Shown here: piece by piece, positions 1 through 64,000 of the stretch
How the letters are laid out: every line of letters begins with the position of its first letter
Position numbering within the stretch: the stretch's first letter is position 1
Made by a program: the position numbers and the translations under genes
Assembly (NCBI RefSeq): GCF_003334305.1
Contig: NZ_QOWS01000008.1
Strand: one strand, 5' to 3'
From: Escherichia coli
Lineage (GTDB): Bacteria > Pseudomonadota > Gammaproteobacteria > Enterobacterales > Enterobacteriaceae
Length of the DNA: 64,000 nucleotides
The notes under the pieces: model-generated
Told to the model about the DNA's origin: nothing
Database searches by the model: none
The model's input: only the letters and a program-made list of their open reading frames with translations

Positions 1-269
<269 letters not shown>

Positions 270-282
270 TTAACCCTTAGGC

Positions 283-2409
<2,127 letters not shown>

Positions 2410-2493
2410 TTATCTTTTAGGCGTTCAATTTAAGTAGCCCAAAGCGGGCTGCTTACTGGAAGCGCCCGCCTGGTGACTAAAACTCCGAAGGGA

Positions 2494-2979
<486 letters not shown>

Positions 2980-3060
2980 TTAATTCAGGATTGTCCAAAA
3001 CTCTACGAGTTTAGTTTGACATTTAAGTTAAAACGTTTGGCCTTACTTAACGGAGAACCA

Positions 3061-3534
<474 letters not shown>

Positions 3535-3560
3535 TCAAGAAATATACAACGATCCCGCCA

Positions 3561-3848
3561 TCACCAGGCCATCTGGCTGGAGTGCTTAACCGTAAGTCTG
3601 ACGAAATCAGTATAGTCAATGGGAATAATGTCGTTCGAAATTTGACCAGTCAAACCGCGGGCAATAAGGTCTTCGTTCAGGGCATAGACCTTAATGGGGG
3701 CATTACGCAGACTTTCAAGGTAGCGGTTACCGTCAACTGCGGCAGTTACACCATCTTGCAATAATAGCAGTTCGTCGCCCTCACTGAGCAGACGCAGCAG
3801 CGCAGCAAAATCCGTCAGCCAGGGTGAACGATGTAATGTGTGCAGCAT
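3561..3848 (-). CDS. tusB: Sulfur relay protein TusB
   Basis: 95-aa [24 protein letters not shown]...; last gene of the yheO-tusDCB cluster upstream of rpsL. Confidence 0.9.
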
Positions 3849-3855
3849 AAACGCC

Positions 3856-4214
3856 TCAAAACCTCAAAATAACATCGTAGTTGGCGAGTTCGCGGCGTAA
3901 GGCATCTGCTTCGAGCGGCGTGGCTTCGACAACAAAGGGTGTCTGCGGATCTAACCCGCGTTCGCGCAGTGAAGCCGCACAAACCCAGCACTGTTCAATG
4001 TCGTACAGACCCAACAATTTAAAAGTGGCAATGTAATCACGCGCCAGCACTGCATCGGGCTTTTGTCCTGACAGCAGCTGAAAAACGCCATCAGCGATAA
4101 AGAAGACGGCCAGATCGTCAGTTAATGCGGAAGTTGCCAGTAAAGCATCTAAACCTTCCCGACCAGCAGCTGTACCATGAGGTGCAGTAGAAAAAACAAA
4201 CGCAATTCGTTTCA

Positions 4215-4215
<1 letters not shown>
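3856..4215 (-). CDS. tusC: Sulfur relay protein TusC
   Basis: 119-aa [29 protein letters not shown]...; DsrE/DsrF-like; start overlaps the tusD stop. Confidence 0.9.
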
Positions 4216-5323
<1,108 letters not shown>

Positions 5324-5450
5324 GAAAAAAAACACTCCTTTTCAGGAGCCTGTCGTTAACTTTTCAGGGCAGGCTCATTAATGATGCGGGTAACTAAATT
5401 AATACAGCGGAGGTTCCGCTTTCCAGCACTAATTATATCCGGCCTGTAAT

Positions 5451-5480
5451 AAAAAAACCGCCGCCTGGTCAGGCGGCGGT
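5451..5480 (-). terminator. Rho-independent terminator downstream of fkpA
   Basis: GC-rich inverted repeat accgccgcctg/caggcggcggt, with an A-run on the plus strand that reads as a U-run after the hairpin on the minus strand. Confidence 0.7.
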
Positions 5481-5489
5481 TCTTAATGC

Positions 5490-6302
5490 TTATTTTTTAG
5501 CAGAATCTGCGGCTTTCGCATCAGCTTCCGGCTTTGCATCAGCCTTCGGCGCTGGTTTCACATCCAGCAGCTCTACGTCAAACACCAGGGTAGAATTCGG
5601 TGGGATCCCCGGAACACCCGCTTTGCCGTAAGCCAGTTCTGGTGGAATAACCAGTTTGATCTTACCGCCTTTCTTGATGTTCTTCAGACCTTCTGTCCAA
5701 CCCGGGATAACACCGTCCAGACGGAAAGAAAGCGGTTCACCACGGGTGTAAGAGTTGTCGAACTCTTTACCGTCGATCAGCGTACCTTTGTAGTTCACTA
5801 CAACAGTATCGCTGTCTTTCGGTGCTTCGCCTTTACCGGCTTCTACTACCTGATAAACCAGACCAGTTGAAGAGGTTTTCACACCTTTCTCTTTGGCAAA
5901 TTTCTCGCGGTACTCTTTACCTTTTGCTTCGTTATCAGCCGCGTCTTTTTCCATCTTCGCCTGAGCAGAAGACTTCACGCGAGCTTCGAATGCTTGCAGA
6001 GTCTGTTCGATCTCTTGGTCGGAGAGTTTGCTCTTATCAGCAAATGCATCCTGAACACCAGCGATCAGCTGATCTTTATCCAGTTTGATGCCCAGTTTTT
6101 CTTGTTCTTTTAGAGAGTTTTCCATGTAACGACCCAGCGAGGCACCCAGTGCATAAGCTGATTTCTGATCGTCATTTTTGAACGCTGCTTTGCTGTCAGC
6201 AGTTGTAGCAGGTTTTGCAGCTTCAGCAGCAAAAGTGATTGGTGCATGCAGGGCAACGGCCATTGTGGTCGCCAGCAGCGTTACTTTAAACAGTGATTTC
6301 AT
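5490..6302 (-). CDS. fkpA: FKBP-type peptidyl-prolyl cis-trans isomerase FkpA (periplasmic)
   Basis: 270-aa ORF with signal peptide MKSLFKVTLLATTMAVALHAPITFA and C-terminal FKBP domain (...YKGTLIDGKEFDNSYTRGEPLSFRLDGVIPGWTEGL...). Confidence 0.95.
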   Translation of the reverse strand: MKSLFKVTLLATTMAVALHAPITFAAEAAKPATTADSKAAFKNDDQKSAYALGASLGRYMENSLKEQEKLGIKLDKDQLIAGVQDAFADKSKLSDQEIEQTLQAFEARVKSSAQAKMEKDAADNEAKGKEYREKFAKEKGVKTSSTGLVYQVVEAGKGEAPKDSDTVVVNYKGTLIDGKEFDNSYTRGEPLSFRLDGVIPGWTEGLKNIKKGGKIKLVIPPELAYGKAGVPGIPPNSTLVFDVELLDVKPAPKADAKPEADAKAADSAKK

Positions 6303-6522
6303 CCATATCTCCAGGATCGGGGCATCTCACCCCAGGGTTAACTATTATCAGAAGGGTACTATAAAGCGTTGTCGAACAAATCTACATACAGACACGCCCT
6401 ATTATCATCTATTTTCAGACTCTTTTTGTTTAAATTAGTTTCGATGACCGCGAAATGAGTGCTGTCTCGGGCAGCAAAGTTAAGTAGAATCCGCGGCGAC
6501 CATTCGACAAAAGAGGTGAATC

Positions 6523-6741
6523 ATGCAGGATTTATCATTGGAAACACGCCTGGCAGAGCTGGAGAGCCGACTGGCTTTTCAGGAAATCACCATTGAAGAA
6601 CTGAACGTCACGGTGACCGCTCATGAAATGGAGATGGCGAAACTGCGCGATCATCTGCGTCTGCTGACCGAGAAGTTAAAAGCCAGCCAGCCGTCGAACA
6701 TCGCGTCGCAGGCTGAGGAAACGCCACCGCCACATTATTGA
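6523..6741 (+). CDS. slyX: Protein SlyX
   Basis: 72-aa [51 protein letters not shown]... Confidence 0.9.
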
Positions 6742-6746
6742 GGCGT

Positions 6747-6773
6747 AAAAAAAGCGGGGATTCCCCGCTTTTT
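6747..6773. terminator. Bidirectional intrinsic terminator between convergent slyX and slyD
   Basis: aaaaaa-gcgggg-att-ccccgc-tttttt: a perfect hairpin flanked by an A-run and a T-run, so it works on either strand. Confidence 0.75.
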
Positions 6774-6789
6774 TGTCACCTTTTCGGTA

Positions 6790-7380
6790 TTAGTGGCAAC
6801 CACAACCGCCGTTGCCTTTACCGCCACAGCAACCTTCGCCACCGTGTTCATGACCGTGATCGTGGCCATGACCGCCGCAGCAACCGTCGTGGTCGTGATC
6901 GTGGTGATGATCGTGCGCGCCGTGAACGTGGCCATGAGCCAGTTCTTCTTCGGTCGCTTCGCGAATCGCCACAACTTCAACGTTGAATTTCAGGTTCTGA
7001 CCGGCCAGCATGTGGTTACCATCAACCACGACGTGATCGTCTTCAACCGCAGTGATTTCAACCGGTACCGGACCCTGGTCAGTTTCAGCCAGGAAACGCA
7101 TACCTACCTGCAGTTCATCAACGCCCATAAATACGTCTTTAGGAACACGTTGCACCAGGTTTTCGTCGTACTGACCGTAAGCGTCGTTCGCGCCAACAGC
7201 GACATCAAATTTGTCGCCAACTTCATGACCTTCCAGCGCCGTTTCCAGGCCAGAGATCAGGGAACCGTGACCATGCAGGTAGTCCAGCGGCGCACTCACC
7301 GGAGACTCATCAACCAACACACCGTCTTCTGTACGTACCTGATAGGCCAGGCTGACCACCAGGTCTTTTGCTACTTTCAT
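6790..7380 (-). CDS. slyD: FKBP-type peptidyl-prolyl isomerase / metallochaperone SlyD
   Basis: 196-aa ORF MKVAKDLVVSLAYQVRTEDGVLVDESPVSAPLDYLHGHGSLISGLETALEGHEVGDKF... with the characteristic His/Cys/Gly-rich C-terminal tail. Confidence 0.95.
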   Translation of the reverse strand: MKVAKDLVVSLAYQVRTEDGVLVDESPVSAPLDYLHGHGSLISGLETALEGHEVGDKFDVAVGANDAYGQYDENLVQRVPKDVFMGVDELQVGMRFLAETDQGPVPVEITAVEDDHVVVDGNHMLAGQNLKFNVEVVAIREATEEELAHGHVHGAHDHHHDHDHDGCCGGHGHDHGHEHGGEGCCGGKGNGGCGCH

Positions 7381-7474
7381 GATATCTCCTGAGCATGGGA
7401 AGAATAGTGGCGCAGATTGTAGCGGAATTCTGCAGCCGTGTACTCACTAGCTTAAAAAAACTCGGCGCATATCG

Positions 7475-7675
7475 CTAGTCCGGATGAAAAATCCCGATCA
7501 CTTGCTCATCTTTGCGAACGTGATCGCGGGCTTCTTTGTCTGCTTCTCGCATCTGGTGTCCGCACTTAACGCATTCAACAATATCAATATTATTTTCGCG
7601 CCACATCGCCATTGAATCCTGCGCCTGACAGGCCGGGCATTTTGCGCCCGCAATAAAACGTTTTCGGATTGCCAT
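7475..7675 (-). CDS. yheV: Small zinc-ribbon protein YheV
   Basis: 66-aa ORF MAIRKRFIAGAKCPACQAQDSMAMWRENNIDIVECVKCGH...; two CxxC pairs. Confidence 0.85.
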   Translation of the reverse strand: MAIRKRFIAGAKCPACQAQDSMAMWRENNIDIVECVKCGHQMREADKEARDHVRKDEQVIGIFHPD

Positions 7676-7684
7676 CTTTACCCT

Positions 7685-9490
7685 CTACTCAAATTCATCC
7701 CAGCCGTCCAGCTGGCGTCGTTCTTGTTGCATTTCACGCTGGAAAATCTCTTCCAGTTCGCGTCGGGCTTCCCTGGCGCGAGAAATTTGTACGGTATCGG
7801 CATGCATTGGGATGAGCTCTCGCAGCATCCGCATATCCAGGCGGCGAAAATGCAGTTGCGCCCGCTGTGCCTGATGCGGATGCATGCCAAGCGTGACCAG
7901 CGTCTTGCGCCCCAGCTCTAACGCACTGGAGAATGTTTCACGGGAAAACTGCGTCACCCCTGCCTGTAATAACTCATGCGCTTCCACACGTCCGCGCGCT
8001 CGCGCAAGAATATGCAAATGCGGAAAGTGCTGCTGGCATATTTCCACCAGCTTCATGGTGTCTTCCGGCTCGTTACAGGTAATGACGATAGACTCAGCGG
8101 CCTCTGCACCCGCAGAACGTAAAAGATCGACCTGCGTGGCGTCGCCGTAATAAACTTTGTAGCCATATTTACGCATCAGGTTAACGGCGCTGATATCCCG
8201 CTCCAGCACGGTAATGCGCATTTTATTTGCCATCAGCAAACGACCAATCACCTGACCAAAACGCCCGAAGCCCACGACAATGACCTGGGGTTTATCATCG
8301 TTGACCCACGGTTTTTCGTCTTCTTCTTCCGGTCCGTTAAACTGGCGGGATAGCCATTTATCCACCAGCTTCATCAGCAACGGCGTGGTCATCATGGAAA
8401 GCGTCACCGTCACCAGCAACAGCGCCATCTGGTCGCCCTGGAATAAACGTTGTGAAGAAGCGGTAGAAAAGAGGACAAAGGCAAACTCACCGCCCTGACT
8501 CAACACGCCAGCAAACTGCATCCGCTCTGAGCTACGCACGCCATACAATCGCGCCAGCAGATACAGCACGAGAATTTTCACCGCCACCAGCACAACCACG
8601 CTTATCACTACCCACAACAGATGGGTATAAAGCACCCCGAGGTTGAGCGACATGCCGACAGAGATAAAGAACAAACCGAGCAGCAAGCCTTTGAAGGGAT
8701 CGATAGCCGTTTCCAGTTCATGGCGATATTCACTTTCCGCCAGCAGCACGCCCGCAATAAATGTACCGAGCGCCATCGACAGCCCCAGCGCATCCATAAA
8801 CAATGCGGAACCCAACACCAGCAGCAGCGTCGCGGCGGTGAACACTTCCCGCACGCCAGAAGCTGCAATAAAGCGGAATACCGGACGCAGTAAATAGCGC
8901 CCGCCAATCAGCATGCCGACAAACGCCAGCACCTTCATGCCGATCTTCATCCAGTCGAAATGTTCGTCTGCCGAACCCGCCAACAACGGCACTAACGCCA
9001 GTGCCGGGATCACCGCCAGATCCTGAAACAGCAGAACCGAAAACCCGAGCTGCCCGGATTCGCTGCGATTCATCCCTTTCTCACGCATCAATTGCAACGC
9101 CATTGCAGTTGAAGACATCGCAAGGCCAATGCCACCGACAACCGCCGCCTGCCAGGCGAAATCCGTCAGCATCAATAATCCCGCCAGCAACGCCGCGCTT
9201 AACAGCACCTGTGCCGCGCCTACGCCAAAAATCGAACGCCGCAGTTGCCAAAGTTTGGAGGGATTCAACTCAAGACCGATGATAAACATCAGGAATACCA
9301 CGCCGAGTTCCGAAAAGTGGAGGATCTCATCGACGTCGCTAATAAACCCCAGCCCCCATGGACCAATTGCAATTCCTGCCAGCAAATATCCCAACACAGC
9401 GCCAATACCCAGCCGCGATGCCAGCGGCACCGCAGCCACCGCCGCGAAGAGAAACAGCACTCCTGCGAGTAAAAAATCGGAACCTTCCAT
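7685..9490 (-). CDS. kefB: Glutathione-regulated K+ efflux system protein KefB
   Basis: 601-aa [52 protein letters not shown]...; membrane domain plus C-terminal KTN/Rossmann domain ([11 protein letters not shown]). Confidence 0.95.
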
Positions 9491-10044
9491 CAGCGGCCTC
9501 CTGGAGACAGCGGATTTGCCAGCCAGTCACCGTAGGCTCTGGCGTGACTCGCCAGCTCCTGTGCGCTTTGCCGTCTCGCCCAGTAAATAATGATGGGACT
9601 TAACCAATGCATCCGGCACATGCCCGCCGCCAGTTCAAAGGGACGCAGAACATCGCTCATCGGGTAGCGATTCAATGCGTCATAACGGTAAGCACTTTCC
9701 GGCTCGCCGGTGGTAATCACGCTACGCCAGTACTTTCCCGCCAGTTGGTTTCCTCCCGGCCCGCTGGCAAAACCACGACTTAATACCCGGTCCAGCCACT
9801 CTTTCAGTAGCGCCGGGCAGCTATAGGTATAAAGAGGATGCTGAAAGACAATCACCTCGTGCTCGCGCAGTAATGCCTGCTCACGGGGGATATCAATAAA
9901 AAAATCGGGATAGTGCGCATAAAGGTCGTGCACGGTAACATTGCTGAGCTGCGTGGCCGGTTTAAGCAGTACCCGGTTTGCCACCGAGTCCTGAGATTCC
10001 GGATGGGCATACAGCAGCAAAACTTTCGCTGGCTGAGACATCAT
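9490..10044 (-). CDS. kefG: KefB ancillary protein KefG (NAD(P)H quinone oxidoreductase-like)
   Basis: 184-aa [32 protein letters not shown]...; stop overlaps the kefB start (translational coupling). Confidence 0.92.
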
Positions 10045-10171
10045 CCCCCTCCCGGTATGGTTTTTGTGTATAGTCGCTGTTTTGGGCTACCATTGCGCCC
10101 GGTGCGGCAGCTCGCCCATACATTACATTATCATAATGATAAGTTAACATAGTCTGAACATACGGCGCCTT

Positions 10172-12085
10172 ATGATTGTTTTCTCCTCGTTACAAATTCG
10201 TCGCGGCGTGCGCGTCCTGCTGGATAATGCCACCGCCACCATCAACCCTGGGCAGAAAGTCGGCCTGGTGGGTAAAAACGGCTGTGGTAAATCTACCCTG
10301 CTGGCATTGCTGAAAAATGAAATCAGCGCCGACGGCGGCAGCTACACCTTTCCGGGAAGCTGGCAACTGGCGTGGGTGAATCAGGAAACGCCGGCGTTAC
10401 CGCAAGCGGCGCTGGAATATGTCATTGACGGCGACCGTGAATATCGTCAACTAGAAGCGCAGCTACACGACGCCAACGAACGTAACGACGGGCACGCCAT
10501 TGCGACCATTCATGGCAAGCTGGATGCTATTGACGCATGGAGTATTCGCTCCCGTGCCGCCAGCCTGCTGCACGGCCTCGGTTTCAGCAATGAACAACTG
10601 GAGCGCCCGGTAAGTGATTTCTCCGGTGGCTGGCGTATGCGTCTTAACCTTGCCCAGGCGCTGATTTGCCGTTCAGACTTGCTGCTGCTAGACGAACCGA
10701 CTAACCACCTCGATCTCGATGCCGTTATCTGGCTGGAAAAATGGTTGAAGAGCTATCAGGGCACGCTGATCCTGATCTCTCACGACCGCGACTTCCTCGA
10801 TCCGATCGTTGATAAAATTATTCATATCGAACAACAAAGCATGTTCGAGTACACCGGCAACTACAGTTCGTTTGAAGTACAGCGCGCCACCCGTCTGGCG
10901 CAGCAACAAGCGATGTATGAAAGCCAGCAGGAACGCGTAGCGCATCTGCAAAGTTATATCGACCGTTTCCGTGCCAAAGCCACCAAAGCGAAGCAGGCCC
11001 AGAGCCGCATTAAGATGCTCGAGCGTATGGAGCTGATTGCCCCCGCGCACGTCGACAACCCGTTCCGCTTTAGCTTCCGCGCGCCGGAAAGCCTGCCAAA
11101 TCCGTTACTGAAGATGGAAAAAGTCAGCGCGGGCTATGGCGATCGCATTATTCTCGACTCGATTAAACTGAACCTGGTGCCCGGCTCGCGCATTGGTCTG
11201 TTAGGCCGCAACGGCGCGGGTAAATCGACATTAATCAAACTGTTAGCCGGTGAACTTGCGCCAGTCAGCGGTGAAATTGGTCTGGCGAAAGGGATCAAGC
11301 TCGGCTACTTCGCCCAGCATCAACTTGAATACCTGCGCGCCGACGAATCACCTATTCAACATCTGGCACGTTTAGCGCCGCAGGAGCTGGAACAAAAACT
11401 GCGTGACTACCTCGGCGGCTTTGGTTTCCAGGGCGATAAAGTAACCGAAGAAACGCGCCGCTTCTCAGGTGGGGAAAAAGCCCGCCTGGTGCTGGCATTA
11501 ATTGTCTGGCAGCGTCCGAATCTGCTGCTGCTCGACGAACCGACTAACCACCTTGACCTCGACATGCGTCAGGCACTCACCGAAGCATTAATCGAGTTTG
11601 AAGGCGCGCTGGTTGTCGTTTCGCACGACCGTCATTTGCTGCGTTCCACCACTGACGATCTCTACCTGGTTCACGATCGTAAAGTCGAACCGTTCGACGG
11701 CGATCTGGAAGATTATCAACAGTGGTTGAGCGACGTACAAAAGCAGGAAAACCAGACCGACGAAGCGCCAAAAGAGAACGCGAACAGCGCCCAGGCACGT
11801 AAAGATCAGAAGCGTCGGGAAGCGGAGCTGCGTGCGCAAACCCAGCCGCTGCGTAAAGAGATTGCCCGTCTGGAAAAAGAGATGGAGAAGCTGAACGCGC
11901 AACTGGCGCAGGCGGAAGAGAAACTCGGCGACAGCGAACTGTATGACCAGAGCCGTAAAGCGGAGTTGACCGCCTGCCTGCAACAGCAAGCCAGCGCCAA
12001 ATCCGGCCTGGAAGAGTGCGAAATGGCGTGGCTGGAAGCCCAGGAGCAGCTTGAGCAGATGCTGCTGGAAGGCCAAAGCAACTGA
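10172..12085 (+). CDS. yheS: ABC-F family ATPase YheS
   Basis: 637-aa ORF with two ABC cassettes (Walker A GKNGCGKST and GRNGAGKST, two LSGG signature motifs) and a C-terminal coiled-coil tail. Confidence 0.93.
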   Translation: MIVFSSLQIRRGVRVLLDNATATINPGQKVGLVGKNGCGKSTLLALLKNEISADGGSYTFPGSWQLAWVNQETPALPQAALEYVIDGDREYRQLEAQLHDANERNDGHAIATIHGKLDAIDAWSIRSRAASLLHGLGFSNEQLERPVSDFSGGWRMRLNLAQALICRSDLLLLDEPTNHLDLDAVIWLEKWLKSYQGTLILISHDRDFLDPIVDKIIHIEQQSMFEYTGNYSSFEVQRATRLAQQQAMYESQQERVAHLQSYIDRFRAKATKAKQAQSRIKMLERMELIAPAHVDNPFRFSFRAPESLPNPLLKMEKVSAGYGDRIILDSIKLNLVPGSRIGLLGRNGAGKSTLIKLLAGELAPVSGEIGLAKGIKLGYFAQHQLEYLRADESPIQHLARLAPQELEQKLRDYLGGFGFQGDKVTEETRRFSGGEKARLVLALIVWQRPNLLLLDEPTNHLDLDMRQALTEALIEFEGALVVVSHDRHLLRSTTDDLYLVHDRKVEPFDGDLEDYQQWLSDVQKQENQTDEAPKENANSAQARKDQKRREAELRAQTQPLRKEIARLEKEMEKLNAQLAQAEEKLGDSELYDQSRKAELTACLQQQASAKSGLEECEMAWLEAQEQLEQMLLEGQSN

Positions 12086-13107
12086 TGGCGCAGATAACGA
12101 CGACCGATGCCAATGAATTTAGCAGCAGTGCTGAATTCACCCCTATGCGCGGCTTTAGCAATTGTCATCTACAAACTATGCTGCCGCGTTTGTTTCGTCG
12201 TCAGGTGAAATTCACCCCGTACTGGCAGCGGCTGGAGTTGCCCGACGGCGATTTTGTCGATCTCGCGTGGAGTGAAGACCCCGCACAGGCGAAACATAAA
12301 CCGCGTTTAGTGGTGTTTCACGGGCTGGAAGGCAGTCTCAATAGCCCTTACGCCCACGGTCTGGTTGAGGCGGCGCAAAAGCGCGGCTGGCTGGGCGTGG
12401 TGATGCATTTTCGCGGATGCAGCGGTGAACCAAACCGTATGCACCGCATTTACCATTCGGGCGAAACCGAAGACGCCAGTTGGTTTTTACGCTGGCTGCA
12501 ACGCGAATTTGGTCATGCGCCAACGGCTGCCGTCGGCTATTCGCTCGGCGGTAATATGCTGGCCTGTTTGCTAGCAAAGGAAGGCAATGATCTCCCGGTT
12601 GATGCGGCGGTGATTGTCTCTGCGCCGTTTATGCTGGAAGCCTGTAGCTATCATATGGAAAAGGGCTTTTCCCGCGTTTATCAGCGTTACTTGCTGAACC
12701 TGTTAAAAGCCAATGCCGCGCGCAAGCTGGCAGCCTACCCCGGAACGCTGCCGATTAATCTCGCGCAGTTAAAATCGGTACGTCGCATCCGTGAATTTGA
12801 CGATCTCATCACCGCCAGAATTCACGGCTACGCCGACGCTATCGACTATTATCGTCAGTGTAGCGCCATGCCGATGCTGAACCGGATCGCCAAACCGACG
12901 CTGATTATTCACGCCAAAGACGATCCGTTTATGGATCATCAGGTGATCCCGAAACCGGAAAGTCTCCCCCCGCAGGTGGAGTATCAACTGACTGAACATG
13001 GCGGTCATGTTGGCTTTATTGGCGGTACATTACTTCATCCGCAAATGTGGCTGGAGTCACGCATTCCTGACTGGTTAACAACGTATCTGGAGGCGAAATC
13101 ATGTTGA
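12085..13107 (+). CDS. yheT: Alpha/beta-hydrolase fold protein YheT
   Basis: 340-aa [40 protein letters not shown]...; GYSLGG nucleophile elbow. Confidence 0.9.
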
Positions 13108-13319
13108 TTCCGTGGCAAGACCTCTCCCCCGAAACGCTGGAAAATTTAATTGAAAGCTTTGTGTTACGTGAAGGCACCGATTATGGTGAACATGAGCGTA
13201 CACTTGAACAGAAAGTCGCCGACGTCAAACGCCAGCTACAGTGCGGAGAAGCGGTGCTGGTATGGTCGGAGCTGCACGAAACGGTCAATATTATGCCGCG
13301 CAGTCAGTTTCGCGAATAA
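13101..13319 (+). CDS. yheU: UPF0270 protein YheU
   Basis: 72-aa [49 protein letters not shown]...; overlaps the yheT stop. Confidence 0.88.
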
Positions 13320-13372
13320 CCTGCAACCGTCGGCGGACGAGATAATAATGATAGCTAAGTCATGGAGTTACT

Positions 13373-14242
13373 ATGTCTGCCAAACATCCGGTCATTGCGG
13401 TAACAGGATCCAGCGGCGCGGGGACCACCACCACCAGCCTCGCGTTTCGTAAAATATTCGCGCAGTTAAATCTGCATGCAGCTGAGGTGGAAGGCGACAG
13501 TTTTCACCGTTACACCCGCCCGGAAATGGACATGGCGATCCGCAAAGCGCGCGACGCCGGGCGGCATATCAGCTACTTCGGCCCCGAGGCTAACGACTTC
13601 GGCCTGCTGGAACAAACCTTCATTGAATACGGTCAGAGCGGTAAAGGGAAATCTCGCAAATATCTGCATACCTACGACGAAGCCGTACCGTGGAATCAGG
13701 TACCGGGAACATTCACCCCCTGGCAATCTTTACCGGAACCCACTGATGTACTGTTTTATGAAGGTTTACACGGCGGCGTAGTCACGCCACAGCATAACGT
13801 TGCGCAGCATGTGGACTTACTGGTCGGCGTGGTGCCTATCGTTAACCTTGAGTGGATTCAAAAACTGATCCGCGACACCAGCGAGCGGGGGCACTCACGA
13901 GAAGCAGTGATGGACTCGGTAGTGCGTTCAATGGAAGATTATATCAACTACATCACACCGCAGTTTTCCCGCACCCATCTTAACTTCCAGCGCGTTCCCA
14001 CCGTCGACACTTCAAACCCGTTCGCGGCAAAAGGTATCCCGTCGCTCGATGAAAGCTTTGTGGTGATCCATTTTCGTAATCTGGAAGGGATCGATTTCCC
14101 CTGGCTGCTGGCGATGTTGCAAGGCTCATTCATTTCCCACATCAATACGTTAGTGGTACCGGGCGGCAAAATGGGTCTGGCAATGGAATTAATTATGCTG
14201 CCGCTGGTGCAACGATTGATGGAAGGAAAGAAAATCGAGTAA
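13373..14242 (+). CDS. prkB: Phosphoribulokinase homologue
   Basis: 289-aa ORF MSAKHPVIAVTGSSGAGTTTTSLAFRKIF...; P-loop, PRK/uridine-kinase family. Confidence 0.92.
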   Translation: MSAKHPVIAVTGSSGAGTTTTSLAFRKIFAQLNLHAAEVEGDSFHRYTRPEMDMAIRKARDAGRHISYFGPEANDFGLLEQTFIEYGQSGKGKSRKYLHTYDEAVPWNQVPGTFTPWQSLPEPTDVLFYEGLHGGVVTPQHNVAQHVDLLVGVVPIVNLEWIQKLIRDTSERGHSREAVMDSVVRSMEDYINYITPQFSRTHLNFQRVPTVDTSNPFAAKGIPSLDESFVVIHFRNLEGIDFPWLLAMLQGSFISHINTLVVPGGKMGLAMELIMLPLVQRLMEGKKIE

Positions 14243-14254
14243 CTCTGCTATTAC

Positions 14255-14276
14255 GCCGGATAAAATACTATCCGGC
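14255..14276. terminator. Hairpin between convergent prkB and yhfA (candidate bidirectional terminator)
   Basis: Inverted repeat gccggata...tatccggc in the 54-bp gap between the two stop codons. Confidence 0.5.
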
Positions 14277-14296
14277 TTCACAACGGGATAGTTAAA

Positions 14297-14701
14297 TCAC
14301 GCGGCAACCACTTCATACGAGTGAGTAATATTCACCGCTTTTTCCAGCATCAACGCCACTGAACAATATTTCTCAGCAGAGAGATCAACCGCACGCGCAA
14401 CCGCTGCGTCTTTCAGGTCGCGACCGGTGACGATAAAATGCAGATTAATGTGCGTAAACAGGCGTGGTGCCTCTTCGCGGCGTTCAGAGGTCAATTTTAC
14501 TTCACAATCGACCACATCCTGACGCCCTTTTTGCAGGATAGAAACCACATCGATGGCACTGCAACCCCCCGCCGCCATCAACACCATTTCCATCGGACTT
14601 GGTGCTTTATCGCCTGAGTTGCCGTCCATTAAAATCTGATGACCAGAGGCGGATTCGCCCAGAAAAGTTAACCCTTCGACCCACTTCACTCGCGCTTGCA
14701 T
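14297..14701 (-). CDS. yhfA: OsmC/Ohr-family protein YhfA
   Basis: 134-aa ORF MQARVKWVEGLTFLGESASGHQILMDGNSGDKAPSPMEMVLMAAGGCSAIDVVSILQKGRQ... Confidence 0.9.
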   Translation of the reverse strand: MQARVKWVEGLTFLGESASGHQILMDGNSGDKAPSPMEMVLMAAGGCSAIDVVSILQKGRQDVVDCEVKLTSERREEAPRLFTHINLHFIVTGRDLKDAAVARAVDLSAEKYCSVALMLEKAVNITHSYEVVAA

Positions 14702-15002
14702 TTTTGCTACTCCACTGCGTCAATTTTCCTGACAGAGTACGCGTACTAACCAAATCGCGCAACGGAAGGCGACCTGGGTCATGCTGAAGCGAGACACCAG
14801 GAGACACAAAGCGAAAGCTATGCTAAAACAGTCAGGATGCTACAGTAATACATTGATGTACTGCATGTATGCAAAGGACGTCACATTACCGTGCAGTACA
14901 GTTGATAGCCCCTTCCCAGGTAGCGGGAAGCATATTTCGGCAATCCAGAGACAGCGGCGTTATCTGGCTCTGGAGAAAGCTTATAACAGAGGATAACCGC
15001 GC

Positions 15003-15635
15003 ATGGTGCTTGGCAAACCGCAAACAGACCCGACTCTCGAATGGTTCTTGTCTCATTGCCACATTCATAAGTACCCATCCAAGAGCACGCTTATTCACCA
15101 GGGTGAAAAAGCGGAAACGCTGTACTACATCGTTAAAGGCTCTGTGGCAGTGCTGATCAAAGACGAAGAGGGTAAAGAAATGATCCTCTCCTATCTGAAT
15201 CAGGGTGATTTTATTGGCGAACTGGGCCTGTTTGAAGAGGGCCAGGAACGTAGCGCATGGGTACGTGCGAAAACCGCCTGTGAAGTGGCTGAAATTTCGT
15301 ACAAAAAATTTCGCCAATTGATTCAGGTAAACCCGGACATTCTGATGCGTCTGTCTGCACAGATGGCGCGTCGTCTGCAAGTCACTTCAGAGAAAGTGGG
15401 CAACCTGGCGTTCCTCGACGTGACGGGCCGCATTGCACAGACTCTGCTGAACCTGGCAAAACAACCAGATGCTATGACTCACCCGGACGGTATGCAAATC
15501 AAAATTACCCGTCAGGAAATCGGTCAGATTGTCGGCTGTTCTCGTGAAACCGTGGGACGCATTCTGAAGATGCTGGAAGATCAGAACCTGATCTCCGCAC
15601 ACGGTAAAACCATCGTCGTTTACGGCACTCGTTAA
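15003..15635 (+). CDS. crp: cAMP receptor protein (catabolite activator protein)
   Basis: 210-aa [109 protein letters not shown]...[30 protein letters not shown]. Confidence 0.98.
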
Positions 15636-15647
15636 TCCCGTCGGAGT

Positions 15648-15680
15648 GGCGCGTTACCTGGTAGCGCGCCATTTTGTTTC
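15648..15680 (+). terminator. Intrinsic terminator after crp
   Basis: ggcgcg-ttacctggtag-cgcgcc followed by attttgtttc. Confidence 0.7.
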
Positions 15681-15685
15681 CCCCG

Positions 15686-17776
15686 ATGTGGCGCAGACTG
15701 ATTTATCACCCCGATATCAACTATGCACTTCGACAAACGCTGGTGCTATGTTTGCCCGTGGCCGTTGGGTTAATGCTTGGCGAATTACGATTCGGTCTGC
15801 TCTTCTCTCTCGTTCCTGCCTGTTGCAATATTGCGGGCCTTGATACGCCTCATAAACGTTTTTTCAAACGCTTAATCATTGGTGCGTCGCTGTTTGCCAC
15901 CTGTAGCTTACTGACACAGCTGCTACTGGCAAAAGATGTTCCCCTGCCCTTTTTGCTGACCGGATTAACGCTGGTACTTGGCGTCACTGCTGAGTTGGGG
16001 CCATTGCACGCAAAATTGCTTCCCGCATCGCTGCTGGCAGCCATTTTTACCCTCAGTCTGGCGGGATACATGCCGGTCTGGGAACCGTTGCTCATCTATG
16101 CGTTGGGCACTCTCTGGTACGGATTGTTTAACTGGTTTTGGTTCTGGATCTGGCGCGAACAACCGCTGCGCGAGTCACTAAGTCTGCTGTACCGTGAACT
16201 GGCAGATTATTGTGAAGCCAAATACAGCCTGCTTACCCAGCACACCGACCCTGAAAAAGCGCTGCCGCCGCTGCTGGTGCGCCAGCAAAAAGCGGTCGAT
16301 CTAATTACCCAGTGCTATCAGCAAATGCATATGCTTTCCGCGCAAAATAATACTGACTACAAGCGGATGCTGCGTATTTTCCAGGAGGCGCTGGATTTAC
16401 AGGAACATATTTCGGTCAGTTTGCATCAGCCGGAAGAGGTGCAAAAGCTGGTCGAGCGTAGCCATGCGGAAGAAGTTATCCGCTGGAATGCGCAAACCGT
16501 CGCCGCTCGCCTGCGCGTGCTGGCTGATGACATTCTTTACCATCGCCTGCCAACGCGTTTTACGATGGAAAAGCAAATTGGCGCACTGGAAAAAATCGCC
16601 CGCCAGCATCCGGATAATCCGGTTGGGCAATTCTGCTACTGGCATTTCAGCCGCATCGCCCGCGTGCTGCGCACCCAAAAACCGCTCTATGCCCGTGACT
16701 TACTGGCCGATAAACAGCGGCGAATGCCATTACTTCCGGCGCTGAAAAGTTATCTGTCACTAAAGTCTCCGGCGCTACGCAATGCCGGACGACTCAGTGT
16801 GATGTTAAGCGTTGCCAGCCTGATGGGCACCGCGCTGCATCTGCCGAAGTCGTACTGGATCCTGATGACGGTATTGCTGGTGACACAAAATGGCTATGGC
16901 GCAACCCGTCTGAGGATTGTGAATCGCTCCGTGGGAACCGTGGTCGGGTTAATCATTGCGGGCGTGGCGCTGCACTTTAAAATTCCCGAAGGTTACACCC
17001 TGACGTTGATGCTGATTACCACCCTCGCCAGCTACCTGATATTGCGCAAAAACTACGGCTGGGCGACGGTCGGTTTTACTATTACCGCAGTGTATACCCT
17101 GCAACTATTGTGGTTGAACGGCGAGCAATACATCCTTCCGCGTCTTATCGATACCATTATTGGTTGTTTAATTGCTTTCGGCGGTACTGTCTGGCTGTGG
17201 CCGCAGTGGCAGAGCGGGTTATTGCGTAAAAACGCCCATGACGCTTTAGAAGCCTATCAGGAAGCGATTCGCTTGATTCTTAGCGAGGATCCGCAACCTA
17301 CGCCACTGGCCTGGCAGCGAATGCGGGTAAATCAGGCACATAACACTCTGTATAACTCATTGAATCAGGCGATGCAGGAACCGGCGTTTAACAGCCATTA
17401 TCTGGCAGATATGAAACTGTGGGTAACGCACAGCCAGTTTATTGTTGAGCATATTAATGCCATGACCACGCTGGCGCGGGAACACCGGGCATTGCCACCT
17501 GAACTGGCACAAGAGTATTTACAGTCTTGTGAAATCGCCATTCAGCGTTGTCAGCAGCGACTGGAGTATGACGAACCGGGTAGTTCTGGCGATGCCAATA
17601 TCATGGATGCGCCGGAGATGCAGCCGCACGAAGGCGCGGCAGGTACGCTGGAGCAGCATTTACAGCGGGTTATTGGTCATCTGAACACCATGCACACCAT
17701 TTCGTCGATGGCATGGCGTCAGCGACCGCATCACGGGATTTGGCTGAGTCGCAAGTTGCGGGATTCGAAGGCGTAA
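15686..17776 (+). CDS. yhfK: Inner-membrane FUSC-like putative transporter YhfK
   Basis: ORF track begins at a TTG (15674); the first ATG (15686) gives MWRRLIYHPDINYALRQTLVLCLPVAVGLMLG..., about 696 aa; multiple hydrophobic segments in both halves. Confidence 0.88.
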   Translation: MWRRLIYHPDINYALRQTLVLCLPVAVGLMLGELRFGLLFSLVPACCNIAGLDTPHKRFFKRLIIGASLFATCSLLTQLLLAKDVPLPFLLTGLTLVLGVTAELGPLHAKLLPASLLAAIFTLSLAGYMPVWEPLLIYALGTLWYGLFNWFWFWIWREQPLRESLSLLYRELADYCEAKYSLLTQHTDPEKALPPLLVRQQKAVDLITQCYQQMHMLSAQNNTDYKRMLRIFQEALDLQEHISVSLHQPEEVQKLVERSHAEEVIRWNAQTVAARLRVLADDILYHRLPTRFTMEKQIGALEKIARQHPDNPVGQFCYWHFSRIARVLRTQKPLYARDLLADKQRRMPLLPALKSYLSLKSPALRNAGRLSVMLSVASLMGTALHLPKSYWILMTVLLVTQNGYGATRLRIVNRSVGTVVGLIIAGVALHFKIPEGYTLTLMLITTLASYLILRKNYGWATVGFTITAVYTLQLLWLNGEQYILPRLIDTIIGCLIAFGGTVWLWPQWQSGLLRKNAHDALEAYQEAIRLILSEDPQPTPLAWQRMRVNQAHNTLYNSLNQAMQEPAFNSHYLADMKLWVTHSQFIVEHINAMTTLAREHRALPPELAQEYLQSCEIAIQRCQQRLEYDEPGSSGDANIMDAPEMQPHEGAAGTLEQHLQRVIGHLNTMHTISSMAWRQRPHHGIWLSRKLRDSKA

Positions 17777-17842
17777 TGCAGGCTAAACCATCGGATAAGG
17801 CATTCACGCCGCATCCGACATCTTTTGCCTGATGCTTCGTAT

Positions 17843-19078
<1,236 letters not shown>

Positions 19079-19148
19079 TTACGCATAAATAAATGTGAAA
19101 TTATAATCACAAAATATGCATAAAAAATCACTAAATGGCAATCAGAAA

Positions 19149-19712
19149 TCAGCGATGCAGGAAATTAGCCAGCAGTTGATGTCCTTGTTCGCTAAGAATA
19201 CTTTCTGGATGGAACTGCACACCTTCCAGATCCCACTGGCGATGGCGAATCCCCATAATCTCGCGGGTTTCGCTCCTGGCCGTCACGTCAAAGCACGCTG
19301 GTAATGAGTCAGGTTCCACCACCAGCGAATGGTAGCGTGTCACGGTAAGTGGATTTGCCAGCCCCCGAAATACGCCCTCACCGTTATGTGTAATCGGAGA
19401 GGTTTTGCCGTGCATGACCTTTGCGGCGCGCACAACTTTACCGCCAAATGCCTGCGCCATTGCCTGATGACCGAGGCAGACGCCAAGAATCGGCAAGCGC
19501 CCGGCATAGTGGCGAATAACGTCAAGGGAGATCCCGGCTTCATCTGGCGTACAGGGGCCAGGTGAGATGACAATTTTTTGTGGTTTAAGGGCGTCGATAT
19601 CCGCCAGCGTCAACGCATCGTTGCGCTTAACCAGCACATCCGCCCCCAGTTCACAAAAGTACTGGTAGAGGTTCCAGGTAAAAGAATCGTAGTTATCTAT
19701 AAGCAGGATCAT
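19149..19712 (-). CDS. pabA: Aminodeoxychorismate synthase component II (glutamine amidotransferase)
   Basis: 187-aa [64 protein letters not shown]...GVCLGHQA. Confidence 0.95.
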
Positions 19713-19743
19713 GGCGGCTCCGGTACGAAAGAACCACGCTATT

Positions 19744-20346
19744 TTACTCAGATTCCCCGGCTTCGCTTACCACTTTGCTAAATATCATCTGCAGCGCGGT
19801 GAGATCCCCCATTGCCCCACTCTGATTTGCCTGATTCCAGGCTTCTTTTTCGATACCCTGCCAGCTCAGTTGATATCCGGCATGAATCGCCAGTTGCTCG
19901 AAGAAGATCCGCTGTGCCAGTCCGCTTCCCACACGGAAGGGATGCAGCACGTTGATTTCACAATAGTAATGCGCCAGCCGCTCGACGAACTTCGCTTTCT
20001 CCAGGCCAACCAGATAACCTTCTTCCTCCAGATCCTGCATCAGGGCATTGCCCTCTTTTTCGATATAAGCAAAGTGGCAGAACGGCGTATCGCCCTGATA
20101 AATATCAACTTCACGCAGTTGCCCCGCCCAGTCGAAAATATCCTGATACAGCTGGCGATGGATAGTGCGCAAATGCGGTAAACCGCGCACCAGCGGACCA
20201 AGCTCAATGGTCGCAGCACGCAGCGCCGTCATTTCGTAAGCGGCCTGTTCCAGCCGCTGCTGCTGGTGGATGTTCAGCCGGTTACGCATGATATCAAGGC
20301 CAGGATAAAGATACGGATCGCGCCCTTCGCCGAATTTATCGCTCAT
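19744..20346 (-). CDS. fic: Fic-family protein (cell filamentation protein; adenylyltransferase fold)
   Basis: 200-aa [54 protein letters not shown]...; Fic motif HPFRVGSG present. Confidence 0.93.
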
Positions 20347-20503
20347 AGTGCCTCCTCAGCTCTTCAAGGCGCGCTAAAGCCTCTGCGGCAGTAAGAGTGA
20401 CTAAAGGCATCTCGACGCCTTCAAGACGGCGACTGGCCTGGAAATTACGATTACGCTGAAGCTCCCAGAGACGGGACTTTTGCTTATCGGTGAGTTTCTT
20501 CAC
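20336..20503 (-). CDS. yhfG: Small protein YhfG (Fic-associated antitoxin-like)
   Basis: Below the ORF-track size cut-off. Hand translation from GTG at 20501-20503: [55 protein letters not shown], stop at 20336-20338, overlapping the fic start by 11 nt. Confidence 0.75.
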
Positions 20504-20607
20504 TTGATGCCTCCCTGAACGTGTCCATTTGCCACAAGTATAAGCGGCAAATCCGGGTTACGCCGGGAGAGCAGAAGCGCGGGCAAGATTGCCCGCGCGA
20601 AAAATCA

Positions 20608-21189
<582 letters not shown>

Positions 21190-21450
21190 TTAACAAACAG
21201 AGCAGAAAAAAAGCAAGTGAAGAGATTCTAAATAGCCTTCAAGAACAAGGCCATCCCTTTACCTAATTTTACGTATCTGAAATATATGTAACCTGACGAT
21301 CACTTTTTATTCCGTGATCAAAATCACCTCTTAAAATGCAATTTAGCAACCGATTGCAATAAAACATTTAAACAGATCACAAAATCACCTAAAATCGCCC
21401 GCTCGCGGCATATCCCGCTATGCCATTTTATTTTTGAACGCAGGCCAATC

Positions 21451-22632
21451 ATGACTAACAGCAATCGCATCAAGCTCACATGGATTAGCTTTCTCTCCTA
21501 CGCACTGACTGGTGCGTTGGTTATTGTCACCGGGATGGTGATGGGAAATATCGCCGATTATTTCAATCTGCCTGTTTCCAGTATGAGTAACACCTTCACC
21601 TTCCTCAACGCCGGCATTTTAATCTCTATCTTCCTCAACGCCTGGCTGATGGAAATCGTCCCGTTGAAAACGCAGTTACGTTTTGGCTTTCTCCTGATGG
21701 TGCTGGCGGTTGCCGGTTTGATGTTCAGCCACAGCCTGGCGCTGTTCTCGGCGGCGATGTTCATTCTCGGGGTGGTCAGCGGCATCACCATGTCGATTGG
21801 TACATTCCTGGTAACACAAATGTATGAAGGGCGTCAGCGCGGTTCCCGCCTGTTATTTACCGACTCCTTCTTCAGTATGGCTGGGATGATTTTCCCAATG
21901 ATCGCCGCGTTTCTACTGGCGCGCAGCATTGAGTGGTACTGGGTTTATGCCTGCATCGGGCTGGTGTATGTCGCTATTTTTATTCTGACCTTCGGCTGTG
22001 AGTTCCCGGCGCTGGGCAAACATGCGCCAAAAACGGATGCTCCGGTAGAGAAAGAAAAGTGGGGGATCGGCGTACTGTTTCTCTCTGTTGCGGCGCTGTG
22101 CTACATCCTCGGTCAGTTAGGTTTTATCTCCTGGGTGCCTGAGTATGCCAAAGGCCTGGGCATGAGCCTGAACGACGCGGGCACGCTGGTGAGTAACTTC
22201 TGGATGTCATACATGGTCGGCATGTGGGCGTTCAGCTTTATTCTTCGCTTCTTTGATTTGCAACGCATTCTGACCGTACTGGCTGGTCTGGCTGCGATTC
22301 TGATGTACGTCTTTAACACCGGAACACCAGCACATATGGCGTGGTCAATTCTCGCTCTGGGCTTCTTCTCCAGCGCGATCTATACCACCATCATCACCCT
22401 GGGTTCACAGCAGACCAAAGTACCGTCGCCAAAACTGGTTAACTTTGTCCTGACCTGCGGAACCATCGGTACTATGTTGACCTTTGTGGTTACCGGCCCG
22501 ATTGTTGAACATAGCGGTCCGCAGGCGGCACTGCTTACAGCAAACGGTCTGTACGCTGTCGTCTTTGTGATGTGCTTCCTGTTAGGTTTCGTCAGCCGTC
22601 ACCGTCAGCATAACACCCTGACCTCTCATTAA
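21451..22632 (+). CDS. tsgA: MFS-type transporter TsgA
   Basis: 393-aa [49 protein letters not shown]...; about 12 hydrophobic segments. Confidence 0.9.
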
Positions 22633-22792
22633 TTGCTAATGCCGGACGGCACTATCGTCGTCCGGCCTTTTCCTCTCTTCCCCCGCTACGTGCATCTATT
22701 TCTATAAACCCGTTCATTTTGTCTATTTTTTGCACAAACATGAAATATCAGACAATTCCGTGACTTAAGAAAATTTATACAAATCAGCAATA

Positions 22793-22808
22793 TACCCCTT
22801 AAGGAGTA
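22793..22808 (+). promoter_or_regulatory. NarL/NarP 7-2-7 heptamer pair of the nirB promoter
   Basis: TACCCCT-TA-AGGAGTA: inverted TACYYMT heptamers, spaced from the FNR site as expected for the nirB promoter architecture. Confidence 0.65.
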
Positions 22809-22821
22809 TATAAAGGTGAAT

Positions 22822-22835
22822 TTGATTTACATCAA
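22822..22835 (+). promoter_or_regulatory. FNR binding site of the nirB promoter
   Basis: TTGATTTACATCAA is an exact FNR consensus (TTGAT-N4-ATCAA), centred about 65 bp upstream of the nirB ATG. Confidence 0.85.
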
Positions 22836-22893
22836 TAAGCGGGGTTGCTGAATCGTTAAGGTAGGCGGTAATAGAAAAGAAATCGAGGCAAAA

Positions 22894-25437
22894 ATGAGCA
22901 AAGTCAGACTCGCAATTATCGGTAACGGTATGGTCGGCCATCGCTTTATCGAAGATCTTCTTGATAAATCTGATGCGGCCAACTTTGATATTACCGTTTT
23001 CTGTGAAGAACCGCGCATCGCTTATGACCGCGTACACCTCTCGTCTTACTTCTCTCACCACACCGCCGAAGAGCTGTCGCTGGTGCGCGAAGGCTTCTAC
23101 GAGAAACACGGCATCAAAGTTCTGGTCGGCGAACGCGCTATCACCATCAACCGTCAGGAGAAGGTGATTCACTCCAGCGCCGGGCGTACCGTTTTTTATG
23201 ACAAGCTGATCATGGCGACCGGTTCCTACCCGTGGATCCCGCCAATCAAAGGTTCTGATACTCAGGACTGCTTTGTCTATCGCACCATTGAAGACCTCAA
23301 CGCCATTGAATCCTGCGCCCGTCGCAGCAAACGCGGTGCCGTTGTTGGTGGCGGCCTGTTAGGTCTGGAAGCCGCTGGCGCGCTGAAAAACTTAGGTATT
23401 GAAACCCACGTTATCGAATTTGCCCCTATGCTGATGGCGGAACAGCTTGATCAGATGGGTGGCGAGCAGCTGCGTCGCAAAATCGAAAGTATGGGCGTGC
23501 GCGTTCACACCAGCAAAAACACCCTTGAGATTGTGCAGGAAGGTGTCGAAGCGCGTAAAACCATGCGTTTTGCCGACGGCAGCGAGCTGGAAGTTGACTT
23601 TATCGTCTTCTCTACCGGTATCCGTCCGCGCGATAAGCTGGCAACCCAGTGTGGTCTGGACGTTGCTCCGCGTGGGGGTATCGTCATTAATGATTCCTGC
23701 CAGACTTCCGATCCGGATATCTACGCCATCGGTGAATGCGCAAGCTGGAACAACCGTGTATTTGGTCTGGTAGCACCAGGCTACAAAATGGCGCAGGTCG
23801 CCGTTGACCATATTCTGGGTAGCGAAAACGCCTTTGAAGGTGCTGACCTTAGCGCCAAGCTGAAACTGCTGGGCGTAGACGTAGGCGGTATTGGTGATGC
23901 GCACGGTCGCACGCCTGGCGCACGTAGCTACGTTTACCTCGACGAAAGTAAAGAGATCTACAAACGCCTGATTGTCAGCGAAGACAACAAAACCCTGCTC
24001 GGTGCGGTACTGGTGGGCGATACCAGCGACTACGGTAACCTGCTGCAACTGGTGCTGAACGCTATCGAACTGCCGGAAAACCCGGATTCCCTGATCCTGC
24101 CAGCACACTCTGGTAGCGGCAAGCCGTCTATCGGTGTTGATAAACTGCCGGACAGCGCGCAAATCTGCTCCTGCTTCGACGTCACCAAAGGTGATCTGAT
24201 TGCTGCCATCAACAAAGGCTGCCACACCGTTGCGGCGCTGAAAGCTGAAACCAAAGCGGGTACTGGCTGCGGTGGCTGTATCCCGCTGGTTACTCAGGTA
24301 CTGAACGCGGAACTGGCGAAACAGGGCATCGAAGTTAACAACAACCTGTGCGAACACTTTGCTTATTCGCGTCAGGAACTGTTCCATTTGATCCGCGTTG
24401 AAGGCATTAAAACCTTCGAAGAACTGCTGGCGAAACACGGCAAAGGCTACGGTTGTGAAGTTTGTAAACCAACCGTCGGTTCGCTGCTGGCCTCCTGCTG
24501 GAACGAATACATTCTGAAGCCGGAACATACTCCGCTGCAGGATTCTAACGATAACTTCCTCGCTAACATCCAGAAAGACGGCACCTACTCGGTGATCCCG
24601 CGCTCTCCGGGCGGTGAAATCACCCCGGAAGGGCTGATGGCGGTAGGTCGTATCGCGCGTGAATTTAATCTCTACACCAAGATCACTGGCTCCCAGCGTC
24701 TGGCGATGTTTGGCGCACAGAAAGACGATCTGCCGGAAATCTGGCGTCAGCTGATTGAAGCTGGCTTCGAAACCGGTCATGCCTATGCGAAAGCACTGCG
24801 TATGGCGAAAACCTGCGTGGGTAGCACCTGGTGCCGCTACGGTGTTGGCGATAGCGTCGGCCTCGGCGTGGAACTGGAAAACCGCTACAAAGGCATCCGT
24901 ACGCCGCACAAAATGAAGTTCGGTGTCTCCGGCTGTACCCGTGAATGTTCAGAAGCTCAGGGTAAAGACGTGGGTATTATCGCCACTGAAAAAGGCTGGA
25001 ACCTGTATGTTTGCGGTAACGGCGGCATGAAACCGCGTCATGCGGATCTGCTGGCAGCGGATATCGATCGCGAAACGCTGATCAAATATCTCGACCGCTT
25101 CATGATGTTCTACATCCGTACCGCCGACAAACTGACGCGTACCGCGCCGTGGTTAGAAAACCTCGAAGGCGGCATCGATTATCTGAAAGCGGTGATCATT
25201 GACGACAAACTGGGGCTGAACGCACATCTGGAAGAAGAGATGGCGCGCCTGCGTGAAGCGGTAGTGTGTGAGTGGACTGAAACGGTCAATACACCGTCCG
25301 CGCAGACTCGCTTCAAACACTTCATCAACAGCGACAAGCGTGACCCGAACGTACAGATGGTGCCAGAGCGCGAACAGCACCGTCCGGCAACGCCGTATGA
25401 ACGTATCCCGGTAACTCTGGTGGAGGACAACGCATGA
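22894..25437 (+). CDS. nirB: NADH-dependent nitrite reductase large subunit
   Basis: 847-aa ORF MSKVRLAIIGNGMVGHRFIEDLLDKSDAANFDITVFCEEPRIAYDRVHLS...; FAD/NAD dinucleotide folds, Fe-S and siroheme motifs. Confidence 0.97.
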   Translation: MSKVRLAIIGNGMVGHRFIEDLLDKSDAANFDITVFCEEPRIAYDRVHLSSYFSHHTAEELSLVREGFYEKHGIKVLVGERAITINRQEKVIHSSAGRTVFYDKLIMATGSYPWIPPIKGSDTQDCFVYRTIEDLNAIESCARRSKRGAVVGGGLLGLEAAGALKNLGIETHVIEFAPMLMAEQLDQMGGEQLRRKIESMGVRVHTSKNTLEIVQEGVEARKTMRFADGSELEVDFIVFSTGIRPRDKLATQCGLDVAPRGGIVINDSCQTSDPDIYAIGECASWNNRVFGLVAPGYKMAQVAVDHILGSENAFEGADLSAKLKLLGVDVGGIGDAHGRTPGARSYVYLDESKEIYKRLIVSEDNKTLLGAVLVGDTSDYGNLLQLVLNAIELPENPDSLILPAHSGSGKPSIGVDKLPDSAQICSCFDVTKGDLIAAINKGCHTVAALKAETKAGTGCGGCIPLVTQVLNAELAKQGIEVNNNLCEHFAYSRQELFHLIRVEGIKTFEELLAKHGKGYGCEVCKPTVGSLLASCWNEYILKPEHTPLQDSNDNFLANIQKDGTYSVIPRSPGGEITPEGLMAVGRIAREFNLYTKITGSQRLAMFGAQKDDLPEIWRQLIEAGFETGHAYAKALRMAKTCVGSTWCRYGVGDSVGLGVELENRYKGIRTPHKMKFGVSGCTRECSEAQGKDVGIIATEKGWNLYVCGNGGMKPRHADLLAADIDRETLIKYLDRFMMFYIRTADKLTRTAPWLENLEGGIDYLKAVIIDDKLGLNAHLEEEMARLREAVVCEWTETVNTPSAQTRFKHFINSDKRDPNVQMVPEREQHRPATPYERIPVTLVEDNA

Positions 25438-25760
25438 GCCAGTGGAAAGACATCTGCAAAATCGATGACATCCTGCCTGAAACCGGCGTCTGCGCGCTGT
25501 TAGGCGACGAGCAGGTCGCGATTTTCCGCCCGTATCACAGCGACCAGGTGTTTGCGATCAGCAACATCGATCCGTTCTTCGAGTCCAGCGTGCTGTCACG
25601 CGGGCTGATTGCGGAACACCAAGGCGAGCTGTGGGTCGCCAGCCCGCTGAAAAAACAGCGTTTTCGCTTAAGTGATGGCTTGTGCATGGAAGACGAACAG
25701 TTTTCCGTCAAACATTACGAAGCACGAGTGAAAGACGGCGTGGTGCAGCTGCGCGGTTAA
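25434..25760 (+). CDS. nirD: Nitrite reductase small subunit (Rieske-like)
   Basis: 108-aa ORF MSQWKDICKIDDILPETGVCALLGDEQVAIFRPYHSDQVFAISNIDPFF...; 4-nt overlap with the nirB stop. Confidence 0.95.
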   Translation: MSQWKDICKIDDILPETGVCALLGDEQVAIFRPYHSDQVFAISNIDPFFESSVLSRGLIAEHQGELWVASPLKKQRFRLSDGLCMEDEQFSVKHYEARVKDGVVQLRG

Positions 25761-25769
25761 TGTTTTAAC

Positions 25770-25794
25770 GGGAGGCGCAATGCCTCCCCTTTTT
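25770..25794 (+). terminator. Hairpin plus T-tract between nirD and nirC (intra-operon attenuator or terminator candidate)
   Basis: gggaggc-gcaat-gcctccc followed by cttttt, 10 nt after the nirD stop. Confidence 0.6.
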
Positions 25795-25886
25795 GCATGG
25801 TCCTGTAATGACCTTCGGTATATTGCAGGACATTTTTTAAACTTTTTGTTTTATTTTTTTGTTTTTATTTTTTAAAGGATAATCAA

Positions 25887-26693
25887 ATGTTTACAGACAC
25901 TATTAATAAGTGTGCGGCTAACGCTGCGCGCATTGCACGCCTGTCGGCAAATAACCCGCTCGGCTTTTGGGTCAGCTCCGCCATGGCGGGCGCGTATGTG
26001 GGTCTTGGGATCATCTTGATTTTCACGCTCGGTAATTTGCTCGACCCGTCCGTACGTCCGCTGGTGATGGGCGCGACCTTTGGTATCGCCTTAACGCTGG
26101 TGATTATCGCCGGTTCTGAACTGTTCACCGGACACACCATGTTCCTCACCTTTGGGGTAAAAGCGGGCAGCATCAGCCACGGGCAAATGTGGGCAATCCT
26201 GCCGCAAACCTGGCTGGGTAATCTGGTCGGTTCCGTCTTCGTTGCCATGCTCTATAGCTGGGGTGGCGGTAGCCTGCTGCCGGTAGATACCAGCATCGTT
26301 CACTCCGTCGCGCTGGCTAAAACCACTGCACCGGCAATGGTACTGTTCTTCAAAGGTGCATTGTGTAACTGGCTGGTTTGCCTGGCTATCTGGATGGCGC
26401 TGCGCACTGAAGGGGCGGCGAAATTTATCGCTATCTGGTGGTGTCTGCTGGCGTTTATTGCATCCGGTTATGAGCACTCCATCGCTAACATGACGCTGTT
26501 CGCGCTCTCCTGGTTCGGCAACCACAGCGAAGCCTACACGCTGGCGGGTATTGGTCATAACCTGCTGTGGGTGACGCTGGGTAATACTTTATCAGGTGCC
26601 GTATTCATGGGATTGGGTTATTGGTATGCTACGCCGAAAGCGAATCGTCCGGTTGCGGACAAATTTAATCAAACTGAAACGGCTGCCGGTTAA
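25887..26693 (+). CDS. nirC: Nitrite transporter NirC (formate/nitrite transporter family)
   Basis: 268-aa ORF MFTDTINKCAANAARIARLSANNPLGFWVSSAMAGAYVGLGIILIFTLG... Confidence 0.95.
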   Translation: MFTDTINKCAANAARIARLSANNPLGFWVSSAMAGAYVGLGIILIFTLGNLLDPSVRPLVMGATFGIALTLVIIAGSELFTGHTMFLTFGVKAGSISHGQMWAILPQTWLGNLVGSVFVAMLYSWGGGSLLPVDTSIVHSVALAKTTAPAMVLFFKGALCNWLVCLAIWMALRTEGAAKFIAIWWCLLAFIASGYEHSIANMTLFALSWFGNHSEAYTLAGIGHNLLWVTLGNTLSGAVFMGLGYWYATPKANRPVADKFNQTETAAG

Positions 26694-26711
26694 TTACTAA
26701 GGGGTTTTTAC

Positions 26712-28085
26712 GTGGATCATTTGCCTATATTTTGCCAATTACGCGATCGCGACTGTCTGATTGTCGGCGGTGGTGATGTCGCGGAACGCAAAGCAAGGTT
26801 GCTGTTAGACGCAGGCGCTCGCTTAACGGTGAATGCATTAGCGTTTATTCCACAGTTCACCGCATGGGCAGATGCAGGCATGTTAACCCTCGTCGAAGGG
26901 CCATTTGATGAAAGCCTTCTCGACACCTGCTGGCTGGCGATTGCAGCGACGGATGATGACGCGCTTAACCAGCGCGTCAGCGAAGCCGCTGAAGCTCGTC
27001 GCATCTTCTGTAACGTGGTCGATGCGCCGAAAGCCGCCAGCTTTATTATGCCGTCGATTATTGACCGCTCACCGCTCATGGTAGCGGTCTCCTCTGGCGG
27101 CACCTCTCCGGTTCTGGCACGCCTGTTGCGCGAAAAACTTGAATCACTGCTGCCGTTACATCTGGGCCAGGTAGCGAAATACGCCGGGCAATTACGCGGT
27201 CGAGTGAAACAACAGTTCGCCACGATGGGTGAGCGTCGCCGTTTCTGGGAGAAATTGTTTGTTAACGACCGCCTGGCGCAGTCGCTGGCCAACAACGATC
27301 AGAAAGCCATTACTGAAACGACCGAACAGTTAATCAACGAACCGCTCGACCATCGCGGTGAAGTGGTGCTGGTTGGTGCAGGTCCGGGCGATGCCGGGCT
27401 GCTGACACTGAAAGGACTGCAACAAATTCAGCAGGCAGATGTGGTGGTCTACGACCGTCTGGTTTCTGACGATATTATGAATCTGGTACGCCGCGATGCG
27501 GACCGTGTTTTCGTCGGCAAACGCGCGGGATACCACTGCGTACCCCAGGAAGAGATTAACCAGATCCTGCTGCGGGAAGCGCAAAAAGGCAAACGCGTGG
27601 TGCGGCTGAAAGGTGGCGATCCGTTTATTTTTGGCCGTGGTGGCGAAGAGCTGGAAACACTGTGCAACGCGGGTATTCCGTTCTCGGTGGTTCCGGGTAT
27701 TACCGCAGCTTCTGGTTGCTCTGCCTATTCGGGTATTCCGCTCACGCATCGCGATTATGCCCAGAGCGTGCGCTTAATTACCGGACACTTAAAAACTGGT
27801 GGCGAGCTGGACTGGGAAAACCTGGCGGCAGAAAAACAGACGCTGGTGTTCTATATGGGGCTGAATCAGGCTGCGACTATTCAGCAAAAGCTGATTGAAC
27901 ACGGTATGCCTGGCGAAATGCCGGTGGCAATTGTCGAAAACGGAACAGCAGTCACGCAGCGCGTGATTGACGGTACGCTCACGCAACTCGGTGAACTTGC
28001 TCAGCAAATGAACAGTCCATCGCTAATTATTATTGGTCGGGTTGTTGGCCTGCGCGATAAACTGAACTGGTTCTCCAACCATTAA
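26712..28085 (+). CDS. cysG: Siroheme synthase (uroporphyrinogen-III methyltransferase / precorrin-2 dehydrogenase / ferrochelatase)
   Basis: 457-aa ORF starting at GTG: [40 protein letters not shown]...; C-terminal SAM-methyltransferase domain ([18 protein letters not shown]). Confidence 0.96.
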
Positions 28086-40756: not shown

Positions 40757-40799
40757 TCCCCTCACCCTAACCCTCTCCCCAAAGGGGCGAGGGGACCGT
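40757..40799. repeat. 43-bp palindromic interspersed repeat, copy 2 (identical to 33740-33782)
   Basis: tcccctcaccctaaccctctccccaaaggggcgaggggaccgt, same orientation, just downstream of the trpS stop. Confidence 0.85.
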
Positions 40800-40814
40800 C
40801 CGAGCGTTTTGATA

Positions 40815-41819
40815 TTACGGCTTCGCCACAAAACCAATCGCTTCGTACACCGCTTTCAGCGTACGGGAAGCGTGTACACTGGCTTTTTCTGCGCCGTCTT
40901 TCATCACCTGTTGCAGGAAGGCTTCATCGTTGCGGAAACGATGATAGCGTTCCTGCAATTCAGTCAGCATACCGGAAACGGCATCAGCCACTTCACCTTT
41001 CAGATGACCATACATCTTGCCTTCGAACTGTTTTTCCAGTTCTGGGATGCTCTGGCCCGTTACCGCAGAAAGGATATCCAGCAGGTTGGAAACGCCCGCT
41101 TTGTTCTGCACATCGTAGCGAACTACCGGCGGCTCGTCGGAGTCAGTGACCGCGCGTTTGATTTTCTTCACTACCGATTTCGGATCTTCCAGCAGGCCGA
41201 TAACGTTATTGCGGTTATCGTCAGACTTGGACATCTTCTTGGTCGGCTCCAGCAGCGACATTACGCGCGCGCCAGATTTCGGAATAAACGGCTCCGGCAC
41301 CTTAAAGATCTCGCCATACAGCGCGTTGAAACGCTGGGCGATATCGCGACTCAGTTCCAGGTGCTGTTTCTGGTCTTCACCCACCGGTACCAGATTAGTT
41401 TGATACAGCAGGATGTCCGCAGCCATCAGCACCGGATAGTCAAACAGACCAGCGTTGATGTTCTCGGCATAACGCGCAGATTTATCTTTAAACTGGGTCA
41501 TGCGGCTCAGTTCGCCGAAGTAGGTATAGCAGTTCAGTGCCCAGCCTAACTGCGCATGTTCTGGTACGTGGGACTGAACAAAAATGGTGCTTTTCTCAGG
41601 ATCGATACCACAAGCCAGATACAAGGCCAGCGTATCCAGCGTCGCTTTACGCAGCTTCTGTGCATCCTGGCGCACGGTGATCGCGTGTTGGTCAACGATA
41701 CAGTAAATGCAATGGTAGTCATCCTGCATGTTTACCCACTGACGCAGCGCACCCATGTAGTTACCAATGGTCAATTCACCTGAGGGCTGTGCGCCACTAA
41801 AAACGATGGGCTTAGTCAT
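40815..41819 (-). CDS. trpS: Tryptophan--tRNA ligase
   Basis: 334-aa [52 protein letters not shown]...KMSKS; class-I aaRS motifs. Confidence 0.97.
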
Positions 41820-42570
41820 TTTTCGATTCCTGATTTTCGCTATGCGGAAGCCCTAATGCGGGCAGAAGGTCATTTATAGACTGATAAATTACATCAGGCT
41901 GGCTGAGATCGATAGCCTCGCCGTAGTTATATCCGTAGGTTAAGCCAACTGATGGGCAACCTGCCGCTTTTGCCGCCTGAATATCATTGCGTGAGTCGCC
42001 GACAAACAGCATCTCTTGTGGGGCAATTCCCATCCGCTCAGCCACCAGTAACAGCGGGTCCGGATGCGGTTTTTTGTTTTGCACATCATCGCCGCCGATA
42101 ACCACGCTAAAGTATTTGGCAATATCTAAGGCTTCGAGCAGCGGCGCGACGAACGGCGTCGGTTTGTTGGTGACCAGGCCTAGCGGCAGGCCTTTAGCCT
42201 GCAACGCGCCCAACGTATCGGCAACGTGCGGGAACAAAAACGTCCCCTCTTCGGCAACCTCGCTATAGTAGCGATCGAACAGTTTACGCAGAATACGTAC
42301 CTGTTCTTCTGCCGGAATGTCGTCATCAACGGGCGGTTTACCCATTGTTTTACGCAGAGTCGCACGTTCCTGACGCGCCCAGGCCAATGCACGCTCCATC
42401 AGAACATCTGCGCCGTTACCAATCCAGGTAATAACGCGTTCTTCACCTGCGACGGGTAACTCCAACGCATACAGCGCCATATCTACCGCAGCAGCAAGAC
42501 CGGGAGCACTGTCCACCAGCGTACCGTCGAGATCAAAAGCGACGCCGCGAATATCTTCAAACTTACTCAT
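41812..42570 (-). CDS. gph: Phosphoglycolate phosphatase (HAD family)
   Basis: 252-aa [42 protein letters not shown]... Confidence 0.95.
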
Positions 42571-43240
42571 GACTTACCTTTGCCAGTTCACTGCGCATTT
42601 CATCAATGACTTTTTTATAGTCTGGCTGGTCGAAGATTGCCGAACCGGCGACGAACATATCCGCGCCCGCCGCAGCGATTTCGCCAATGTTGTTCACCTT
42701 CACGCCACCGTCCACTTCCAGACGAATGTCAAAGCCAGACTCGTCGATACGGCGACGTACTTCGCGCAGTTTATCCAGTGTTTGAGGAATGAAAGACTGA
42801 CCGCCGAAACCAGGATTGACGGACATCAGCAGGATCACATCCAGCTTATCCATCACGTAATCCAGATAGCTCAGAGGTGTCGCCGGGTTAAATACCAGAC
42901 CCGCTTTACAGCCATTTTCTTTAATCAGTTGCAGCGTGCGGTCAACATGCTCGGAGGCTTCTGGATGAAAGGTAATGATGCTGGCACCAGCGGCAGCGAA
43001 ATCAGGCACAATGCGATCGACGGGTTTCACCATCAGATGTACGTCGATAGGGGCGGTAATGCCATAGTTACGCAAGGATTTCAGCACCATTGGCCCAATC
43101 GTCAGATTGGGAACATAGTGGTTATCCATGACGTCAAAATGCACGACATCAGCGCCAGCTGCCAGGGCTTTTGCGGTATCTTCACCCAGGCGGGCAAAAT
43201 CAGCCGACAGAATTGAGGGGGCAATCAAATACTGTTTCAT
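42563..43240 (-). CDS. rpe: Ribulose-phosphate 3-epimerase
   Basis: 225-aa [53 protein letters not shown]... Confidence 0.96.
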
Positions 43241-43257
43241 CCGCTTCTCCTTGAGAA

Positions 43258-44094
43258 TTATTTTTTCGCGGGTGAAACGACTCCTGGTTTGTACAAAGCC
43301 AGCAGTTCGTCCACCTTTTTACGTGTGCCGCCGTTGCTGCTTATACTGCGTCGAACTTTGACGACATGCAATTTTGCGCGCTGATACCACTCACGCGTTA
43401 ACATCGTATCGTGATTGGAGATCAGCACTGGAATATGGCGCTCAACCAGACCTTCGGCGATCTCCGCCAGATGCGCTTGTTGTTCAAGCGTAAAACTGTT
43501 TGTGTGATACGCCGTAAAGTTGGCGGTCGCAGACAGCGGTGCATAAGGCGGATCGCAATAGACGACGGATGCATCATCTGCGCGCGCCATGCTATCGGCG
43601 TAAGACTCACAATAGAAAAAGGCATTCTGCGCTTTTTCAGCGAAGTGATACAACTCTGCTTCCGGGAAATAGGGTTTTTTGTAGCGGCCAAACGGCACAT
43701 TAAACTCACCGCGCAGATTGTAACGACACAGGCCGTTGTAACCGTAGCGGTTCAAATATAAAAACAGTACCGCCCGACGGAACGGATCCTGGCTTTTGTT
43801 GAACTCTTCGCGGAACTGATAGTAAACCTCGGCGCAATTTGTTTCGGGAACAAACAGCTCGCGTGCGGCCTGTACGTACTCATCAGTACGCATCTTCACA
43901 ATGTTATAGAGACTGATCAGGTCGCTATTGATATCGGCAAGGATATAACGAGAAAAGTCGGTGTTGAGAAACACCGACCCGGCACCTACAAAAGGCTCAA
44001 CCAGACATTCGCCCTTGGGCAAATGCCGTTTAATATCATCAAGCAGGGGATACTTGCCCCCTGCCCACTTCAAAAAAGCGCGATTTTTCTTCAT
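43258..44094 (-). CDS. dam: DNA adenine methyltransferase (GATC)
   Basis: 278-aa [50 protein letters not shown]...DPPY. Confidence 0.97.
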
Positions 44095-44200
44095 GCTGAC
44101 TAACTAATTACACCTTCTCCGGCTGTGGAGAAAGCTCCGACAGCATCCAGCGCTTCAGGCAACTCCCGCAACGATAAACCATTGCGGGAGATAACCTTGA

Positions 44201-45487
44201 TTACTTCAGATCGGCCTGTACCTGACGCAGCGGTTTCGCCCACGGGTTTTTGGCCTGGACATCTGCTGGCAATGTAGATACCGCTTTTTTCGCCTCTTCT
44301 TTCGAAGCGTACACGCCAGAAACCAGGACATACCACGGCTGACCATTACGCGTCGTTTCATAGACAACGTAGTTTTTCAGATTCTCTTTCTTCGCCCAAC
44401 CGTTCAGGTTGTCGTAGTTAGAGGAACTGCTCAGCTGCAGAGTGTAATGGCTGGACGGTGCCGATTTCAACGAACCAACATTACCTGCGGTCTTCCCTCC
44501 AGCGGCTGGTGTTGCCGTGGTTTGCGCCGGGGATGCCGTCTGTACTGGAGCCGTAGTCGCCGTCTCTTTTGGTGCTGGCGTAGAAGTCGCAGCCGGTGCC
44601 TTCGTGCTCGCCACAGGGGCAGCTGGTTCAGTACGCTTCGGCGTCTGTGCTACCGGCTTCGGCTCCGTTTTCACGGTTGCTTGCGGTTTTTTCGGTTCAA
44701 TCACTGCCTGCTGGCGAGCTGGACGCGTAGTGGCCGGACGTTCAGCGGTTTGCGTTTTCGCCGTGTCACGCGATGCATTGCCATTGCGAACAGGCGCGAC
44801 AGTCGCGGGTTCGGTCGGCAATGTGGAATTGACCGCCACATTGTTCAACTGTTGCTGATTTTGTGGCTGGGTCAGCGCATTGTTCAGGTCACCCTGCACT
44901 TCAACACGTTGTTGACCATCCGTTGCCGCCGGGGTTTGCCCTTGAGTCGGCGTAGAAGAGATCGGTGGCAGAGAAACATCCTGCTGAGTATTTTCCGCAG
45001 ACGTGGTTCCCGGCGCTGGCTGCACGCCATTCGCCTGATCGGTCGCATTGCCTGCAAGATCAATACTCTTCTCGCCAGACGCGGTTTGATCGCTGGAAGA
45101 GGTCGAGGGGGCTTTTAGCGCAGAACCGATACCGATGATCAACAGCAGTAGAACCAGAATGCCGACACCCATCATCATATACTGACGAGAAGCGGGTTTA
45201 CTGGCTGCTTTTTTGCGCTTACGCGGACGACGCTCTACGCGCTCTTCATCCACGGTTTCATCTTCGGATTCGTCAATTTCTGCTTCGATTTCCGGTTCCT
45301 CATTACGCTCTTTTTGCGCACGAGTCGGACGGCGATCGTCAGTGTCATCAAGTTCAATATCATCAAAATTGATCTGCGGTTCGCCACGTTCAGTACGCTC
45401 AGAACGTTCAGAAGATTGACGAGAACGACCAGTACGACGATCGCTGGGATCGGGTTTCAGCTCGTCTTCTGGTTTGAATTCATCCAT
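44201..45487 (-). CDS. damX: Cell division protein DamX (SPOR domain, low-complexity Pro/Thr/Ala/Gln-rich linker)
   Basis: 428-aa [51 protein letters not shown]...; C-terminal SPOR domain. Confidence 0.93.
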
Positions 45488-45578
45488 TTAACACCCCACT
45501 AAAAGGTTAATGCTTACCACGTTGCAATTAACCTGAAGCTAATAGACCGCTTGATAAGCGGCCTGACCTTTCTTGTTG

Positions 45579-46667
45579 TTACGCTGATTGACAATCGGCA
45601 ATGGCGTTAAGAACAAGCTCGTGCGAAACGCCGCTGCGAACTTCACTCTTACCAATTGCCAACGGAAGAATTAAGCGTATCTCTCCCGCAAGGACTTTCT
45701 TGTCACGCAGCATATGCGGTAAATACGCCTGCGCGGACATTTCGCGCGGCCCATTGACCGGTAACCCAGCCCGCTTGAGCAGGGTTATAATACGCTGCGT
45801 TTCGGCAGAACTAAACTGCCCGAGACGTTCCGACGTCCGCGCCGCCATCACCATACCCGCAGCGACCGCTTCACCATGTAACCAATTGCCATACCCCATT
45901 TCAGCTTCAATGGCATGACCAAAGGTGTGTCCCAGATTCAGTAAAGCACGTAACCCGGTTTCGCGCTCGTCGGCGGCGACAACTTCTGCCTTCAGTTCAC
46001 AACAACGGCGAATACAGTACGCCATTGCCGGACCGTCCAGACGCAACAACGCATCCAGATTCTCTTCCAGCCAGTTAAAAAACGCACCGTCAAGAATAAT
46101 GCCGTATTTGATGACTTCTGCCAGCCCCGACGCTAACTCACGCGGGGGAAGCGTTTTCAGACAGTCGAGATCCACCACCACTGAAGCAGGCTGGTAGAAT
46201 GCGCCAATCATGTTTTTACCGAGGGGATGGTTGACCGCAGTTTTGCCGCCAACGGAGGAATCGACCTGCGACAGTAACGTCGTCGGGACTTGAATGAAAC
46301 GAACACCGCGCTGATAACTCGCCGCCGCGAAGCCGGTCAGATCGCCCACTACGCCGCCGCCAAGCGCCACCAGCGTAGTATCGCGACCATGCGGCTTTTG
46401 TAACAACGCCGTAAAGACGGTATCGAGTACAGCCAGGCTTTTATACTGCTCGCCATCAGGGAGGATAACGCTATCGACGTTAACACCCGCCTGTTCAAGT
46501 ACGCCGCGGACCTTATCGAGATACAGAGGAGCCAGGGTTTCGTTGGTGACCAACATGACCTGCTCGCCCGATTTCAGCGGTAAGAATGAAGCTGGTTCAT
46601 TAAACAAACCAGATGCGATGGTAATTGGGTAACTACGTTCCCCGAGAGTAACGACAATCCTCTCCAT
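45579..46667 (-). CDS. aroB: 3-dehydroquinate synthase
   Basis: 362-aa [80 protein letters not shown]... Confidence 0.96.
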
Positions 46668-46723
46668 AACGCGACATCCACCTTAATTACTGTACCCGCA
46701 GACGAGTGTATATAAAGCCAGAA

Positions 46724-47245
46724 TTAGTTGCTTTCCAGCATGTGAATAATCTGGTTTGCAACCACTTTAGCGCTTTGATCATCAGTACGAATGGTCACGT
46801 CGGCAATCTCTTCATACAGCGGATTGCGTTCATTGGCCAACGCTTCCAGAACTTCACGCGGCGGTGTTTCAACGTGCAGCAACGGGCGTTTTTTATCACG
46901 CTGCGTGCGTGCAAGTTGCTTTTCGATGGTCGTTTCAAGATAAACGACAACGCCACGAGCGGAAAGACGGTTACGCGTTTCACGGGATTTCACAGAGCCG
47001 CCGCCAGTAGCCAGCACAATACCCTGTTTCTCGGTCAACTCATTGATGACCTTTTCTTCGCGATCGCGGAAGCCTTCTTCGCCTTCTAAATCGAAAACCC
47101 AGCCCACATCAGCTCCGGTTCGTTTCTCAATCTCTTGATCGGAATCGTAAAATTCCATATTGAGTTGTTGAGCTAACTGGCGCCCAATAGTGCTTTTTCC
47201 GGCACCCATAGGCCCAACCAGAAAGATATTGCGTTTCTCTGCCAT
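46724..47245 (-). CDS. aroK: Shikimate kinase I
   Basis: Conserved start [45 protein letters not shown] (173 aa, ATG at 47243-47245); the ORF track extends 67 codons upstream without support. Confidence 0.93.
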
Positions 47246-47645
47246 TTTTTCGGTACTACTAAGACTATTCGTTAATGATAAACCCGCTTCGCTCAGAGAG
47301 CGCCGCAGGACATGAACTGAAACCTCATAAGATATTGCGAGAGTCAGACTGAAAATTATCTCAATACTCCAGCGGGTTTGGCAACTGAATAAATCACCCA
47401 TCCCTCTGCATATCTGGTCGCTGCAAGCGCGCTGCCTTGCTACCACCGCTCTGGCGATAAATCACCGGGTAAGATTAGCGTAAAAAAGACAGCAAAATGC
47501 CGCCTGAATGATAAATCATCATCATGGAACGCAGGCAGCGAAGAGCACCAACTCTCAAATCGGTACTCCTTGTATGCTAAATACCTGCGCGCGTCAAATA
47601 GATGAAACACGTTCAGCGTAAAAACATTACCGCTTTTACGGCTGT

Positions 47646-48884
47646 TTACTCACTGGAAACCAGTCGTGGCGTGATAAACACCACTAACTCGCGTCGTTCA
47701 TCTTCTTTTCCGTCATGACGAAATAATTGCCCGAACCAGGGAATGTCGCCAAGCAACGGCACGCTATCCTGACCCGATTTATTTTTACGGGTAAAAATGC
47801 CGCCCAGCGCCAACGTTTCTCCGCTTTTGACCTCGACCTGCGTTTCGATCTCCTGCTTATCAATCGCCAGCACTTCGCCATCGGCCTGCTGTAGCACCTG
47901 CCCCGGAACGTTCTGGCTGATGTGTAATTTCAGCCGGATGCGACCTTTTTGTAACACCGTGGGCGTGACCTCCATCCCCAGGACGGCCTCTTTAAATTCC
48001 ACCGACGTCGCGCCACTTTCCCCGCTGGAAACCTGATATGGAATTTCGCTCCCCTGTTTAATACTGGCAGGCTGAAGATGTGAGGCCAGCAGACGCGGAC
48101 TGGCGATAATATCCAGTTGCTGTTTTTGTTCGAGCGCGGAAAGCTCAAGATCCAGCAAACGTCCGTTGATGCGCCCAATGTTAAAACCGACATGCGTTGT
48201 CGCCGTCGCTACGGAGAGGTCGCTACCAAGCGTGGTGACTTGCCCAACACCACCAGCGTGTTGCGCATCGGCCAGCGTCCATTTCACGCCTAACTCACGC
48301 AAACTTTTTTCATTAATGGTGACAATATGCGCCGACAGCTCAACCTGCCCGACCGGAAGATCCATTTGCGCTACCCACTGTTCAAGCGCGCTTAACGCCG
48401 TTTTGTTATCTCGTAGCAAAAGGCGATTGGTGCGTTTATCGACGGTCATACTCCCTTTGGCACTCAGTAGCTTCTCCCCCGCTTTCGCCAGTTCTCCCGC
48501 GTCGGCGTATTGCAGGGTTATACTGCGATTTTCCAGCGGCAGATTTGCCTGCGCCCGCGCCTGCTCCGCCTCCTGGCGGGCGATATTGTCATTCTGCCAG
48601 GCAATAGAATGCACTGAGAGAATGTTGCCCTCCTGGCGCGTTATCAGCCCGGCGCTTTTCACTACAGTTTGTAGTGCCTGCTTCCAGGGAACATCTGTTA
48701 GATGTAACGACACCGTACCGCTGACGTCTGGCGACACGACCAGGTTCAACTTCTCCTGTTCAGCCAGCGCCTGCAACACCTGAGCCACCGGAACGTCATC
48801 CACCATCAGCGTCACTTTTTGCGGCTTTGCCGCCTGTACGCCGGGTATCAGCATCAACAGTAGTGCGGCTATCCATTGCTTCAT
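47646..48884 (-). CDS. hofQ: Secretin-family outer membrane channel HofQ (DNA uptake / type IV pilus-like system)
   Basis: 412-aa ORF with signal peptide MKQWIAALLLMLIPGVQA and C-terminal secretin domain (...GGIFTRKNKSGQDSVPLLGDIPWFGQLF...). Confidence 0.93.
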   Translation of the reverse strand: MKQWIAALLLMLIPGVQAAKPQKVTLMVDDVPVAQVLQALAEQEKLNLVVSPDVSGTVSLHLTDVPWKQALQTVVKSAGLITRQEGNILSVHSIAWQNDNIARQEAEQARAQANLPLENRSITLQYADAGELAKAGEKLLSAKGSMTVDKRTNRLLLRDNKTALSALEQWVAQMDLPVGQVELSAHIVTINEKSLRELGVKWTLADAQHAGGVGQVTTLGSDLSVATATTHVGFNIGRINGRLLDLELSALEQKQQLDIIASPRLLASHLQPASIKQGSEIPYQVSSGESGATSVEFKEAVLGMEVTPTVLQKGRIRLKLHISQNVPGQVLQQADGEVLAIDKQEIETQVEVKSGETLALGGIFTRKNKSGQDSVPLLGDIPWFGQLFRHDGKEDERRELVVFITPRLVSSE

Positions 48885-49200
48885 TTGTATCTCCTTGCCG
48901 TTGCCACAACCATTGTGGCGGTTCGCAGTTTGTCCCGGTACCCAGCGTTAGTACGTCTGGCGTCAGCTGTAAAATTGTCCAGCCGTTTTCCAGCACATCG
49001 TTTTGCTGCACCCGTCGCCATTTCTTTTGCCCGTCTTTTATTACACCGATGATGCGCTCGCCTCGCCCTACCATCCCCTGATAGCGCCACTGGCTAAGTT
49101 CGCTAATCCGGCATAGATCTTCCGGCGGTTTAAAAGGGTCACGCATACCGGTTAAAAGGCACAATGCAATACCTGCCAACAACCAGCGTTTAACCCTCAT
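48796..49200 (-). CDS. hofP: Pilus assembly-like protein HofP
   Basis: Conserved 134-aa form MRVKRWLLAGIALCLLTGMRDPFKPPEDL... from the ATG at 49198-49200; its 3' end overlaps the hofQ start by 89 bp. Confidence 0.8.
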   Translation of the reverse strand: MRVKRWLLAGIALCLLTGMRDPFKPPEDLCRISELSQWRYQGMVGRGERIIGVIKDGQKKWRRVQQNDVLENGWTILQLTPDVLTLGTGTNCEPPQWLWQRQGDTNEAMDSRTTVDADTRRTGGKAAKSDADGG

Positions 49201-49630
49201 GCGGCGTCTCCAGTTGTAGCGTGAACAAAAGATCATCACCTTCCACGCTTAACGAAAAACGGCTCACGCTGACGTTGCGCTCTGCCAGCCGTGTAAATGC
49301 CGACGGCACTGCTTCCCACAGCGTTTTCAACGCCAACTCGCCTCCCTGCGCGGATGGATGCCAGGAAACCAGTTGCGCGCCGGATAACTGAAAATCCAGT
49401 GGCGAAAAGGGCAGCGTTTTTTCCTCGCTGAAGGGAGTGGTGTCTACCAGGCGATACAGTGCGGCCCACTGCTGGTGATGACTTGCCCGTAGTCGAATTA
49501 ATGCGTCGCGCTCTTCATGGTGTGTCGATGATAGAAAAATGAGCGTAACTAACATCAGCAACCAGAATGCCCAGCAAAGCTGGCGGAGGCGGGGTGATGT
49601 GGCGAACCACCAGTCAAAGAACATGTTCAT
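49190..49630 (-). CDS. hofO: Pilus assembly-like protein HofO
   Basis: 146-aa ORF MNMFFDWWFATSPRLRQLCWAFWLLMLVTLIFL... Confidence 0.85.
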   Translation of the reverse strand: MNMFFDWWFATSPRLRQLCWAFWLLMLVTLIFLSSTHHEERDALIRLRASHHQQWAALYRLVDTTPFSEEKTLPFSPLDFQLSGAQLVSWHPSAQGGELALKTLWEAVPSAFTRLAERNVSVSRFSLSVEGDDLLFTLQLETPHEG

Positions 49631-50153
49631 CGCTAACCTTCCTTGTTAACTGATACTCAAATTGCCAGCGTCCCTGCGCATCCTGCTGCGTGGCTCCCCG
49701 CTGATTGAGATGAAAAGACGCATCCTGGCGGAGTGACGTTTCTAGTGCGTTTAACGCGGTAATGCTTGTTGTCAGCCCCTTGATCTCCAGCGTTCCCTGC
49801 TGCCAGCTTATCGTTGTCAGCCAGGCGTGCTCGGGTAAAAGCGCCGCCAGTGCTTCCAGCGCAGATTGCCAGTCGCGGGTAAATTGTCGCTGGCGCTGCC
49901 GTTGCGAACGCTGTTCGCGTAACTGCTGTTGCTCCAGCAAACGTGGCTTCGTTATCTGTAAGCTGCGGGCGAGTTGTTGTTCCGCCTGAAGCAAAACTGC
50001 GTCTATGCGCGCTTCGGCGCTGCCTGTCAGACGCAGTATTAGCGTTATCCCGACGGCCAGCAGCAGAGGCGCAACGAACATCAGCAACCAGAAACGCAGA
50101 AAAGCGGTCCGGCGTTGCTGTCGCCAGGGCAAAAAATTAATTGGCGGGTTCAT
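49614..50153 (-). CDS. hofN: Pilus assembly-like protein HofN (PilN-like)
   Basis: 179-aa ORF MNPPINFLPWRQQRRTAFLRFWLLMFVAPLLLAVGITLILRL... Confidence 0.85.
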   Translation of the reverse strand: MNPPINFLPWRQQRRTAFLRFWLLMFVAPLLLAVGITLILRLTGSAEARIDAVLLQAEQQLARSLQITKPRLLEQQQLREQRSQRQRQRQFTRDWQSALEALAALLPEHAWLTTISWQQGTLEIKGLTTSITALNALETSLRQDASFHLNQRGATQQDAQGRWQFEYQLTRKVSDEHVL

Positions 50154-50932
50154 CAGTACGCCTTCCCAAGCGCCAGCCCCAGCGCGATGGCAAAGTCTCC
50201 ACCTGGCGGCGGTAGCGGCGGCTGACGAACAGAAACGGCCTCCCAGGGATCAAATCCCCCTTCGCCACATATCGCGACGCTTTCGGGATCAACGGATAAC
50301 GCTGCCGCCAGCTCCTTCGCGCTAGTCATCCCCACCGCCAGTTTGCGCCCCCAGCGACAGCGTGTCGCCCACAGCCACTGTTCGTTATCACGCCAGGCCA
50401 GACATTGCTGATGAGAAGGTAAAAAAGGCAGGAATTGCTGTAATGCACTGGCATCCGGGGTGATCGCGCTCACATGAACACGCAACCTTTCTGCCAGAGT
50501 AAGTAGCGTTGCCAGCTCTTTGCTTTGCGCGGCAGTCACGTTATAGGCGGGGCTGAGTGAGTCTTCGCTGTAATCGAAGCGCAGGGAGTCCGGATCCATA
50601 TCCAGCTCGCGGGCCATCGTCCCTGACAGCCAGGCCGTTTGCTCCCGCTCACCAAGGGACATCGACGGGCGCGGAAATGACCGCTGTAATGTGCGACTGG
50701 CGGGAAACGCCAACATAATGTGATGACGCTGCGGCAGTTCGCGACTCCACGGTAACAACGTTTTAGCCAGCTGCTGCGCATCAACAATCCGCCCATCTTT
50801 GATAATGTCGTTCTCCAGCGGCAACCGCCACCAGCGTTGCAAAAAGCATTCTTTTGCTCCCCGCACGATCGCAACCGCTACCGCTTCTTGCTGTTGTAAA
50901 TGCAAACCAATTTGCCAGATCTTAAATGCCAT
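50153..50932 (-). CDS. hofM: Pilus assembly-like protein HofM (PilM-like)
   Basis: Conserved start MAFKIWQIGLHLQQQEAVAVAIVRGAKE... (259 aa, ATG at 50930-50932); the ORF track adds 9 upstream codons. Confidence 0.85.
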   Translation of the reverse strand: MAFKIWQIGLHLQQQEAVAVAIVRGAKECFLQRWWRLPLENDIIKDGRIVDAQQLAKTLLPWSRELPQRHHIMLAFPASRTLQRSFPRPSMSLGEREQTAWLSGTMARELDMDPDSLRFDYSEDSLSPAYNVTAAQSKELATLLTLAERLRVHVSAITPDASALQQFLPFLPSHQQCLAWRDNEQWLWATRCRWGRKLAVGMTSAKELAAALSVDPESVAICGEGGFDPWEAVSVRQPPLPPPGGDFAIALGLALGKAY

Positions 50933-51051
50933 TGTGATGATCTCCTTATCACCCGTCACTCTGACGGGTATATCAATGCGTCTGGCTTGCCTTTATACTA
51001 CCGCGCGTTTGTTTATAAACTGCCCAAATGAAACTAAATGGGAAATTTCCA

Positions 51052-53604
51052 GTGAAGTTCGTAAAGTATTTTTTGATCCTTGCAGTCTGTTGCATTCTGC
51101 TGGGAGCAGGCTCGATTTATGGCCTATACCGCTACATCGAGCCACAACTGCCGGATGTGGCGACATTAAAAGATGTTCGCCTGCAAATTCCGATGCAGAT
51201 TTACAGCGCCGATGGCGAGCTGATTGCTCAATACGGTGAGAAACGTCGTATTCCGGTTACGTTGGATCAAATCCCACCGGAGATGGTGAAAGCCTTTATC
51301 GCGACGGAAGACAGCCGCTTCTACGAGCATCACGGCGTTGACCCGGTGGGGATCTTCCGTGCGGCAAGTGTGGCGCTGTTCTCCGGCCACGCGTCACAAG
51401 GGGCGAGTACCATTACCCAGCAGCTGGCGAGAAATTTCTTCCTCAGTCCAGAACGCACGCTGATGCGTAAGATTAAGGAAGTCTTCCTCGCGATTCGCAT
51501 TGAACAGTTGCTGACGAAAGACGAGATCCTCGAGCTTTATCTGAACAAGATTTACCTCGGTTACCGCGCCTATGGTGTCGGTGCTGCGGCACAAGTCTAT
51601 TTCGGTAAAACGGTCGACCAACTGACGCTGAACGAAATGGCTGTGATCGCCGGGCTGCCGAAAGCGCCTTCCACCTTTAATCCGCTCTACTCAATGGATC
51701 GTGCCGTCGCGCGGCGTAACGTCGTACTGTCGCGGATGCTGGATGAAGGGTATATCACCCAACAACAGTTCGATCAGACACGCACTGAGGCGATTAACGC
51801 TAACTATCACGCGCCGGAGATTGCTTTCTCTGCGCCGTACCTGAGCGAAATGGTGCGCCAGGAGATGTATAACCGTTATGGCGAAAGTGCCTATGAAGAC
51901 GGTTATCGCATTTACACCACCATCACCCGCAAAGTGCAGCAGGCCGCACAGCAGGCGGTACGTAATAACGTGCTGGACTACGACATGCGCCACGGCTATC
52001 GCGGCCCGGCAAATGTGCTGTGGAAAGTGGGCGAGTCGGCGTGGGATAACAACAAGATTACCGATACGCTGAAGGCGCTGCCAACCTATGGTCCGCTGCT
52101 GCCTGCCGCAGTCACCAGCGCCAATCCTCAGCAAGCGACGGCGATGCTGGCGGACGGGTCGACCGTCGCATTGAGTATGGAAGGCGTTCGCTGGGCGCGT
52201 CCTTACCGTTCGGATACTCAGCAAGGACCGACGCCGCGTAAAGTGACCGATGTTCTGCAAACGGGTCAGCAAATCTGGGTTCGTCAGGTTGGCGATGCAT
52301 GGTGGCTGGCACAAGTGCCGGAAGTGAACTCGGCGCTGGTGTCGATCAATCCGCAAAACGGTGCCGTTATGGCGCTGGTCGGTGGCTTTGATTTCAATCA
52401 GAGCAAGTTTAACCGCGCCACCCAGGCACTGCGTCAGGTGGGTTCCAACATCAAACCGTTCCTCTACACCGCGGCGATGGATAAAGGTCTGACGCTGGCA
52501 AGTATGTTGAACGATGTGCCAATTTCTCGCTGGGATGCAGGTGCCGGTTCTGACTGGCAGCCGAAGAACTCACCACCGCAGTATGCTGGTCCAATTCGCT
52601 TACGTCAGGGGCTGGGTCAGTCGAAAAACGTGGTGATGGTACGCGCAATGCGGGCGATGGGCGTCGACTACGCTGCAGAATATCTGCAACGCTTCGGCTT
52701 CCCGGCGCAAAACATTGTCCACACCGAATCGCTGGCGCTGGGTTCAGCGTCCTTCACCCCAATGCAGGTGGCGCGCGGCTACGCGGTCATGGCGAACGGT
52801 GGCTTCCTGGTGGACCCGTGGTTTATCAGCAAAATTGAAAACGATCAGGGCGGCGTGATTTTCGAAGCGAAACCGAAAGTAGCCTGCCCGGAATGCGATA
52901 TTCCGGTGATTTACGGTGATACGCAGAAATCGAACGTGCTGGAAAATAACGATGTTGAAGATGTCGCTATCTCCCGCGAGCAGCAGAATGTTTCTGTACC
53001 AATGCCGCAGCTGGAGCAGGCAAATCAGGCGTTAGTGGCGAAGACTGGCGCGCAGGAGTACGCACCGCACGTCATCAACACTCCGCTGGCATTCCTGATT
53101 AAGAGTGCTTTGAACACCAATATCTTTGGTGAACCAGGCTGGCAGGGTACCGGCTGGCGTGCAGGTCGTGATTTGCAGCGTCGCGATATCGGCGGGAAAA
53201 CCGGTACCACTAACAGTTCGAAAGATGCGTGGTTCTCGGGTTACGGTCCGGGCGTTGTGACCTCGGTCTGGATTGGCTTTGATGATCACCGTCGTAATCT
53301 CGGTCATACAACGGCTTCCGGAGCGATTAAAGATCAGATCTCAGGTTACGAAGGCGGTGCCAAGAGTGCCCAGCCTGCATGGGACGCTTATATGAAAGCC
53401 GTTCTTGAAGGTGTGCCGGAGCAGCCGCTGACGCCGCCTCCGGGTATTGTGACGGTGAATATCGATCGCAGCACCGGGCAGTTAGCTAATGGTGGCAACA
53501 GCCGCGAAGAGTATTTCATCGAAGGTACGCAGCCGACACAACAGGCGGTGCACGAGGTGGGAACGACCATTATCGATAATGGTGAGGCACAGGAATTGTT
53601 CTGA
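51052..53604 (+). CDS. mrcA: Penicillin-binding protein 1A (bifunctional glycosyltransferase / transpeptidase)
   Basis: GTG start at 51052 gives MKFVKYFLILAVCCILLGAGSIYGLYRYIEPQLPD... (850 aa); GT51 motifs (EDSRFYEHHG) and transpeptidase SxxK. Confidence 0.96.
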   Translation: MKFVKYFLILAVCCILLGAGSIYGLYRYIEPQLPDVATLKDVRLQIPMQIYSADGELIAQYGEKRRIPVTLDQIPPEMVKAFIATEDSRFYEHHGVDPVGIFRAASVALFSGHASQGASTITQQLARNFFLSPERTLMRKIKEVFLAIRIEQLLTKDEILELYLNKIYLGYRAYGVGAAAQVYFGKTVDQLTLNEMAVIAGLPKAPSTFNPLYSMDRAVARRNVVLSRMLDEGYITQQQFDQTRTEAINANYHAPEIAFSAPYLSEMVRQEMYNRYGESAYEDGYRIYTTITRKVQQAAQQAVRNNVLDYDMRHGYRGPANVLWKVGESAWDNNKITDTLKALPTYGPLLPAAVTSANPQQATAMLADGSTVALSMEGVRWARPYRSDTQQGPTPRKVTDVLQTGQQIWVRQVGDAWWLAQVPEVNSALVSINPQNGAVMALVGGFDFNQSKFNRATQALRQVGSNIKPFLYTAAMDKGLTLASMLNDVPISRWDAGAGSDWQPKNSPPQYAGPIRLRQGLGQSKNVVMVRAMRAMGVDYAAEYLQRFGFPAQNIVHTESLALGSASFTPMQVARGYAVMANGGFLVDPWFISKIENDQGGVIFEAKPKVACPECDIPVIYGDTQKSNVLENNDVEDVAISREQQNVSVPMPQLEQANQALVAKTGAQEYAPHVINTPLAFLIKSALNTNIFGEPGWQGTGWRAGRDLQRRDIGGKTGTTNSSKDAWFSGYGPGVVTSVWIGFDDHRRNLGHTTASGAIKDQISGYEGGAKSAQPAWDAYMKAVLEGVPEQPLTPPPGIVTVNIDRSTGQLANGGNSREEYFIEGTQPTQQAVHEVGTTIIDNGEAQELF

Positions 53605-53605
53605 T

Positions 53606-53630
53606 TAAAAAGGCGCTTCGGCGCCTTTTC
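53606..53630. terminator. Bidirectional intrinsic terminator between convergent mrcA and nudE
   Basis: aaaa-aggcgc-ttcg-gcgcct-tttc directly after the mrcA stop. Confidence 0.7.
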
Positions 53631-53654
53631 AGTTGGCTGACAAAGTGCATTTGT

Positions 53655-53760
53655 TTATGCCGGATGCGGGTGAACGCGTTATCCGGCTAACAAAATCGTG
53701 AAAAATCAATATATTGCAGGAAACCCATAAGCCTGATAAGCGTTGTGCATCAGGCAAACT
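53655..53760. repeat. Pair of REP-like palindromic units
   Basis: atgccggatgcgggtgaacgcgttatccggc and gcctgataagcgttgtgcatcaggc, in the mrcA-nudE intergenic region. Confidence 0.7.
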
Positions 53761-53768
53761 TCACGCAT

Positions 53769-54329
53769 TTACACTCGCCCCTGCCCTTTCAACCATTCGC
53801 GCACGAGGAACAGCGCGCTGACATTACGCGCTTCGTTGAAGTCAGGGTCTTCCAGCAAATCCATCATATGCGCCAGCGGCCAGCGCACCTGTGGTAGCGG
53901 CTCTGGCTCATCGCCTTCCAGCGATTCCGGGTAGAGATCTTGCGCGACCACGATATTCATTTTGCTGGAAAAGTAAGACGGTGCCATGCTGAGCTTCTTC
54001 AAAAAAGTCAGATCGTTCGCACCAAATCCAACCTCTTCTTTTAGCTCGCGGTTAGCGGCTTCGTAGACGCTTTCACCCGGATCAATTAATCCTTTCGAAA
54101 AACCTAATTCGTAGGATTCAGTTCCCACTGCGTATTCGCGGATCAGGATCAGGTGATCGTCCACAATCGGCACAATCATCACTGCTTCCCGGTTGGTTGG
54201 ACGCATTCGTTCATAAACACGCCGCACGCCATTGCTGAACTCCAGATCCACGCTCTCGACGGTAAACAGTCGGGAACGGGCTACAGTTTCAACATTCAGA
54301 ATGGTGGGTTTTTGTAATGATTTGCTCAT
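53769..54329 (-). CDS. nudE: ADP compounds hydrolase NudE (Nudix)
   Basis: 186-aa ORF MSKSLQKPTILNVETVARSRLFTVESVDLEFSNGVRRVYERM...; Nudix box GLIDPGESVYEAANRELKEEVG. Confidence 0.95.
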   Translation of the reverse strand: MSKSLQKPTILNVETVARSRLFTVESVDLEFSNGVRRVYERMRPTNREAVMIVPIVDDHLILIREYAVGTESYELGFSKGLIDPGESVYEAANRELKEEVGFGANDLTFLKKLSMAPSYFSSKMNIVVAQDLYPESLEGDEPEPLPQVRWPLAHMMDLLEDPDFNEARNVSALFLVREWLKGQGRV

Positions 54330-54648
54330 CGTGGGATCTATGCTGTGAAATCAGCGGTTATTGTGCGATATCGGACACGCTTTCGGCAATGTGAATTGCA
54401 TGTTATTTACATTTATGTAACTTAATAAATAATCGTCCTCAAATCAAATTAAAAGTCAATAGGTTGAAATAACTCCAGGAATTTGCTGATATTCCGCCTT
54501 CAGAGGGTTTGCTATGATCAGCGGTTACTGTGATGTGCTTAATGATGCTCAAGTTAAACTCCACGCTTGCCGATAGCCAACCGCAGAATCATGTATTGTG
54601 TCTGGTGCGACTGACCACGCCTGACAGACTAAGTAAGATGGGGAAAGC

Positions 54649-56784
54649 ATGAGCACCATTGTGATTTTTTTAGCTGCTTTGCTGGCCTGCTCACTACTTG
54701 CGGGATGGCTGATAAAAGTGCGATCCAGACGGCGTCAGCTGCCCTGGACCAACGCCTTCGCGGATGCGCAAACGCGTAAACTCACACCTGAAGAACGTAG
54801 CGCCGTTGAAAATTATCTTGAGAGCCTGACGCAGGTATTACAGGTGCCTGGCCCAACGGGAGCTAGCGCGGCACCGATCTCTCTGGCGCTGAATGCCGAA
54901 AGCAACAACGTCATGATGCTGACACACGCTATCACGCGTTACGGCATCTCTACCGACGATCCGAATAAATGGCGTTACTACCTCGATTCGGTAGAAGTCC
55001 ACCTGCCCCCTTTCTGGGAACAATACATCAACGATGAGAATACCGTTGAACTGATTTATACCGATTCGCTGCCGCTGGTTATTTCACTCAACGGTCATAC
55101 GCTGCAGGAGTACATGCAGGAAACGCGCGGCTATGCCTTGCAACCTGTTCCGTCCACGCAGGCGTCGATTCGCGGGGAAGAGAGTGAGCAAATCGAGCTA
55201 CTCAATATTCGCAAAGAAACGCATGAAGAATATGCGCTGAGTCGTCCGCGCGGGCTGCGTGAAGCGTTGCTGATCGTCGCCTCCTTCCTGATGTTCTTTT
55301 TCTGCCTGATTACCCCGGATGTATTTGTTCCGTGGCTGGCAGGCGGCGCATTACTGCTGCTGGGCGCAGGTCTGTGGGGGCTATTCGCGCCCCCGGCAAA
55401 ATCCTCCCTGCGAGAAATTCATTGTCTGCGCGGTACACCCCGTCGTTGGGGATTGTTTGGCGAAAACGATCAGGAACAGATCAACAATATTTCACTCGGT
55501 ATTATCGACCTGGTCTATCCCGCACACTGGCAGCCATACATTGCTCAGGATCTCGGTCAACAAACCGATATTGATATCTATCTCGACCGCCACGTAGTGC
55601 GTCAGGGGCGATATCTTTCGCTGCATGATGAAGTAAAAAACTTTCCGTTACAGCACTGGCTGCGCAGTACGATTATCGCTGCGGGCTCGCTGCTGGTGCT
55701 GTTTATGCTGTTATTCTGGATCCCGCTGGATATGCCGCTGAAATTCACTCTCTCATGGATGAAAGGCGCGCAGACCATTGAAGCCACCAGCGTAAAACAA
55801 CTGGCTGACGCTGGCGTGCGGGTAGGCGATACATTGCGTATTAGCGGTACGGGAATGTGTAATATTCGCACTTCCGGAACCTGGAGCGCGAAAACCAATT
55901 CACCTTTTTTACCGTTTGACTGCTCGCAGATCATCTGGAATGACGCCCGCTCATTACCATTACCAGAATCTGAACTGGTCAACAAAGCGACGGCATTGAC
56001 TGAAGCAGTTAATCGCCAGCTGCACCCTAAACCGGAAGATGAATCTCGCGTCAGTGCCTCATTACGTTCAGCGATTCAAAAATCCGGCATGGTATTGCTT
56101 GATGATTTTGGCGACATTGTACTGAAGACAGCGGATTTATGTTCTGCCAAAGATGACTGTGTGCGACTGAAAAATGCGCTGGTCAATCTCGGCAACAGTA
56201 AAGACTGGGACGCGCTGGTAAAACGCGCCAACGCCGGGAAGCTCGATGGCGTGAATGTGTTATTACGCCCGGTGAGTGCAGAATCGCTGGATAACCTGGT
56301 GGCAACCTCCACCGCGCCGTTTATCACGCATGAAACGGCGCGAGCGGCACAATCACTAAACAGTCCGGCCCCCGGCGGATTCCTGATTGTCAGCGACGAA
56401 GGCAGCGATTTTGTTGATCAGCCCTGGCCTTCGGCATCACTTTACGACTACCCGCCGCAAGAACAGTGGAACGCTTTCCAGAAACTGGCACAAATGCTGA
56501 TGCATACGCCGTTTAACGCCGAAGGTATCGTCACAAAAATCTTCACTGACGCCAATGGTACGCAGCATATTGGCCTTCATCCGATCCCGGATCGTTCCGG
56601 CCTGTGGCGCTATCTCAGCACCACATTGCTGCTACTGACGATGCTGGGTAGCGCCATTTACAATGGCGTACAGGCCTGGCGTCGTTACCAGCGTCATCGC
56701 ACTCGCATGATGGAGATTCAGGCCTATTATGAAAGCTGCCTGAACCCGCAACTGATCACCCCTTCAGAAAGCCTTATCGAATAA
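54649..56784 (+). CDS. igaA: Inner-membrane attenuator of the Rcs phosphorelay, IgaA
   Basis: 711-aa ORF MSTIVIFLAALLACSLLAGWLIKVRSRRRQLPWTNAFADAQTRKLTPEERSAVENYLESL... Confidence 0.93.
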   Translation: MSTIVIFLAALLACSLLAGWLIKVRSRRRQLPWTNAFADAQTRKLTPEERSAVENYLESLTQVLQVPGPTGASAAPISLALNAESNNVMMLTHAITRYGISTDDPNKWRYYLDSVEVHLPPFWEQYINDENTVELIYTDSLPLVISLNGHTLQEYMQETRGYALQPVPSTQASIRGEESEQIELLNIRKETHEEYALSRPRGLREALLIVASFLMFFFCLITPDVFVPWLAGGALLLLGAGLWGLFAPPAKSSLREIHCLRGTPRRWGLFGENDQEQINNISLGIIDLVYPAHWQPYIAQDLGQQTDIDIYLDRHVVRQGRYLSLHDEVKNFPLQHWLRSTIIAAGSLLVLFMLLFWIPLDMPLKFTLSWMKGAQTIEATSVKQLADAGVRVGDTLRISGTGMCNIRTSGTWSAKTNSPFLPFDCSQIIWNDARSLPLPESELVNKATALTEAVNRQLHPKPEDESRVSASLRSAIQKSGMVLLDDFGDIVLKTADLCSAKDDCVRLKNALVNLGNSKDWDALVKRANAGKLDGVNVLLRPVSAESLDNLVATSTAPFITHETARAAQSLNSPAPGGFLIVSDEGSDFVDQPWPSASLYDYPPQEQWNAFQKLAQMLMHTPFNAEGIVTKIFTDANGTQHIGLHPIPDRSGLWRYLSTTLLLLTMLGSAIYNGVQAWRRYQRHRTRMMEIQAYYESCLNPQLITPSESLIE

Positions 56785-56848
56785 CACGTTTGCGCGGCAG
56801 GTTATGCTACCCTGTCGCGCAAATTGCTTCACTCTGGAGATTTCCCTC

Positions 56849-57517
56849 ATGCATATCAACATTGCCTGGCAGGACGTAGATACCGTTCTGCTGGATATGG
56901 ACGGCACGTTGCTCGACCTCGCCTTCGATAACTATTTCTGGCAAAAGCTGGTGCCTGAAACATGGGGCGCCAAAAACGGGGTTACGCCACAGGAAGCGAT
57001 GGAATATATGCGCCAGCAATATCACGACGTACAGCATACGCTAAACTGGTACTGTCTTGATTACTGGAGTGAGCAACTGGGTCTGGATATCTGTGCGATG
57101 ACCACCGAGATGGGACCGCGTGCCGTACTGCGTGAAGATACCATTCCGTTTCTTGAGGCACTGAAAGCCAGCGGTAAGCAGCGAATTTTGCTCACCAATG
57201 CGCATCCGCACAACCTGGCGGTAAAACTTGAGCATACCGGTCTGGACGCACACCTTGATTTATTACTTTCCACCCACACATTTGGTTATCCGAAAGAGGA
57301 TCAGCGGTTATGGCATGCGGTGGCCGAAGCTACGGGTCTGAAAGCTGAAAGAACGCTGTTTATTGATGACAGCGAAGCGATTCTCGATGCTGCCGCGCAA
57401 TTTGGTATTCGTTACTGCCTCGGCGTGACTAATCCTGATTCCGGGATTGCCGAGAAACAGTATCAACGCCATCCGTCACTGAATGACTACCGCCGCCTGA
57501 TCCCCTCGCTAATGTGA
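56849..57517 (+). CDS. yrfG: HAD-family GMP/IMP nucleotidase YrfG
   Basis: Conserved start MHINIAWQDVDTVLLDMDGTLLDLAFDNYFWQKL (222 aa); the ORF track extends 15 codons upstream. Confidence 0.9.
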   Translation: MHINIAWQDVDTVLLDMDGTLLDLAFDNYFWQKLVPETWGAKNGVTPQEAMEYMRQQYHDVQHTLNWYCLDYWSEQLGLDICAMTTEMGPRAVLREDTIPFLEALKASGKQRILLTNAHPHNLAVKLEHTGLDAHLDLLLSTHTFGYPKEDQRLWHAVAEATGLKAERTLFIDDSEAILDAAAQFGIRYCLGVTNPDSGIAEKQYQRHPSLNDYRRLIPSLM

Positions 57518-57527
57518 AGGAGACGCC

Positions 57528-57929
57528 ATGAAAGAGAAACCTGCTGTTGAGGTTCGACTGGATAAATGGCTATGGGCTGCCCGTTTTTATAAAACCCGCG
57601 CGCTGGCCCGTGAAATGATTGAAGGCGGTAAGGTGCATTACAACGGGCAGCGCAGCAAGCCGAGCAAAATCGTCGAGCTGAATGCCACGCTCACTCTGCG
57701 CCAGGGAAATGACGAACGCACGGTGATTGTAAAGGCGATTACTGAACAGCGTCGCCCCGCCAGCGAGGCAGCCTTGCTGTATGAAGAGACTGCGGAAAGT
57801 GTAGAGAAACGCGAAAAAATGGCGATGGCACGTAAACTTAATGCCTTAACCATGCCGCACCCGGACCGACGCCCGGACAAAAAAGAGCGCCGCGACCTGT
57901 TACGATTTAAACACGGCGACAGTGAATAA
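57528..57929 (+). CDS. hslR: Heat shock protein 15 (ribosome-associated, S4-like RNA-binding)
   Basis: 133-aa ORF MKEKPAVEVRLDKWLWAARFYKTRALAREMIEGGKVHYNGQRSKPSKIVELNATLTLRQGNDERT... Confidence 0.95.
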   Translation: MKEKPAVEVRLDKWLWAARFYKTRALAREMIEGGKVHYNGQRSKPSKIVELNATLTLRQGNDERTVIVKAITEQRRPASEAALLYEETAESVEKREKMAMARKLNALTMPHPDRRPDKKERRDLLRFKHGDSE

Positions 57930-57953
57930 CTGTCACCTGCAAGAGAGATGATT

Positions 57954-58832
57954 ATGCCGCAACATGACCAATTACATCGCTATCTGTTTGAAAATTTTGC
58001 CGTTCGCGGCGAACTGGTAACCGTTTCGGAAACCCTGCAACAGATCCTTGAGAACCACGATTATCCGCAGCCCGTTAAAAACGTGCTGGCAGAACTGCTG
58101 GTTGCGACCAGCCTGTTAACCGCTACGCTGAAGTTTGATGGTGATATCACCGTACAGCTGCAAGGCGACGGTCCGATGAATCTGGCGGTTATTAACGGTA
58201 ACAATAACCAGCAAATGCGCGGTGTGGCGCGCGTGCAGGGCGAAATTCCAGAAAATGCCGACCTGAAAACGCTGGTCGGCAATGGTTACGTGGTGATCAC
58301 CATTACCCCGAGCGAAGGCGAACGCTATCAGGGCGTGGTTGGTCTGGAAGGTGATACCCTGGCGGCCTGCCTGGAAGATTACTTTATGCGTTCTGAACAG
58401 CTGCCGACGCGCCTGTTTATTCGCACCGGCGACGTAGACGGCAAACCGGCTGCAGGCGGTATGTTGTTGCAGGTAATGCCTGCGCAAAATGCCCAGCAGG
58501 ACGACTTTGACCACCTGGCGACGCTAACCGAAACCATCAAAACCGAAGAACTGCTGACCTTACCGGCAAACGAAGTGTTGTGGCGTTTGTATCACGAAGA
58601 AGAGGTGACGGTTTACGATCCGCAGGATGTGGAGTTCAAATGCACCTGCTCGCGTGAACGTTGCGCCGATGCGCTGAAAACGCTGCCTGATGAAGAAGTT
58701 GATAGCATCCTGACGGAAGATGGCGAAATTGACATGCATTGTGATTACTGCGGTAACCACTATCTGTTCAATGCGATGGATATTGCTGAAATCCGCAACA
58801 ACGCGTCTCCGGCAGATCCGCAAGTTCATTAA
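57954..58832 (+). CDS. hslO: Redox-regulated chaperone Hsp33
   Basis: [40 protein letters not shown]...; C-terminal zinc centre CTCSRERC...CDYCGNHY. Start could be 2 codons earlier (57948). Confidence 0.94.
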
Positions 58833-58842
58833 TGAGTATGTC

Positions 58843-58869
58843 CGGCAGAGAGGGCTCTGCCGGATTTTA
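58843..58869 (+). terminator. Intrinsic terminator after hslO
   Basis: ccggcagag-aggg-ctctgccgg followed by atttta. Confidence 0.65.
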
Positions 58870-58966
58870 CGACGTAATGGCCTGATGTGCTGCGCTTACC
58901 AGGCCTGTGAAATAAATCGCAAATTATTGTTGGTCAGATACAGCGTCGTATCCGTTAAAAGAGTTG

Positions 58967-60691
58967 TCACTTACTTAAGTTTATTTCCAGCGTTTCACCA
59001 TCTACCGTCAGATCGCGCCACGCTTTCGGCCTCGTCCCCAGTTTTCCATCCTTCGCAGCTGTGAGTAATTTTTCTTTCGTTATTTCGTTCGGAAGTAAAC
59101 TCATATCAAGCGCGTCCCATTCTTTTCTGTCTGAGTCAAAGCCATAGACAATGACTCTGTCATCATTAAAAGCAAACAGGATCCGCTCCGCCTGACCATC
59201 ACTATTCAGATCTTGCTCGGCCAGGACGCAGGCGTCTTTTTCAATACAGGTCATCACGTTATAGCGATCCTGGATTAAGGCCGACCAGAATGTCGCATCC
59301 GGTTTAACAGAACCAGGGGCAATTAACACATTTTCGGCTAATACTTTTTCCGATACCTGTTCCTGAAGATGTTGCTCTCCATCTAACGCCATCAGCAGAT
59401 CCCGCGCGCGTTTCGGGTCTTTCATAAACCCGGCATCGCTTTTCAGCGACTCAAGCGCCGCACGTCCATAGCGACCGCTCTGTTCGAGCATGTAGATAGT
59501 TACCTGGTCTGGCGTGTTTTTGCCGCTCTGATAACGCGCCATATGACTGTTCACGCTAATACGCATACTATCCAGCACCGGCGAATTAAGAAGCACCAGT
59601 ATCACCAACACCAATAACGAAACCGCAAGGTTCACTTTGCCCTGAAGAACAACGGGATTTTGCCCTTTACGCCAGACGATGCTGACAAAATACCCCAGCG
59701 ACCACACCAGTAACACCAGCACCGCCAGCACGCCCTGCAAGCGGTCGACAGTCCAGCCGTACTGAGCGACCCGCAGCCATAACGCCCAGGCGGCGACGAA
59801 CACATACAGCGGAGCAACCAGCAAAGCGGTTTTAATCAGGCAACGCAACGGCCCTGTCCAGGGAAGTGACGCTTTTTGCGGATCGCGGACAATAGCCATT
59901 AAGATCAATTGCAAAAAGGCCAGCGTTAACAGCAACCCGGCGGCGGAGATGTGGCGAGAAATCGCGCTCAGGCCCGTAAACGGCAGAGTGATGATAAACA
60001 TCAGGGTTAGCAATGATACTAACGGCAGCAACCCCGTGGCGATTAACGTGAACAACTTTTGAATAGAGTCGATTAAACGTGACTGTGTTCGCGCAAGGAT
60101 CACCGCAAGCGCGGTAACCAGACCTAACGTGAGATAAATAAACCAGTCGGTTGCAAAAAAGAGCGTATTGAAAAACGTGATGCCAACAAGTTTAAACAAC
60201 TCACTCCACAGTAAAAGCACCAGCCACGTCAAGCCATTGGCGAGAAAAATCACCAGTAATATAAGTACGTTATGCCATACTGACTGGTAAAAATAGCGAT
60301 AGCGGCTACTGTCATTGCGGATGCGAAGGCTTTGTTGTATCCACGGTAGCAACAACATTGCCATCAACAGCAGATAGCAGCCAAAATCCCAAATCGCCTT
60401 TTCAGCTCTCCAGGGGTTCATGCCATCAGTTTGCCACTTCAACCAGCCGCTCATCCCCAGCGTGGCAATAAACACCAGCGCCAGCCATCCCCAAAGGCGC
60501 TTCTGTTTAAAAGAGATCACGGAGAAGAGTAAAACGGATGAAAACGCAACGGTCGCAGGCACGCCATAAACAATCCAACTGTGATTTTTTCCGGCAAGCC
60601 AGGCGATCAACAGGTAGCAAACCAGCCCCTGAAGTAATCCGGTAGCAATCATCCCCCAGCGTGTTGCCGGTGAAAGTTCAACGTTATCCAT
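58967..60691 (-). CDS. yhgE: Inner membrane protein YhgE (multi-pass membrane N-terminus, soluble C-terminal domain)
   Basis: 574-aa [64 protein letters not shown]... Confidence 0.88.
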
Positions 60692-60932
60692 GTTGGTTAT
60701 CCAGAATCAAAAGGTGGGTTAATTATCGCATCCGGGCAGTAGTATTTTGCTTTTTTCAGAAAATAATCAAAAAAAGTTAGCGTGGTGAATCGATACTTTA
60801 CCGATTGAATTTGCATCAATTTCATTAAGGAATGCGATTCCACTCACAATATTCCCGCCATATAAACCAAGATTTAACCTTTTGAGAACATTTTCCACAC
60901 CTAAAATGCTATTTCTGCGATAATAGCAACCG

Positions 60933-60954
60933 TTTCGTGACAGGAATCACGGAG
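60933..60954 (+). promoter_or_regulatory. Candidate CRP site in the pckA promoter region
   Basis: tttCGTGAcaggaaTCACGgag: TGTGA-N6-TCACA-like inverted repeat about 125 bp upstream of the pckA ATG. pckA is a classical catabolite-controlled gene. Confidence 0.45.
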
Positions 60955-61069
60955 TTTTTTGTCAAATATGAATTTCTCCAGATACGTAAATCTATGAGCC
61001 TTGTCGCGGTTAACACCCCCAAAAAGACTTTACTATTCAGGCAATACATATTGGCTAAGGAGCAGTGAA

Positions 61070-62692
61070 ATGCGCGTTAACAATGGTTTGACCCCGCAAG
61101 AACTCGAGGCTTATGGTATCAGTGACGTACATGATATCGTTTACAACCCAAGCTACGACCTGCTGTATCAGGAAGAGCTCGATCCGAGCCTGACAGGTTA
61201 TGAGCGCGGGGTGTTAACTAATCTGGGTGCCGTTGCCGTCGATACCGGGATCTTCACCGGTCGTTCACCAAAAGATAAGTATATCGTCCGTGACGATACC
61301 ACTCGCGATACTTTCTGGTGGGCAGACAAAGGCAAAGGTAAGAACGACAACAAACCTCTCTCTCCGGAAACCTGGCAGCATCTGAAAGGCCTGGTGACCA
61401 GGCAGCTTTCCGGCAAACGTCTGTTCGTTGTCGACGCTTTCTGTGGTGCGAACCCGGATACTCGTCTTTCCGTCCGTTTCATCACCGAAGTGGCCTGGCA
61501 GGCGCATTTTGTCAAAAACATGTTTATTCGCCCGAGCGATGAAGAGCTGGCAGGTTTCAAACCAGACTTTATCGTTATGAACGGCGCGAAGTGCACTAAC
61601 CCGCAGTGGAAAGAACAGGGTCTGAACTCCGAAAACTTCGTGGCGTTTAACCTGACCGAGCGCATGCAGCTGATTGGCGGCACCTGGTACGGCGGCGAAA
61701 TGAAGAAAGGGATGTTCTCGATGATGAACTACCTGCTGCCGCTGAAAGGTATCGCTTCTATGCACTGCTCCGCCAACGTTGGTGAGAAAGGCGATGTTGC
61801 GGTGTTCTTCGGCCTTTCCGGCACCGGTAAAACCACCCTTTCCACCGACCCGAAACGTCGCCTGATTGGCGATGACGAACACGGCTGGGACGATGACGGC
61901 GTGTTTAACTTCGAAGGCGGCTGCTACGCAAAAACTATCAAGCTGTCGAAAGAAGCGGAACCTGAAATCTACAACGCTATCCGTCGTGATGCGTTGCTGG
62001 AAAACGTCACCGTGCGTGAAGATGGCACTATCGACTTTGATGATGGTTCAAAAACCGAGAACACCCGCGTTTCTTATCCGATCTATCACATCGATAACAT
62101 CGTTAAGCCGGTTTCCAAAGCGGGTCACGCAACGAAAGTTATCTTCCTGACCGCAGACGCCTTTGGTGTGCTGCCGCCGGTTTCTCGTCTGACTGCCGAT
62201 CAAACCCAGTACCACTTCCTCTCTGGCTTCACCGCCAAACTGGCCGGTACTGAGCGTGGCATCACCGAACCGACACCAACCTTCTCCGCTTGCTTCGGCG
62301 CGGCGTTCCTGTCGCTGCACCCAACTCAGTACGCAGAAGTGCTGGTAAAACGTATGCAAGCGGCAGGTGCGCAGGCGTATCTGGTTAACACCGGCTGGAA
62401 CGGCACTGGAAAACGTATCTCGATTAAAGATACCCGCGCTATTATCGACGCCATCCTCAACGGTTCGCTGGATAACGCAGAAACTTTCACTCTGCCGATG
62501 TTTAACCTGGCGATCCCAACCGAACTGCCGGGCGTAGACACGAAGATTCTCGATCCGCGTAACACCTACGCTTCCCCGGAACAGTGGCAGGAAAAAGCCG
62601 AAACCCTGGCGAAACTGTTTATCGACAACTTTGATAAATACACCGACACCCCTGCGGGTGCTGCGCTGGTAGCGGCAGGTCCGAAGCTGTAA
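61070..62692 (+). CDS. pckA: Phosphoenolpyruvate carboxykinase (ATP)
   Basis: Conserved start [36 protein letters not shown] (540 aa), preceded by AAGGAG; kinase P-loop [11 protein letters not shown]. The ORF track adds 23 unsupported upstream codons. Confidence 0.97.
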
Positions 62693-62711
62693 TCAGCTGA
62701 TATCTCATTGA

Positions 62712-62742
62712 CCCCTTATCCAAACGGATAAGGGGTTTTTTT
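62712..62742 (+). terminator. Intrinsic terminator of pckA
   Basis: ccccttatcc-aaac-ggataagggg followed by ttttttt: a perfect 10-bp stem with a 7-T run. Confidence 0.9.
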
Positions 62743-62764
62743 ATATCTGATTAGCTATCAATAT

Positions 62765-62784
62765 GTACACGGTACACTTATAAT
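62765..62784 (+). promoter_or_regulatory. Putative promoter/operator of the toxin-antitoxin pair
   Basis: Tandem hexamers GTACAC-G-GTACAC abut a perfect TATAAT (62779-62784), 25 bp upstream of the toxin ATG; AGGA RBS at 62798-62801. No strong -35. Confidence 0.4.
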
Positions 62785-62808
62785 AATCAATAGACCGCAG
62801 GATGCATT

Positions 62809-63126
62809 ATGTTCACCTTTATTGAACTACAAGGATTTAGCAAACGCCGCCAGTTATTGTTACCTGATGATGAGTTCCGGGCTTTTCAGGAACTACTCAT
62901 TCAAGATCCCACTGCCGGTGACATTATCGCAGGCACAGGCAGTTTTAGAAAAATTCGCTGGAACCGTTCTGGAATGGGGAAACGGGGTGGCATTCGGATA
63001 ATTTATTACAACGTAACACGCAATGGCCGAATTTATCTGGCGTTGATTTATCCTAAAAATGAACAGGATGATTTAACAGAAGAACAAAGAAAGGCATTGA
63101 AACTATTGTCAGAGAAGCTGCTTTAA
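62809..63126 (+). CDS. RelE/ParE-superfamily toxin of the HigB-2 type (toxin-first TA module)
   Basis: 105-aa ORF MFTFIELQGFSKRRQLLLPDDEFRAFQELLIQDPTAGDIIAGTGSFRKIRWNRSGMGKRGGIRIIYYNVTRNGRIYLALIYPKNEQDDLTEEQRKALKLLSEKLL. The blocks G-GxxRKIR, GKRGG-RIIYY and YLLxIYxKNE--DL match my recollection of Vibrio HigB-2-like toxins. Lies upstream of an HTH antitoxin; GC about 40%. Confidence 0.75.
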   Translation: MFTFIELQGFSKRRQLLLPDDEFRAFQELLIQDPTAGDIIAGTGSFRKIRWNRSGMGKRGGIRIIYYNVTRNGRIYLALIYPKNEQDDLTEEQRKALKLLSEKLL

Positions 63127-63184
63127 TGTTGAAGCTCCACAAATTCCACCATGGTCGAAATGCCAACGGAGACATTGAAAACAG

Positions 63185-63481
63185 ATGAAAGATGAATTAT
63201 TTGCTGATCTTCTTGCCAGCGCAGAAGAAATGGTACGCATCGAAAAGGGTGAAGAAACGCCTGAACCAGAGCACGTCCATACTTTTAGCGAGATCGATGT
63301 AAAAGCGATCCGTGAAGCAACGGGTTTACGTCAGCAAGATTTTGCTGTCGCCGTAGGGGTAAGTTATGACCTGGTCAAAAGCTGGGAAACCAAACGCCGT
63401 CAGCCTACCGGAGCACCTCGAAAATTGCTCCTGCTTTTGCAAGCGAATCCTTTCATTATCAATCAATTGAAAACAATCTAA
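63185..63481 (+). CDS. XRE-family HTH antitoxin (HigA-2-like)
   Basis: 98-aa ORF MKDELFADLLASAEEMVRIEKGEETPEPEHVHTFSEIDVKAIREATGLRQQDFAVAVGVSYDLVKSWETKRRQPTGAPRKLLLLLQANPFIINQLKTI; HTH signature in LRQQDFAVAVGVSYDLVKSWE; 58 bp downstream of the toxin gene. Confidence 0.75.
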   Translation: MKDELFADLLASAEEMVRIEKGEETPEPEHVHTFSEIDVKAIREATGLRQQDFAVAVGVSYDLVKSWETKRRQPTGAPRKLLLLLQANPFIINQLKTI

Positions 63482-63484
63482 AAA

Positions 63485-63514
63485 CGGGAGACACCTTCGC
63501 CTCCCGTTTTATTT
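63485..63514. terminator. Bidirectional terminator-like hairpin between the antitoxin gene and convergent envZ
   Basis: cgggag-(10 nt loop)-ctcccg flanked by aaaa upstream and ttttattt downstream. Confidence 0.55.
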
Positions 63515-64000
63515 ACCCTTCTTTTGTCGTGCCCTGCGCCCGCGTTACCGGCACTGGCAGCCAGGCGCGAATGGAAAGCCCGCCCCGCTCGCTGGTGCCA
63601 AGCTCCAGCATCCCGTTATGGTTATCCACGATACGCTGCACAATTGCCAGCCCTAATCCCGTGCCGCTAATGGTGCGCGCACTGTCGCCGCGGACAAACG
63701 GCTGGAACAGGTGCTTACGTTGTTCCGGCGCAATTCCCGGACCGTCATCTTCCACCTGGAACCAGGCGCGATTCGGCTCCGTTCCGCTGCTGACTTTGAT
63801 CCAGCCATTGCCATAACGGGCGGCGTTGACCACCATATTCGCCACCGCGCGTTTGATCGACAGCGGGTGCATTTTCACTTCAATGCTGCCGGGGTAAAGC
63901 GCGGTTTCAATTTCCCGCTCATAGCCACTTTCGGCAGCAATCACCTCACCGAGTACTGCATTAAGATCCGCCATTTCCATCGGCATCTCCTGCCCGGTGC
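63513..64000 (-). CDS. envZ: Osmolarity sensor histidine kinase EnvZ, C-terminal part (CDS continues past the window end)
   Basis: Reverse-strand ORF ending ...GTGLGLAIVQRIVDNHNGMLELGTSERGGLSIRAWLPVPVTRAQGTTKEG (HATPase_c G2 box and the EnvZ C-terminus). Confidence 0.93.
   Translation of the reverse strand, partial: TGQEMPMEMADLNAVLGEVIAAESGYEREIETALYPGSIEVKMHPLSIKRAVANMVVNAARYGNGWIKVSSGTEPNRAWFQVEDDGPGIAPEQRKHLFQPFVRGDSARTISGTGLGLAIVQRIVDNHNGMLELGTSERGGLSIRAWLPVPVTRAQGTTKEG

Follow-up and report, generated by a model that had tools for sequence, protein, structure and literature searches.

The gene on the minus strand at 6790–7380 of the window, the 64,000-nucleotide stretch of Escherichia coli DNA analysed here, is the ordinary chromosomal slyD of this species, and the three open frames that overlap it look like non-coding by-products of its sequence. 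slyD and its nickel-binding tail are already known and have been characterised for decades, and the window carries the reference allele. We are close to certain of this account as a whole, namely a known slyD in its majority allele, overlapping frames that arise as by-products, and selection on the SlyD frame only; no result of the analysis speaks against it. Gene identity, the forced open frames, the substitution pattern and the allele catalogue are results of the present analysis; nickel binding and the role in hydrogenase maturation are taken from the literature.

Table 1. Features in and around slyD, with positions in the window
Feature	Position	Strand	Description
slyX	6523–6741	+	convergent with slyD; named by NCBIfam search
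Apparent by-product ORF, 81 aa	6735–6980	−	+1 sense frame of slyD; spans tail and terminator
Apparent by-product ORF, 82 aa	6738–6986	+	opposite strand to slyD
Bidirectional intrinsic terminator	6747–6774	both	A7-GCGGGG-ATT-CCCCGC-T6, between convergent slyX (+) and slyD (−); read from sequence
slyD CDS	6790–7380	−	196 codons plus TAA stop at 6790–6792; FKBP-type peptidyl-prolyl isomerase, chaperone and Ni metallochaperone
Tail-coding DNA	6793–6936	−	residues 149–196, 48 residues; from residue counts, function from the literature
Shadow ORF, 199 aa	6793–7392	+	antisense frame in codon register with slyD, over its full length
Tandem repeat, 6/12-nt	6886–6915	−	encodes HDHHHDHDHD, residues 156–165; Tandem Repeats Finder; indel hotspot
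Putative Shine-Dalgarno AGGAG	7386–7390	−	5 nt upstream of the slyD ATG (7378–7380); read from sequence
yheV, zinc-ribbon protein YheV	7475–7675	−	named by NCBIfam search

Identity and genomic context of slyD

The slyD product of the window is identical at 196 of 196 residues to full-length E. coli SlyD (PDB 2KFW_A) and reaches 426.8 bits with the NCBIfam equivalog NF008008 (cutoff 174), covering positions 1–196 of the 196 in the profile. [quoted passage not shown] The equivalog score, the FKBP domain with its IF insert, the His/Cys-rich tail with its HGHxH motif and the gene context all agree with membership in SlyD.

The slyX-slyD stretch of 751 bases (window 6700–7450) recurs at 98–100% identity in every one of the 5426 complete E. 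coli genomes, where it is annotated slyD/slyX, and slyD occurs in one copy in each; the RefSeq protein of the matching genomes is WP_000861334.1, annotated slyD. In CFSAN061769, which encodes WP_000861334.1, the same stretch is 100% identical to that of the window, and the gene order fkpA-slyX-slyD-yheV-kefB carries the same annotation in this strain and in K-12. The assignment to chromosomal slyD therefore follows from the protein identity, from the matches in all 5426 genomes and from the gene order. K-12 SlyD (PDB 2KFW, full length; PDB 2K8I, residues 1–165; WP_000861334.1) is the identical protein, with the same domain order and chromosomal neighbourhood, and the slyD CDS of K-12 MG1655 differs from that of the window at six positions only, all of them synonymous third positions and four of them in the tail.

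As RNA, the terminator that separates the two convergent genes has a folding energy of −21.7 kcal/mol on one strand and −22.2 kcal/mol on the other, with z-scores of −4.2 and −4.5. It went unreported in a scan for consensus promoter and terminator patterns and is clear on folding both strands. The C-run at 6763–6766 within it varies by ±1 base among E. coli strains. A structured RNA was also considered as an explanation of the region and was dismissed: an Rfam scan of the entire 64-kb window at the gathering threshold matched no family.

Composition and function of the C-terminal tail

The tail of SlyD contains 15 His, 6 Cys, 16 Gly, 5 Asp and 2 Glu residues. It starts with the conserved HGHVH motif (His149, His151 and His153, nt 6922–6936) and ends with GGCGCH. 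The peptide quoted in a preliminary description of this DNA, ...HGHVHGAHDHHHDHDHDGCCGGHGHDHGHEHGGEGCCGGKGNGGCGCH, exactly matches the C-terminal end of the 196-aa minus-strand ORF. The same description had placed the tail at 6790–6900; the location is right, while the end coordinate is too low, as 6900 omits the first 12 tail codons. It had also ascribed the tail to GC-rich imperfect codon repeats, of which the GC richness is borne out, with 62% at 6793–6930 versus 53% in the remaining slyD and 52% in the window. The repeats are weakly true at the DNA level, where Tandem Repeats Finder returned a sole array of 30 nt (period 6/12, score 33–44, about 2.4–3.3 copies).

The view of the tail as a known nickel-binding domain agrees with the literature (PMC7055735, PMC12284835). 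The tail is disordered and binds up to seven Ni(II) per protein with sub-micromolar affinity, and nickel binding reversibly inhibits the PPIase activity of SlyD (PMC7055735). The tail is needed for hydrogenase activation: the truncated form SlyD155, in which only His149, His151 and His153 are left, binds one Ni and does not activate hydrogenase in vivo (PMC7055735). SlyD serves as a Ni store that supplies HypB (PMC12284835). In SlyD, an FKBP domain with an inserted IF domain is followed by the 48-residue tail, which according to the literature stores Ni(II) and passes it to HypB for the maturation of [NiFe]-hydrogenase. From its identity to the characterised protein, we infer binding of several Ni(II) and a role in hydrogenase maturation via HypB for the SlyD of the window.

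Frames kept open by the tail peptide

ORFs 6735–6980, 6738–6986 and 6793–7392, which had been attributed to the codon repeats of the tail, were found at exactly these coordinates. Over the tail region, four of the six frames are without a stop and two are closed. We recoded the tail peptide in 5000 synonymous versions, using either the local codon usage or uniform usage, with the same outcome under both: the frames sense+1, anti+0 and anti+2 were stop-free in 5000 of 5000 recodings, and sense+2 and anti+1 were closed in at least 99.4% of them. A random, composition-matched stretch of 48 codons is open with P ~0.23–0.28 per frame. The extra frames stay open because the codons CAY (His), GGN (Gly), TGY (Cys), GAY (Asp) and GAR (Glu) give no TAA, TAG or TGA in those registers; any gene encoding the SlyD tail peptide would thus show four open frames of six. 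The pattern of four open frames over the tail is not due to chance, yet it is uninformative.

GC-rich repeats are not its cause, since all synonymous recodings open identical frames and the amino-acid composition suffices. The proposal that the tail generates the overlapping stop-free frames stands for 6735–6980 and 6738–6986, whose ends lie within about 50–60 nt of the tail on either side. It fails for 6793–7392, in which the tail makes up 144 of the 600 nt, the other 456 nt lying outside it.

A shadow frame along the whole gene

The 6793–7392 frame is open across the folded domains because slyD is devoid of TTA, CTA and TCA, the sole sources of antisense stops in that register; its 14 Leu codons and 5 Ser codons include none of them. 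If codons are used as in the 55 annotated genes around slyD (NZ_CP042969.1, 1–40751; window 1–27451), the probability that slyD contains no TTA, CTA or TCA is ~0.12, and recoding of the 148-residue core left the antisense frame open with a probability of 0.117. Of these 55 genes, 17 have a fully stop-free codon-aligned antisense frame, among them tuf (394 codons), rplB, rpsC and rplE. The openness of 6793–7392 over the core is a codon-usage effect, that is, a cause separate from the tail: avoidance of TTA, CTA and TCA in slyD, as in the nearby ribosomal-protein genes and tuf, leaves the shadow frame open over the folded domains.

Shadow ORFs, i.e. codon-aligned antisense ORFs, of strongly codon-biased genes are a general annotation artefact. 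slyD resembles tuf, rpsC, rplB and rplE in having such a frame open through absent TTA, CTA and TCA; it differs from shadow ORFs generally in that its tail composition opens two further frames, hence the overlap of four frames of six. With 17 of 55 genes having an open antisense frame, ORF lists around slyD will include many long shadow ORFs.

Substitution pattern in slyD and in the overlapping frames

Five strain comparisons yielded 35 nucleotide differences in the slyD CDS, and all 35 are third-position differences that are synonymous for SlyD. Read in the overlapping ORFs, the differences are non-synonymous in 5/6 (K-12) and 9/10 (14EC033) cases for the 81-aa ORF, in 6/6 (K-12) and 10/10 (14EC033) cases for the 82-aa ORF, and in 6/6 (K-12) and 11/11 (14EC033) cases for the 199-aa ORF, which gave 1/1 and 10/10 in two further strains; the counts for ORFs reaching into intergenic DNA cover K-12 and 14EC033 only, 2014C-4135 and 746 having a 1-bp intergenic indel. 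This indel, a 1-bp length polymorphism of the C-run at 6763–6766 in the terminator loop, frameshifts the 81- and 82-aa ORFs in 2014C-4135 and 746. The three overlapping ORFs look non-coding, by-products of slyD, because the strain differences never alter SlyD and nearly always alter those ORFs; judged by these substitutions, selection acts on the SlyD frame only.

Could one of these ORFs, for instance the antisense 6793–7392, nevertheless be a genuine overlapping or antisense protein-coding gene? We regard this as extremely improbable, even though the 199-aa antisense ORF is slightly longer than slyD (196 aa) and shows no disruption in the other four E. coli strains that were examined. Indeed, codon usage and tail composition fully account for its openness, the equivalent frame recurs in 17/55 neighbouring genes, and its product is of low complexity, rich in Ala, Thr and Val as the mirror of the His, Gly and Cys codons. 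All strain nucleotide differences alter this product, whereas none alters SlyD, and the 81- and 82-aa ORFs are frameshifted in some strains by the terminator-loop indel. ORF callers will list the 199-aa antisense ORF and the two ORFs of ~80 aa over the slyD tail, none of which deserves gene status.

The synonymous strain differences cluster in codons 149–196, which represent 24% of the gene: inside the tail lie 4/6 of the differences to K-12, 7/11 of those to 14EC033 and 6/10 of those to strain 746, these comparisons sharing polymorphisms and being non-independent. Every synonymous difference in the tail is a transition at a two-fold site ending in C/T or A/G.

Tail-length alleles within E. 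coli

Tail length had been described as varying between strains. Variants do exist, but they are restricted to less than 1% of the genomes, and the window has the standard 196-aa allele. At least 24 and at most 43 (0.8%) of the 5426 complete E. coli genomes carry a length variant, the upper figure being set by identity bands as the number of records with less than 95% identity (42 of them at 90–95%). The records at 90–95% might have formed a divergent lineage rich in SNPs; at least 24 of the 43 are length variants. Rare alleles were reached by querying in turn with the variant alleles of L006/P0004, NCTC9038 and E2348/69.

Four lengths differ from the reference. The 192-aa allele (−12 nt; at least 15 records) comes in two protein versions, HDHHHDGCC and HDHDHDGCC, and the 194-aa allele (−6 nt; at least 7 records) includes four EPEC E2348/69 / O127:H6 assemblies. 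The 201-aa allele (+15 nt) was found in at least 1 record (MB10), its protein being also recorded on 103 contigs elsewhere, and the 209-aa allele (+39 nt) in at least 1 record (ERP001), where a duplication adds a third Cys pair. Each of these indels is in-frame, and residues 1–148 are identical among the 192-, 194-, 196-, 201- and 209-aa alleles. The −12, −6 and +15 nt indels map to the His-Asp repeat at 6886–6915 (NCTC9038, H1827/12, 2013C-4830, PEC422, E2348/69 and MB10), which is also where the +39 nt duplication in ERP001 has its start. The protein WP_000861334.1 is found in four sampled natural strains with DNA around the tail that is 95–99.5% identical to the window.

Errors of sequencing or assembly in a repetitive GC-rich stretch are a very improbable source of the length variants. 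Erroneous slyD entries do exist in databases, as frameshifted 214-aa products and as out-and-back double frameshifts (P0074 and P0110), but all four variants change the length by a multiple of 3, four independent E2348/69 / O127:H6 assemblies agree on the 194-aa allele, the 192-aa allele is carried by five EC0026B derivatives and by several unrelated strains, and the 201-aa protein recurs on as many as 103 contigs.

Real alleles would be explained by in-frame gain and loss of His-Asp repeat units, presumably by replication slippage given the position of the repeat, which would change the tail length occasionally. Identical protein alleles are found on differing synonymous haplotypes (192 aa in H1827/12 versus 2013C-4830; 194 aa in PEC422 versus E2348/69), which suggests recurrent, independent events.

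A stronger version of this idea would make the His-Asp repeat a contingency locus, in which slippage adaptively tunes the length of the tail, and so Ni storage or PPIase regulation, between lineages. It could draw on the four non-reference lengths, on the three of four indel types that fall within the 30-nt repeat with the +39 nt duplication starting there, on the independent origins suggested for the 192- and 194-aa proteins by their different synonymous haplotypes, and on the span of 25–69 residues that the tail covers between species. We consider it unlikely. Few genomes have a length variant (at least 24 and at most 43 of 5426), and the 196-aa protein is unchanged across strains with slyD-region DNA 95–100% identical to the window. 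A contingency locus is a long homopolymer or a many-copy short repeat that, by changing its length, switches a frame on and off at high frequency, whereas the repeat of slyD has ~2.4 copies of 12 nt, far below classic phase-variable tracts, and changes in-frame in <1% of genomes. The fact that all changes are in-frame fits purifying selection together with occasional neutral slippage.

Marginally less likely still is that the rare, recurring in-frame gains and losses in the His-Asp repeat (and in HDHDGCCGGHGHD in ERP001) are non-neutral and tune Ni(II) storage by SlyD or the regulation of HypB; if this were true, EPEC E2348/69 (194 aa) or ERP001 (209 aa, with its third Cys pair) would have a different nickel economy. 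The natural alleles of 192, 194, 196, 201 and 209 aa could be used as ready variants for work on Ni stoichiometry or IMAC contamination. A non-exhaustive keyword search of the literature found no paper on natural intraspecific tail-length alleles of E. coli SlyD, and for slyD tail polymorphism it returned engineered strains only (LOBSTR, NiCo21-type and IMACulate).

The tail across Enterobacterales and in related systems

Large variation in tail length is a matter of differences between species and not within E. coli. In 96 intact Enterobacterales relatives, the tail has 25–69 residues, with 8–25 His, 3–9 Cys and 0–3 CC pairs; the tail has the HGHVH start, its GCGCH end is present in 75 of the 96, and the E. 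coli tail, with 48 residues, 15 His and 6 Cys, equals the median of these relatives. The tail has been described as variable among SlyDs (PMC7055735), in agreement with the range of 25–69 residues. The SlyD proteins of Salmonella, Citrobacter, Klebsiella, Serratia, Yersinia, Dickeya, Pantoea and Photorhabdus share the core, the HGHVH start and usually the GGCGCH end, while the central part of the tail differs greatly among the Enterobacterales orthologues, unlike the conserved core.

SlyD from Thermus thermophilus (PDB 3CGM) and the truncated E. coli SlyD155 have the same FKBP and IF core, with the HGHxH site for one Ni/Zn (PMC7055735), and are without the extended His/Cys tail of full-length E. 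coli SlyD. Other Ni chaperones, namely Klebsiella aerogenes UreE and Helicobacter pylori Hpn, Hpn-like and HypB, likewise bind several Ni(II) through a disordered, His-rich segment (PMC7055735). The carrier proteins are, however, unrelated to SlyD, and Cys pairs are noted for the SlyD tail. For function, the SlyD tail is reported as required, whereas that of UreE is dispensable (PMC7055735).

Frameshifted and unusual slyD records

Seven of the best 120 database relatives (P0010, P0012, P0046, P0072, P0083, P0106 and P0115) are 214-aa frameshift products, and P0074 and P0110 are SlyD entries with an out-and-back double frameshift. The frameshifted SlyD entries have 214–256 aa and read from the tail into the +1 frame (ORF 6735–6980) and through the terminator; they probably stem from errors in sequencing or assembly, or represent genuine pseudogenes. 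When slyD is frameshifted in the tail, a 214-aa product results, since the +1 sense frame has no stop across tail and terminator: a single-base error there meets no nearby stop and gives a plausible-looking 214-aa "SlyD" in public protein collections. In P0007, a 196-aa SlyD from a Logan assembly, most of the tail His residues are replaced by Tyr (AYGYVYGAHDYYYDYDYDGCCGGYGYDYGHEH). This matches a systematic C-to-T change at first codon positions and looks like a data artefact of deamination or conversion chemistry and not biology.

Among the E. coli matches to the tail, that of the engineered expression strain NiCo21(DE3) (NZ_CP053600.1, 685–1488) is the weakest. Its slyD has no stop codon, and a "carbohydrate-binding protein" CDS comes next in the same frame; slyD is fused there to a carbohydrate-binding module, and RefSeq labels this slyD an incomplete pseudogene. 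One of the 5426 slyD matches lies on a plasmid-labelled record. In FDAARGOS_943 (NZ_CP065615.1), the match begins at query base 57 and falls in two places in the record, and in JALPOT010000010.1 (2241–2361) a gene with an HTH_38 domain lies 134 nt downstream of slyD, at the place of slyX in L006, near the contig end; these two records may point to some strains in which slyX, or the DNA next to it, has been rearranged or has received an insertion.

Follow-up and report, generated by a model that had tools for sequence, protein, structure and literature searches.

The window analysed here, meaning the whole stretch of 64,000 nucleotides, spans tuf to envZ in Escherichia coli; it is identical base for base (100%) to positions 4376634-4440633 of NZ_CP028767.1 (E. 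coli strain A7, orangutan faeces) and collinear with positions 3,471,118-3,535,800 of K-12. At 9487-9493 its minus strand reads CTGATGG, wherein the stop codon TGA of kefG (9492..9490) and the start codon ATG of kefB (9490..9488) share the A at 9490, giving the TGATG junction with an overlap of 1 nt (9488..9492, minus strand) that was flagged for study. A Shine-Dalgarno (SD) motif for kefB, AGGAGG (9497..9502, minus strand), lies inside the last kefG codons (Gly-Gly) 6 nt before the ATG, with a predicted duplex energy of -10.3 kcal/mol. The 4-kb piece around 9487-9493 finds a match in every complete E. coli genome.

Gene coordinates were those of the PGAP annotation of A7, transferred to the window, in which all complete genes have a start and a stop codon and are free of internal stops. 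The geometry of the overlaps is the same in three annotations (PGAP of A7, PGAP of strain H15, and the curated K-12 record), and the window differs from H15 by 11 substitutions and 0 small indels over 64 kb, apart from a 682-bp deletion in php. With regard to gene ends, rpsG (2425-2964) extends 69 nt further 3' in the K-12 annotation than in that of PGAP.

Gene overlaps in the window

A first-pass annotation of this DNA had named 11 gene pairs sharing 1-8 nt between a stop and the next start, and coordinate comparison bears out every one of them, with overlaps of 1, 1, 1, 7, 4, 4, 1, 4, 8, 8, and 1 nt for kefG/kefB, tusD/tusC, yheS/yheT, yheT/yheU, nirB/nirD, frlC/frlD, yhfX/yhfW, yhfW/php, gph/trpS, rpe/gph, and hofM/hofN, respectively; the last pair had been given in reversed order (hofM is upstream of hofN), although its overlap is real. 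Besides kefG/kefB, the junctions read from annotations that include K-12 are, on the minus strand, the 1-nt TGATG overlaps of tusD/tusC (4213..4217) and hofM/hofN (50151..50155), the 1-nt TAATG overlap of yhfX/yhfW (38013..38017), and the 8-nt overlaps between the gph stop and the trpS start (41812..41819) and between the rpe stop and the gph start (42563..42570). On the plus strand they are the 1-nt TGATG overlap of yheS/yheT (12083..12087), the 7 nt shared by the yheT stop and the yheU start (13101..13107), and the 4-nt ATGA overlaps of nirB/nirD (25434..25437) and frlC/frlD (32051..32054). The annotated ATGA shared by the yhfW stop and the php start (4 nt; 36789..36792, minus strand) is intact in the php deletion allele.

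Five further overlaps, all on the minus strand, were absent from the earlier list and bring the full window list to 16. One is short, the 1-nt TAATG of the yheO stop and tusD start (4599..4603), also present in the K-12 annotation; the yhfG stop and fic start share 11 nt (20336..20346); and the hof operon (48796..49630) contains three longer overlaps, namely hofN/hofO (17 nt; 49614-49630), hofO/hofP (11 nt; 49190-49200), and hofP/hofQ (89 nt; 48796-48884). The last of these is unusually long and looks real from its sequence, the hofQ start having a good SD (AGGAG, spacing 6); judged by published spacing studies, 89 nt would be too long for efficient re-initiation.

Automatic annotation can prefer longer open reading frames, so that the true start of some downstream genes might be a later in-frame codon and the overlap an artefact; two other starts do indeed differ between PGAP and K-12, that of kefG (10041-10044) by one codon and that of yhfK (15674-15686) by four. 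This explanation is nevertheless extremely improbable, given that all 11 listed junctions and the five extra ones match the curated K-12 record exactly, that in 80 species the N-terminus of KefB (MEGSD...) starts from the overlapping ATG, and that the same start is used in both solved structures of Php (4lef and 1bf6).

Spacing and typicality of the overlaps

It is textbook knowledge that the operons of prokaryotes contain stop/start overlaps at spacings of -1, -4, and -8, and the window conforms to this pattern. Of its 53 co-directional junctions, 16 overlap, and among the 25 junctions spaced between -20 and +20, nine are exactly at -1 or -4, compared with about 1.5 expected under uniform spacing over the 33 values permitted by the genetic code (binomial p = 9e-6). 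Spacings of -8 to +10 account for 16 of the 53 co-directional junctions, a share that matches the published genome-wide share for E. coli, in which 820 pairs are spaced at -8 to +10 versus 1,630 at more than +20 (PMC10666635). Across all prokaryotes, the enriched spacings are -4, -1, and -8 (PMC12548453). There is thus nothing unusual in the tight junctions of the window: the description of such overlaps as pervasive is accurate, but it holds for E. coli generally and does not set this region apart, and the overlaps represent the ordinary, well-known, and already documented packing of E. coli operons.

Shine-Dalgarno motifs and RNA structure at the downstream starts

The start regions of the downstream genes in the overlapping pairs sit within the upstream genes, and their SD strength was calculated as the predicted duplex energy with the 3' end of 16S rRNA, random 17-mers from the window serving as the reference. 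The median energy was -7.7 kcal/mol in the class with overlaps of 1-8 nt, as against -5.8 kcal/mol for the first genes of operons and -2.2 kcal/mol for the random 17-mers. For eight of the 12 downstream genes in short-overlap pairs, the SD falls among the strongest 5% of random 17-mers and is, on these predicted energies, strong enough for independent initiation. The SDs of tusD, yheT, gph, and trpS are weak (-4.3 to -5.5 kcal/mol), and the short-overlap pairs in which these are the downstream genes (yheO/tusD, yheS/yheT, rpe/gph, and gph/trpS) are the foremost candidates for obligatory re-initiation. Plain pattern matching, which had returned no SD for tusC, yhfW, and tusD, was replaced by the duplex energies, which reveal usable G-rich motifs in tusC and yhfW.

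The strength of these motifs bears on whether the overlaps, while real, merely reflect compact packing, with downstream translation being mostly independent through de novo binding of 30S to the intragenic SD. Such independence would accord with the eight of 12 downstream SDs that equal or exceed those of operon first genes and with the conservation of the kefB SD at the nucleotide level, and it has a precedent in bioB/bioF, an overlapping pair whose downstream gene was found in reporter tests to be initiated de novo, independently of the upstream gene (PMC6728339). In the same body of work, however, tight coupling was seen for four of the five native E. coli pairs overlapping by 4 nt, despite their SDs, and although the contribution of the SD to coupling was variable, its removal lowered re-initiation (Huber et al. 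2019, PMC6728339). Independent initiation would also be poor at the weak SDs of the four genes named above, and as a general account of the window it is considered unlikely.

RNA folding was predicted for positions -60 to +40 around every start in the window, and accessibility was evaluated from -15 to +5. Predicted accessibility of the start region was 0.44 in the overlap class and 0.50 in first genes (p = 0.2). The median predicted folding energy was lower at overlap junctions (-26 versus -17 kcal/mol, p = 0.0025), but coding sequence is richer in G+C, which confounds this comparison, and predicted structure gave no meaningful separation of the two classes. Folding energy was accordingly rejected as support for a start-unfolding model, as the higher G+C alone would give the difference and accessibility was not significantly different.

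Conservation of the kefG/kefB junction

A scan for KefG in species-representative genomes yielded 80 Enterobacteriaceae loci with protein identities of 83-98%. The 1-nt overlap of kefG with kefB is found in 78 of these 80 species, the remaining two having spacings of 0 and -14 (one each). The kefG stop codon is TGA in 52 species and TAA in 28, its final A being invariant, and the tail of KefG is variable, with 52 versions of the last 10 residues among the 80 species. Within this variable tail, the GGAGG situated six bases before the kefB ATG is near-invariant; of the two Gly codons of kefG that spell it, the first is GGA in 71 of 80 species, and the second is GGC or GGT in 64 of 80. This asymmetry at synonymous sites points to selection on the nucleotide (RNA) sequence, i.e., the SD, and so indicates that the kefB SD is probably maintained by selection at the RNA level. 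As an internal control, the kefB-yheV spacer in the same loci takes 11 values, mostly from +3 to +19, with the mode of +10 seen in only 26 of 70. In E. coli, the paralogous kefF/kefC operon likewise has an ancillary-subunit gene that directly precedes the antiporter gene and overlaps it, but the overlap in K-12 is 8 nt instead of the 1 nt of kefG/kefB; that the genes of the Kef ancillary subunits overlap had already been remarked upon in a review of the Kef systems. The contig CACSKA010000004.1 bears the label 'Chryseobacterium sp. 18061' and has a kefG-kefB locus of enterobacterial type (KefG identity of 88%); the assembly is probably mislabelled or contaminated.

The stability of the overlap cannot be credited entirely to selection for coupling, since an indel at this position damages one of two genes. 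In its general form, this argument would make the overlaps a neutral by-product of genes drifting together that persists because indels are harmful, with no selected function. An NTG start followed by A creates a TGA stop, so spacings of -4 and -1 arise easily; several of the pairs are unrelated enzymes (rpe/gph/trpS); and the constancy of kefG/kefB could itself stem from constraint against frameshifts. Neutrality does not readily account for the synonymous-site bias that maintains GGAGG before kefB, for the presence of an overlap with a different geometry in kefF/kefC, or for the 4.5-fold genome-wide enrichment of overlapping E. coli pairs for subunits of heteromeric complexes (PMC10666635), and it is regarded as quite unlikely. 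The retention of both overlap and SD at kefG/kefB fits termination-reinitiation, although, being a pattern of sequence conservation, it is no proof of coupling.

Coupling by termination and re-initiation

Taken together, the junctions are genuine operon overlaps in the standard -1 (TRATG), -4 (ATGA), -7, and -8 forms, which likely operate by termination-reinitiation, in a chain that the php deletion leaves unbroken. The downstream translation-initiation region, usually with an SD of its own, lies within the 3'-terminal part of the upstream gene, and according to this mechanism a ribosome ending the upstream gene would halt on, or a few bases from, the next start and could re-initiate there with the aid of the intragenic SD. 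The output of the downstream gene would thereby be tied to that of the upstream gene, to a degree that probably varies between pairs. The observations made directly here are the geometry of the junctions, their non-random spacing, the SD motifs, and, at kefG/kefB, the long-term preservation of both overlap and SD. Actual coupling of translation at the window junctions we infer from what has been published for other pairs in E. coli; the literature on translation coupling and on Kef that was searched contained no coupling data for the window pairs, and the literature search returned no expression data for kefG/kefB or the yhfX-yhfS operon.

The pairs for which termination-reinitiation has been published exhibit the same spacings (-4 NTGA, -1 TRATG, and -8) and, likewise, are co-directional, lie in operons, possess an intragenic SD, and in about a third of cases encode subunits of one complex (PMC6728339; Huber et al. 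2023, PMC10666635; reviewed in Brown & Wade 2025, PMC12548453). The experimentally tested pairs are hyfHI, astDB, ydbH/ynbE, menDH, and bioBF, among which the window pairs do not figure, though they are otherwise the same in kind. Coupling is most efficient at spacings of -4 to +3 and declines with longer overlaps (PMC12548453), so that overlaps of 11-89 nt, as in the hof and fic operons, are less promising candidates. The suggestion that the overlaps are consistent with coupled translation can thus be kept insofar as they are real, co-directional, and located in compact operons, for which coupling is the standard reading; bioB/bioF nevertheless illustrates that overlap alone is no demonstration. 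For the window pairs, coupling is a reasonable and entirely conventional hypothesis.

As for the gene products, KefG/KefB, TusD/TusC, and NirB/NirD are subunits of one complex in each case (three of the 12 short-overlap pairs), HofM/HofN probably being a further such pair, while rpe/gph/trpS and frlC/frlD encode unrelated enzymes without an obvious need for fixed ratios. The share of complex subunits among the short-overlap pairs of the window is similar to the 30% of overlap pairs reported genome-wide (PMC10666635). Beyond correct annotation, the overlaps themselves are of little importance.

The php deletion and the php'-yhfU fusion

Comparison with K-12 and H15 shows that 682 bp of php (nucleotides 177-858 of 879) are missing from the window, the deletion junction lying at 36616..36617 on the minus strand with 1 nt of microhomology. 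Among 5,426 complete E. coli genomes, that of strain A7 alone matches an 80-nt probe across the deletion in full. A sequencing or assembly error is unlikely, as the loss is a clean one of 682 bp and the window otherwise shows only substitutions, with no small indels, against H15.

The inference that php originally belonged to a tightly packed operon is sound: in intact genomes, the spacings are -1 for yhfX/yhfW, -4 for yhfW/php, and +10 for php/yhfU, and yhfU/yhfT and yhfT/yhfS are both spaced at +11. The further inference that this packing makes the deletion more likely to be polar does not follow from the sequence. As 682 is a multiple of three plus 1, the reading frame is shifted by +1, and in the new frame the final 21 nt of php are read past the php TAA; the shifted frame then crosses the 10-nt spacer, enters the yhfU ATG in frame, and ends at the normal yhfU stop. 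Translation of the resulting open reading frame (36232..36792, minus strand) gives a fusion of 186 aa that comprises Php residues 1-58, an 11-residue linker (IPLNFSNKDRL) encoded by the frame-shifted end of php together with the php-yhfU spacer, and the complete YhfU (117 aa). PGAP records only a php pseudogene at this place, overlapping yhfU by 18 nt.

Classical polarity requires a premature stop followed by an untranslated stretch of RNA, on which Rho-dependent termination acts. The php lesion resembles classical polar mutations in that it disrupts a gene situated inside a compact operon, but differs from them in lacking a premature stop and producing an in-frame fusion; with neither a premature stop nor an untranslated stretch for Rho, classical polarity is not expected. 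Lowered expression of yhfU, yhfT, and yhfS might still be envisaged in so tightly packed an operon, particularly as the native YhfU start and its SD now lie inside an elongating reading frame, which may reduce YhfU of native size, and as the fusion protein may be unstable. Against such an effect, the php frame reads through without a premature stop as far as the end of yhfU, the deletion allele retains the yhfW/php ATGA and the junctions yhfU/yhfT and yhfT/yhfS unaltered, and a promoter and terminator scan of the deleted DNA found no promoter-like site and, on the coding (minus) strand, no terminator-like site. A polar effect is therefore judged very unlikely, and the A7 php lesion is better described as an in-frame php'-yhfU fusion than as a polar truncation.

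The deletion allele has lost nearly all of the Php fold known from structures 1bf6 and 4lef; Php activity is expected to be lost, and YhfU would be made largely as an N-terminally extended fusion. A more specific proposal, put forward tentatively as quite possible if somewhat doubtful, is that Php(1-58)-linker-YhfU is expressed, driven from the php start that overlaps the yhfW stop, and that YhfU in A7 is mainly N-terminally extended, with altered stability or function. If true, this would be a natural case of a coupled operon that is re-wired by a deletion, with no polarity ensuing. The fusion frame had a one-in-three chance of arising and calls for no appeal to design.

Other features of the region

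The yhfZ-yhfS cluster occupies 33819-40546, and a 1-kb yhfT-yhfW probe from it was matched in 5,076 of the 5,426 complete E. coli genomes and unmatched in about 350; the yhfT-yhfW part of the cluster is thus accessory and not universal. The hslO-yhgE spacer (58833-58966) measures 134 nt in the window and in H15 versus 62 nt in K-12, and contains, after hslO, a hairpin and then a T run, as well as a REP-like palindrome, GCCTGATGTGCTGCGCTTACCAGGCC, at about 58880-58905. Between pckA and envZ, the window carries a RelE/ParE-family toxin gene and nadS (62809-63481, plus strand), whereas in K-12 pck and envZ directly adjoin, with no genes between them.

Follow-up and report, generated by a model that had tools for sequence, protein, structure and literature searches.

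The window (the whole 64,000-nucleotide stretch of Escherichia coli DNA analysed here) contains, at 22721-22870, the canonical promoter (pnir) of the E. coli nirBDC-cysG operon, which is controlled by oxygen and by nitrate/nitrite and is among the best-studied of bacterial promoters. The product of the operon is an NADH-dependent nitrite reductase. The promoter lies within a 261-bp intergenic gap between the end of a 393-aa open reading frame at 22632 (tsgA) and the start of an 847-aa open reading frame at 22894 (nirB), both assigned from the list of open reading frames and the K-12 annotation, and the reading frames of nirB, nirD and nirC (847, 108 and 268 aa in the same list) follow downstream of the promoter sites. 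The gene order tsgA-nirB-nirD-nirC-cysG is kept, and the window as a whole is colinear with positions 3471118-3535003 of K-12 MG1655 at approximately 97-99% identity. The features of the region are as follows, with positions in brackets relative to the transcription start.

22641..22666, + strand: likely intrinsic tsgA terminator, a hairpin of 10 pairs (8 of them G-C) followed by a T-run; the tsgA stop ends at 22632
22721..22735 (-149..-135, centre -142), no strand assigned: perfect match to the degenerate Fis consensus, GNNNAWWWWWTNNNC, from a consensus scan; same in K-12
22782..22794 (-88..-76), + strand: IHF core-like element AATCAGCAATATA, 12/13 to WATCARNNNNTTR, from a consensus scan; same in K-12
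22793..22799 (-77..-71), + strand: NarL/NarP heptamer 1, TACCCCT, from the sequence; TACCCAT in K-12
22798 (-72), + strand: polymorphic base at heptamer position 6, C here and A in K-12
22800-22801: heptamer spacer TA, from the sequence
22802..22808 (-68..-62), - strand: NarL/NarP heptamer 2, TACTCCT (AGGAGTA when read on the + strand), from the sequence
22822..22835, no strand assigned: FNR site TTGATTTACATCAA, perfect TTGAT-N4-ATCAA, centre -41.5; same in K-12
22857..22862 (-13..-8), + strand: -10 hexamer TAAGGT, from the sequence and PMC4216584; same in K-12
22870, + strand: inferred transcription start (+1), 24 nt before the ATG
22894..25437, + strand: nirB, first gene of nirBDC-cysG, 847 aa, from the list of open reading frames, the K-12 annotation and colinearity

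The transcription start was set at 22870 because the nirB start has been placed 23 or 24 nt ahead of the ATG (citing Jayaraman 1987; PMC4216584) and the FNR site of nirBDC-cysG at -41.5 (PMC3688515), the first of these sources also giving TAAGGT as the -10 element. With this numbering the FNR site falls at -41.5 and the 7-2-7 site TACCCCT-TA-AGGAGTA (22793-22808) is centred at -69.5, as published. The FNR site begins 13 nt after heptamer 2 and ends 58 nt upstream of the nirB ATG (22894). Both TACCCCT and TACTCCT, the reverse complement of AGGAGTA, fit the heptamer consensus TACYYMT. The pattern TACYYMT-NN-AKRRGTA has a single match on both strands of the 64 kb, where 0.00 would be expected over 100 shuffles, and TTGAT-N4-ATCAA likewise has a single match against 0.08 expected; this uniqueness relative to the shuffled expectation indicates that neither motif is a chance match. 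A scan of the promoter region with the sigma-70 consensus returned no stand-alone promoter and no recognisable -35 element. The absence of a -35 element is usual for an activator-dependent promoter.

Upstream of the activator sites, matches to the Fis and IHF consensus sequences fall near the positions given in the literature, and the interval from -156 to -73 is the same as in K-12. The Fis match at 22721..22735 agrees with the Fis I site at -142 reported by Browning et al. 2000, and further Fis-like matches are centred near -97 and +22. A second IHF core-like 13-mer was found at -124..-112 by the same consensus scan, while the 13-mer at 22782..22794, the 3' end of which runs two bases into NarL heptamer 1, would correspond to the published IHF site at -88. 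The general positions of the Fis and IHF sites are those of PMC10853779, and the exact numbers are in part those reported by Browning et al. 2000-2008. At the level of sequence, the architecture of the nirB promoter is confirmed as intact. The first-pass annotation had proposed an intact nirB promoter here, consisting of TACCCCT-TA-AGGAGTA followed by a perfect-consensus FNR site; both elements lie exactly where it had placed them, the FNR site is indeed a perfect TTGAT-N4-ATCAA, and the K-12 colinearity, the sites, their spacing and the -10 element all agree with that identification.

Alignment of the intergenic region with K-12 MG1655 (NC_000913.3, 3493750-3494010) revealed three differences over 261 bp, at 22638 (-232; A in the window, C in K-12), 22713 (-157; T in the window, C in K-12) and 22798 (-72; C in the window, A in K-12). 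Between -156 and the ATG, the alignment shows no difference other than the C/A at -72. The K-12 heptamer is thus TACCCAT, as the earlier annotation had it, and the comparison it had suggested, alignment with the reference promoter, returned differing rather than identical heptamers. Its further statement that the change stays within TACYYMT holds for both alleles, C and A at heptamer position 6 both being covered by M.

The tsgA terminator is likely, on the basis of its predicted hairpin, to form the upstream boundary of the nirB regulatory region. The difference at 22638 falls 6 nt beyond the stop codon of tsgA, immediately 5' to the stem of the terminator, and there the A of the window is the rarer state, with C present in K-12, in 10 of 11 sampled diverse E. 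coli and in three of four other Escherichia (the fourth being gapped). It is this base, and not the one in the NarL site, that is the window's less common SNP within the tsgA-nirB intergenic region. Two - strand open reading frames over the promoter and nirB start (22765..23172 and 22827..23018) were set aside as mechanical reading frames antisense to a conserved gene and its promoter.

The proteins expected to bind these sites, and the anti-repression that they bring about, are taken from the literature, in which the pnir model derives from Tyson 1993/1994 and Browning, Cole and Busby 2000, 2004 (cited in PMC10853779 and PMC3688515). According to this work pnir is repressed by Fis, NarL relieves the repression and FNR then activates (PMC10853779, PMC3688515), with NarL at -69.5 clashing with and displacing IHF at -88 (PMC10853779). 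The nirB site is one of four classic 7-2-7 sites (PMC2718512), the consensus for NarL/NarP heptamers is TACYYMT (PMC4886647), and the palindrome TACCCCTAAAGGGGTA has been described as a 7-2-7 site of high affinity and was co-crystallised with a dimer of the NarL C-terminal domain (PMC4549865). Applied to the window, the model would have FNR bind at -41.5 under anaerobiosis and switch transcription on as a class II activator, with IHF (at about -88) and Fis restraining this FNR-dependent activation; in the presence of nitrate or nitrite, a dimer of phosphorylated NarL or NarP would bind the 7-2-7 site at -69.5 and displace IHF, so that repression would be lifted. Full-text literature searches for the K-12 heptamer TACCCAT together with NarL, for the heptamer consensus and for pnir7150 returned only a citation of the consensus and unrelated matches.

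To establish how the two alleles at -72 are distributed, 5,426 complete E. coli genomes were searched with 55-mers centred on the SNP, such that each 28-base megablast seed had to span it. The C allele was found in 4,207 genomes (78%), including O157:H7, IAI1, B strain and UPEC genomes, and the A allele of K-12 in 1,216 (22%). The two counts sum to 5,423 of the 5,426 genomes, leaving almost none with another state, and this sum indicates that the 55-mer design worked. The 78/22 split counts assemblies and should not be read as a population frequency, the RefSeq sample being biased towards K-12 derivatives and clinical clones. All 11 E. coli promoters sampled across the range of 95-99% identity carried C. 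Six genomes with the A allele, hand-picked from a spread-sampled list of matches, were the same as K-12 over 375 bp, except for one with an additional SNP (TACCTAT), and, judged from these few genomes, the A allele seems to have arisen once, on one haplotype. Recurrent origin of A alleles was rejected on the same sample, in which 6/6 genomes share the K-12 haplotype.

Species-representative genomes were scanned with the pattern TAC-N3-T-N2-A-N3-GTA-N13-TTGAT-N4-ATCAA, which identified at least 120 loci, and in at least 71 of these a distance of 57-58 nt separates the FNR site from the downstream nirB start (MSKV[RK]...). The occurrence of the same spacing at 71 loci, among the matches listed, indicates that the architecture and spacing of the promoter are conserved across the Enterobacteriaceae. 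Across these 71 species-level nirB promoters among the matches listed, position 6 of heptamer 1 was A in 41 and C in 30 and never G or T, while position 6 of heptamer 2 was C in 66 and A in five. The heptamer TACCACT, with C at position 6, was present in all four of the other Escherichia species among the matches listed (E. whittamii, Escherichia sp. E1V33, Escherichia sp. MOD1-EC7003 and a separate genome-collection entry titled E. coli SCPM-O-B-8794). Among the same matches, 14 of the 15 loci labelled Citrobacter had TACCCCT or TACCTCT, hence C at this position, and in at least four of these Citrobacter loci the 16-mer was the same as that of the window, TACCCCTTAAGGAGTA.

Since C is carried by the majority of E. 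coli, by other Escherichia and by Citrobacter, and A was found on one haplotype, C at -72 is by parsimony the ancestral state and the A of K-12 a derived minority allele, a polarity that comes from sequence comparison with the four other Escherichia species and Citrobacter among the matches listed (E. albertii, E. fergusonii and Salmonella are not among these). The first-pass annotation had described the window as carrying one heptamer variant, a natural single-base change in an activator site. One base does differ from K-12, as it had said; the variant, however, is that of K-12, the window having the majority C (4,207 versus 1,216 genomes), and its framing of the window as the departing sequence is reversed by the genome counts, the outgroups and the haplotype of the A allele.

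A second departure within the same heptamer was observed at position 5. The heptamer TACCACT, with A at -73, occurs in 128/5,426 E. coli genomes, and in the species-level scan at loci L016, L080, L084 and L118 (other Escherichia); it is also seen at L128 (E. coli YL03, position 165). An A at this position falls outside TACYYMT and is a larger departure from the consensus than the SNP at -72. Among the 71 species-level nirB promoters in the matches listed, position 5 was A in eight first heptamers and 26 second heptamers, and on account of these counts the natural nirB sites are better described by TACYNMT than by TACYYMT.

With regard to function, the C/A change at -72 is probably neutral, as the first-pass annotation had held, a reading inferred from the comparative data together with the published high-affinity site containing TACCCCT. 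The C allele leaves a single mismatch between the half-sites (TACCCCT and TACTCCT), the A of K-12 two. The comparative data point to C being a neutral or at most a mildly favourable base. The alternative, that the change is functionally significant, altering the affinity of phosphorylated NarL or NarP or the displacement of IHF such that the strength or threshold of pnir in K-12 differs from that of the species-typical promoter, is unlikely. The base is part of heptamer 1 in an activator site that has been defined by experiment, and 4 bp separate it from the IHF core-like element, whose 3' end overlaps the heptamer; it might therefore affect the competition between the two proteins without altering the fit to the consensus. 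The closer agreement of the half-sites in the presence of C, and the strong preference for C at position 6 of heptamer 2 (66/71 species-level promoters among the matches listed), are further points in its favour, as is the altered activity of the EHEC nrf promoter following the exchange of one base in its -10 element (PMC5434802), which indicates that strain SNPs in such promoters can matter. Against this, TACYYMT admits both bases, position 6 of heptamer 1 alternates freely between A and C among the matches listed (41 to 30 over 71 species), and both alleles persist in many E. coli genomes. A small effect of the base on the competition between NarL and IHF is about as improbable as this alternative, or slightly more so. 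The more specific proposal that the species-typical C allele, with its more symmetric site, binds NarL or NarP measurably better or displaces IHF more readily than the A of K-12 is doubtful and somewhat less likely than functional significance in general; if it were true, most E. coli would induce nirB at a different nitrate/nitrite threshold from the one described in K-12 studies.

Four known systems come closest to this promoter. In K-12 pnir itself, which occupies the same tsgA-nirB locus, the FNR site, heptamer 2, TAAGGT and the Fis/IHF consensus matches are the same as in the window, whereas heptamer 1 is TACCCAT instead of TACCCCT and positions -157 and -232, far upstream, also differ. 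The nirB promoters of Citrobacter amalonaticus S646, C. sedlakii, C. youngae CCUG 30791 and Citrobacter sp. Cu233 share with the window the 16-bp NarL/NarP site, the 13 nt between this site and the FNR site, and a distance of 58 nt between the FNR site and the ATG of nirB, but in some of these species the four central nucleotides of the FNR site differ, as does the upstream Fis/IHF region. The engineered palindromic narG -89/-89 site TACCCCTAAAGGGGTA, characterised by EMSA and co-crystal structure (PMC4549865), contains the heptamer TACCCCT as well, likewise arranged 7-2-7, and has been described as a site of high affinity; it differs from the window site in being synthetic and fully symmetric, with an AA spacer, and in standing outside the nirB context. 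The E. coli nrfA promoter (pnrf; Godfrey et al. 2017, PMC5434802) has the same regulators, FNR, NarL/NarP and IHF/Fis, and likewise has promoter SNPs between K-12 and pathogens, but it belongs to another operon, and the EHEC SNP that raised its activity is in the -10 element whereas that of the window is at a degenerate position of a NarL heptamer.

Two other explanations concern the origin of the C in the window. That it is a derived, strain-specific mutation of a K-12-type site is highly improbable: the sole point in favour is that K-12, the usual reference, differs at -72, and the reading is refuted by the spread of C over 4,207 genomes from O157:H7, IAI1, the B strains and UPEC, its presence in other Escherichia and in Citrobacter among the matches listed, and the location of the sampled A genomes on one haplotype. 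A sequencing or assembly error at 22798 is the least probable explanation of all and is refuted by the identical 55-mer in 3,807 independent complete genomes, several genomes also matching the window at 100.0% (rounded) over 24 kb.

Taken together, the preferred reading is that the locus is the canonical pnir, that the C at -72 is the ancestral majority allele, that the A of K-12 is derived and arose on one haplotype, and that the difference most likely has little or no regulatory effect, a joint reading to which we assign a probability of roughly 0.93. The promoter and the polymorphism are already known and there is nothing new in kind, the difference being common, old and within the consensus. 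The base difference matters little, being a widespread polymorphism at a position where the activator site is degenerate. It nevertheless illustrates a bias of the reference: K-12 holds a minority derived allele, so that differing from K-12 does not by itself make a sequence a variant, and K-12 pnir, the model for activation by remodelling of a repressive nucleoprotein complex, carries a derived A at -72. Where pnirB is modelled or engineered from the K-12 sequence, for example in anaerobically inducible expression vectors, the species-typical heptamer is TACCCCT.

Several further differences from K-12 were observed elsewhere in the window. Between pck and envZ there is a 787-bp insertion (62694-63480) containing a two-gene module, with open reading frames at 62809-63126 (+) and 63185-63481 (+), which the RefSeq annotation of matching genomes describes as a RelE/ParE-family type II toxin and a NadS-family HTH protein. 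For the second reading frame the NadS score was 75 bits, above the cut-off of 60; no NCBIfam match was returned for the first. At a coverage of at least 80% the module is present in 1,325/5,426 complete E. coli genomes and hence is a common accessory toxin-antitoxin-like cassette, which K-12 is without. At 36617/36618 the window is without 680 bp of K-12 php (K-12 positions 3507735-3508414), leaving a remnant open reading frame of 186 aa at 36232-36792 (-), the first 75 residues of which match the N-terminus of the phosphotriesterase-related protein family (profile positions 1-75 of 292). This remnant reads on to the yhfU stop, and php thus appears to be inactivated or fused to yhfU here. Two smaller changes may involve REP-type repeats, namely the replacement of approximately 110 bp of the yhfZ-trpS intergenic region at 40700-40809 and a 72-bp insertion at 58892-58963 near the hslO/yhgE boundary. 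Finally, over the interval 12000-36000, NZ_LR134226.1, NZ_CP128963.1 and other genomes that are otherwise 100% identical match the window in two pieces spanning approximately 29.5 kb, indicating that these genomes have approximately 5.5 kb of extra DNA within this interval that both the window and K-12 are without.

Follow-up and report, generated by a model that had tools for sequence, protein, structure and literature searches.

The spacer between nirD and nirC lies within the nirBDC-cysG operon in a window of 64 kb, which is the whole stretch of DNA that was analysed. The window is a piece of the E. coli chromosome. Around the spacer, 901 bases show 90–100% identity to 5426 of the 5426 complete E. 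coli genomes, in which nirB, nirD and nirC are annotated at this place. The entire spacer corresponds to positions 25761–25886 (126 nt), and the RefSeq annotation contains no feature within it. From the nirD stop codon towards nirC, the spacer is composed of hairpin 1, a C followed by T5, hairpin 2, an A followed by T6 at the start of the T tract, and the target of the small RNA NarS, in this order. The coordinates of the features are listed in Table 1.

Table 1. Features at the nirD–nirC junction (positions in the 64-kb window)
Feature	Position	Strand	Remark
nirB	22894–25437		
nirD	25434–25760	+	ORF; 100% identical to K-12 NirD
nirD stop codon TAA	25758–25760	+	
Hairpin 1, GGGAGGC-GCAAT-GCCTCCC	25770–25788	+	Conserved stem-loop, predicted operon-internal terminator; ortholog of the Salmonella nirD terminator
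'nirE' ORF of older literature	25780–25875	+	31 codons here, 33 in K-12
C + T5 after hairpin 1	25789–25794	+	Putative terminator U-tract
Hairpin 2, GTCCTGTAATGACC-TTC-GGT(A)TATTGCAGGAC	25800–25831	+	14 pairs, one bulge, then A + T6
U-rich leader	25833–25873	+	Six T-runs of 4–7, parted by single purines or AAAC; largely unstructured
NarS sRNA target, AAAGGATAATCAAAT	25874–25888	+	Spans the nirC SD AAGGA (25875–25879) and AU of the start codon
nirC (nitrite channel)	25887–26693	+	ATG at 25887; gene predicted to be under control of the spacer element
cysG	26712–28085		

The promoter scan gave no promoter-like site on either strand of the spacer. In the Rfam scan of positions 24500–27500 with permissive thresholds, no family was found at its gathering threshold. 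Two candidates from Rfam were rejected: sroE (RF00371) scored 22.3 bits (E = 0.052) against a gathering threshold of 51 bits, and IsrM scored 18 bits where 376 are needed. In the literature search on the nirD–nirC spacer and 'nirE', the paper on NarS by Wang, Chao, Matera, Gao & Vogel (NAR, 2020; PMC7038943) was the sole relevant match. The same spacer is studied there in the nirBDC-cysG operon of Salmonella.

Hairpin 1 begins at the tenth base past the nirD TAA. Its stem arms are located at 25770–25776 and 25782–25788, and the loop is GCAAT. The original prediction placed a GC-rich hairpin followed by Ts ten nucleotides after the nirD stop. The sequence there agrees with this description, and the folding energy of hairpin 1 is −13.6 kcal/mol alone and −14.7 kcal/mol with dangling flanks. 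Folded together with its flanks, it reaches −15.8 kcal/mol (z = −2.8), and 2 of 200 shuffled sequences folded equally well. According to the terminator consensus scan of 8.5 kb, hairpin 1 is the second of 18 terminator-like sites, where 9.8 ± 3.5 sites are expected. It was reported with eight pairs (one G-T), six of which are G-C. The stem expected of an intrinsic terminator is G+C-rich and 5–14 bp long with a short loop, and hairpin 1 has 7–8 pairs and a loop of 3–5 nt. Its U-run lies at the weak end of what is expected, with five T in the 8 nt past the stem. The run consists of just five U, and a C is located between the stem and the run.

In order to compare relatives, a data set of 80 species-level Enterobacteriaceae loci was collected by a NirD scan, and addition of K-12 gave 81 loci. 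nirC is located directly after nirD in 52 of the 81 loci, with spacers of 67–402 nt, and cysG is located directly after nirD in 29 (Enterobacter, Kluyvera, Lelliottia, Pseudocitrobacter and others). Hairpin 1 is found in Escherichia, Salmonella, Citrobacter, Klebsiella, Leclercia, Kosakonia, Siccibacter and Atlantibacter. Among the approximately 40 species carrying the hairpin, its start lies 5–10 nt from the nirD stop in nearly every case. On 32 distinct orthologous sequences, 94.9% of the cells pair, compared with 52–70% when the partner is slid. An exchange between A-U and G-C is observed in 11 of these sequences, and both sides of the outermost pair are changed in nine further sequences, mostly from G-C to C-G. 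The conservation with compensatory changes in about 40 species of Enterobacteriaceae indicates that hairpin 1 is more than a chance structure.

The T-runs of the spacer follow the presence of nirC. A hairpin with at least five T in the next 8 nt was found in 37 of 51 species with nirC and in 2 of 21 species without it (Fisher p = 9e-7, species taken as independent of phylogeny). A good T-run after the hairpin is lacking in 14 of the 51 nirC-containing species. Several genera keep the hairpin without the U-run, e.g. Lelliottia, Phytobacter ursingii and Kosakonia pseudosacchari. For the T-richest 30-mer, the median is 19.5 T in species with nirC and 14 T in species without it, and in about 31 of the 52 species with nirC this 30-mer ends 7–23 nt upstream of the nirC ATG. 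The T-rich tract is absent from the nirD-cysG spacers. The terminator U-run and the U-rich leader are mainly features of loci with nirC, and are largely lost where cysG comes straight after nirD. The middle of the spacer is a place of variable insertion. REP-like palindromes are observed there in Citrobacter, and an ERIC-like element in S. arizonae, C. youngae, Leclercia and Phytobacter. The ERIC-like insertion of S. arizonae is about 110 nt and is a dispersed repeat, present at a median of eight places per E. coli genome. The mid-spacer insertion is absent from S. diarizonae and K. grimontii. Where genera such as Salmonella and several Citrobacter have ERIC- or REP-like insertions, the T-rich part is found by the terminator, 80–200 nt from the SD.

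In Salmonella, an 'intra-operonic terminator' is located just past nirD, and consists of a stem-loop (−14.9 kcal/mol) and a uridine track (PMC7038943). Northern blots showed RNAs of nirBD (2.8 kb), nirC-cysG (2.5 kb) and cysG (1.4 kb), together with a weak full-length band (PMC7038943). The 5' ends of nirC are located in the uridine-rich region, no primary nirC 5' end was found, and inactivation of RNase E removes the nirC-cysG species (PMC7038943). In the Delta-sU mutant, in which the stem-loop and the U-track are deleted together, the nirBD mRNA is decreased and nirC-cysG is increased, and the repression of a nirC reporter by NarS falls from about 30-fold to about 5-fold (PMC7038943). As this deletion took the stem-loop and the U-track together, it cannot separate termination, RNA stabilization and Hfq binding. 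The U-track as an Hfq site is the authors' own unproven proposal, and Hfq-CLIP of aerobic growth has no peak in the spacer (PMC7038943). The mechanism tying the U-track to NarS is not established, according to the authors (PMC7038943).

Hairpin 1 of E. coli is identical to that of S. arizonae and S. diarizonae at 18 of 19 bases. The stem is the same, and one loop base differs. The S. arizonae hairpin folds at −14.8 kcal/mol, and the value published for Salmonella is −14.90 kcal/mol (PMC7038943). The agreement of these energies indicates that the two are the same element. Position, sequence and energy all agree in identifying hairpin 1 as orthologous to the intra-operonic nirD terminator of Salmonella. 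The original prediction took the hairpin for a partial intrinsic terminator or attenuator that sets NirBD against NirC and CysG. For the orthologous Salmonella element, essentially this role has been demonstrated (PMC7038943), and the prediction is largely right. The support from E. coli is weaker and points in the same direction: the stem is identical, and the number of RNA 3' ends falls from 586 to 24 across the junction (PMC7815308).

These numbers are derived from Adams et al. (2021), whose supplementary file 2 has an entry for a region of Rho termination at K-12 3497031 on the plus strand, 28 nt into nirC (PMC7815308). In the DirectRNA-seq data, untreated cells have 586 3' ends within 800 nt upstream of this position and 24 within 800 nt downstream; after bicyclomycin treatment the two counts are 920 and 149, and the Rho score is 3.95 (PMC7815308). 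The drop calculated from these counts is 24-fold untreated and about sixfold with bicyclomycin; each count is summed over 800 nt and so does not locate the 3' ends to hairpin 1 or hairpin 2. The counts indicate an accumulation of RNA 3' ends at the junction or ahead of it, with few inside nirC. The polarity at the nirD–nirC junction is partly Rho-dependent, and a drop of about sixfold remains without Rho. The curated aerobic Term-seq lists of the same study contain no 3' end in the spacer (PMC7815308), which probably reflects very low expression of the operon in air. The TERMITe supplements have no mention of nirD or nirC. A Rho-terminated antisense transcript (K-12 3496855, minus strand) crosses the region (PMC7815308).

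Hairpin 2, which the original prediction did not mention, is more stable than hairpin 1. It folds at −17.6 kcal/mol (z = −4.25), and none of 200 shuffled sequences folded equally well. The stable stem-loop is followed by a U-run within 0–2 nt, as expected from the sequence of an intrinsic terminator. The consensus scan did not report hairpin 2. The stated criteria of the scan do not provide for bulged stems, and the loop of the unbulged stem would exceed the limit of 3–8 nt. All 5426 E. coli genomes contain hairpin 2, at a median of one place per genome. Based on the latter value, a dispersed repeat of the REP/BIME or ERIC type was rejected; the ERIC-like segment from S. arizonae, with its median of eight places, served as the positive control. 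In E. albertii and further Escherichia lineages the stem persists, with a loop that is completely different. Across Escherichia, two pairs are changed on both sides, and 88.6% of the cells pair against 32–41% when slid. The two positions that are polymorphic within E. coli still pair (G.U to A-U, and C-G to U.G). According to the comparison of the spacers, hairpin 2 is Escherichia-specific, and occupies the middle of the spacer where other genera have REP- or ERIC-like insertions. Hairpin 2 is a putative second terminator or RNA-end protector.

The T-runs of the U-rich leader are located at 25833–38, 25843–47, 25849–52, 25854–60, 25862–66 and 25868–73. With 33 T in 44 nt, positions 25833–25876 form the T-richest and most strand-skewed 44-mer of the window. 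Considering both strands, the runner-up 44-mer reaches 25 T or 26 A, and the window averages 10.4 (s.d. 3.3). The oligo-T tract before nirC, which the original prediction called striking, is thus the extreme of the window. Its T-runs have centres spaced 5.5–9.5 nt apart, out of helical phase. Nine RNWUU matches are present in the spacer, about four times the density in the window, and in each genus compared it is the coding strand that is biased towards T. A structured or U-rich leader that controls nirC translation had also been suggested. The leader is indeed U-rich and lies directly upstream of the NarS site; the structured part of the suggestion failed, as the fold of 25832–25905 has −6.8 kcal/mol and z = −1.0, and 28 of 200 shuffled sequences folded equally well. 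The roles published for the U-track are processing by RNase E and, as a suggestion, docking of Hfq, not a cis-acting structure for translation (PMC7038943). A structured cis-regulatory leader of the riboswitch or thermosensor type was rejected on the same z value and the lack of any Rfam family at threshold. Pairing of the U tract with the SD region, as seen in one minimum-free-energy fold, was also rejected, since the isolated fold is no better than shuffled sequences. Based on the 5' RACE, rne-ts and deletion data of Salmonella, the U-rich leader is likely to serve as the entry or cleavage region of RNase E and as an Hfq-binding region.

NarS is cut from the narK 3' UTR and pairs with the SD region of nirC (PMC7038943). 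In Salmonella, the 14-bp duplex over the nirC SD has been validated, and according to the same authors the NarS-nirC pair is also present in E. coli RIL-seq data (PMC7038943). The target in E. coli, overlooked in the original prediction, is composed of the last 13 bases of the spacer and the first two bases of nirC. All 15 nt are complementary to the segment ATTTGATTATCCTTT of narS of E. coli K-12, where narS is annotated as b4813. This segment is single-stranded. The complementarity to the NarS seed is contiguous and overlaps the nirC SD, and by direct complement matching the 15-nt site is unique within the window. RNAduplex of the 3' part of NarS against the spacer gave only meaningless long-loop duplexes. 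The U-rich tract of E. coli adjoins the NarS target.

In the report of Li et al. (2016), a model terminator 8–9 bp past a stop codon was repressed nearly completely by the ribosome terminating there, and was fully efficient beyond about 30 bp from the stop (PMC4824070). The distances from the nirD stop are 9 nt for hairpin 1 and 39 nt for hairpin 2. According to these distances, hairpin 1 could be translation-sensitive and hairpin 2 could be insensitive. In the same window, the tsgA terminator is only 8 nt from its stop. Thus, the short spacing between stop and hairpin is in itself weak evidence, and the idea that this distance is a special design was rejected.

The nirD–nirC spacer of E. coli is probably a composite post-transcriptional module that uncouples nirC, and cysG driven from the nirB promoter, from nirBD. 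In the proposed mechanism, hairpin 1, for which orthology and covariation are observed, would act together with its U-run as a leaky intrinsic terminator and would also protect the 3' end, so that the nirBD mRNA is stable. In Escherichia, the stable and conserved hairpin 2 with its U6, 40 nt past the stop, would reinforce this as a back-up terminator or an exonuclease barrier. The read-through RNA would carry the 41-nt U-rich leader, which by its composition and lack of structure would be open to RNase E, and cleavage would yield a separate nirC-cysG mRNA. The leader is probably also a landing pad for Hfq. Then NarS, complementary to E. coli nirC as described above, would pair over 15 nt with the nirC ribosome-binding site, leading to a translation block and decay. 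The untranslated nirC RNA would be prone to Rho-dependent termination. In this scheme, termination at hairpin 1, RNase E cleavage and pairing of NarS are based on the Salmonella experiments and the orthology. We infer the step of hairpin 2 and the role of Hfq. Real termination at hairpin 1 or 2 in E. coli, beyond protection of the RNA end, and binding of Hfq to the E. coli U tract are presumed on the same footing.

A further elaboration, which we consider speculative and rather unlikely, is a two-stage terminator in Escherichia, in which a ribosome-gated hairpin 1 is combined with a translation-independent hairpin 2 that puts a ceiling on nirC-cysG transcription. Hairpin 1 could be gated by the ribosome finishing nirD, with read-through when transcription and translation are coupled and termination when they are uncoupled. 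Hairpin 2, 40 nt downstream and beyond the reach of the ribosome, would set the ceiling. Termination at hairpin 2 could produce an RNA of about 75 nt from the nirD 3' UTR, with two hairpins and a U-tail, an architecture like that of Hfq-binding sRNAs.

The hairpins may instead be RNA-stability elements only, which block 3'-5' exonucleases after RNase E has cut in the U-rich spacer. In that case hairpin 2 might cap the 5' end of nirC-cysG, and the polarity at nirC would result from decay and Rho. The dependence of the Salmonella nirC-cysG species on RNase E is in line with this explanation (PMC7038943), as is the position of hairpin 1 at 9 nt from the stop, where ribosomes repress terminators (PMC4824070). 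The same is true of the genera that keep the hairpin without the U-run, and of the part of the 3'-end drop that is Rho-dependent. However, the hairpin and the U-run occur together with nirC (37 of 51 species against 2 of 21). Such a co-occurrence is expected of a terminator, since an exonuclease block needs no U-run. Moreover, the Salmonella deletion raised nirC-cysG, as the loss of termination predicts (PMC7038943), and the 3' ends fall about sixfold (920 to 149) despite bicyclomycin. We regard a function in stability alone as somewhat unlikely. The U-rich tract might, on the other hand, be chiefly a translational enhancer of nirC through ribosomal protein S1, which would offset the absence of translational coupling across the 126-nt gap. 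Ribosomal protein S1 binds unstructured U- or AU-rich leaders just upstream of the SD and boosts initiation. The tract in E. coli is unstructured and ends at the SD, the T-richest 30-mer lies close to the nirC ATG (7–23 nt) in about 31 of the 52 species, and the nirD-cysG spacers have no such tract. An enhancer role is nevertheless doubtful, because insertions put the T-rich part 80–200 nt from the SD in genera such as Salmonella and several Citrobacter, and the Salmonella element still works. Deletion of the stem-loop and U-track in Salmonella also increased the nirC-cysG RNA (PMC7038943).

A role of the T tract as DNA, either as rigid or curved poly(dA:dT) that binds H-NS or Fis, or as a promoter or UP element for nirC or an antisense RNA, is very unlikely. 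The tract is the most A/T-skewed 44-mer in 64 kb, and the Rho-terminated antisense transcript at K-12 3496855 on the minus strand crosses the region. The promoter scan of both strands, however, found nothing in the spacer, and Salmonella has no primary nirC 5' end (PMC7038943). The spacing of the T-run centres (5.5–9.5 nt) is out of helical phase, and the coding-strand T bias in every genus fits better to a role at the RNA level. It is still more improbable, to the point of being negligible, that the spacer encodes a small protein. The 'nirE' ORF is reportedly listed among five nir ORFs in Peakman 1990 and Harborne 1992. It would start at the ATG at 25780 in the loop of hairpin 1 and use GGGAGG, an SD-like sequence upstream of the ATG, as the ribosome-binding site, giving 31 codons (33 in K-12). 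Against this, the start codon and SD are locked inside hairpin 1, the T6 and T7 alleles, the two common ones in E. coli, do not share the same frame, only six codons of the ORF are left in E. albertii, and no start codon is present with a CAAC loop, as in Salmonella and most Citrobacter. 'nirE' as a gene was rejected, as neither its reading frame nor its start codon is conserved among relatives.

The composite post-transcriptional module would explain how one FNR-dependent promoter gives much nitrite reductase and little nitrite channel NirC. It would also explain how an sRNA from the mRNA of the nitrate/nitrite antiporter switches off nirC alone, and the shut-off of nirC would limit the import of toxic nitrite during nitrate respiration. 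The element and its logic are already known and published for Salmonella (PMC7038943), and the E. coli version is the ortholog. The present analysis adds the Escherichia-specific hairpin 2, and ties the U-run and the U-rich leader to the presence of nirC. It also adds that E. coli has the same terminator and NarS site in a more compact form, with the U tract against the NarS site.

Compared with Salmonella, the E. coli element is located in the same operon directly past the nirD stop, with the loop GCAAT in place of GCAAC. In both, a U-run follows the hairpin, and a U-rich region and a conserved NarS target at the nirC SD are present. The energies are similar (−13.6 kcal/mol alone or −14.7 kcal/mol with dangling flanks for E. 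coli hairpin 1, and −14.9 kcal/mol for Salmonella). The ERIC-like insertion of about 110 nt in the Salmonella relative S. arizonae has no counterpart in E. coli, whose U-rich tract for this reason abuts the NarS site. The distance from the U-rich tract to the NarS site is 0–41 nt in E. coli, against about 200 nt published for Salmonella (PMC7038943). In addition, E. coli has an extra and stronger hairpin with its own U6 run between the terminator and the leader. The functional experiments on the terminator are those of Salmonella. In the case of canonical Rho-independent terminators inside operons, a G+C-rich stem-loop, a 3' U-run, partial read-through and stabilization of the upstream mRNA are shared features. 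The nirD–nirC element differs from them by the short U-run (five U after a C), by a hairpin within reach of the ribosome at the stop, and by the second hairpin and the 41-nt U-rich tract, which reach far past a normal tail.

The REP/BIME and ERIC repeats occupy the same spacer in other genera and also form stable RNA hairpins, whereas hairpin 2 of E. coli is single-copy. In the glmUS/GlmZ and iscRSUA/RyhB systems (cited in PMC7038943), as here, cleavage is located in the untranslated region between cistrons, the upstream fragment is protected at its 3' end, and the downstream cistron is the target of an Hfq-dependent sRNA. Unlike these systems, the protector in the nirD–nirC spacer is a terminator-like hairpin and not a REP element, and the sRNA stems from the mRNA 3' UTR of a functionally related transporter (narK).

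Drift is the usual fate of terminator loops. In hairpin 1, the terminator stem-loop located after the nirD stop codon, the G, C and A of the GCAAY loop (window positions 25776-25782) show conservation of 90% or more in the genera from Escherichia to Kosakonia and Siccibacter, and the other loop bases are largely conserved through the same genera. The NirD protein, unlike this loop, falls to 75-80% identity across that range.

The nirC gene is missing from 29 of the 81 species-level loci (L030-L037, L042-L059, L062, L067, L071, L077 and L078). In these loci cysG is the next gene after nirD, with a gap of about 137 nt, and the hairpin following nirD is usually unlike hairpin 1 and has no T-run.

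Among E. coli, the length of the T-run at 25854-25860 varies (loci L001 and L002). Of 5428 records, 3653 are exact matches to the K-12 allele, T6, and 1452 to the allele of the window, T7. The remaining records carry other variants, among them a 6-nt deletion in strain 1002W03, where the nirC annotation is also frameshifted. Using window 25400-26300 as the query against E. coli genomes, the nirD-nirC junction was found in two copies in at least one genome, and also on three plasmid records.

A Rho termination region has been reported on the minus strand at K-12 position 3496855 (Adams et al., 2021, PMC7815308, supplementary file 2). This position corresponds to window 25738, at the foot of the hairpin GCGTGGTGCAGCTGCGC within the 3' end of nirD. 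According to the same data (PMC7815308), the 3'-end reads there were 262 upstream and 12 downstream in the untreated sample, and 405 and 66, respectively, with bicyclomycin. Therefore, an antisense transcript runs through the 5' part of nirC and the spacer.

Coordinates of the antisense termination region and of narS
Feature	Position	Strand	Source or remark
Rho termination region at the foot of hairpin GCGTGGTGCAGCTGCGC	25738-25754	minus	PMC7815308 (supplementary file 2)
E. coli K-12 narS	L083 1838-2021		ERIC-like insertion after narK stop

The nirD-nirC spacer is an insertion hot spot (loci L008-L029, L039, L060 and L068). REP/BIME-like palindromes are present in the Citrobacter spacers, and an ERIC-like element, whose median copy number in E. 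coli genomes is 8, is present in those of S. arizonae, C. youngae, Leclercia and Phytobacter. Every one of these insertions lies between the terminator and the nirC Shine-Dalgarno (SD) sequence, with which the small RNA NarS pairs. In E. coli K-12, NarS itself contains an ERIC-like insertion directly after the narK stop codon, in agreement with the 170-nt NarS insertion reported by Wang et al. (PMC7038943). Thus, one repeat family interrupts the sRNA gene of E. coli and, in Salmonella, the spacer that holds the target.

Follow-up and report, generated by a model that had tools for sequence, protein, structure and literature searches.

Introduction

Overlaps between adjacent genes have been catalogued on a large scale, and a large published survey recognised no real co-directional overlap above 60 bp. 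The overlap that it did accept joins two genuine genes of the same strand, is kept across enterobacterial genera with a length specific to each genus, and was deemed real since both proteins equal their orthologs in length. The hofP/hofQ pair of Escherichia coli shares these properties and is deemed real on the same ground. It differs in being longer (89 nt, with a range of 56–98 nt), beyond the limit of the survey, and in that hofQ begins with a signal peptide, which offers a mechanistic explanation of the length. The pair is absent from the survey's supplementary lists and, being conserved and well supported, runs counter to the published view that all co-directional overlaps of more than 60 bp are misannotations.

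A second described type is the canonical coupled overlap, in which the two genes meet in an ATGA or share 1 nt. As in that type, hofP and hofQ form a unidirectional pair within one operon and encode subunits of one envelope complex; the type is itself found in the same operon, at hofM/hofN (1 nt), and in some relatives hofP and hofQ meet in an ATGA. In E. coli, by contrast, hofP stops 89 nt past the hofQ start, and ribosomes most likely initiate hofQ at its own Shine–Dalgarno (SD) sequence.

With respect to the proteins, the closest systems are pilP/pilQ and gspC/gspD. The core of HofP adopts the HR fold of PilP and GspC, HofQ belongs with the PilQ-type secretins (TIGR02515), and HofP is encoded directly upstream of the secretin in an operon whose gene order, M-N-O-P-Q, is that of pilMNOPQ. 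For PilP(COG3168)–HofQ(COG4796) pairs across prokaryotes, the leading distance value in a published table is 13, taken here as about +13 nt; this typical spacing implies that the enterobacterial HofP family (PF10748) is distinctive in its long overlap and its C-terminal tail. Unlike PilP, HofP would seem to lack a conserved lipobox cysteine of the PilP type according to our reading of the alignment, in which the Cys of the E. coli N-terminal sequence (...GIALC14LLTGMRDPF) is unconserved and the Leu at −1 is off consensus.

Overlaps that arise by overprinting or by 3′ extension are best studied in viruses. As in those cases, the newer layer, here the HofP tail, is hydrophilic, of low complexity and disordered by prediction, and it overprints a substitution-tolerant part of the older gene, here the hofQ signal peptide. 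Unlike the viral cases, hofP/hofQ belongs to a chromosomal bacterial operon, comprises only 29 codons, and its added segment bears no sign of a gained function.

Results

hofP and hofQ share 89 nt in two reading frames

We analysed a window of 64,000 nt from E. coli (contig NZ_QOWS01000008.1). Its minus strand carries hofQ (47646..48884), which encodes an outer-membrane secretin for DNA uptake of 412 aa, and hofP (48796..49200), which encodes a PilP-like protein of the HofMNOPQ machinery of 134 aa; both assignments rest on the open reading frame, the RefSeq annotation and a family match (NCBIfam NF007851 for HofQ and PF10748 for HofP). The stop codon of hofP is the TGA at 48798..48796 on the minus strand. 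Direct reading of the sequence reveals that the segment common to both genes (48796..48884, minus strand) specifies residues 1–30 of HofQ together with residues 106–134 and the stop of HofP. Relative to hofP, hofQ is read one base further downstream: the hofP codon for Asn106 supplies, as its second base, the A of the hofQ ATG, and position 1 of each hofP codon is position 3 of a hofQ codon.

An overlap of 89 nt that is dual-coded over about 30 codons had been described in the earlier note, and both the sequence and RefSeq bear this out, an annotation error being ruled out. The lengths that it gave for the other overlaps of the cluster also hold: 11 nt for hofO/hofP (49190..49200), 17 nt for hofN/hofO (49614..49630) and 1 nt for hofM/hofN (50153). 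Identical coordinates appear in the RefSeq/PGAP annotation of E. coli (hofP 2701–3105 and hofQ 3017–4255 in locus L001, and likewise in L002), the K-12 pair is entered at −89 in a published gene-pair table, and the hofPQ region is found in 5424 of 5426 complete E. coli genomes at an identity of at least 95%. The overlap itself is therefore already known, in that it is present in every E. coli annotation; a literature search on hofP/hofQ or yrfA found no paper on it.

With regard to the points raised by Palleja et al. 2008, hofQ has no 5′ extension relative to its orthologs and hofP has no anomalous 3′ extension relative to its own. Nor are the two a single frameshifted gene, HofP (PF10748, PilP fold) and HofQ (a complete secretin) being members of distinct families. 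In our assessment, hofP/hofQ is probably a genuine and anciently conserved same-strand overlap in which hofP reads past the hofQ start, with a length largely set by the genetic code, independent initiation of hofQ and a mostly tolerated tail that has acquired some constraint.

The hof operon requires induction by Sxy/CRP and is silent without Sxy (PMC3330819). A search for a CRP-S site upstream of hofM (TGCGA-N6-TCGCA, at most 2 mismatches) yielded no match in 50930–51030, and matches across the window were below the number expected by chance.

hofQ starts at the annotated ATG

The earlier note had considered start-site ambiguity for the secretin, a proposal that the data reject. The ATG at 48884 is the first start codon past the in-frame stop at 48950 and the sole start that yields a signal peptide, the encoded N-terminus being MKQWIAALLLMLIPGVQA. 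It is preceded at a distance of 6 nt by the SD sequence AAGGAG (48891..48896, minus strand), which lies inside the HofP codons Gln102-Gly103-Asp104 and is predicted to be unpaired. HofQ matches the model NF007851, 'DNA uptake porin HofQ', over residues 1–412 of 412 with 855.8 bits (cut-off 598), and TIGR02515 (PilQ subfamily) with 448.9 bits. Moreover, the same start, SD and signal peptide occur in 52 other loci, in which a GGAG or AAGGA motif occupies the equivalent position before hofQ.

If the true start lay past the hofP stop instead, the overlap would be the most common sort of annotation artefact and there would be no dual coding. We give this next to no credence, since initiation at any in-frame codon downstream of 48884 would cost HofQ part or the whole of its signal peptide, which a secretin of the outer membrane requires, and no such codon is preceded by an SD. 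Within the overlap, the in-frame candidates (48857, 48854, 48815, 48806 and 48803) leave a shortened signal peptide; past the hofP stop, the earliest start is a GTG at 48788, already inside the mature N0 domain. The conservation of the 48884 start with its SD and signal peptide, and the match to the curated model of HofQ, which begins at residue 1, weigh against the artefact in the same way.

The genetic code largely accounts for the length of the overlap

Each codon in the hofP frame is composed of position 3 of one hofQ codon and positions 1–2 of the following one. A stop in the hofP frame (TAA, TAG or TGA) demands a hofQ codon ending in T and, next to it, a codon beginning with AA, AG or GA, that is, one for Lys, Asn, Ser (AGY), Arg (AGR), Asp or Glu. 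Within codons 1–18 of HofQ, which encode its hydrophobic signal peptide (48831..48884, minus strand), only Lys2 qualifies. Because this sole eligible codon follows ATG, which ends in G, hofP is unable to stop anywhere across residues 1–18, a result obtained from the sequence and from codon resampling. The stop is instead supplied by the codons GAT GAC of HofQ Asp29-Asp30 (48795..48800, minus strand), within the conserved N0 motif VTLMVDDV, where T-G-A (48798..48796) is read in the hofP frame, as established from the sequence and from comparison across loci.

We quantified this effect with a null model in which the amino acids of HofQ were fixed and synonymous codons were resampled. Under this model, a stop is impossible before nt 59, and the probabilities are 0.11 for 59 nt, 0.23 for 86 nt, 0.44 for 89 nt and 0.22 for 125 nt or more. 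The genetic code largely dictates the length of the overlap, and 89 nt is the most likely outcome; given a probability of 0.44 for exactly this value under the HofQ sequence, the length by itself needs no special explanation. Such a simple code-level cause, the lack of a reachable stop across a signal peptide, is a possible genome-wide null model for long overlaps.

The strong SD of hofQ is embedded in the last conserved codons of the HofP core, and hofP has no stop ahead of the hofQ start. The hofP frame runs on through the signal-peptide codons to the TGA provided by Asp29-Asp30 at the start of N0, and the PilP-like core of HofP thereby gains a hydrophilic tail of 29 residues. We propose that, on this basis, initiation of hofQ would proceed independently on its own SD and not via termination–reinitiation. 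The tail would be a largely tolerated, disordered and non-essential appendage, which may have gained some constraint once it was fixed, strongest at its last residues and stop; this constraint would in turn slow synonymous change in the first 29 codons of hofQ.

Termination–reinitiation coupling of hofQ to hofP is unlikely

Tight translational coupling, which the earlier note had read from the long overlap, is a poor fit in the sense of termination–reinitiation, with the stop 89 nt past the hofQ start and an SD of its own that is predicted to be unpaired. That the overlap exists for tight coupling of hofQ to hofP by this route would agree with the arrangement of the operon, in which all five hof genes overlap (by 1, 17, 11 and 89 nt) and the products form one complex, a class in which short-overlap coupling is enriched (PMC10666635). 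In E. coli reporters carrying native pairs, however, reinitiation drops steeply with distance, 80–100% being lost at 38 nt, and the stop-to-start range taken there as predictive of coupling is −8 to +10 nt (PMC10666635). The hofP stop lies at −89 nt relative to the hofQ start, outside this range, the comparison being an extrapolation, to a stop that follows the start, from reporters in which the stop precedes it.

The near-consensus SD of hofQ and its AUG are unpaired in both the MFE and the centroid folds, and this prediction implies that no unmasking by upstream ribosomes would be needed. Folding of the RNA around the hofQ ribosome-binding site gave no significant structure (z = −1.35), and for this reason we set aside the idea that the site stays masked until ribosomes translate hofP. 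Furthermore, the lineages in which hofP and hofQ meet in an ATGA display what a coupling geometry looks like at this junction. Termination–reinitiation at −89 nt is unlikely, and it is very improbable that the overlap exists for its sake. A weaker form of coupling may nevertheless operate, in which ribosomes translating hofP prevent the site from closing or make ribosomes more abundant locally.

The overlap encodes a predicted disordered tail of HofP

HofP matches PF10748 over residues 3–134 (E 3.7e-80). According to AlphaFold2 and Foldseek, its folded core, approximately residues 30–103 (48892..49113, minus strand), is a beta domain of the PilP/GspC HR type, and it is free of hofQ coding overlap. 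The AlphaFold2 model has a pLDDT of 90–95 at residues 31–100 and places its strands within residues 39–100. The top Foldseek matches of the core were PilP from Myxococcus, Neisseria and Pseudomonas and the GspC HR domain bound to GspD; the profile match to PilP 3jc8 is weak (E 0.002).

The C-terminal tail, residues 106–134 (NEAMDSRTTVDADTRRTGGKAAKSDADGG; 48799..48885, minus strand), is predicted to be disordered, with a pLDDT below 50 at residues 106–128. Its composition arises because NTN or NCN codons of hofQ are read as NNT or NNC in the hofP frame. Most representatives of the HofP family have the tail and a few are missing it, and the C-terminus reads ...GG or ...GGG in many genera and ...GRR in Klebsiella. 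The tail would seem to be dispensable, as three ATGA lineages do without it.

The long overlap is conserved across enteric bacteria

The main comparison comprised 54 loci, namely the window and 53 species loci. The search of contigs by alignment of the HofP core reached Enterobacteriaceae only, and more distant loci were added singly; Yersiniaceae, Pasteurellaceae (comD/comE), Vibrio and Pseudomonas lie outside the set, and the origin of the long overlap is bounded only by the published distance table. An overlap of 89 nt was found in 35 loci, followed by 92 nt (6 loci), 98 nt (6), 86 nt (2), 80 nt (2), 4 nt (2) and 140 nt (1, with the start as called). Overlaps of 80–98 nt thus occupy 51 of the 54 loci, and the relation in which the hofQ frame is the hofP frame plus one is kept in 52. 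Among the more distant loci, all of which lie within mrcA/hofMNOPQ/aroKB synteny, the overlap measures 92 nt in Klebsiella, 92 nt in Cronobacter, 68 nt in Cedecea, 56–65 nt in Pantoea and 59–77 nt in three further loci. Overlaps of 56–98 nt with the same frame relation are accordingly present in about 60 loci other than the window, from Enterobacteriaceae and Erwiniaceae. In most Enterobacteriaceae, hofP stops at the same GAT-GAx, and HofP orthologs of 125–138 aa with equivalent tails are found in Escherichia, Salmonella, Citrobacter, Enterobacter, Klebsiella, Cronobacter, Pantoea and others.

Three lineages (L046, L057 and L061) depart from this pattern, in that hofP ends in a 4-nt ATGA overlap with a tail of 3 residues while hofP and hofQ are otherwise intact. 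A single-base indel in a run of A, such as the extra A in the spacer of the Leclercia locus L057, converts the form of roughly 90 nt into that of 4 nt and back. The ease of this switch would suit a recent 3′ extension of hofP, confined to this strain or species, through a frameshift, a lost stop or a sequencing error (category iii of Palleja), in which case the tail would be a degenerate by-product of a decaying operon. Signs of decay exist: frameshifted or truncated HofP clusters occur in E. coli, one hofP is annotated as a pseudogene, and hofP or hofQ is disrupted in E. albertii and C. koseri. However, a protein of about 125–138 aa with a tail of 20–35 residues is the majority state across PF10748, down to about 20–25% identity in Enterobacteriaceae and Erwiniaceae, and the long form is carried by the same 5424 of 5426 E. 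coli genomes. A state that is in the majority across the family and near-universal in E. coli is old and stable and does not reflect a recent lesion, and we therefore regard a recent extension as highly improbable.

A programmed frameshift that fuses HofP to HofQ was also considered and set aside: the junction has no slippery motif, and the hybrids in the database (for example, P0084, P0032 and P0072) look like sporadic frameshift variants.

Synonymous change in hofQ is reduced up to the hofP stop

Over codons 2–29 of hofQ, dS was 0.215 compared with a mean of 0.49 elsewhere in the gene, and none of the 354 other windows of 28 codons was as low (minimum 0.355). In successive blocks of 7 codons, dS was 0.24, 0.28, 0.25 and 0.11 and then 0.54 and 0.49, with the jump at the hofP stop. 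Third-position diversity at codons 26–29 averaged 0.14, whereas all 218 other 4-codon windows had at least 0.26; as the sequences are phylogenetically related, these window ranks for dS and diversity do not amount to formal P values. Asp29 is encoded by GAT in 51 of 54 loci, compared with 66% GAT elsewhere in hofQ, and the synonymous diversity of this codon is 0.04. The halving of synonymous divergence, with recovery exactly at the hofP stop, suggests some dual-coding constraint on these grounds of sequence comparison, and the synonymous sites of hofQ would be constrained exactly as far as that stop.

In contrast, an OLGenie-like dNN/dNS estimate was 1.33 in the overlap compared with 1.15–1.35 in control regions whose alternative frame is non-coding, in a test of low power over 28 codons; this value within the control range gives no sign of selection on the amino acids of the HofP tail. 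The two selection signals conflict, dS being reduced and dNN/dNS unremarkable.

Lowered dS near gene starts is a general effect. In the same loci, dS for codons 2–29 of aroK was 0.00; with its 5′ end itself so extremely constrained, part of the dip in hofQ may be unrelated to hofP. For the same reason, aroK could not serve as a calibrating control for 5′-end constraint and only signals the confound. A gapless upstream control coding for hofP only was likewise discarded, as insertions and deletions that distinguish the genera raise its apparent diversity at every codon position.

These data bear on whether the dual coding is actively selected, with a functional HofP tail or at least a functional C-terminal ...A-G-G end and exact stop point. 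Candidate roles would be contact with HofQ or with the periplasmic assembly, or the setting of the HofP:HofQ ratio by hofP ribosomes that transiently occlude the hofQ start. Selection of this kind would account for the more than 2-fold depletion of hofQ-synonymous changes in the overlap with its sharp edge at the hofP stop, for the status of codons 26–29 as the most synonymously conserved 4-codon window of hofQ, and for the near-fixation of GAT at Asp29; the maintenance of the arrangement across two families and the ...GG or ...GGG end of HofP in many genera also point this way. Against this, disorder is predicted for the tail, whose sequence shows little conservation beyond the part imposed by HofQ, the end differs in Klebsiella, the stop lies elsewhere in more distant taxa, and three lineages lack the tail entirely. 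Moreover, dNN/dNS is no different from that of the controls, the null model already makes 89 nt the likeliest length, and general synonymous constraint at the 5′ ends of genes may contribute. On this evidence, active selection for dual coding is a tentative proposal and rather unlikely, and we favour a mostly tolerated tail with some acquired constraint.

A broader version, to which we assign a somewhat lower likelihood still, holds that selection maintains hofP/hofQ as a bona fide co-directional overlap of some 90 nt and that the pair exemplifies a general rule, the HofP tail (especially its conserved ...AGG end and stop position) having a role in HofP–HofQ assembly or in the expression ratio. 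If this were true, 5′ ends that encode signal peptides or transmembrane helices could not hold stops in the frame one base upstream, and it is at such 5′ ends that genes of one strand would be able to overlap at length and remain so, the upstream protein gaining a new disordered tail at its C-terminus.

As it stands, the overlap is a tidy but minor curiosity. It has a practical side for work in which hofP or hofQ is recoded, deleted or tagged, in that the first 30 codons of hofQ also encode HofP; the hofQ::kan allele of the Keio type from DNA-uptake work is one case affected by these shared codons.

The hofP/hofQ overlap is real and already annotated

Within the mrcA / hofMNOPQ / aroK-aroB region of the window, the hof genes lie on the minus strand, and hofP (49200..48796, minus, 134 aa) shares 89 nt with hofQ (48884..47646, minus, 412 aa) at 48796..48884 (minus). 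The 89-nt overlap claimed in the earlier note was borne out by the window sequence, and the same value is found in the PGAP annotation and in a K-12 table of all unidirectional gene pairs (b3392 hofP / b3391 hofQ, -89; PMC10666635 supplement); the smaller hof overlaps that it listed (11, 17 and 1 nt) were likewise correct, the pairs upstream being tabulated there as -11, -17 and -1 (PMC10666635 supplement). PGAP coordinates in one compared E. coli locus (L001; hofP 2701-3105, hofQ 3017-4255) are exact equivalents of those in the window, as are those in a second (L002). A 901-nt junction query matched all 5426 of 5426 complete E. coli genomes, with at least 80% of its length and at least 95% identity in 5424. 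As a fact, the overlap is already known, annotated and tabulated, and its novelty is low.

Given that long co-directional overlaps are usually artefacts, we tested both ends. Palleja et al. examined 715 co-directional overlaps above 60 bp and accepted none as real, blaming a mispredicted downstream start for 57% of them; the longest overlap accepted was holD/rimI, at 32-56 bp, and hofP/hofQ is absent from the lists of that survey (PMC2478687). In the hofQ frame, ATG 48884 is the first ATG/GTG/TTG after an in-frame stop at 48950, follows an AAGGAG motif after a gap of 6 nt, and opens a protein whose residues 1-412 of 412 match the NCBI HofQ model. Start-site ambiguity, which had been proposed for the secretin, was rejected on these grounds together with the signal peptide, and the start at 48884 is secure. 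Candidate starts within the overlap (48857, 48854, 48815, 48806 and 48803) are without a Shine-Dalgarno sequence (SD) and cut the signal peptide MKQWIAALLLMLIPGVQA; the first start past the hofP stop, GTG 48788, falls in the mature N0 domain. hofP simply ends where its frame first meets a stop, and comparison with orthologs shows nothing anomalous about that end. By the standards of the 2008 survey (Palleja et al.), the overlap qualifies, and hofP/hofQ is a clean case, conserved among relatives, that breaks the rule of no real co-directional overlap above 60 bp, adding a simple genetic-code reason for its length and a measurable synonymous-site footprint.

The long overlap is conserved among enterobacterial relatives

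Each species was represented by a single genome in a scan that used the HofP core alone as query, a choice that avoids bias from the C-terminal tail; the scan recovered 55 loci from Escherichia, Salmonella, Citrobacter, Enterobacter, Lelliottia, Huaxiibacter, Trabulsiella, Pseudenterobacter and Leclercia. To place the hofQ starts we used the SD, the signal peptide and how far each start lies from the conserved N0 motif V-T-L-x-V-D-D/E; 54 loci were analysed, comprising the window and 53 of the 55, with the disrupted L011 and L024 left out. The overlap measured 89 nt in 35 of the 54 loci, 92 nt in six, 98 nt in six, 86 nt in two, 80 nt in two, 4 nt in two and 140 nt in one whose start call was not checked. 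The frame relation was identical in 52 of 54 loci, and TGA was the hofP stop in 51 of 54, mostly arising from the GAT-GAx codons of an Asp-Asp/Glu pair.

An exhaustive profile search yielded 124 HofP family representatives, with named members including Klebsiella, Phytobacter, Cronobacter, Siccibacter, Franconibacter, Atlantibacter, Cedecea, Pantoea and Erwinia; most carry a hydrophilic tail of 20-35 residues after the conserved C..W.W..G core end, and a few a tail of just 1-6 residues. Synteny and frame relation were the same in all distant loci fetched, with overlaps of 92 nt in Klebsiella and Cronobacter, 68 nt in Cedecea, 56-65 nt in Pantoea and 59-77 nt in three further loci, the hofP stop varying in position just past the signal peptide. 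For generic PilP-secretin pairs across prokaryotes the leading tabulated distance is 13, taken as a typical spacing of about +13 nt, so the long overlap seems to be a peculiarity of the enterobacterial HofP family.

The genetic code largely accounts for the overlap length

The hofQ ATG opens on base 2 of hofP codon Asn106, so that hofP codon position 1 is hofQ codon position 3, and HofQ residues 1-30 are co-encoded with HofP residues 106-134 (NEAMDSRTTVDADTRRTGGKAAKSDADGG) and the TGA stop. Each hofP-frame codon comprises position 3 of one hofQ codon and positions 1-2 of the following one; a stop (T-AA, T-AG or T-GA) thus needs a hofQ codon starting with AA, AG or GA after one ending in T. Codons beginning in this way encode Lys, Asn, Ser, Arg, Asp or Glu, and since the hydrophobic core of the signal peptide lacks these residues, the hofP frame cannot close there under any codon usage. 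Before hofQ codon 31, E. coli hofP has chances to stop at Ala19-Lys20 (GCT), Val28-Asp29 (GTT) and Asp29-Asp30 (GAT), and no others. When the HofQ amino-acid sequence was fixed and synonymous codons were resampled, the probability of an overlap was 0 below 59 nt, 0.11 at 59 nt, 0.23 at 86 nt, 0.44 at 89 nt and 0.22 at 125 nt or more. The observed 89 nt is the modal neutral outcome, and in our reading neither the existence nor the length of the overlap needs a selective explanation. Hydrophobic NTN/NCN codons of hofQ are read as NNT/NNC in hofP, giving a tail of Asp, Thr, Ser, Ala, Gly, Arg and Val.

Evidence for dual-coding constraint is mixed

When 47 long-form hofQ genes were aligned by codon, the mean diversity at third positions of synonymous codons was 0.14 for codons 26-29 (L, M/V, V, D), compared with 0.48 for the gene as a whole; all 218 other four-codon windows scored at least 0.26. 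GAT encodes Asp29 in 51 of 54 loci, compared with 66% GAT elsewhere in hofQ. Among intra-genus pairs, dS was 0.215 at hofQ codons 2-29 versus 0.49 elsewhere, below all 354 other 28-codon windows; by seven-codon block it ran 0.24, 0.28, 0.25 and 0.11, then 0.54 and 0.49, the rise coinciding with the hofP stop.

Against such constraint, an OLGenie-like dNN/dNS was 1.33 in the overlap versus 1.15-1.35 in stretches with no gene in the alternative frame, no hofP-frame periodicity was detected in the signal-peptide part of the overlap, and HofP ends in ...GRR rather than ...GG in Klebsiella. Moreover, other forces can restrain synonymous change at the 5′ ends of genes, and dS at aroK codons 2-29 was 0.00 in the same loci. 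We read the data as some dual-coding constraint, felt most at the hofP stop and the few codons just before it.

The hofQ Ile5 codon (48872..48870) is the rare ATA in nearly all of the 41 of 47 loci with Ile there (third-position diversity 0.10), which could stem from HofP-frame Asp-Ser/Asn residues or from a 5′-end mRNA effect.

Tight translational coupling is unlikely

The near-consensus hofQ SD, AAGGAG (48891..48896), lies inside HofP codons Gln102-Gly103-Asp104, and that part of HofP is therefore also under nucleotide-level constraint. These are among the last conserved HofP-core codons (R-Q/E-G-D). In the predicted local RNA fold, the hofQ SD and AUG are unpaired, and its stability is not unusual (z = -1.35). 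With reporters for native E. coli pairs, termination-reinitiation drops steeply with distance, 80-100% being lost at +38 nt, and -8 to +10 nt is the range taken as predictive of coupling (PMC10666635). Tight coupling, the other implication drawn in the earlier note, is unlikely in the usual sense, the stop lying outside this range at 89 nt past the start; extrapolating from stops upstream of the start, termination-reinitiation would not fit such a geometry. We infer that hofQ is probably initiated independently of hofP. Ribosomes translating hofP must cross the hofQ start site, and this passage could raise or lower hofQ expression.

Sxy-dependent DNA uptake in E. coli requires HofQ (PMC3330819), and changing the first 30 hofQ codons in constructs changes HofP too.

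HofP tail and neighbouring genes

An AlphaFold2 model of HofP (50 homologs) gave pLDDT 90-95 at residues 31-100, with beta strands predicted between residues 39 and 100, and below 50 at residues 106-128, essentially the overlap-encoded segment. The core structure matches PilP of Myxococcus, Neisseria and Pseudomonas and the GspC HR domain bound to GspD; the profile match to PilP is weak (E 0.002), and the Pfam HofP model covers residues 3-134. In three lineages, Leclercia UBA7405 (L057), a MAG (L046) and the locus of family representative P0088 (L061), hofP ends in ...K-K-stop or R-K-stop with an ATGA overlap, both genes being otherwise intact, which suggests that the tail is dispensable at least there. 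Set against their long-form relatives, the switch is explained by a single additional base in the run of A between the hofQ SD and ATG, and only one homopolymer indel thus separates the roughly 90-nt and ATGA architectures. The segment in question, SD included, is 48885..48896 in the window and about 2775-2797 (L057), 1195-1217 (L046) and 2118-2140 (L061). Some database HofP proteins switch to the hofQ frame mid-tail (P0084, P0032 and P0072; e.g. ...GAKMMRWISLLFLLLPALAAAK); they appear to be isolated frameshift variants or mistakes in assembly rather than a programmed fusion.

In some strains the hof operon is decaying. E. albertii NBRC 107761 (L024 2501-2905) has an in-frame stop at hofP codon 34, C. 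koseri NCTC10786 (L011 2800-2900) a hofQ frameshift inside the overlap, and E. coli FDAARGOS_1059 (L003 1700-2118) a hofP annotated as frameshifted; many E. coli HofP clusters in the protein collection are truncated or frameshifted.

Downstream, a 400-nt non-coding spacer (47246..47645) with terminator-like hairpins at 47642..47629 and 47505..47487 (minus) separates hofQ from aroK (47245..46724, minus), whose start is 47245 in RefSeq versus an upstream GTG at 47446 in the mechanical ORF list. Compared in 28 loci among L004-L055, aroK codons 2-29 had zero synonymous differences among intra-genus Enterobacteriaceae pairs, and later codons had dS of 0.06-0.12, about a quarter of the 0.49 that hofQ shows across those loci; the 5′ synonymous constraint of aroK is very strong.

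Follow-up and report, generated by a model that had tools for sequence, protein, structure and literature searches.

The inverted repeat found in front of pckA, in the 64,000-nucleotide stretch of Escherichia coli DNA analysed here (referred to as the window), is probably the second, weak CRP box of the E. coli pck gene that has already been catalogued, and not a new site. Its place in the sequence excludes this palindrome as an activating site at the distal pck promoter, P1, and fits repression only. Catabolite activation probably belongs to a stronger CRP box at 60833..60848 and not to the palindrome. The features discussed below are listed in Table 1.

Table 1. Features of the yhgE-pckA region, in window positions.
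Feature	Position	Strand	Details
yhgE	ends at 60691	minus	
Cra (FruR)-type half-operator GGTGAATCGATACTTT	60784..60799	none	upstream of both CRP boxes
Stronger CRP box, core TGCGATTCCACTCACA = TGCGA-TTCCAC-TCACA	60830..60851	none	core 60833..60848, centre 60840.5; from the CRP matrix and the published Table S3
Extended -10 of distal pck promoter P1, TGcGATAAT	60916..60924	+	conserved in relatives
Possible 5'-terminal hairpin of P1 RNA	60932..60960	+	stem 60933..60940/60947..60954, loop CAGGAA, then UUUUUU at 60955..60960
22-bp CRP-type site TTTCGTGACAGGAATCACGGAG (the palindrome)	60933..60954	none	core 60936..60951, centre 60943.5
Third, weak CRP-like box ATCTATGAGCCTTGTCGCGGTT	60990..61011	none	core 60993..61008, centre 61000.5; 6.45 bits
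-10-like hexamer TACTAT of putative proximal promoter	61031..61036	+	TACAAT in most relatives
pckA (pck), ATP-dependent phosphoenolpyruvate carboxykinase	61070..62692	+	open reading frame, and RefSeq annotation of identical DNA

The 601 bp around the palindrome share 95-100% identity with all of the 5,426 complete E. coli genomes compared (5,426/5,426), and the matching genomes annotate the flanking genes as yhgE and pckA. Strain MG1655 is identical to the window strain across the entire pck promoter and leader, and its coordinates are obtained by adding 3,471,748 to those of the window, which places its pckA gene at 3532818..3534440. The start codon of pckA is the ATG at 61070 and not at 61071, and the spacer between yhgE and pckA is 378 bp long and AT-rich. 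On the other side of pckA, the gap to envZ contains two small plus-strand ORFs (62809..63481) that K-12 does not carry, the gap there being 75 bp. The first encodes 105 aa with a match to the RelE-toxin Pfam family (PF06296, E = 1e-5) and the second a 98-aa NadS-family helix-turn-helix protein, and from their sequences the two look like a type II toxin-antitoxin-like insert.

The core of the palindrome, CGTGACAGGAATCACG, reads CGTGA-CAGGAA-TCACG and is a perfect 5+5 inverted repeat of 16 bp around a spacer of exactly 6 bp, located 119-134 nt before the pckA ATG. It agrees with the CRP core TGTGA-N6-TCACA at 8 of 10 positions and has all four GTGA/TCAC positions in each arm, among them the G:C pairs at core positions 2 and 4 and their mirror positions that particularly characterise CRP sites, the sole mismatch per arm being the outermost base. 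The original prediction had described an inverted repeat with one deviation per half-site, situated in the AT-rich region upstream of pckA, and both the sequence and its placement within the 378-bp spacer agree with that description.

The same element is present in published data. Shimada et al. 2011 (PLoS One, PMC3105977) identified pck as a new CRP target by Genomic SELEX and observed lower pck promoter activity in a crp mutant. Their Table S3 gives two CRP boxes in the yhgE<>pck spacer, TGCGATTCCACTCACA and CGTGATTCCTGTCACG, approximately 100 bp apart, and CGTGATTCCTGTCACG is the reverse complement of the palindrome, an identical 16-mer. The proposal that this is a CRP site is supported by this listing; the boxes in that study were assigned by a motif finder in 500-bp windows around the chip peaks and not by footprinting (PMC3105977). 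With regard to function, a passage of a review of 2023 (PMC10187061) describes repression of pck by CAP/CRP bound downstream of the promoter, citing Nakano et al. 2014, and describes this repression for 'very high' CRP levels.

The position of the palindrome relative to P1 agrees with that description. The extended -10 element, as TGnCATAAT or TGnGATAAT, is kept in 11 of the 14 Enterobacteriaceae genomes aligned, and also in nearly all of 52 distinct metagenome alleles. From its location we infer that P1 transcription starts near 60931, which is 7 nt after the -10 hexamer and 139 nt before the ATG. In older work the pck start is likewise said to lie 139 nt before the ATG. Counted from the last base of the extended -10, the centre of the palindrome is 19.5 nt downstream and therefore at about +13.5 from this start, and the centre of the upstream box, 103 bp away, is at about -90.5. 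These values reproduce those of Nakano 2014 (FEMS Microbiol Lett 355:93), in whose abstract box 1 of pck is reportedly at -90.5 and box 2 at +13.5. The spacing to the extended -10 means that the palindrome is in the initially transcribed leader of P1. Activating CRP sites are centred near -61.5 to -92.5 (class I) or near -41.5 (class II), and sites that overlap the start or follow it repress, so that CRP at the palindrome could not activate P1 in either way. The original prediction had taken the site to account for the known, positive catabolite control of pckA, and this part does not stand, since the site is downstream of the conserved extended -10. It had also named the transcription start as a check, and with the start deduced here the outcome is divided: the site is incompatible with activation and compatible with repression. 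No pck entry was found in the supplements of Kim 2012 and no nearby coordinate in the tables of Adams 2021 when these were searched for the pck start site.

The upstream box scores 15.35 bits with the CRP matrix, which is rank 1 of the window, and has one mismatch to the TGTGA-N6-TCACA core. Only 0.55% of dinucleotide-preserving shuffles of the spacer contain a match of at least 15.35 bits, and the box is conserved in most of the Enterobacteriaceae sampled. On the basis of its score and its distance from P1 it is likely to be the activating, class I type site of this promoter. Further upstream, GGTGAATCGATACTTT is a candidate operator half-site of Cra (FruR) by its resemblance to the consensus, and the TGAATCGAT motif within it is kept in Escherichia, Citrobacter, Enterobacter, Kluyvera and Pseudocitrobacter.

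The matrix used for these scores is a symmetrised 22-bp log-odds matrix built from 60 distinct curated sites (Shimada et al. 2011, Table S4 part 3), a training set that consists mostly of well-matching RegulonDB sites and from which pck is absent. The palindrome scores 9.48 bits, approximately the 30th percentile of the training sites under leave-one-out scoring. A matrix scan had been suggested with the original prediction; its result is favourable in that the palindrome ranks 19 of 63,979 window positions, and unfavourable in that a score of 9.48 bits is moderate and is reached or exceeded in 28.5% of cases when the 378-bp AT-rich spacer is shuffled with its dinucleotides preserved (P about 0.29). 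Two copies of the exact pattern CGTGA-N6-TCACG are present in the window, where 0.08 would be expected, and TGTGA-N6-TCACA with up to 2 mismatches occurs 31 times against 25.1 expected, a count reached in 15 of 100 shuffles. The right flank, GAG, and the spacer are both unfavourable for CRP and count against reading the palindrome as a CRP site. The curated crp autoregulatory box (14867..14888), which is outside the training set, scores only 10.07 bits, showing that genuine CRP sites can score as low as the palindrome. The matrix score by itself does not establish the palindrome as a CRP site; it is a plausible weak site and not a significant one, and its standing rests on the published binding-screen data and on conservation. 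The matrix also finds the known boxes of the crp/yhfA (14867..14888) and ppiA (21310..21384) regulatory regions, and the window therefore takes in the crp gene neighbourhood.

The palindrome is identical in MG1655, in all E. coli alleles examined, including the most divergent, and in E. albertii. E. coli and E. albertii share the whole leader (60927..61069, 143 nt) without a single difference and the adjacent 180 nt upstream are approximately 20% diverged, roughly one base in five, which indicates, at the level of sequence, strong constraint on the pck leader as a whole. The arms are kept across Escherichia, Citrobacter, Enterobacter, Kluyvera, Pseudocitrobacter and many metagenome alleles, and the usual form in other Enterobacteriaceae is GTGAC-AGGA-GTCAC. 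A palindrome-like motif was found in 45 related alleles, and in these its centre falls 18.5-19.5 nt past the -10; in related alleles the arms and the T-run that follows them are nearly invariant and the flanks vary. The spacer has changed between intact arms in several lineages: one (L083) keeps GTGA/TCAC around CCCATG, two others (L141 and L010) have the spacers TGCGAA and TGCGAT and score 13.8-15.3 bits, and Ent. Bisph1 has CCATAC. Constant arms with a changed spacer in four or more lineages are the pattern expected of a palindrome contacted by a dimer.

Conservation does not follow CRP recognition throughout. The E. cloacae group allele, TGTGACTGGAGTCGCA, keeps the palindrome with a CRP score of -0.3 bits, and another allele (L121) carries GTTAC, with the critical C of the CRP arm lost. 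In the Citrobacter alleles, as in these two, CRP recognition is weaker and pairing is retained through G-U. One group (L156) has a different, unrelated hairpin, UUACGGGUACCUGUAA, at the same place and without the CRP arms. Half-site conservation therefore gives a mixed picture, with the arms kept in most alleles and the spacer free in four lineages, and the remaining alleles either scoring poorly or having the element replaced. Furthermore, the AGGA of the spacer is more conserved than CRP binding would need. As the palindrome is kept despite poor CRP scores, CRP affinity alone does not explain its conservation. CRP-like matches near -119 to -131 in Yersinia and Serratia were considered as counterparts and rejected, as they overlap a CATAA(T/C)-type hexamer and are not orthologous to the palindrome.

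Within the spacer, conservation is highest in the third CRP-like box, ATCTATGAGCCTTGTCGCGGTT, and not in the palindrome. The distance from its centre to the -10-like hexamer is constant at 28.5-30.5 nt (30.5 in E. coli), and both the sequence in between and the spacing to the ATG differ among relatives. The box would be centred 42.5 nt before a putative start at about 61043, which is class II geometry, and at -40.5 to -42.5 in relatives. The same spacing recurs in Citrobacter, Enterobacter, Yersinia, Serratia, Pectobacterium, Photorhabdus, Rahnella, Budvicia and Arsenophonus. In Pasteurellaceae the proximal boxes score 13-21 bits and the hexamer is mostly TAGAAT (TAAACT in one), and Vibrionaceae and Aeromonas have the same arrangement with the hexamer TAGCAT. 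This distribution suggests that box and hexamer represent an ancestral class II CRP-dependent promoter of pckA, which has degenerated in E. coli. Succinate-producing strains have been given the published up-mutation pck*, a G to A change at -64 relative to the ATG. It corresponds to window position 61006, where it changes TCGCG to TCACG and would raise the score of the proximal box from 6.45 to 10.09 bits; this may explain the pck* phenotype. A Term-seq 3' end has been mapped in the pck leader at MG1655 3532767 (window 61019), 51 nt before the ORF and just past the conserved block (Adams et al. 2021). A 24-codon frame in the same region, from ATG 60994 to the TGA at 61066..61068, ends one base before the pckA ATG and was considered as a leader peptide. 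This was rejected, as the frame starts with TTG in several genera, ranges from 7 to approximately 24 codons and is shifted by a 1-nt indel between E. coli and Enterobacter, and these comparisons make a conserved leader peptide improbable.

The arrangement of sites suggests how the palindrome most likely acts. P1 has the extended -10, with the strong CRP box at -90.5 and the Cra-type site further up. At moderate levels of cAMP-CRP the strong upstream box alone would be occupied and P1 would be activated; at high levels the weak downstream box would fill too, and a CRP dimer on +3..+24, by bending the DNA there, would hinder promoter escape or early elongation, so that pck expression would be capped. 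We infer both this roadblock and its physiological weight. The sequence, score, position relative to the -10 and conservation were determined in this analysis, and the binding screen and the repression are taken from the literature. Because the repression is described as needing 'very high' CRP, the role of the downstream box in cells is uncertain.

Two other readings of the palindrome as DNA were weighed against this limiting role. CRP bound to it could activate pckA, whether at P1 or in a tandem class III type arrangement in which the palindrome would be the upstream member and the proximal box (60993..61008) the other. The fall in pck promoter activity in the crp mutant (Shimada 2011, PMC3105977) would agree with this, and with a real proximal promoter at about 61043 the centre of the palindrome would be near -99.5 from it, at 55-59 bp from the proximal box in related alleles, mostly 56-57. 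However, class I or II activation of P1 is impossible from a position downstream of its -10, and the combination of -99.5 with a spacing of 57 bp (approximately 5.4 helical turns) puts the two boxes on roughly opposite faces of the helix, which does not suggest cooperative activation. The proximal promoter is moreover itself putative, and the passage of the review mentioned above (PMC10187061) describes repression, not activation, from the downstream site. An activating role is therefore considered very unlikely. Alternatively, the palindrome could be due to chance and without function, having been picked up by a motif search as the neighbour of a strong box in a 500-bp SELEX fragment. The frequency of equally good matrix matches in shuffled spacers, the chance-level number of core matches with up to 2 mismatches in the window and the assignment of the published boxes by motif finder (PMC3105977) all allow for this. 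It is nevertheless hard to reconcile with arms and a distance to the -10 that are kept across five genera and many metagenome alleles while the flanks vary, with a palindrome that is invariant in E. coli and E. albertii, or with the functional repression from the downstream site that the same passage of the review reports (PMC10187061), and we regard it, too, as very unlikely.

A different reading is that the palindrome is conserved mainly for a role in RNA, as a stem-loop 2 nt from the P1 5' end that would present an AGGA loop and be followed by a U-run. Such a structure could shield the transcript against 5'-end-dependent decay, offer a CsrA-type GGA site or act as a weak promoter-proximal terminator or pause, and any of these would be compatible with CRP binding to the same DNA. 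A scan for terminator-like structures flags 60932..60955 followed by TTTTTTG (9 pairs counting G-U, 3 G-C, 6 U). The predicted folding energy of the hairpin is -7.3 kcal/mol in E. coli (z = -1.41), -10.4 kcal/mol for the common allele and -16.7 kcal/mol for E. cloacae (z = -3.2), the E. cloacae allele having ccc/ggg in place of the ttt/gag flanks and a U-A pair in place of C-G, with pairing retained. In the 45-allele alignment changes on both sides of the stem number 7 cells against 2.9 +/- 1.4 in shuffles, 3 of 500 of which reach 7, and the one-sided changes that retain a standard pair are all G-U wobbles. The near-invariant T-run 3' of the stem, the leader shared by E. coli and E. albertii and the substitution of another hairpin in the L156 group also favour this reading. 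With respect to CsrA, the sequence has the features of a CsrA hairpin, with its CAGGAA loop on a 5-8 bp stem at +3..+24 of the presumed P1 transcript and an AAGGAG at 61056..61061, and CsrA represses pckA genetically, as a pckA'-'lacZ fusion is de-repressed, with higher expression, in a csrA mutant (PMC3856055).

Several results argue against a role in RNA. RNAalifold predicts no consensus pair from the 45-allele alignment, the mean folding z over the 45 alleles is -1.08 with the stem abutting the U-run in only 38%, and shuffled sequences fold as well as the full leader (z = 0.09). The same whole-leader fold contains a long-range pairing of 60936..60944 with 61000..61008, which was discarded as a candidate in view of this z value and because its 3' block is also conserved where the palindrome is absent. 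The GGA is lost in several lineages that retain the arms. Neither pck nor pckA has an entry in 13 supplementary files of a CLIP-seq study of E. coli CsrA; b3403 appears there only in enrichment lists, this set of files may not be complete, and expression of pck in rich medium is low. In the Term-seq data of Adams 2021 the tables contain no RNA 3' end near the U-run (MG1655 35326xx-35327xx), in a type of library that RNAs of approximately 30 nt would escape, and Rfam gave no meaningful match. Overall, a role of the palindrome in RNA is possible and weakly supported by these sequence comparisons, and as the main cause of its conservation it appears rather unlikely. The palindrome could also serve two uses, as a weak CRP operator at +13.5 and as an RNA hairpin that is bound by CsrA or sets stability or early termination, with high CRP shifting transcription to the ancestral proximal class-II-type promoter. 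This combination we consider quite unlikely; were it true, one 16-nt element would couple cAMP-CRP and Csr control of gluconeogenesis.

Oxaloacetate is committed to gluconeogenesis by pck, a gene whose promoter is in wide use, and widely mutated, in succinate-production strains. Telling an activating from a limiting CRP-type box matters both for interpreting catabolite control and for engineering. What novelty is left lies in the possible RNA-level role of the palindrome and in the conserved proximal box with its -10.

Compared with known RNA elements, the pck hairpin shares with 5'-terminal stabilising stem-loops, such as that of the ompA leader, and with weak terminators a stem within approximately 2 nt of the presumed 5' end that is followed by 4-6 U, but its stability is low and its covariation weak. 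With CsrA/RsmA hairpins it has in common a 5-bp stem, an AGGA loop and a ribosome-binding-site AAGGAG approximately 115 nt downstream; it differs from them in having no CLIP-seq peak in the files examined and in a GGA that is not present in all of the lineages that keep the arms. The two GGA motifs of the pck leader are also further apart than in typical bridged CsrA sites. Among CRP sites, the autoregulatory box of crp (+41.5) is like the palindrome in having a moderate score (10.07 against 9.48 bits) and in being located in the transcribed region of a gene that is down-regulated. At crp, bound CRP is said to work by activating a divergent promoter, whereas for the pck box at +13.5 a direct block of escape or elongation would be the simpler reading. 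The CRP box 2 of E. coli K-12 pck (Shimada 2011; Nakano 2014) is the same 16 bp in the same spacer, 103 bp from TGCGATTCCACTCACA, and the element itself is no different from the palindrome; the two settings differ in that the window strain is not K-12 and carries the extra two-gene insert between pckA and envZ.

Follow-up and report, generated by a model that had tools for sequence, protein, structure and literature searches.

The gap between the convergent genes pckA and envZ, which holds no gene in Escherichia coli K-12, contains in the strain studied here a pair of small, AT-rich genes, and the locus raises two questions: what this pair does, and how it came to occupy the gap. We addressed both within a window of 64 kb, that is, the whole stretch of E. 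coli DNA that was analysed. The pair is very probably a HigBA-2-type operon, a chromosomal type II toxin-antitoxin module that would repress its own transcription and be exchanged between strains by recombination through its flanks, a reading to which comparison of sequences and a structural model both contribute.

The spacer between the stop codons of pckA (which ends at 62692) and envZ (63513-63515) measures 820 bp, as the first-pass annotation of this DNA had estimated, and the two open reading frames, of 105 and 98 aa, lie exactly where it had placed them, on the same strand, 58 bp apart and with terminators at both sides (Table 1). Its estimate by eye of 40-45% GC for the supposed insert likewise agrees with the measured value of 42.9% for 62743-63512, against 52.3% for the 64-kb window; the toxin gene stands at 41.5% and the antitoxin gene at 45.1%, compared with 53.5% for pckA. 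The two flanking terminator hairpins that had been proposed are both real, but the left one belongs to the variable segment and is missing from K-12 in the alignment, and is no pre-existing K-12 terminator. The right one, with 13 pairs in the terminator scan and a 10-bp perfect inverted repeat according to the repeat finder, is kept in the K-12 empty site. No paralogue of either module gene occurs elsewhere in the 64-kb window, and the only four Rfam matches in 62500-63700 at E up to 1 fall far under the gathering scores and were taken as chance.

Table 1. Features of the pckA-envZ interval and its left flank, in window coordinates
Feature	Position	Strand	Evidence
pckA 3' part, left arm of the putative recombination patch	62000..62693	+	4.6% divergence from K-12, all synonymous
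Variable segment, 787 bp	62694..63480		alignment with the K-12 locus; present or absent across E. coli strains
pckA intrinsic terminator hairpin	62710..62737	+	scan: 12-bp stem (6 GC pairs), 4-nt loop, T-run to ~62742; also found as inverted repeat
Predicted operator, inverted repeat TGTAC-acg-GTACA	62764..62776	+	conserved motif upstream of toxin orthologues
-10 hexamer TATAAT	62779..62784	+	read from sequence; a -10-like hexamer follows the operator in orthologous loci
Toxin ribosome-binding site AGGA, 6 nt before ATG	62799..62802	+	read from sequence
Toxin gene, higB-2-type, 105 aa	62809..63126	+	PDB HigB-2 match, Pfam PF06296, conserved catalytic residues, AF2 model
Antitoxin gene, higA-2/nadS-type, 98 aa	63185..63481	+	NCBIfam NadS, Pfam HTH_31 and HTH_3, PDB HigA-2
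Bidirectional terminator, common to the module and convergent envZ	63481..63510		hairpin, A-run 5', T-run 3'

The first-pass annotation had read the two frames as a toxin-first HigB-2/HigA-2-like module, and both proteins indeed match the solved Vibrio cholerae pair. In a search of the PDB, the first protein recovers V. cholerae HigB-2 (VcHigB2) with E 1e-23 and 51% identity over 95 residues, and its sole Pfam match is PF06296 (E 1e-5, a modest 26 bits), the family that contains V. cholerae HigB-2 (PMC11980606). The concern that this frame might fit no toxin family is thus answered by both the Pfam family and the solved HigB-2 structures. Residues R50, R63, Y81 and K83, invariant in 18 orthologues, align with the catalytic R51, R64, Y82 and K84 of VcHigB2, as does the IIYY strand with its counterpart; the importance of these four residues and of the strand is known from mutagenesis (PMC5416850). 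In an AF2 model of the fused toxin-antitoxin chain, built from a shallow alignment of 18 sequences and with a mean pLDDT of 81, the toxin half superimposes on HigB2 crystal chains with TM 0.81-0.88 and rmsd 1.7-2.5 A. The exact sequence is named 'Toxin HigB-2' in UniRef and annotated as a RelE/ParE-family toxin in RefSeq. We therefore predict that the toxin is a ribosome-dependent mRNA endonuclease, and the allele in the window is intact and identical to WP_000493756.1, the commonest one in E. coli. Assignment to the HigB type of Rts1 or K-12 was rejected, PF05015 and PF09907 both being unmatched in the Pfam scan. The toxin matched zero NCBIfam models. Among PHROGs, the only matches were to 5869 and 2104, families whose function is unknown. 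Against PADLOC-DB 2.0 the toxin had no match and the antitoxin had generic HTH matches only, so that the pair corresponds to no defence-system model in that collection.

The second protein, proposed at first sight to be an XRE-HTH protein, is one: HTH_31 and HTH_3 of Pfam cover residues 39-76, and HigA-2 is its best solved relative, matched in the PDB over the full length (E 5e-5). It also belongs to the NCBIfam equivalog NadS (NF041265; 75.1 bits against a cut-off of 60, E 4e-21, residues 5-96), and RefSeq gives the gene as nadS; V. cholerae HigA-2 itself reaches the same model with E 3e-8 and 34 bits, under the cut-off of 60. In the AF2 model, a helix at residues 3-20 and a strand at 31-34 have pLDDT above 85, and the C-terminal domain resembles HigA2 (5J9I) with TM 0.76-0.83. 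The predicted architecture of the antitoxin is, accordingly, that of an N-terminal toxin-binding segment followed by a C-terminal HTH-XRE DNA-binding domain. The MqsA family (TIGR03830) was considered and set aside, given 31.1 bits against a cut-off of 61.8, an alignment confined to the HTH (E 2e-7) and the lack of any cysteine in the 98 aa. Upstream of the antitoxin start codon there is only a distant GGAG, 13 nt away.

The first-pass annotation gave the module its own putative promoter, with a tandem GTACAC repeat next to a perfect TATAAT. The perfect hexamer is there, but the -35 position (62756-62761, TATCAA) has only 2 of 6 consensus bases, and a consensus scan called no sigma-70 promoter at this place; its sole promoter-like call, on the minus strand at 63482-63455, is at chance level. 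The repeat, GTACAC-g-GTACAC at 62765-62777, is likewise present but is better read as an inverted repeat, TGTAC-acg-GTACA, placed inside the promoter spacer and separated from the downstream -10 by 2 bp. Of 27 related loci, 26 have this motif, TGTAC-N3-GTACA, ahead of the toxin gene, with invariant arms and a variable N3 across the toxin orthologue loci. A count of the core GTAC-N3-GTAC gave 44 in the 27 x 120 nt that precede toxin orthologues, compared with 1 in 147 kb of their flanks. Within the 64-kb window, the motif is found in a single copy, at the promoter of the module itself. We predict, from this conservation, that TGTAC-N3-GTACA is the operator consensus of the enterobacterial NadS branch. 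The operator of V. cholerae, TGTACGC-N5-GCGTACA, also overlaps the promoter (PMC11006873). However, of the four residues with which VcHigA2 contacts bases, three (R68, E71 and N72) are replaced here by D62, K65 and S66, and since both these residues and the spacing of the half-sites differ, the mode of DNA binding is not simply transferable from the solved complex (PMC11006873).

By analogy with the solved systems, the toxin, a small RelE-fold nuclease, would enter the ribosomal A site and cut mRNA under translation, and growth would stop. The N-terminal ~35 residues of the antitoxin would fold on the toxin as a helix and a strand and inactivate it, whereas the C-terminal HTH domain would dimerise and bind TGTAC-N3-GTACA between the -35 and the -10, with the operon repressing itself as a consequence. 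For all four activities, namely, toxicity, RNA cleavage, neutralisation and DNA binding, we infer the function from homology.

How the module came to lie at this site can be approached by comparison with K-12 where, as the first-pass annotation stated, there is no gene between pckA and envZ: an unrelated spacer of 43 bp replaces the 787 bp of 62694-63480. That spacer retains no remnant of the module, the local alignment score being 10 against a shuffled mean of 9.6. The module is not core in E. coli, an alternative that the first-pass annotation had itself raised, given that 1325 of 5426 complete genomes, about a quarter, carry the segment, and that ~76% of complete genomes, in addition to K-12, lack both open reading frames. 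Among carriers, the segment is always chromosomal and always at the pckA-envZ site; none of the 5426 genomes has the module on a plasmid, and a distant blastn search found no second copy of the antitoxin gene in any E. coli genome. In a sliding comparison with K-12, identity stands at 99.5-100% over 61000-62000, drops to 93.5-97.5% at 62000-62693 and returns to 99.6-100% from 63481; the PckA proteins of the two strains are identical. Such a divergent patch, at ~62000-63480 in a K-12-identical background, suggests allelic exchange by homologous recombination. Because that process would suffice to carry the module, no integrase is needed, and the lack of one, which had left the route of arrival obscure to the first-pass annotation, fits a patch bounded by K-12-identical DNA; the route is thereby largely answered. 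Furthermore, within E. coli the module diverges by 1.1-2.4%, compared with 2.6-4.6% in the adjoining 3' end of pckA, and in the comparison with E. albertii its pS is 0.05-0.10 against a flank pS of 0.30. A module less diverged than its flanks within Escherichia points to recent lateral spread, and it appears from these comparisons to have been exchanged between Escherichia lineages by homologous recombination via the conserved pckA and envZ flanks.

The original description of the module as inserted and horizontally acquired fares unevenly in this light: recent lateral spread is indicated, but 'inserted' is too firm a word, as the empty state of K-12 could be a loss. Indeed, the alternative that the occupied state was ancestral to Escherichia, Citrobacter and Kluyvera, and that the 43-bp empty allele arose later and then spread, is one to which we assign somewhat less than an even chance; it concerns the history of the locus only. 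The same pckA-envZ site is occupied in E. albertii, two Citrobacter species and two Kluyvera species, with an equivalent pckA-side hairpin ahead of the module and the same single-operator promoter, and vertical descent would account for the synonymous divergence between E. coli and Citrobacter, which is no shallower in the module (pS 0.70-0.81) than in the flanks (0.47-0.65). Ancestry followed by loss sits less easily with a K-12 spacer devoid of any module remnant and with the shallow divergence of the module within Escherichia, and relatives of the unit in other genera lie at other sites (within a prophage-like region, beside an Rpn nuclease gene and upstream of dusA), showing that it does relocate. 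The 'partial' allele of strain BS-04 (40% coverage), considered as a deletion intermediate, was rejected: the stretch is homopolymer-ridden and the assembly poor.

Whatever its age at this site, the pair is maintained. The alignments show both genes to be under strong purifying selection: pN is 0.10-0.20 in the toxin and 0.04-0.14 in the antitoxin, and synonymous sites are saturated. Across genera, constraint on the antitoxin exceeds that on the toxin 2-3x (E. coli and Edwardsiella, for example, share ~95% identity in the antitoxin and 79% in the toxin). Decay in the loci examined runs in one direction only: 5 of 27 species representatives carry a disrupted toxin beside an undamaged antitoxin, and wherever the toxin gene was intact in these loci, so was the antitoxin gene. 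Selection on both genes and this one-sided decay lend indirect support to the predicted growth arrest by the toxin and its neutralisation by the antitoxin. In E. coli of the Nissle 1917 type, a premature stop (E22 to stop) interrupts the toxin and the antitoxin is again intact; this allele accounts for roughly 8% of carriers, as judged from a spread sample, and in these toxin-null alleles one operator half is deleted (7 bp).

This asymmetry invites the idea that NadS-type antitoxins have a second, toxin-independent role, such as protection against HigB-2 toxins of plasmids or phages, or regulation of other genes. The stronger constraint, the persistence of the antitoxin after toxin loss (even in Nissle 1917, with one operator half gone), the compact TGTAC-N3-GTACA unlike the HigA-2 operator, and the separate nadS gene that PGAP annotates in K-12, which lacks this module (PMC12350097), all lend themselves to such a role, which we nonetheless consider unlikely. 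Less probable still is the stronger version of the idea, in which the antitoxin acts mainly as a transcription factor in its own right, or else as an anti-addiction protein directed at incoming HigB-2-type toxins, with the toxin of secondary importance. Toxins of the HigB-2 family are, to be sure, common on plasmids (900 records), with a few records in the phage collection, but save for two records, at least one of them of chromosome size, these plasmid toxins are less than 60% identical to the one studied here, which makes cross-neutralisation a conjecture. The window contains the operator motif only at the module's own promoter, and the survival of orphan antitoxins is predicted by ordinary addiction logic too. 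The least probable of these readings is that the pair is an inactive relic whose toxin is no longer poisonous and whose operon is kept by drift or for the antitoxin, which would accommodate the disrupted toxin alleles and the lower conservation of the toxin, but is at odds with an intact toxin frame in the window that has all four catalytic residues and belongs to the commonest E. coli allele, with pN/pS far below 1 across genera, and with the co-occurrence of the E. coli toxin stop and the operator deletion, an outcome to be expected were an active toxin harmful once freed from regulation.

We thus return to a self-repressing HigBA-2-type operon as the preferred reading. Such a module is ordinary, already known and routinely annotated in RefSeq and UniRef, and HigB-2/HigA-2 are listed as accessory genes in the literature on the E. 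coli pan-genome (PMC10304320). Searches of the literature on NadS, on toxin-antitoxin genes at pckA-envZ and on the RefSeq protein accessions returned nothing on this locus; the searchable literature yielded no experimental work on this E. coli module, nor could the origin of the NadS name be traced there. For the family, structure, catalysis, neutralisation and operator binding have already been worked out in V. cholerae. The gains are, accordingly, modest: a clear candidate operator consensus for the NadS branch of enterobacteria, a case worked through in detail of a toxin-antitoxin module that appears to spread by homologous recombination through core-gene flanks with no mobile element, and the recognition that the allele of the probiotic Nissle 1917 lineage is toxin-null and has a deletion in its operator.

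Among the known systems, the closest is the HigB-2/HigA-2 pair of V. cholerae (VCA0468/VCA0469; PDB 5JAA, 5JA8, 8A0X), which has the same toxin-first order and a toxin that is 51% identical. That pair is a superintegron cassette, whereas the E. coli module resides in a gap between core genes and apparently moves by flank recombination. The two toxins share the R/R/Y/K active site and the sliding IIYY strand (PMC5416850), and the two antitoxins share the N-terminal neutralising helix and strand and the C-terminal HTH-XRE domain for dimerisation and DNA binding (PMC5416850, PMC11006873). The operator arms have the outer TGTAC...GTACA bases in common, and both operators overlap the promoter (PMC11006873). 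Nevertheless, the antitoxins are only ~25-29% identical, with VcHigA-2 below the NadS cut-off and three of its four base-contacting residues different in the E. coli protein, and the half-sites of the E. coli operator lie 6 bp closer together.

The HigBA2 pair of the Acinetobacter baumannii plasmid pAB120 has a toxin of the same family, for which a tblastn search of plasmids with the E. coli toxin recovered 306 Acinetobacter records at ~40% identity. It forms a reverse-order operon, its toxin is an RNase, its antitoxin represses its own promoter and the plasmid is stabilised (PMC5906591). It differs from the E. coli module in being plasmid-borne and much more distant in sequence. E. coli MqsR/MqsA is also toxin-first, and the HTH of MqsA is the next-closest fold to the C-terminus of the antitoxin (3FMY, TM 0.77). 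MqsA binds a short palindrome with a 3-bp centre. The resemblance ends there: the antitoxin of the module has no zinc-binding CxxC N-terminal domain, and its toxin is outside the MqsR family. Finally, HigB/HigA of Proteus vulgaris Rts1 and HigBA of E. coli K-12 (YgjN/YgjM) are toxin-first systems that combine a ribosome-dependent mRNase of the RelE superfamily with an HTH antitoxin, but their toxins belong to other Pfam families, PF05015 and PF09907 (PMC11980606), and the architecture and neutralisation mode of their antitoxins differ as well (PMC5416850).

Between the end of pckA (62692) and the stop codon of the convergent envZ (63513-63515), the window has an 820-bp gap that holds a toxin gene followed by an antitoxin gene. 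The toxin aligns with the solved Vibrio cholerae HigB-2 (VcHigB2) at 51% identity (E 1e-23) and matches Pfam PF06296, the HigB-2 family according to a recent survey (PMC11980606). Mutagenesis of VcHigB2 showed that Arg51, Arg64, Tyr82, Lys84 and the sliding IIYY strand matter (PMC5416850); these align with R50, R63, Y81, K83 and I64-Y67 of the toxin, and the four catalytic residues do not vary among 18 orthologues. RefSeq labels the protein 'type II toxin-antitoxin system RelE/ParE family toxin', and the UniRef name for this exact sequence is 'Toxin HigB-2'. Among solved structures, HigA-2 is the best relative of the antitoxin, with a full-length alignment (E 5e-5). The HigB-2/HigA-2-like module proposed in the first-pass annotation is therefore real and was correctly interpreted, and the ORFs, hairpins, TATAAT, repeat and low GC content that it named are all found where it placed them (GC is 42.9% in 62743-63512, against 52.3% in the whole window and 53.5% in pckA). 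The module is a routine, already annotated accessory toxin-antitoxin pair of a structurally characterised family. We found no paper on this E. coli locus; the operator consensus, the spread by recombination and the null allele of the Nissle 1917 type may be new in detail, and none is surprising.

Features of the pckA-envZ gap (window coordinates)
Feature	Position	Strand	Remark
Hairpin with T-run	62710-62737	+ (reading)	
Inverted repeat TGTAC-acg-GTACA	62764-62776	+ (reading)	
Perfect TATAAT	62779-62784	+ (reading)	
AGGA ribosome-binding site		+ (reading)	between TATAAT and 105-aa ORF
105-aa ORF (toxin)	62809-63126	+	
Spacer between the two ORFs			58 bp
98-aa ORF (antitoxin)	63185-63481	+	
Hairpin	63481-63510		A-run and T-run on its sides; begins right at the antitoxin ORF stop codon

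As the first-pass annotation had stated, K-12 lacks the module at this site: in the alignment, it has 43 bp where the window has 787 bp (62694-63480), the right-hand hairpin being common to both, and the similarity of the K-12 43-bp spacer to the 787-bp segment is no higher than with shuffled sequence. The segment is present in 1325 (24%) of 5426 complete E. coli genomes, all of which have the flanks, and in carriers it is, without exception, chromosomal, single-copy and located between pckA and envZ. Well-known lineages are a mix of carriers and non-carriers, the site being empty in K-12, O157:H7 and ST131 strains and occupied in SMS-3-5, Nissle 1917 and numerous animal and human isolates. 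In the 'complete' genome of E. coli BS-04 (NZ_CP172819.1, locus L034 3150-3640), the module region has degenerated into long homopolymer runs of A, T, C or G, and yhgE carries a pseudogene flag, a picture that looks more like faulty sequencing or polishing than real biology; a match truncated in a similar way comes from HS-02, with the adjoining accession (NZ_CP172818.1).

The window is 99.5-100% identical to K-12 over 61000-62000, and likewise from 63481 on; over the last 694 bp of pckA, identity drops to only 95.4%, with the PckA protein unchanged. From this pattern, the module lies within a patch of foreign ancestry of about 1.5 kb with ends in conserved genes, apparently the trace of homologous recombination that replaced one allele by another, for which no integrase would be needed. 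Over its first 900 bp, pckA hardly differs between the window and K-12. The pckA 3' end (62000-62693) is unusually polymorphic in E. coli, with either the window or K-12 differing by 2.6-4.6%, nearly all synonymously, from each other sampled strain, and this may be the scar of repeated recombination around the variable segment. The module itself differs by 1.1-2.4% among E. coli, against 2.6-4.6% in that adjacent stretch, and in E. albertii, where both proteins are identical to those of the window, pS is 0.05-0.10 in the module and 0.30 in the flanks; the movement of the module among Escherichia lineages is therefore more recent than the divergence of the flanks. Citrobacter and Kluyvera also carry it between pckA and envZ, with the same terminator and single-operator promoter, and there its divergence is no shallower than that of the flanks, so that occupation of the site may be old, with repeated losses since. 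Relatives at other sites lie 5' of dusA, in a prophage-like region, where the neighbour is a phage virion morphogenesis gene, and alongside the gene for an Rpn nuclease, and a tblastn search of the toxin against plasmids showed that more distant family members are common there, in Acinetobacter above all (for one such member, see PMC5906591). In E. albertii NBRC 107761 (NZ_BBMY01000013.1, L003 3708-4079), about 240 bp from the 3' end of envZ are followed, in place of the remaining envZ, by two short pckA fragments (window 62028-62100 and 62621-62694), the result of a local rearrangement or of chimeric assembly.

Comparisons between genera show saturation at synonymous sites (pS 0.7-0.9) and non-synonymous divergence of only 0.10-0.20 in the toxin and 0.04-0.14 in the antitoxin, implying strong purifying selection on both genes, stronger on the antitoxin. 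Decay is one-sided: a broken toxin gene stands beside an intact antitoxin gene in five species representatives, some frameshifts at draft-assembly loci possibly being assembly errors, and wherever the toxin gene is intact, at every locus examined, so is the antitoxin gene. At the orphan loci L024, L025, L026, L027 (Phytobacter ursingii) and L029, the toxin gene is a stub or frameshifted, and the NadS gene keeps its full length, with 61-94% identity to that of the window; the Kluyvera sichuanensis stub (L029 3001-3090), also between pckA and envZ, is an in-frame internal deletion. Nissle 1917 (L031 4609-4926), FCI5 and CU42ET-1 (L031, L039, L040) have a common toxin allele, D21K plus E22-to-stop (window 62872-62874), along with a 5-7 bp operator deletion (window 62764-62776) that leaves one half-site, and an intact antitoxin; in a sample of 60 evenly spaced carriers, about 5 (roughly 8%) belong to this null class. 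Loss of the toxin with retention of the antitoxin is what addiction logic would predict for an active toxin.

The promoter repeat had been described as a tandem GTACAC; the sequence is there, and the tandem appearance arises because GTAC is self-complementary, the element really being an inverted repeat, TGTAC-N3-GTACA. Upstream of the toxin gene at 27 related loci of other species, the TGTAC and GTACA arms are invariant and the three middle bases free. GTAC-N3-GTAC occurs 44 times in these regions (27 x 120 nt) versus one occurrence in 147 kb of the flanks; its single occurrence in the entire 64-kb window is unremarkable by itself, and the evidence for the predicted operator is that it is conserved from genus to genus. 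In most relatives the motif is present twice, 30 bp apart, with a TTGAnT -35 element between the copies. Outside the pckA-envZ site, the 120 nt 5' of the toxin start at L004-L023 contain two predicted operators spaced by 29-31 bp, about three helical turns, with spacings of 23, 24 or 42 bp in the distant marine relatives L020-L022. The paired arrangement, which suggests that two antitoxin dimers bind cooperatively, is seemingly lost in the pckA-envZ lineage, where a single copy is kept between the -35 and the -10; the -35 there is poor (TATCAA in the window), hence no promoter is called by a consensus scan.

The antitoxin gene, labelled 'nadS' in RefSeq, encodes a protein with an HTH-XRE motif at residues 39-76 that passes the NCBI NadS equivalog model (75 bits, cut-off 60); VcHigA-2 matches the same model (E 3e-8) under the cut-off, which makes NadS a sister branch of HigA-2. 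We found no origin for the NadS name in the literature. PGAP is reported to annotate an expressed nadS gene in K-12 BW25113 (RS26030; PMC12350097), though K-12 itself has no pckA-envZ module; missed by distant blastn, that gene must be less than about 65% identical in nucleotides to the window antitoxin. AlphaFold, run on a toxin-linker-antitoxin fusion with an alignment of 18 paired orthologues (mean pLDDT 81), predicts an antitoxin N-terminus with a confident helix and then a short strand, the shape that VcHigA2 takes on its toxin (PMC5416850). In Foldseek, the modelled toxin half superimposes on HigB2 chains (TM 0.81-0.88) and the antitoxin half on the HigA2 C-terminal domain (TM 0.76-0.83). 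The solved V. cholerae operator, TGTACGC-N5-GCGTACA (PMC11006873), has the same outer bases as that of the window, but with 6 bp more between its half-sites. Of the four VcHigA2 residues that contact bases, three differ in the window antitoxin. The closer spacing resembles that of the short palindrome bound by MqsA, whose HTH domain ranks next in structural similarity to the predicted antitoxin fold.
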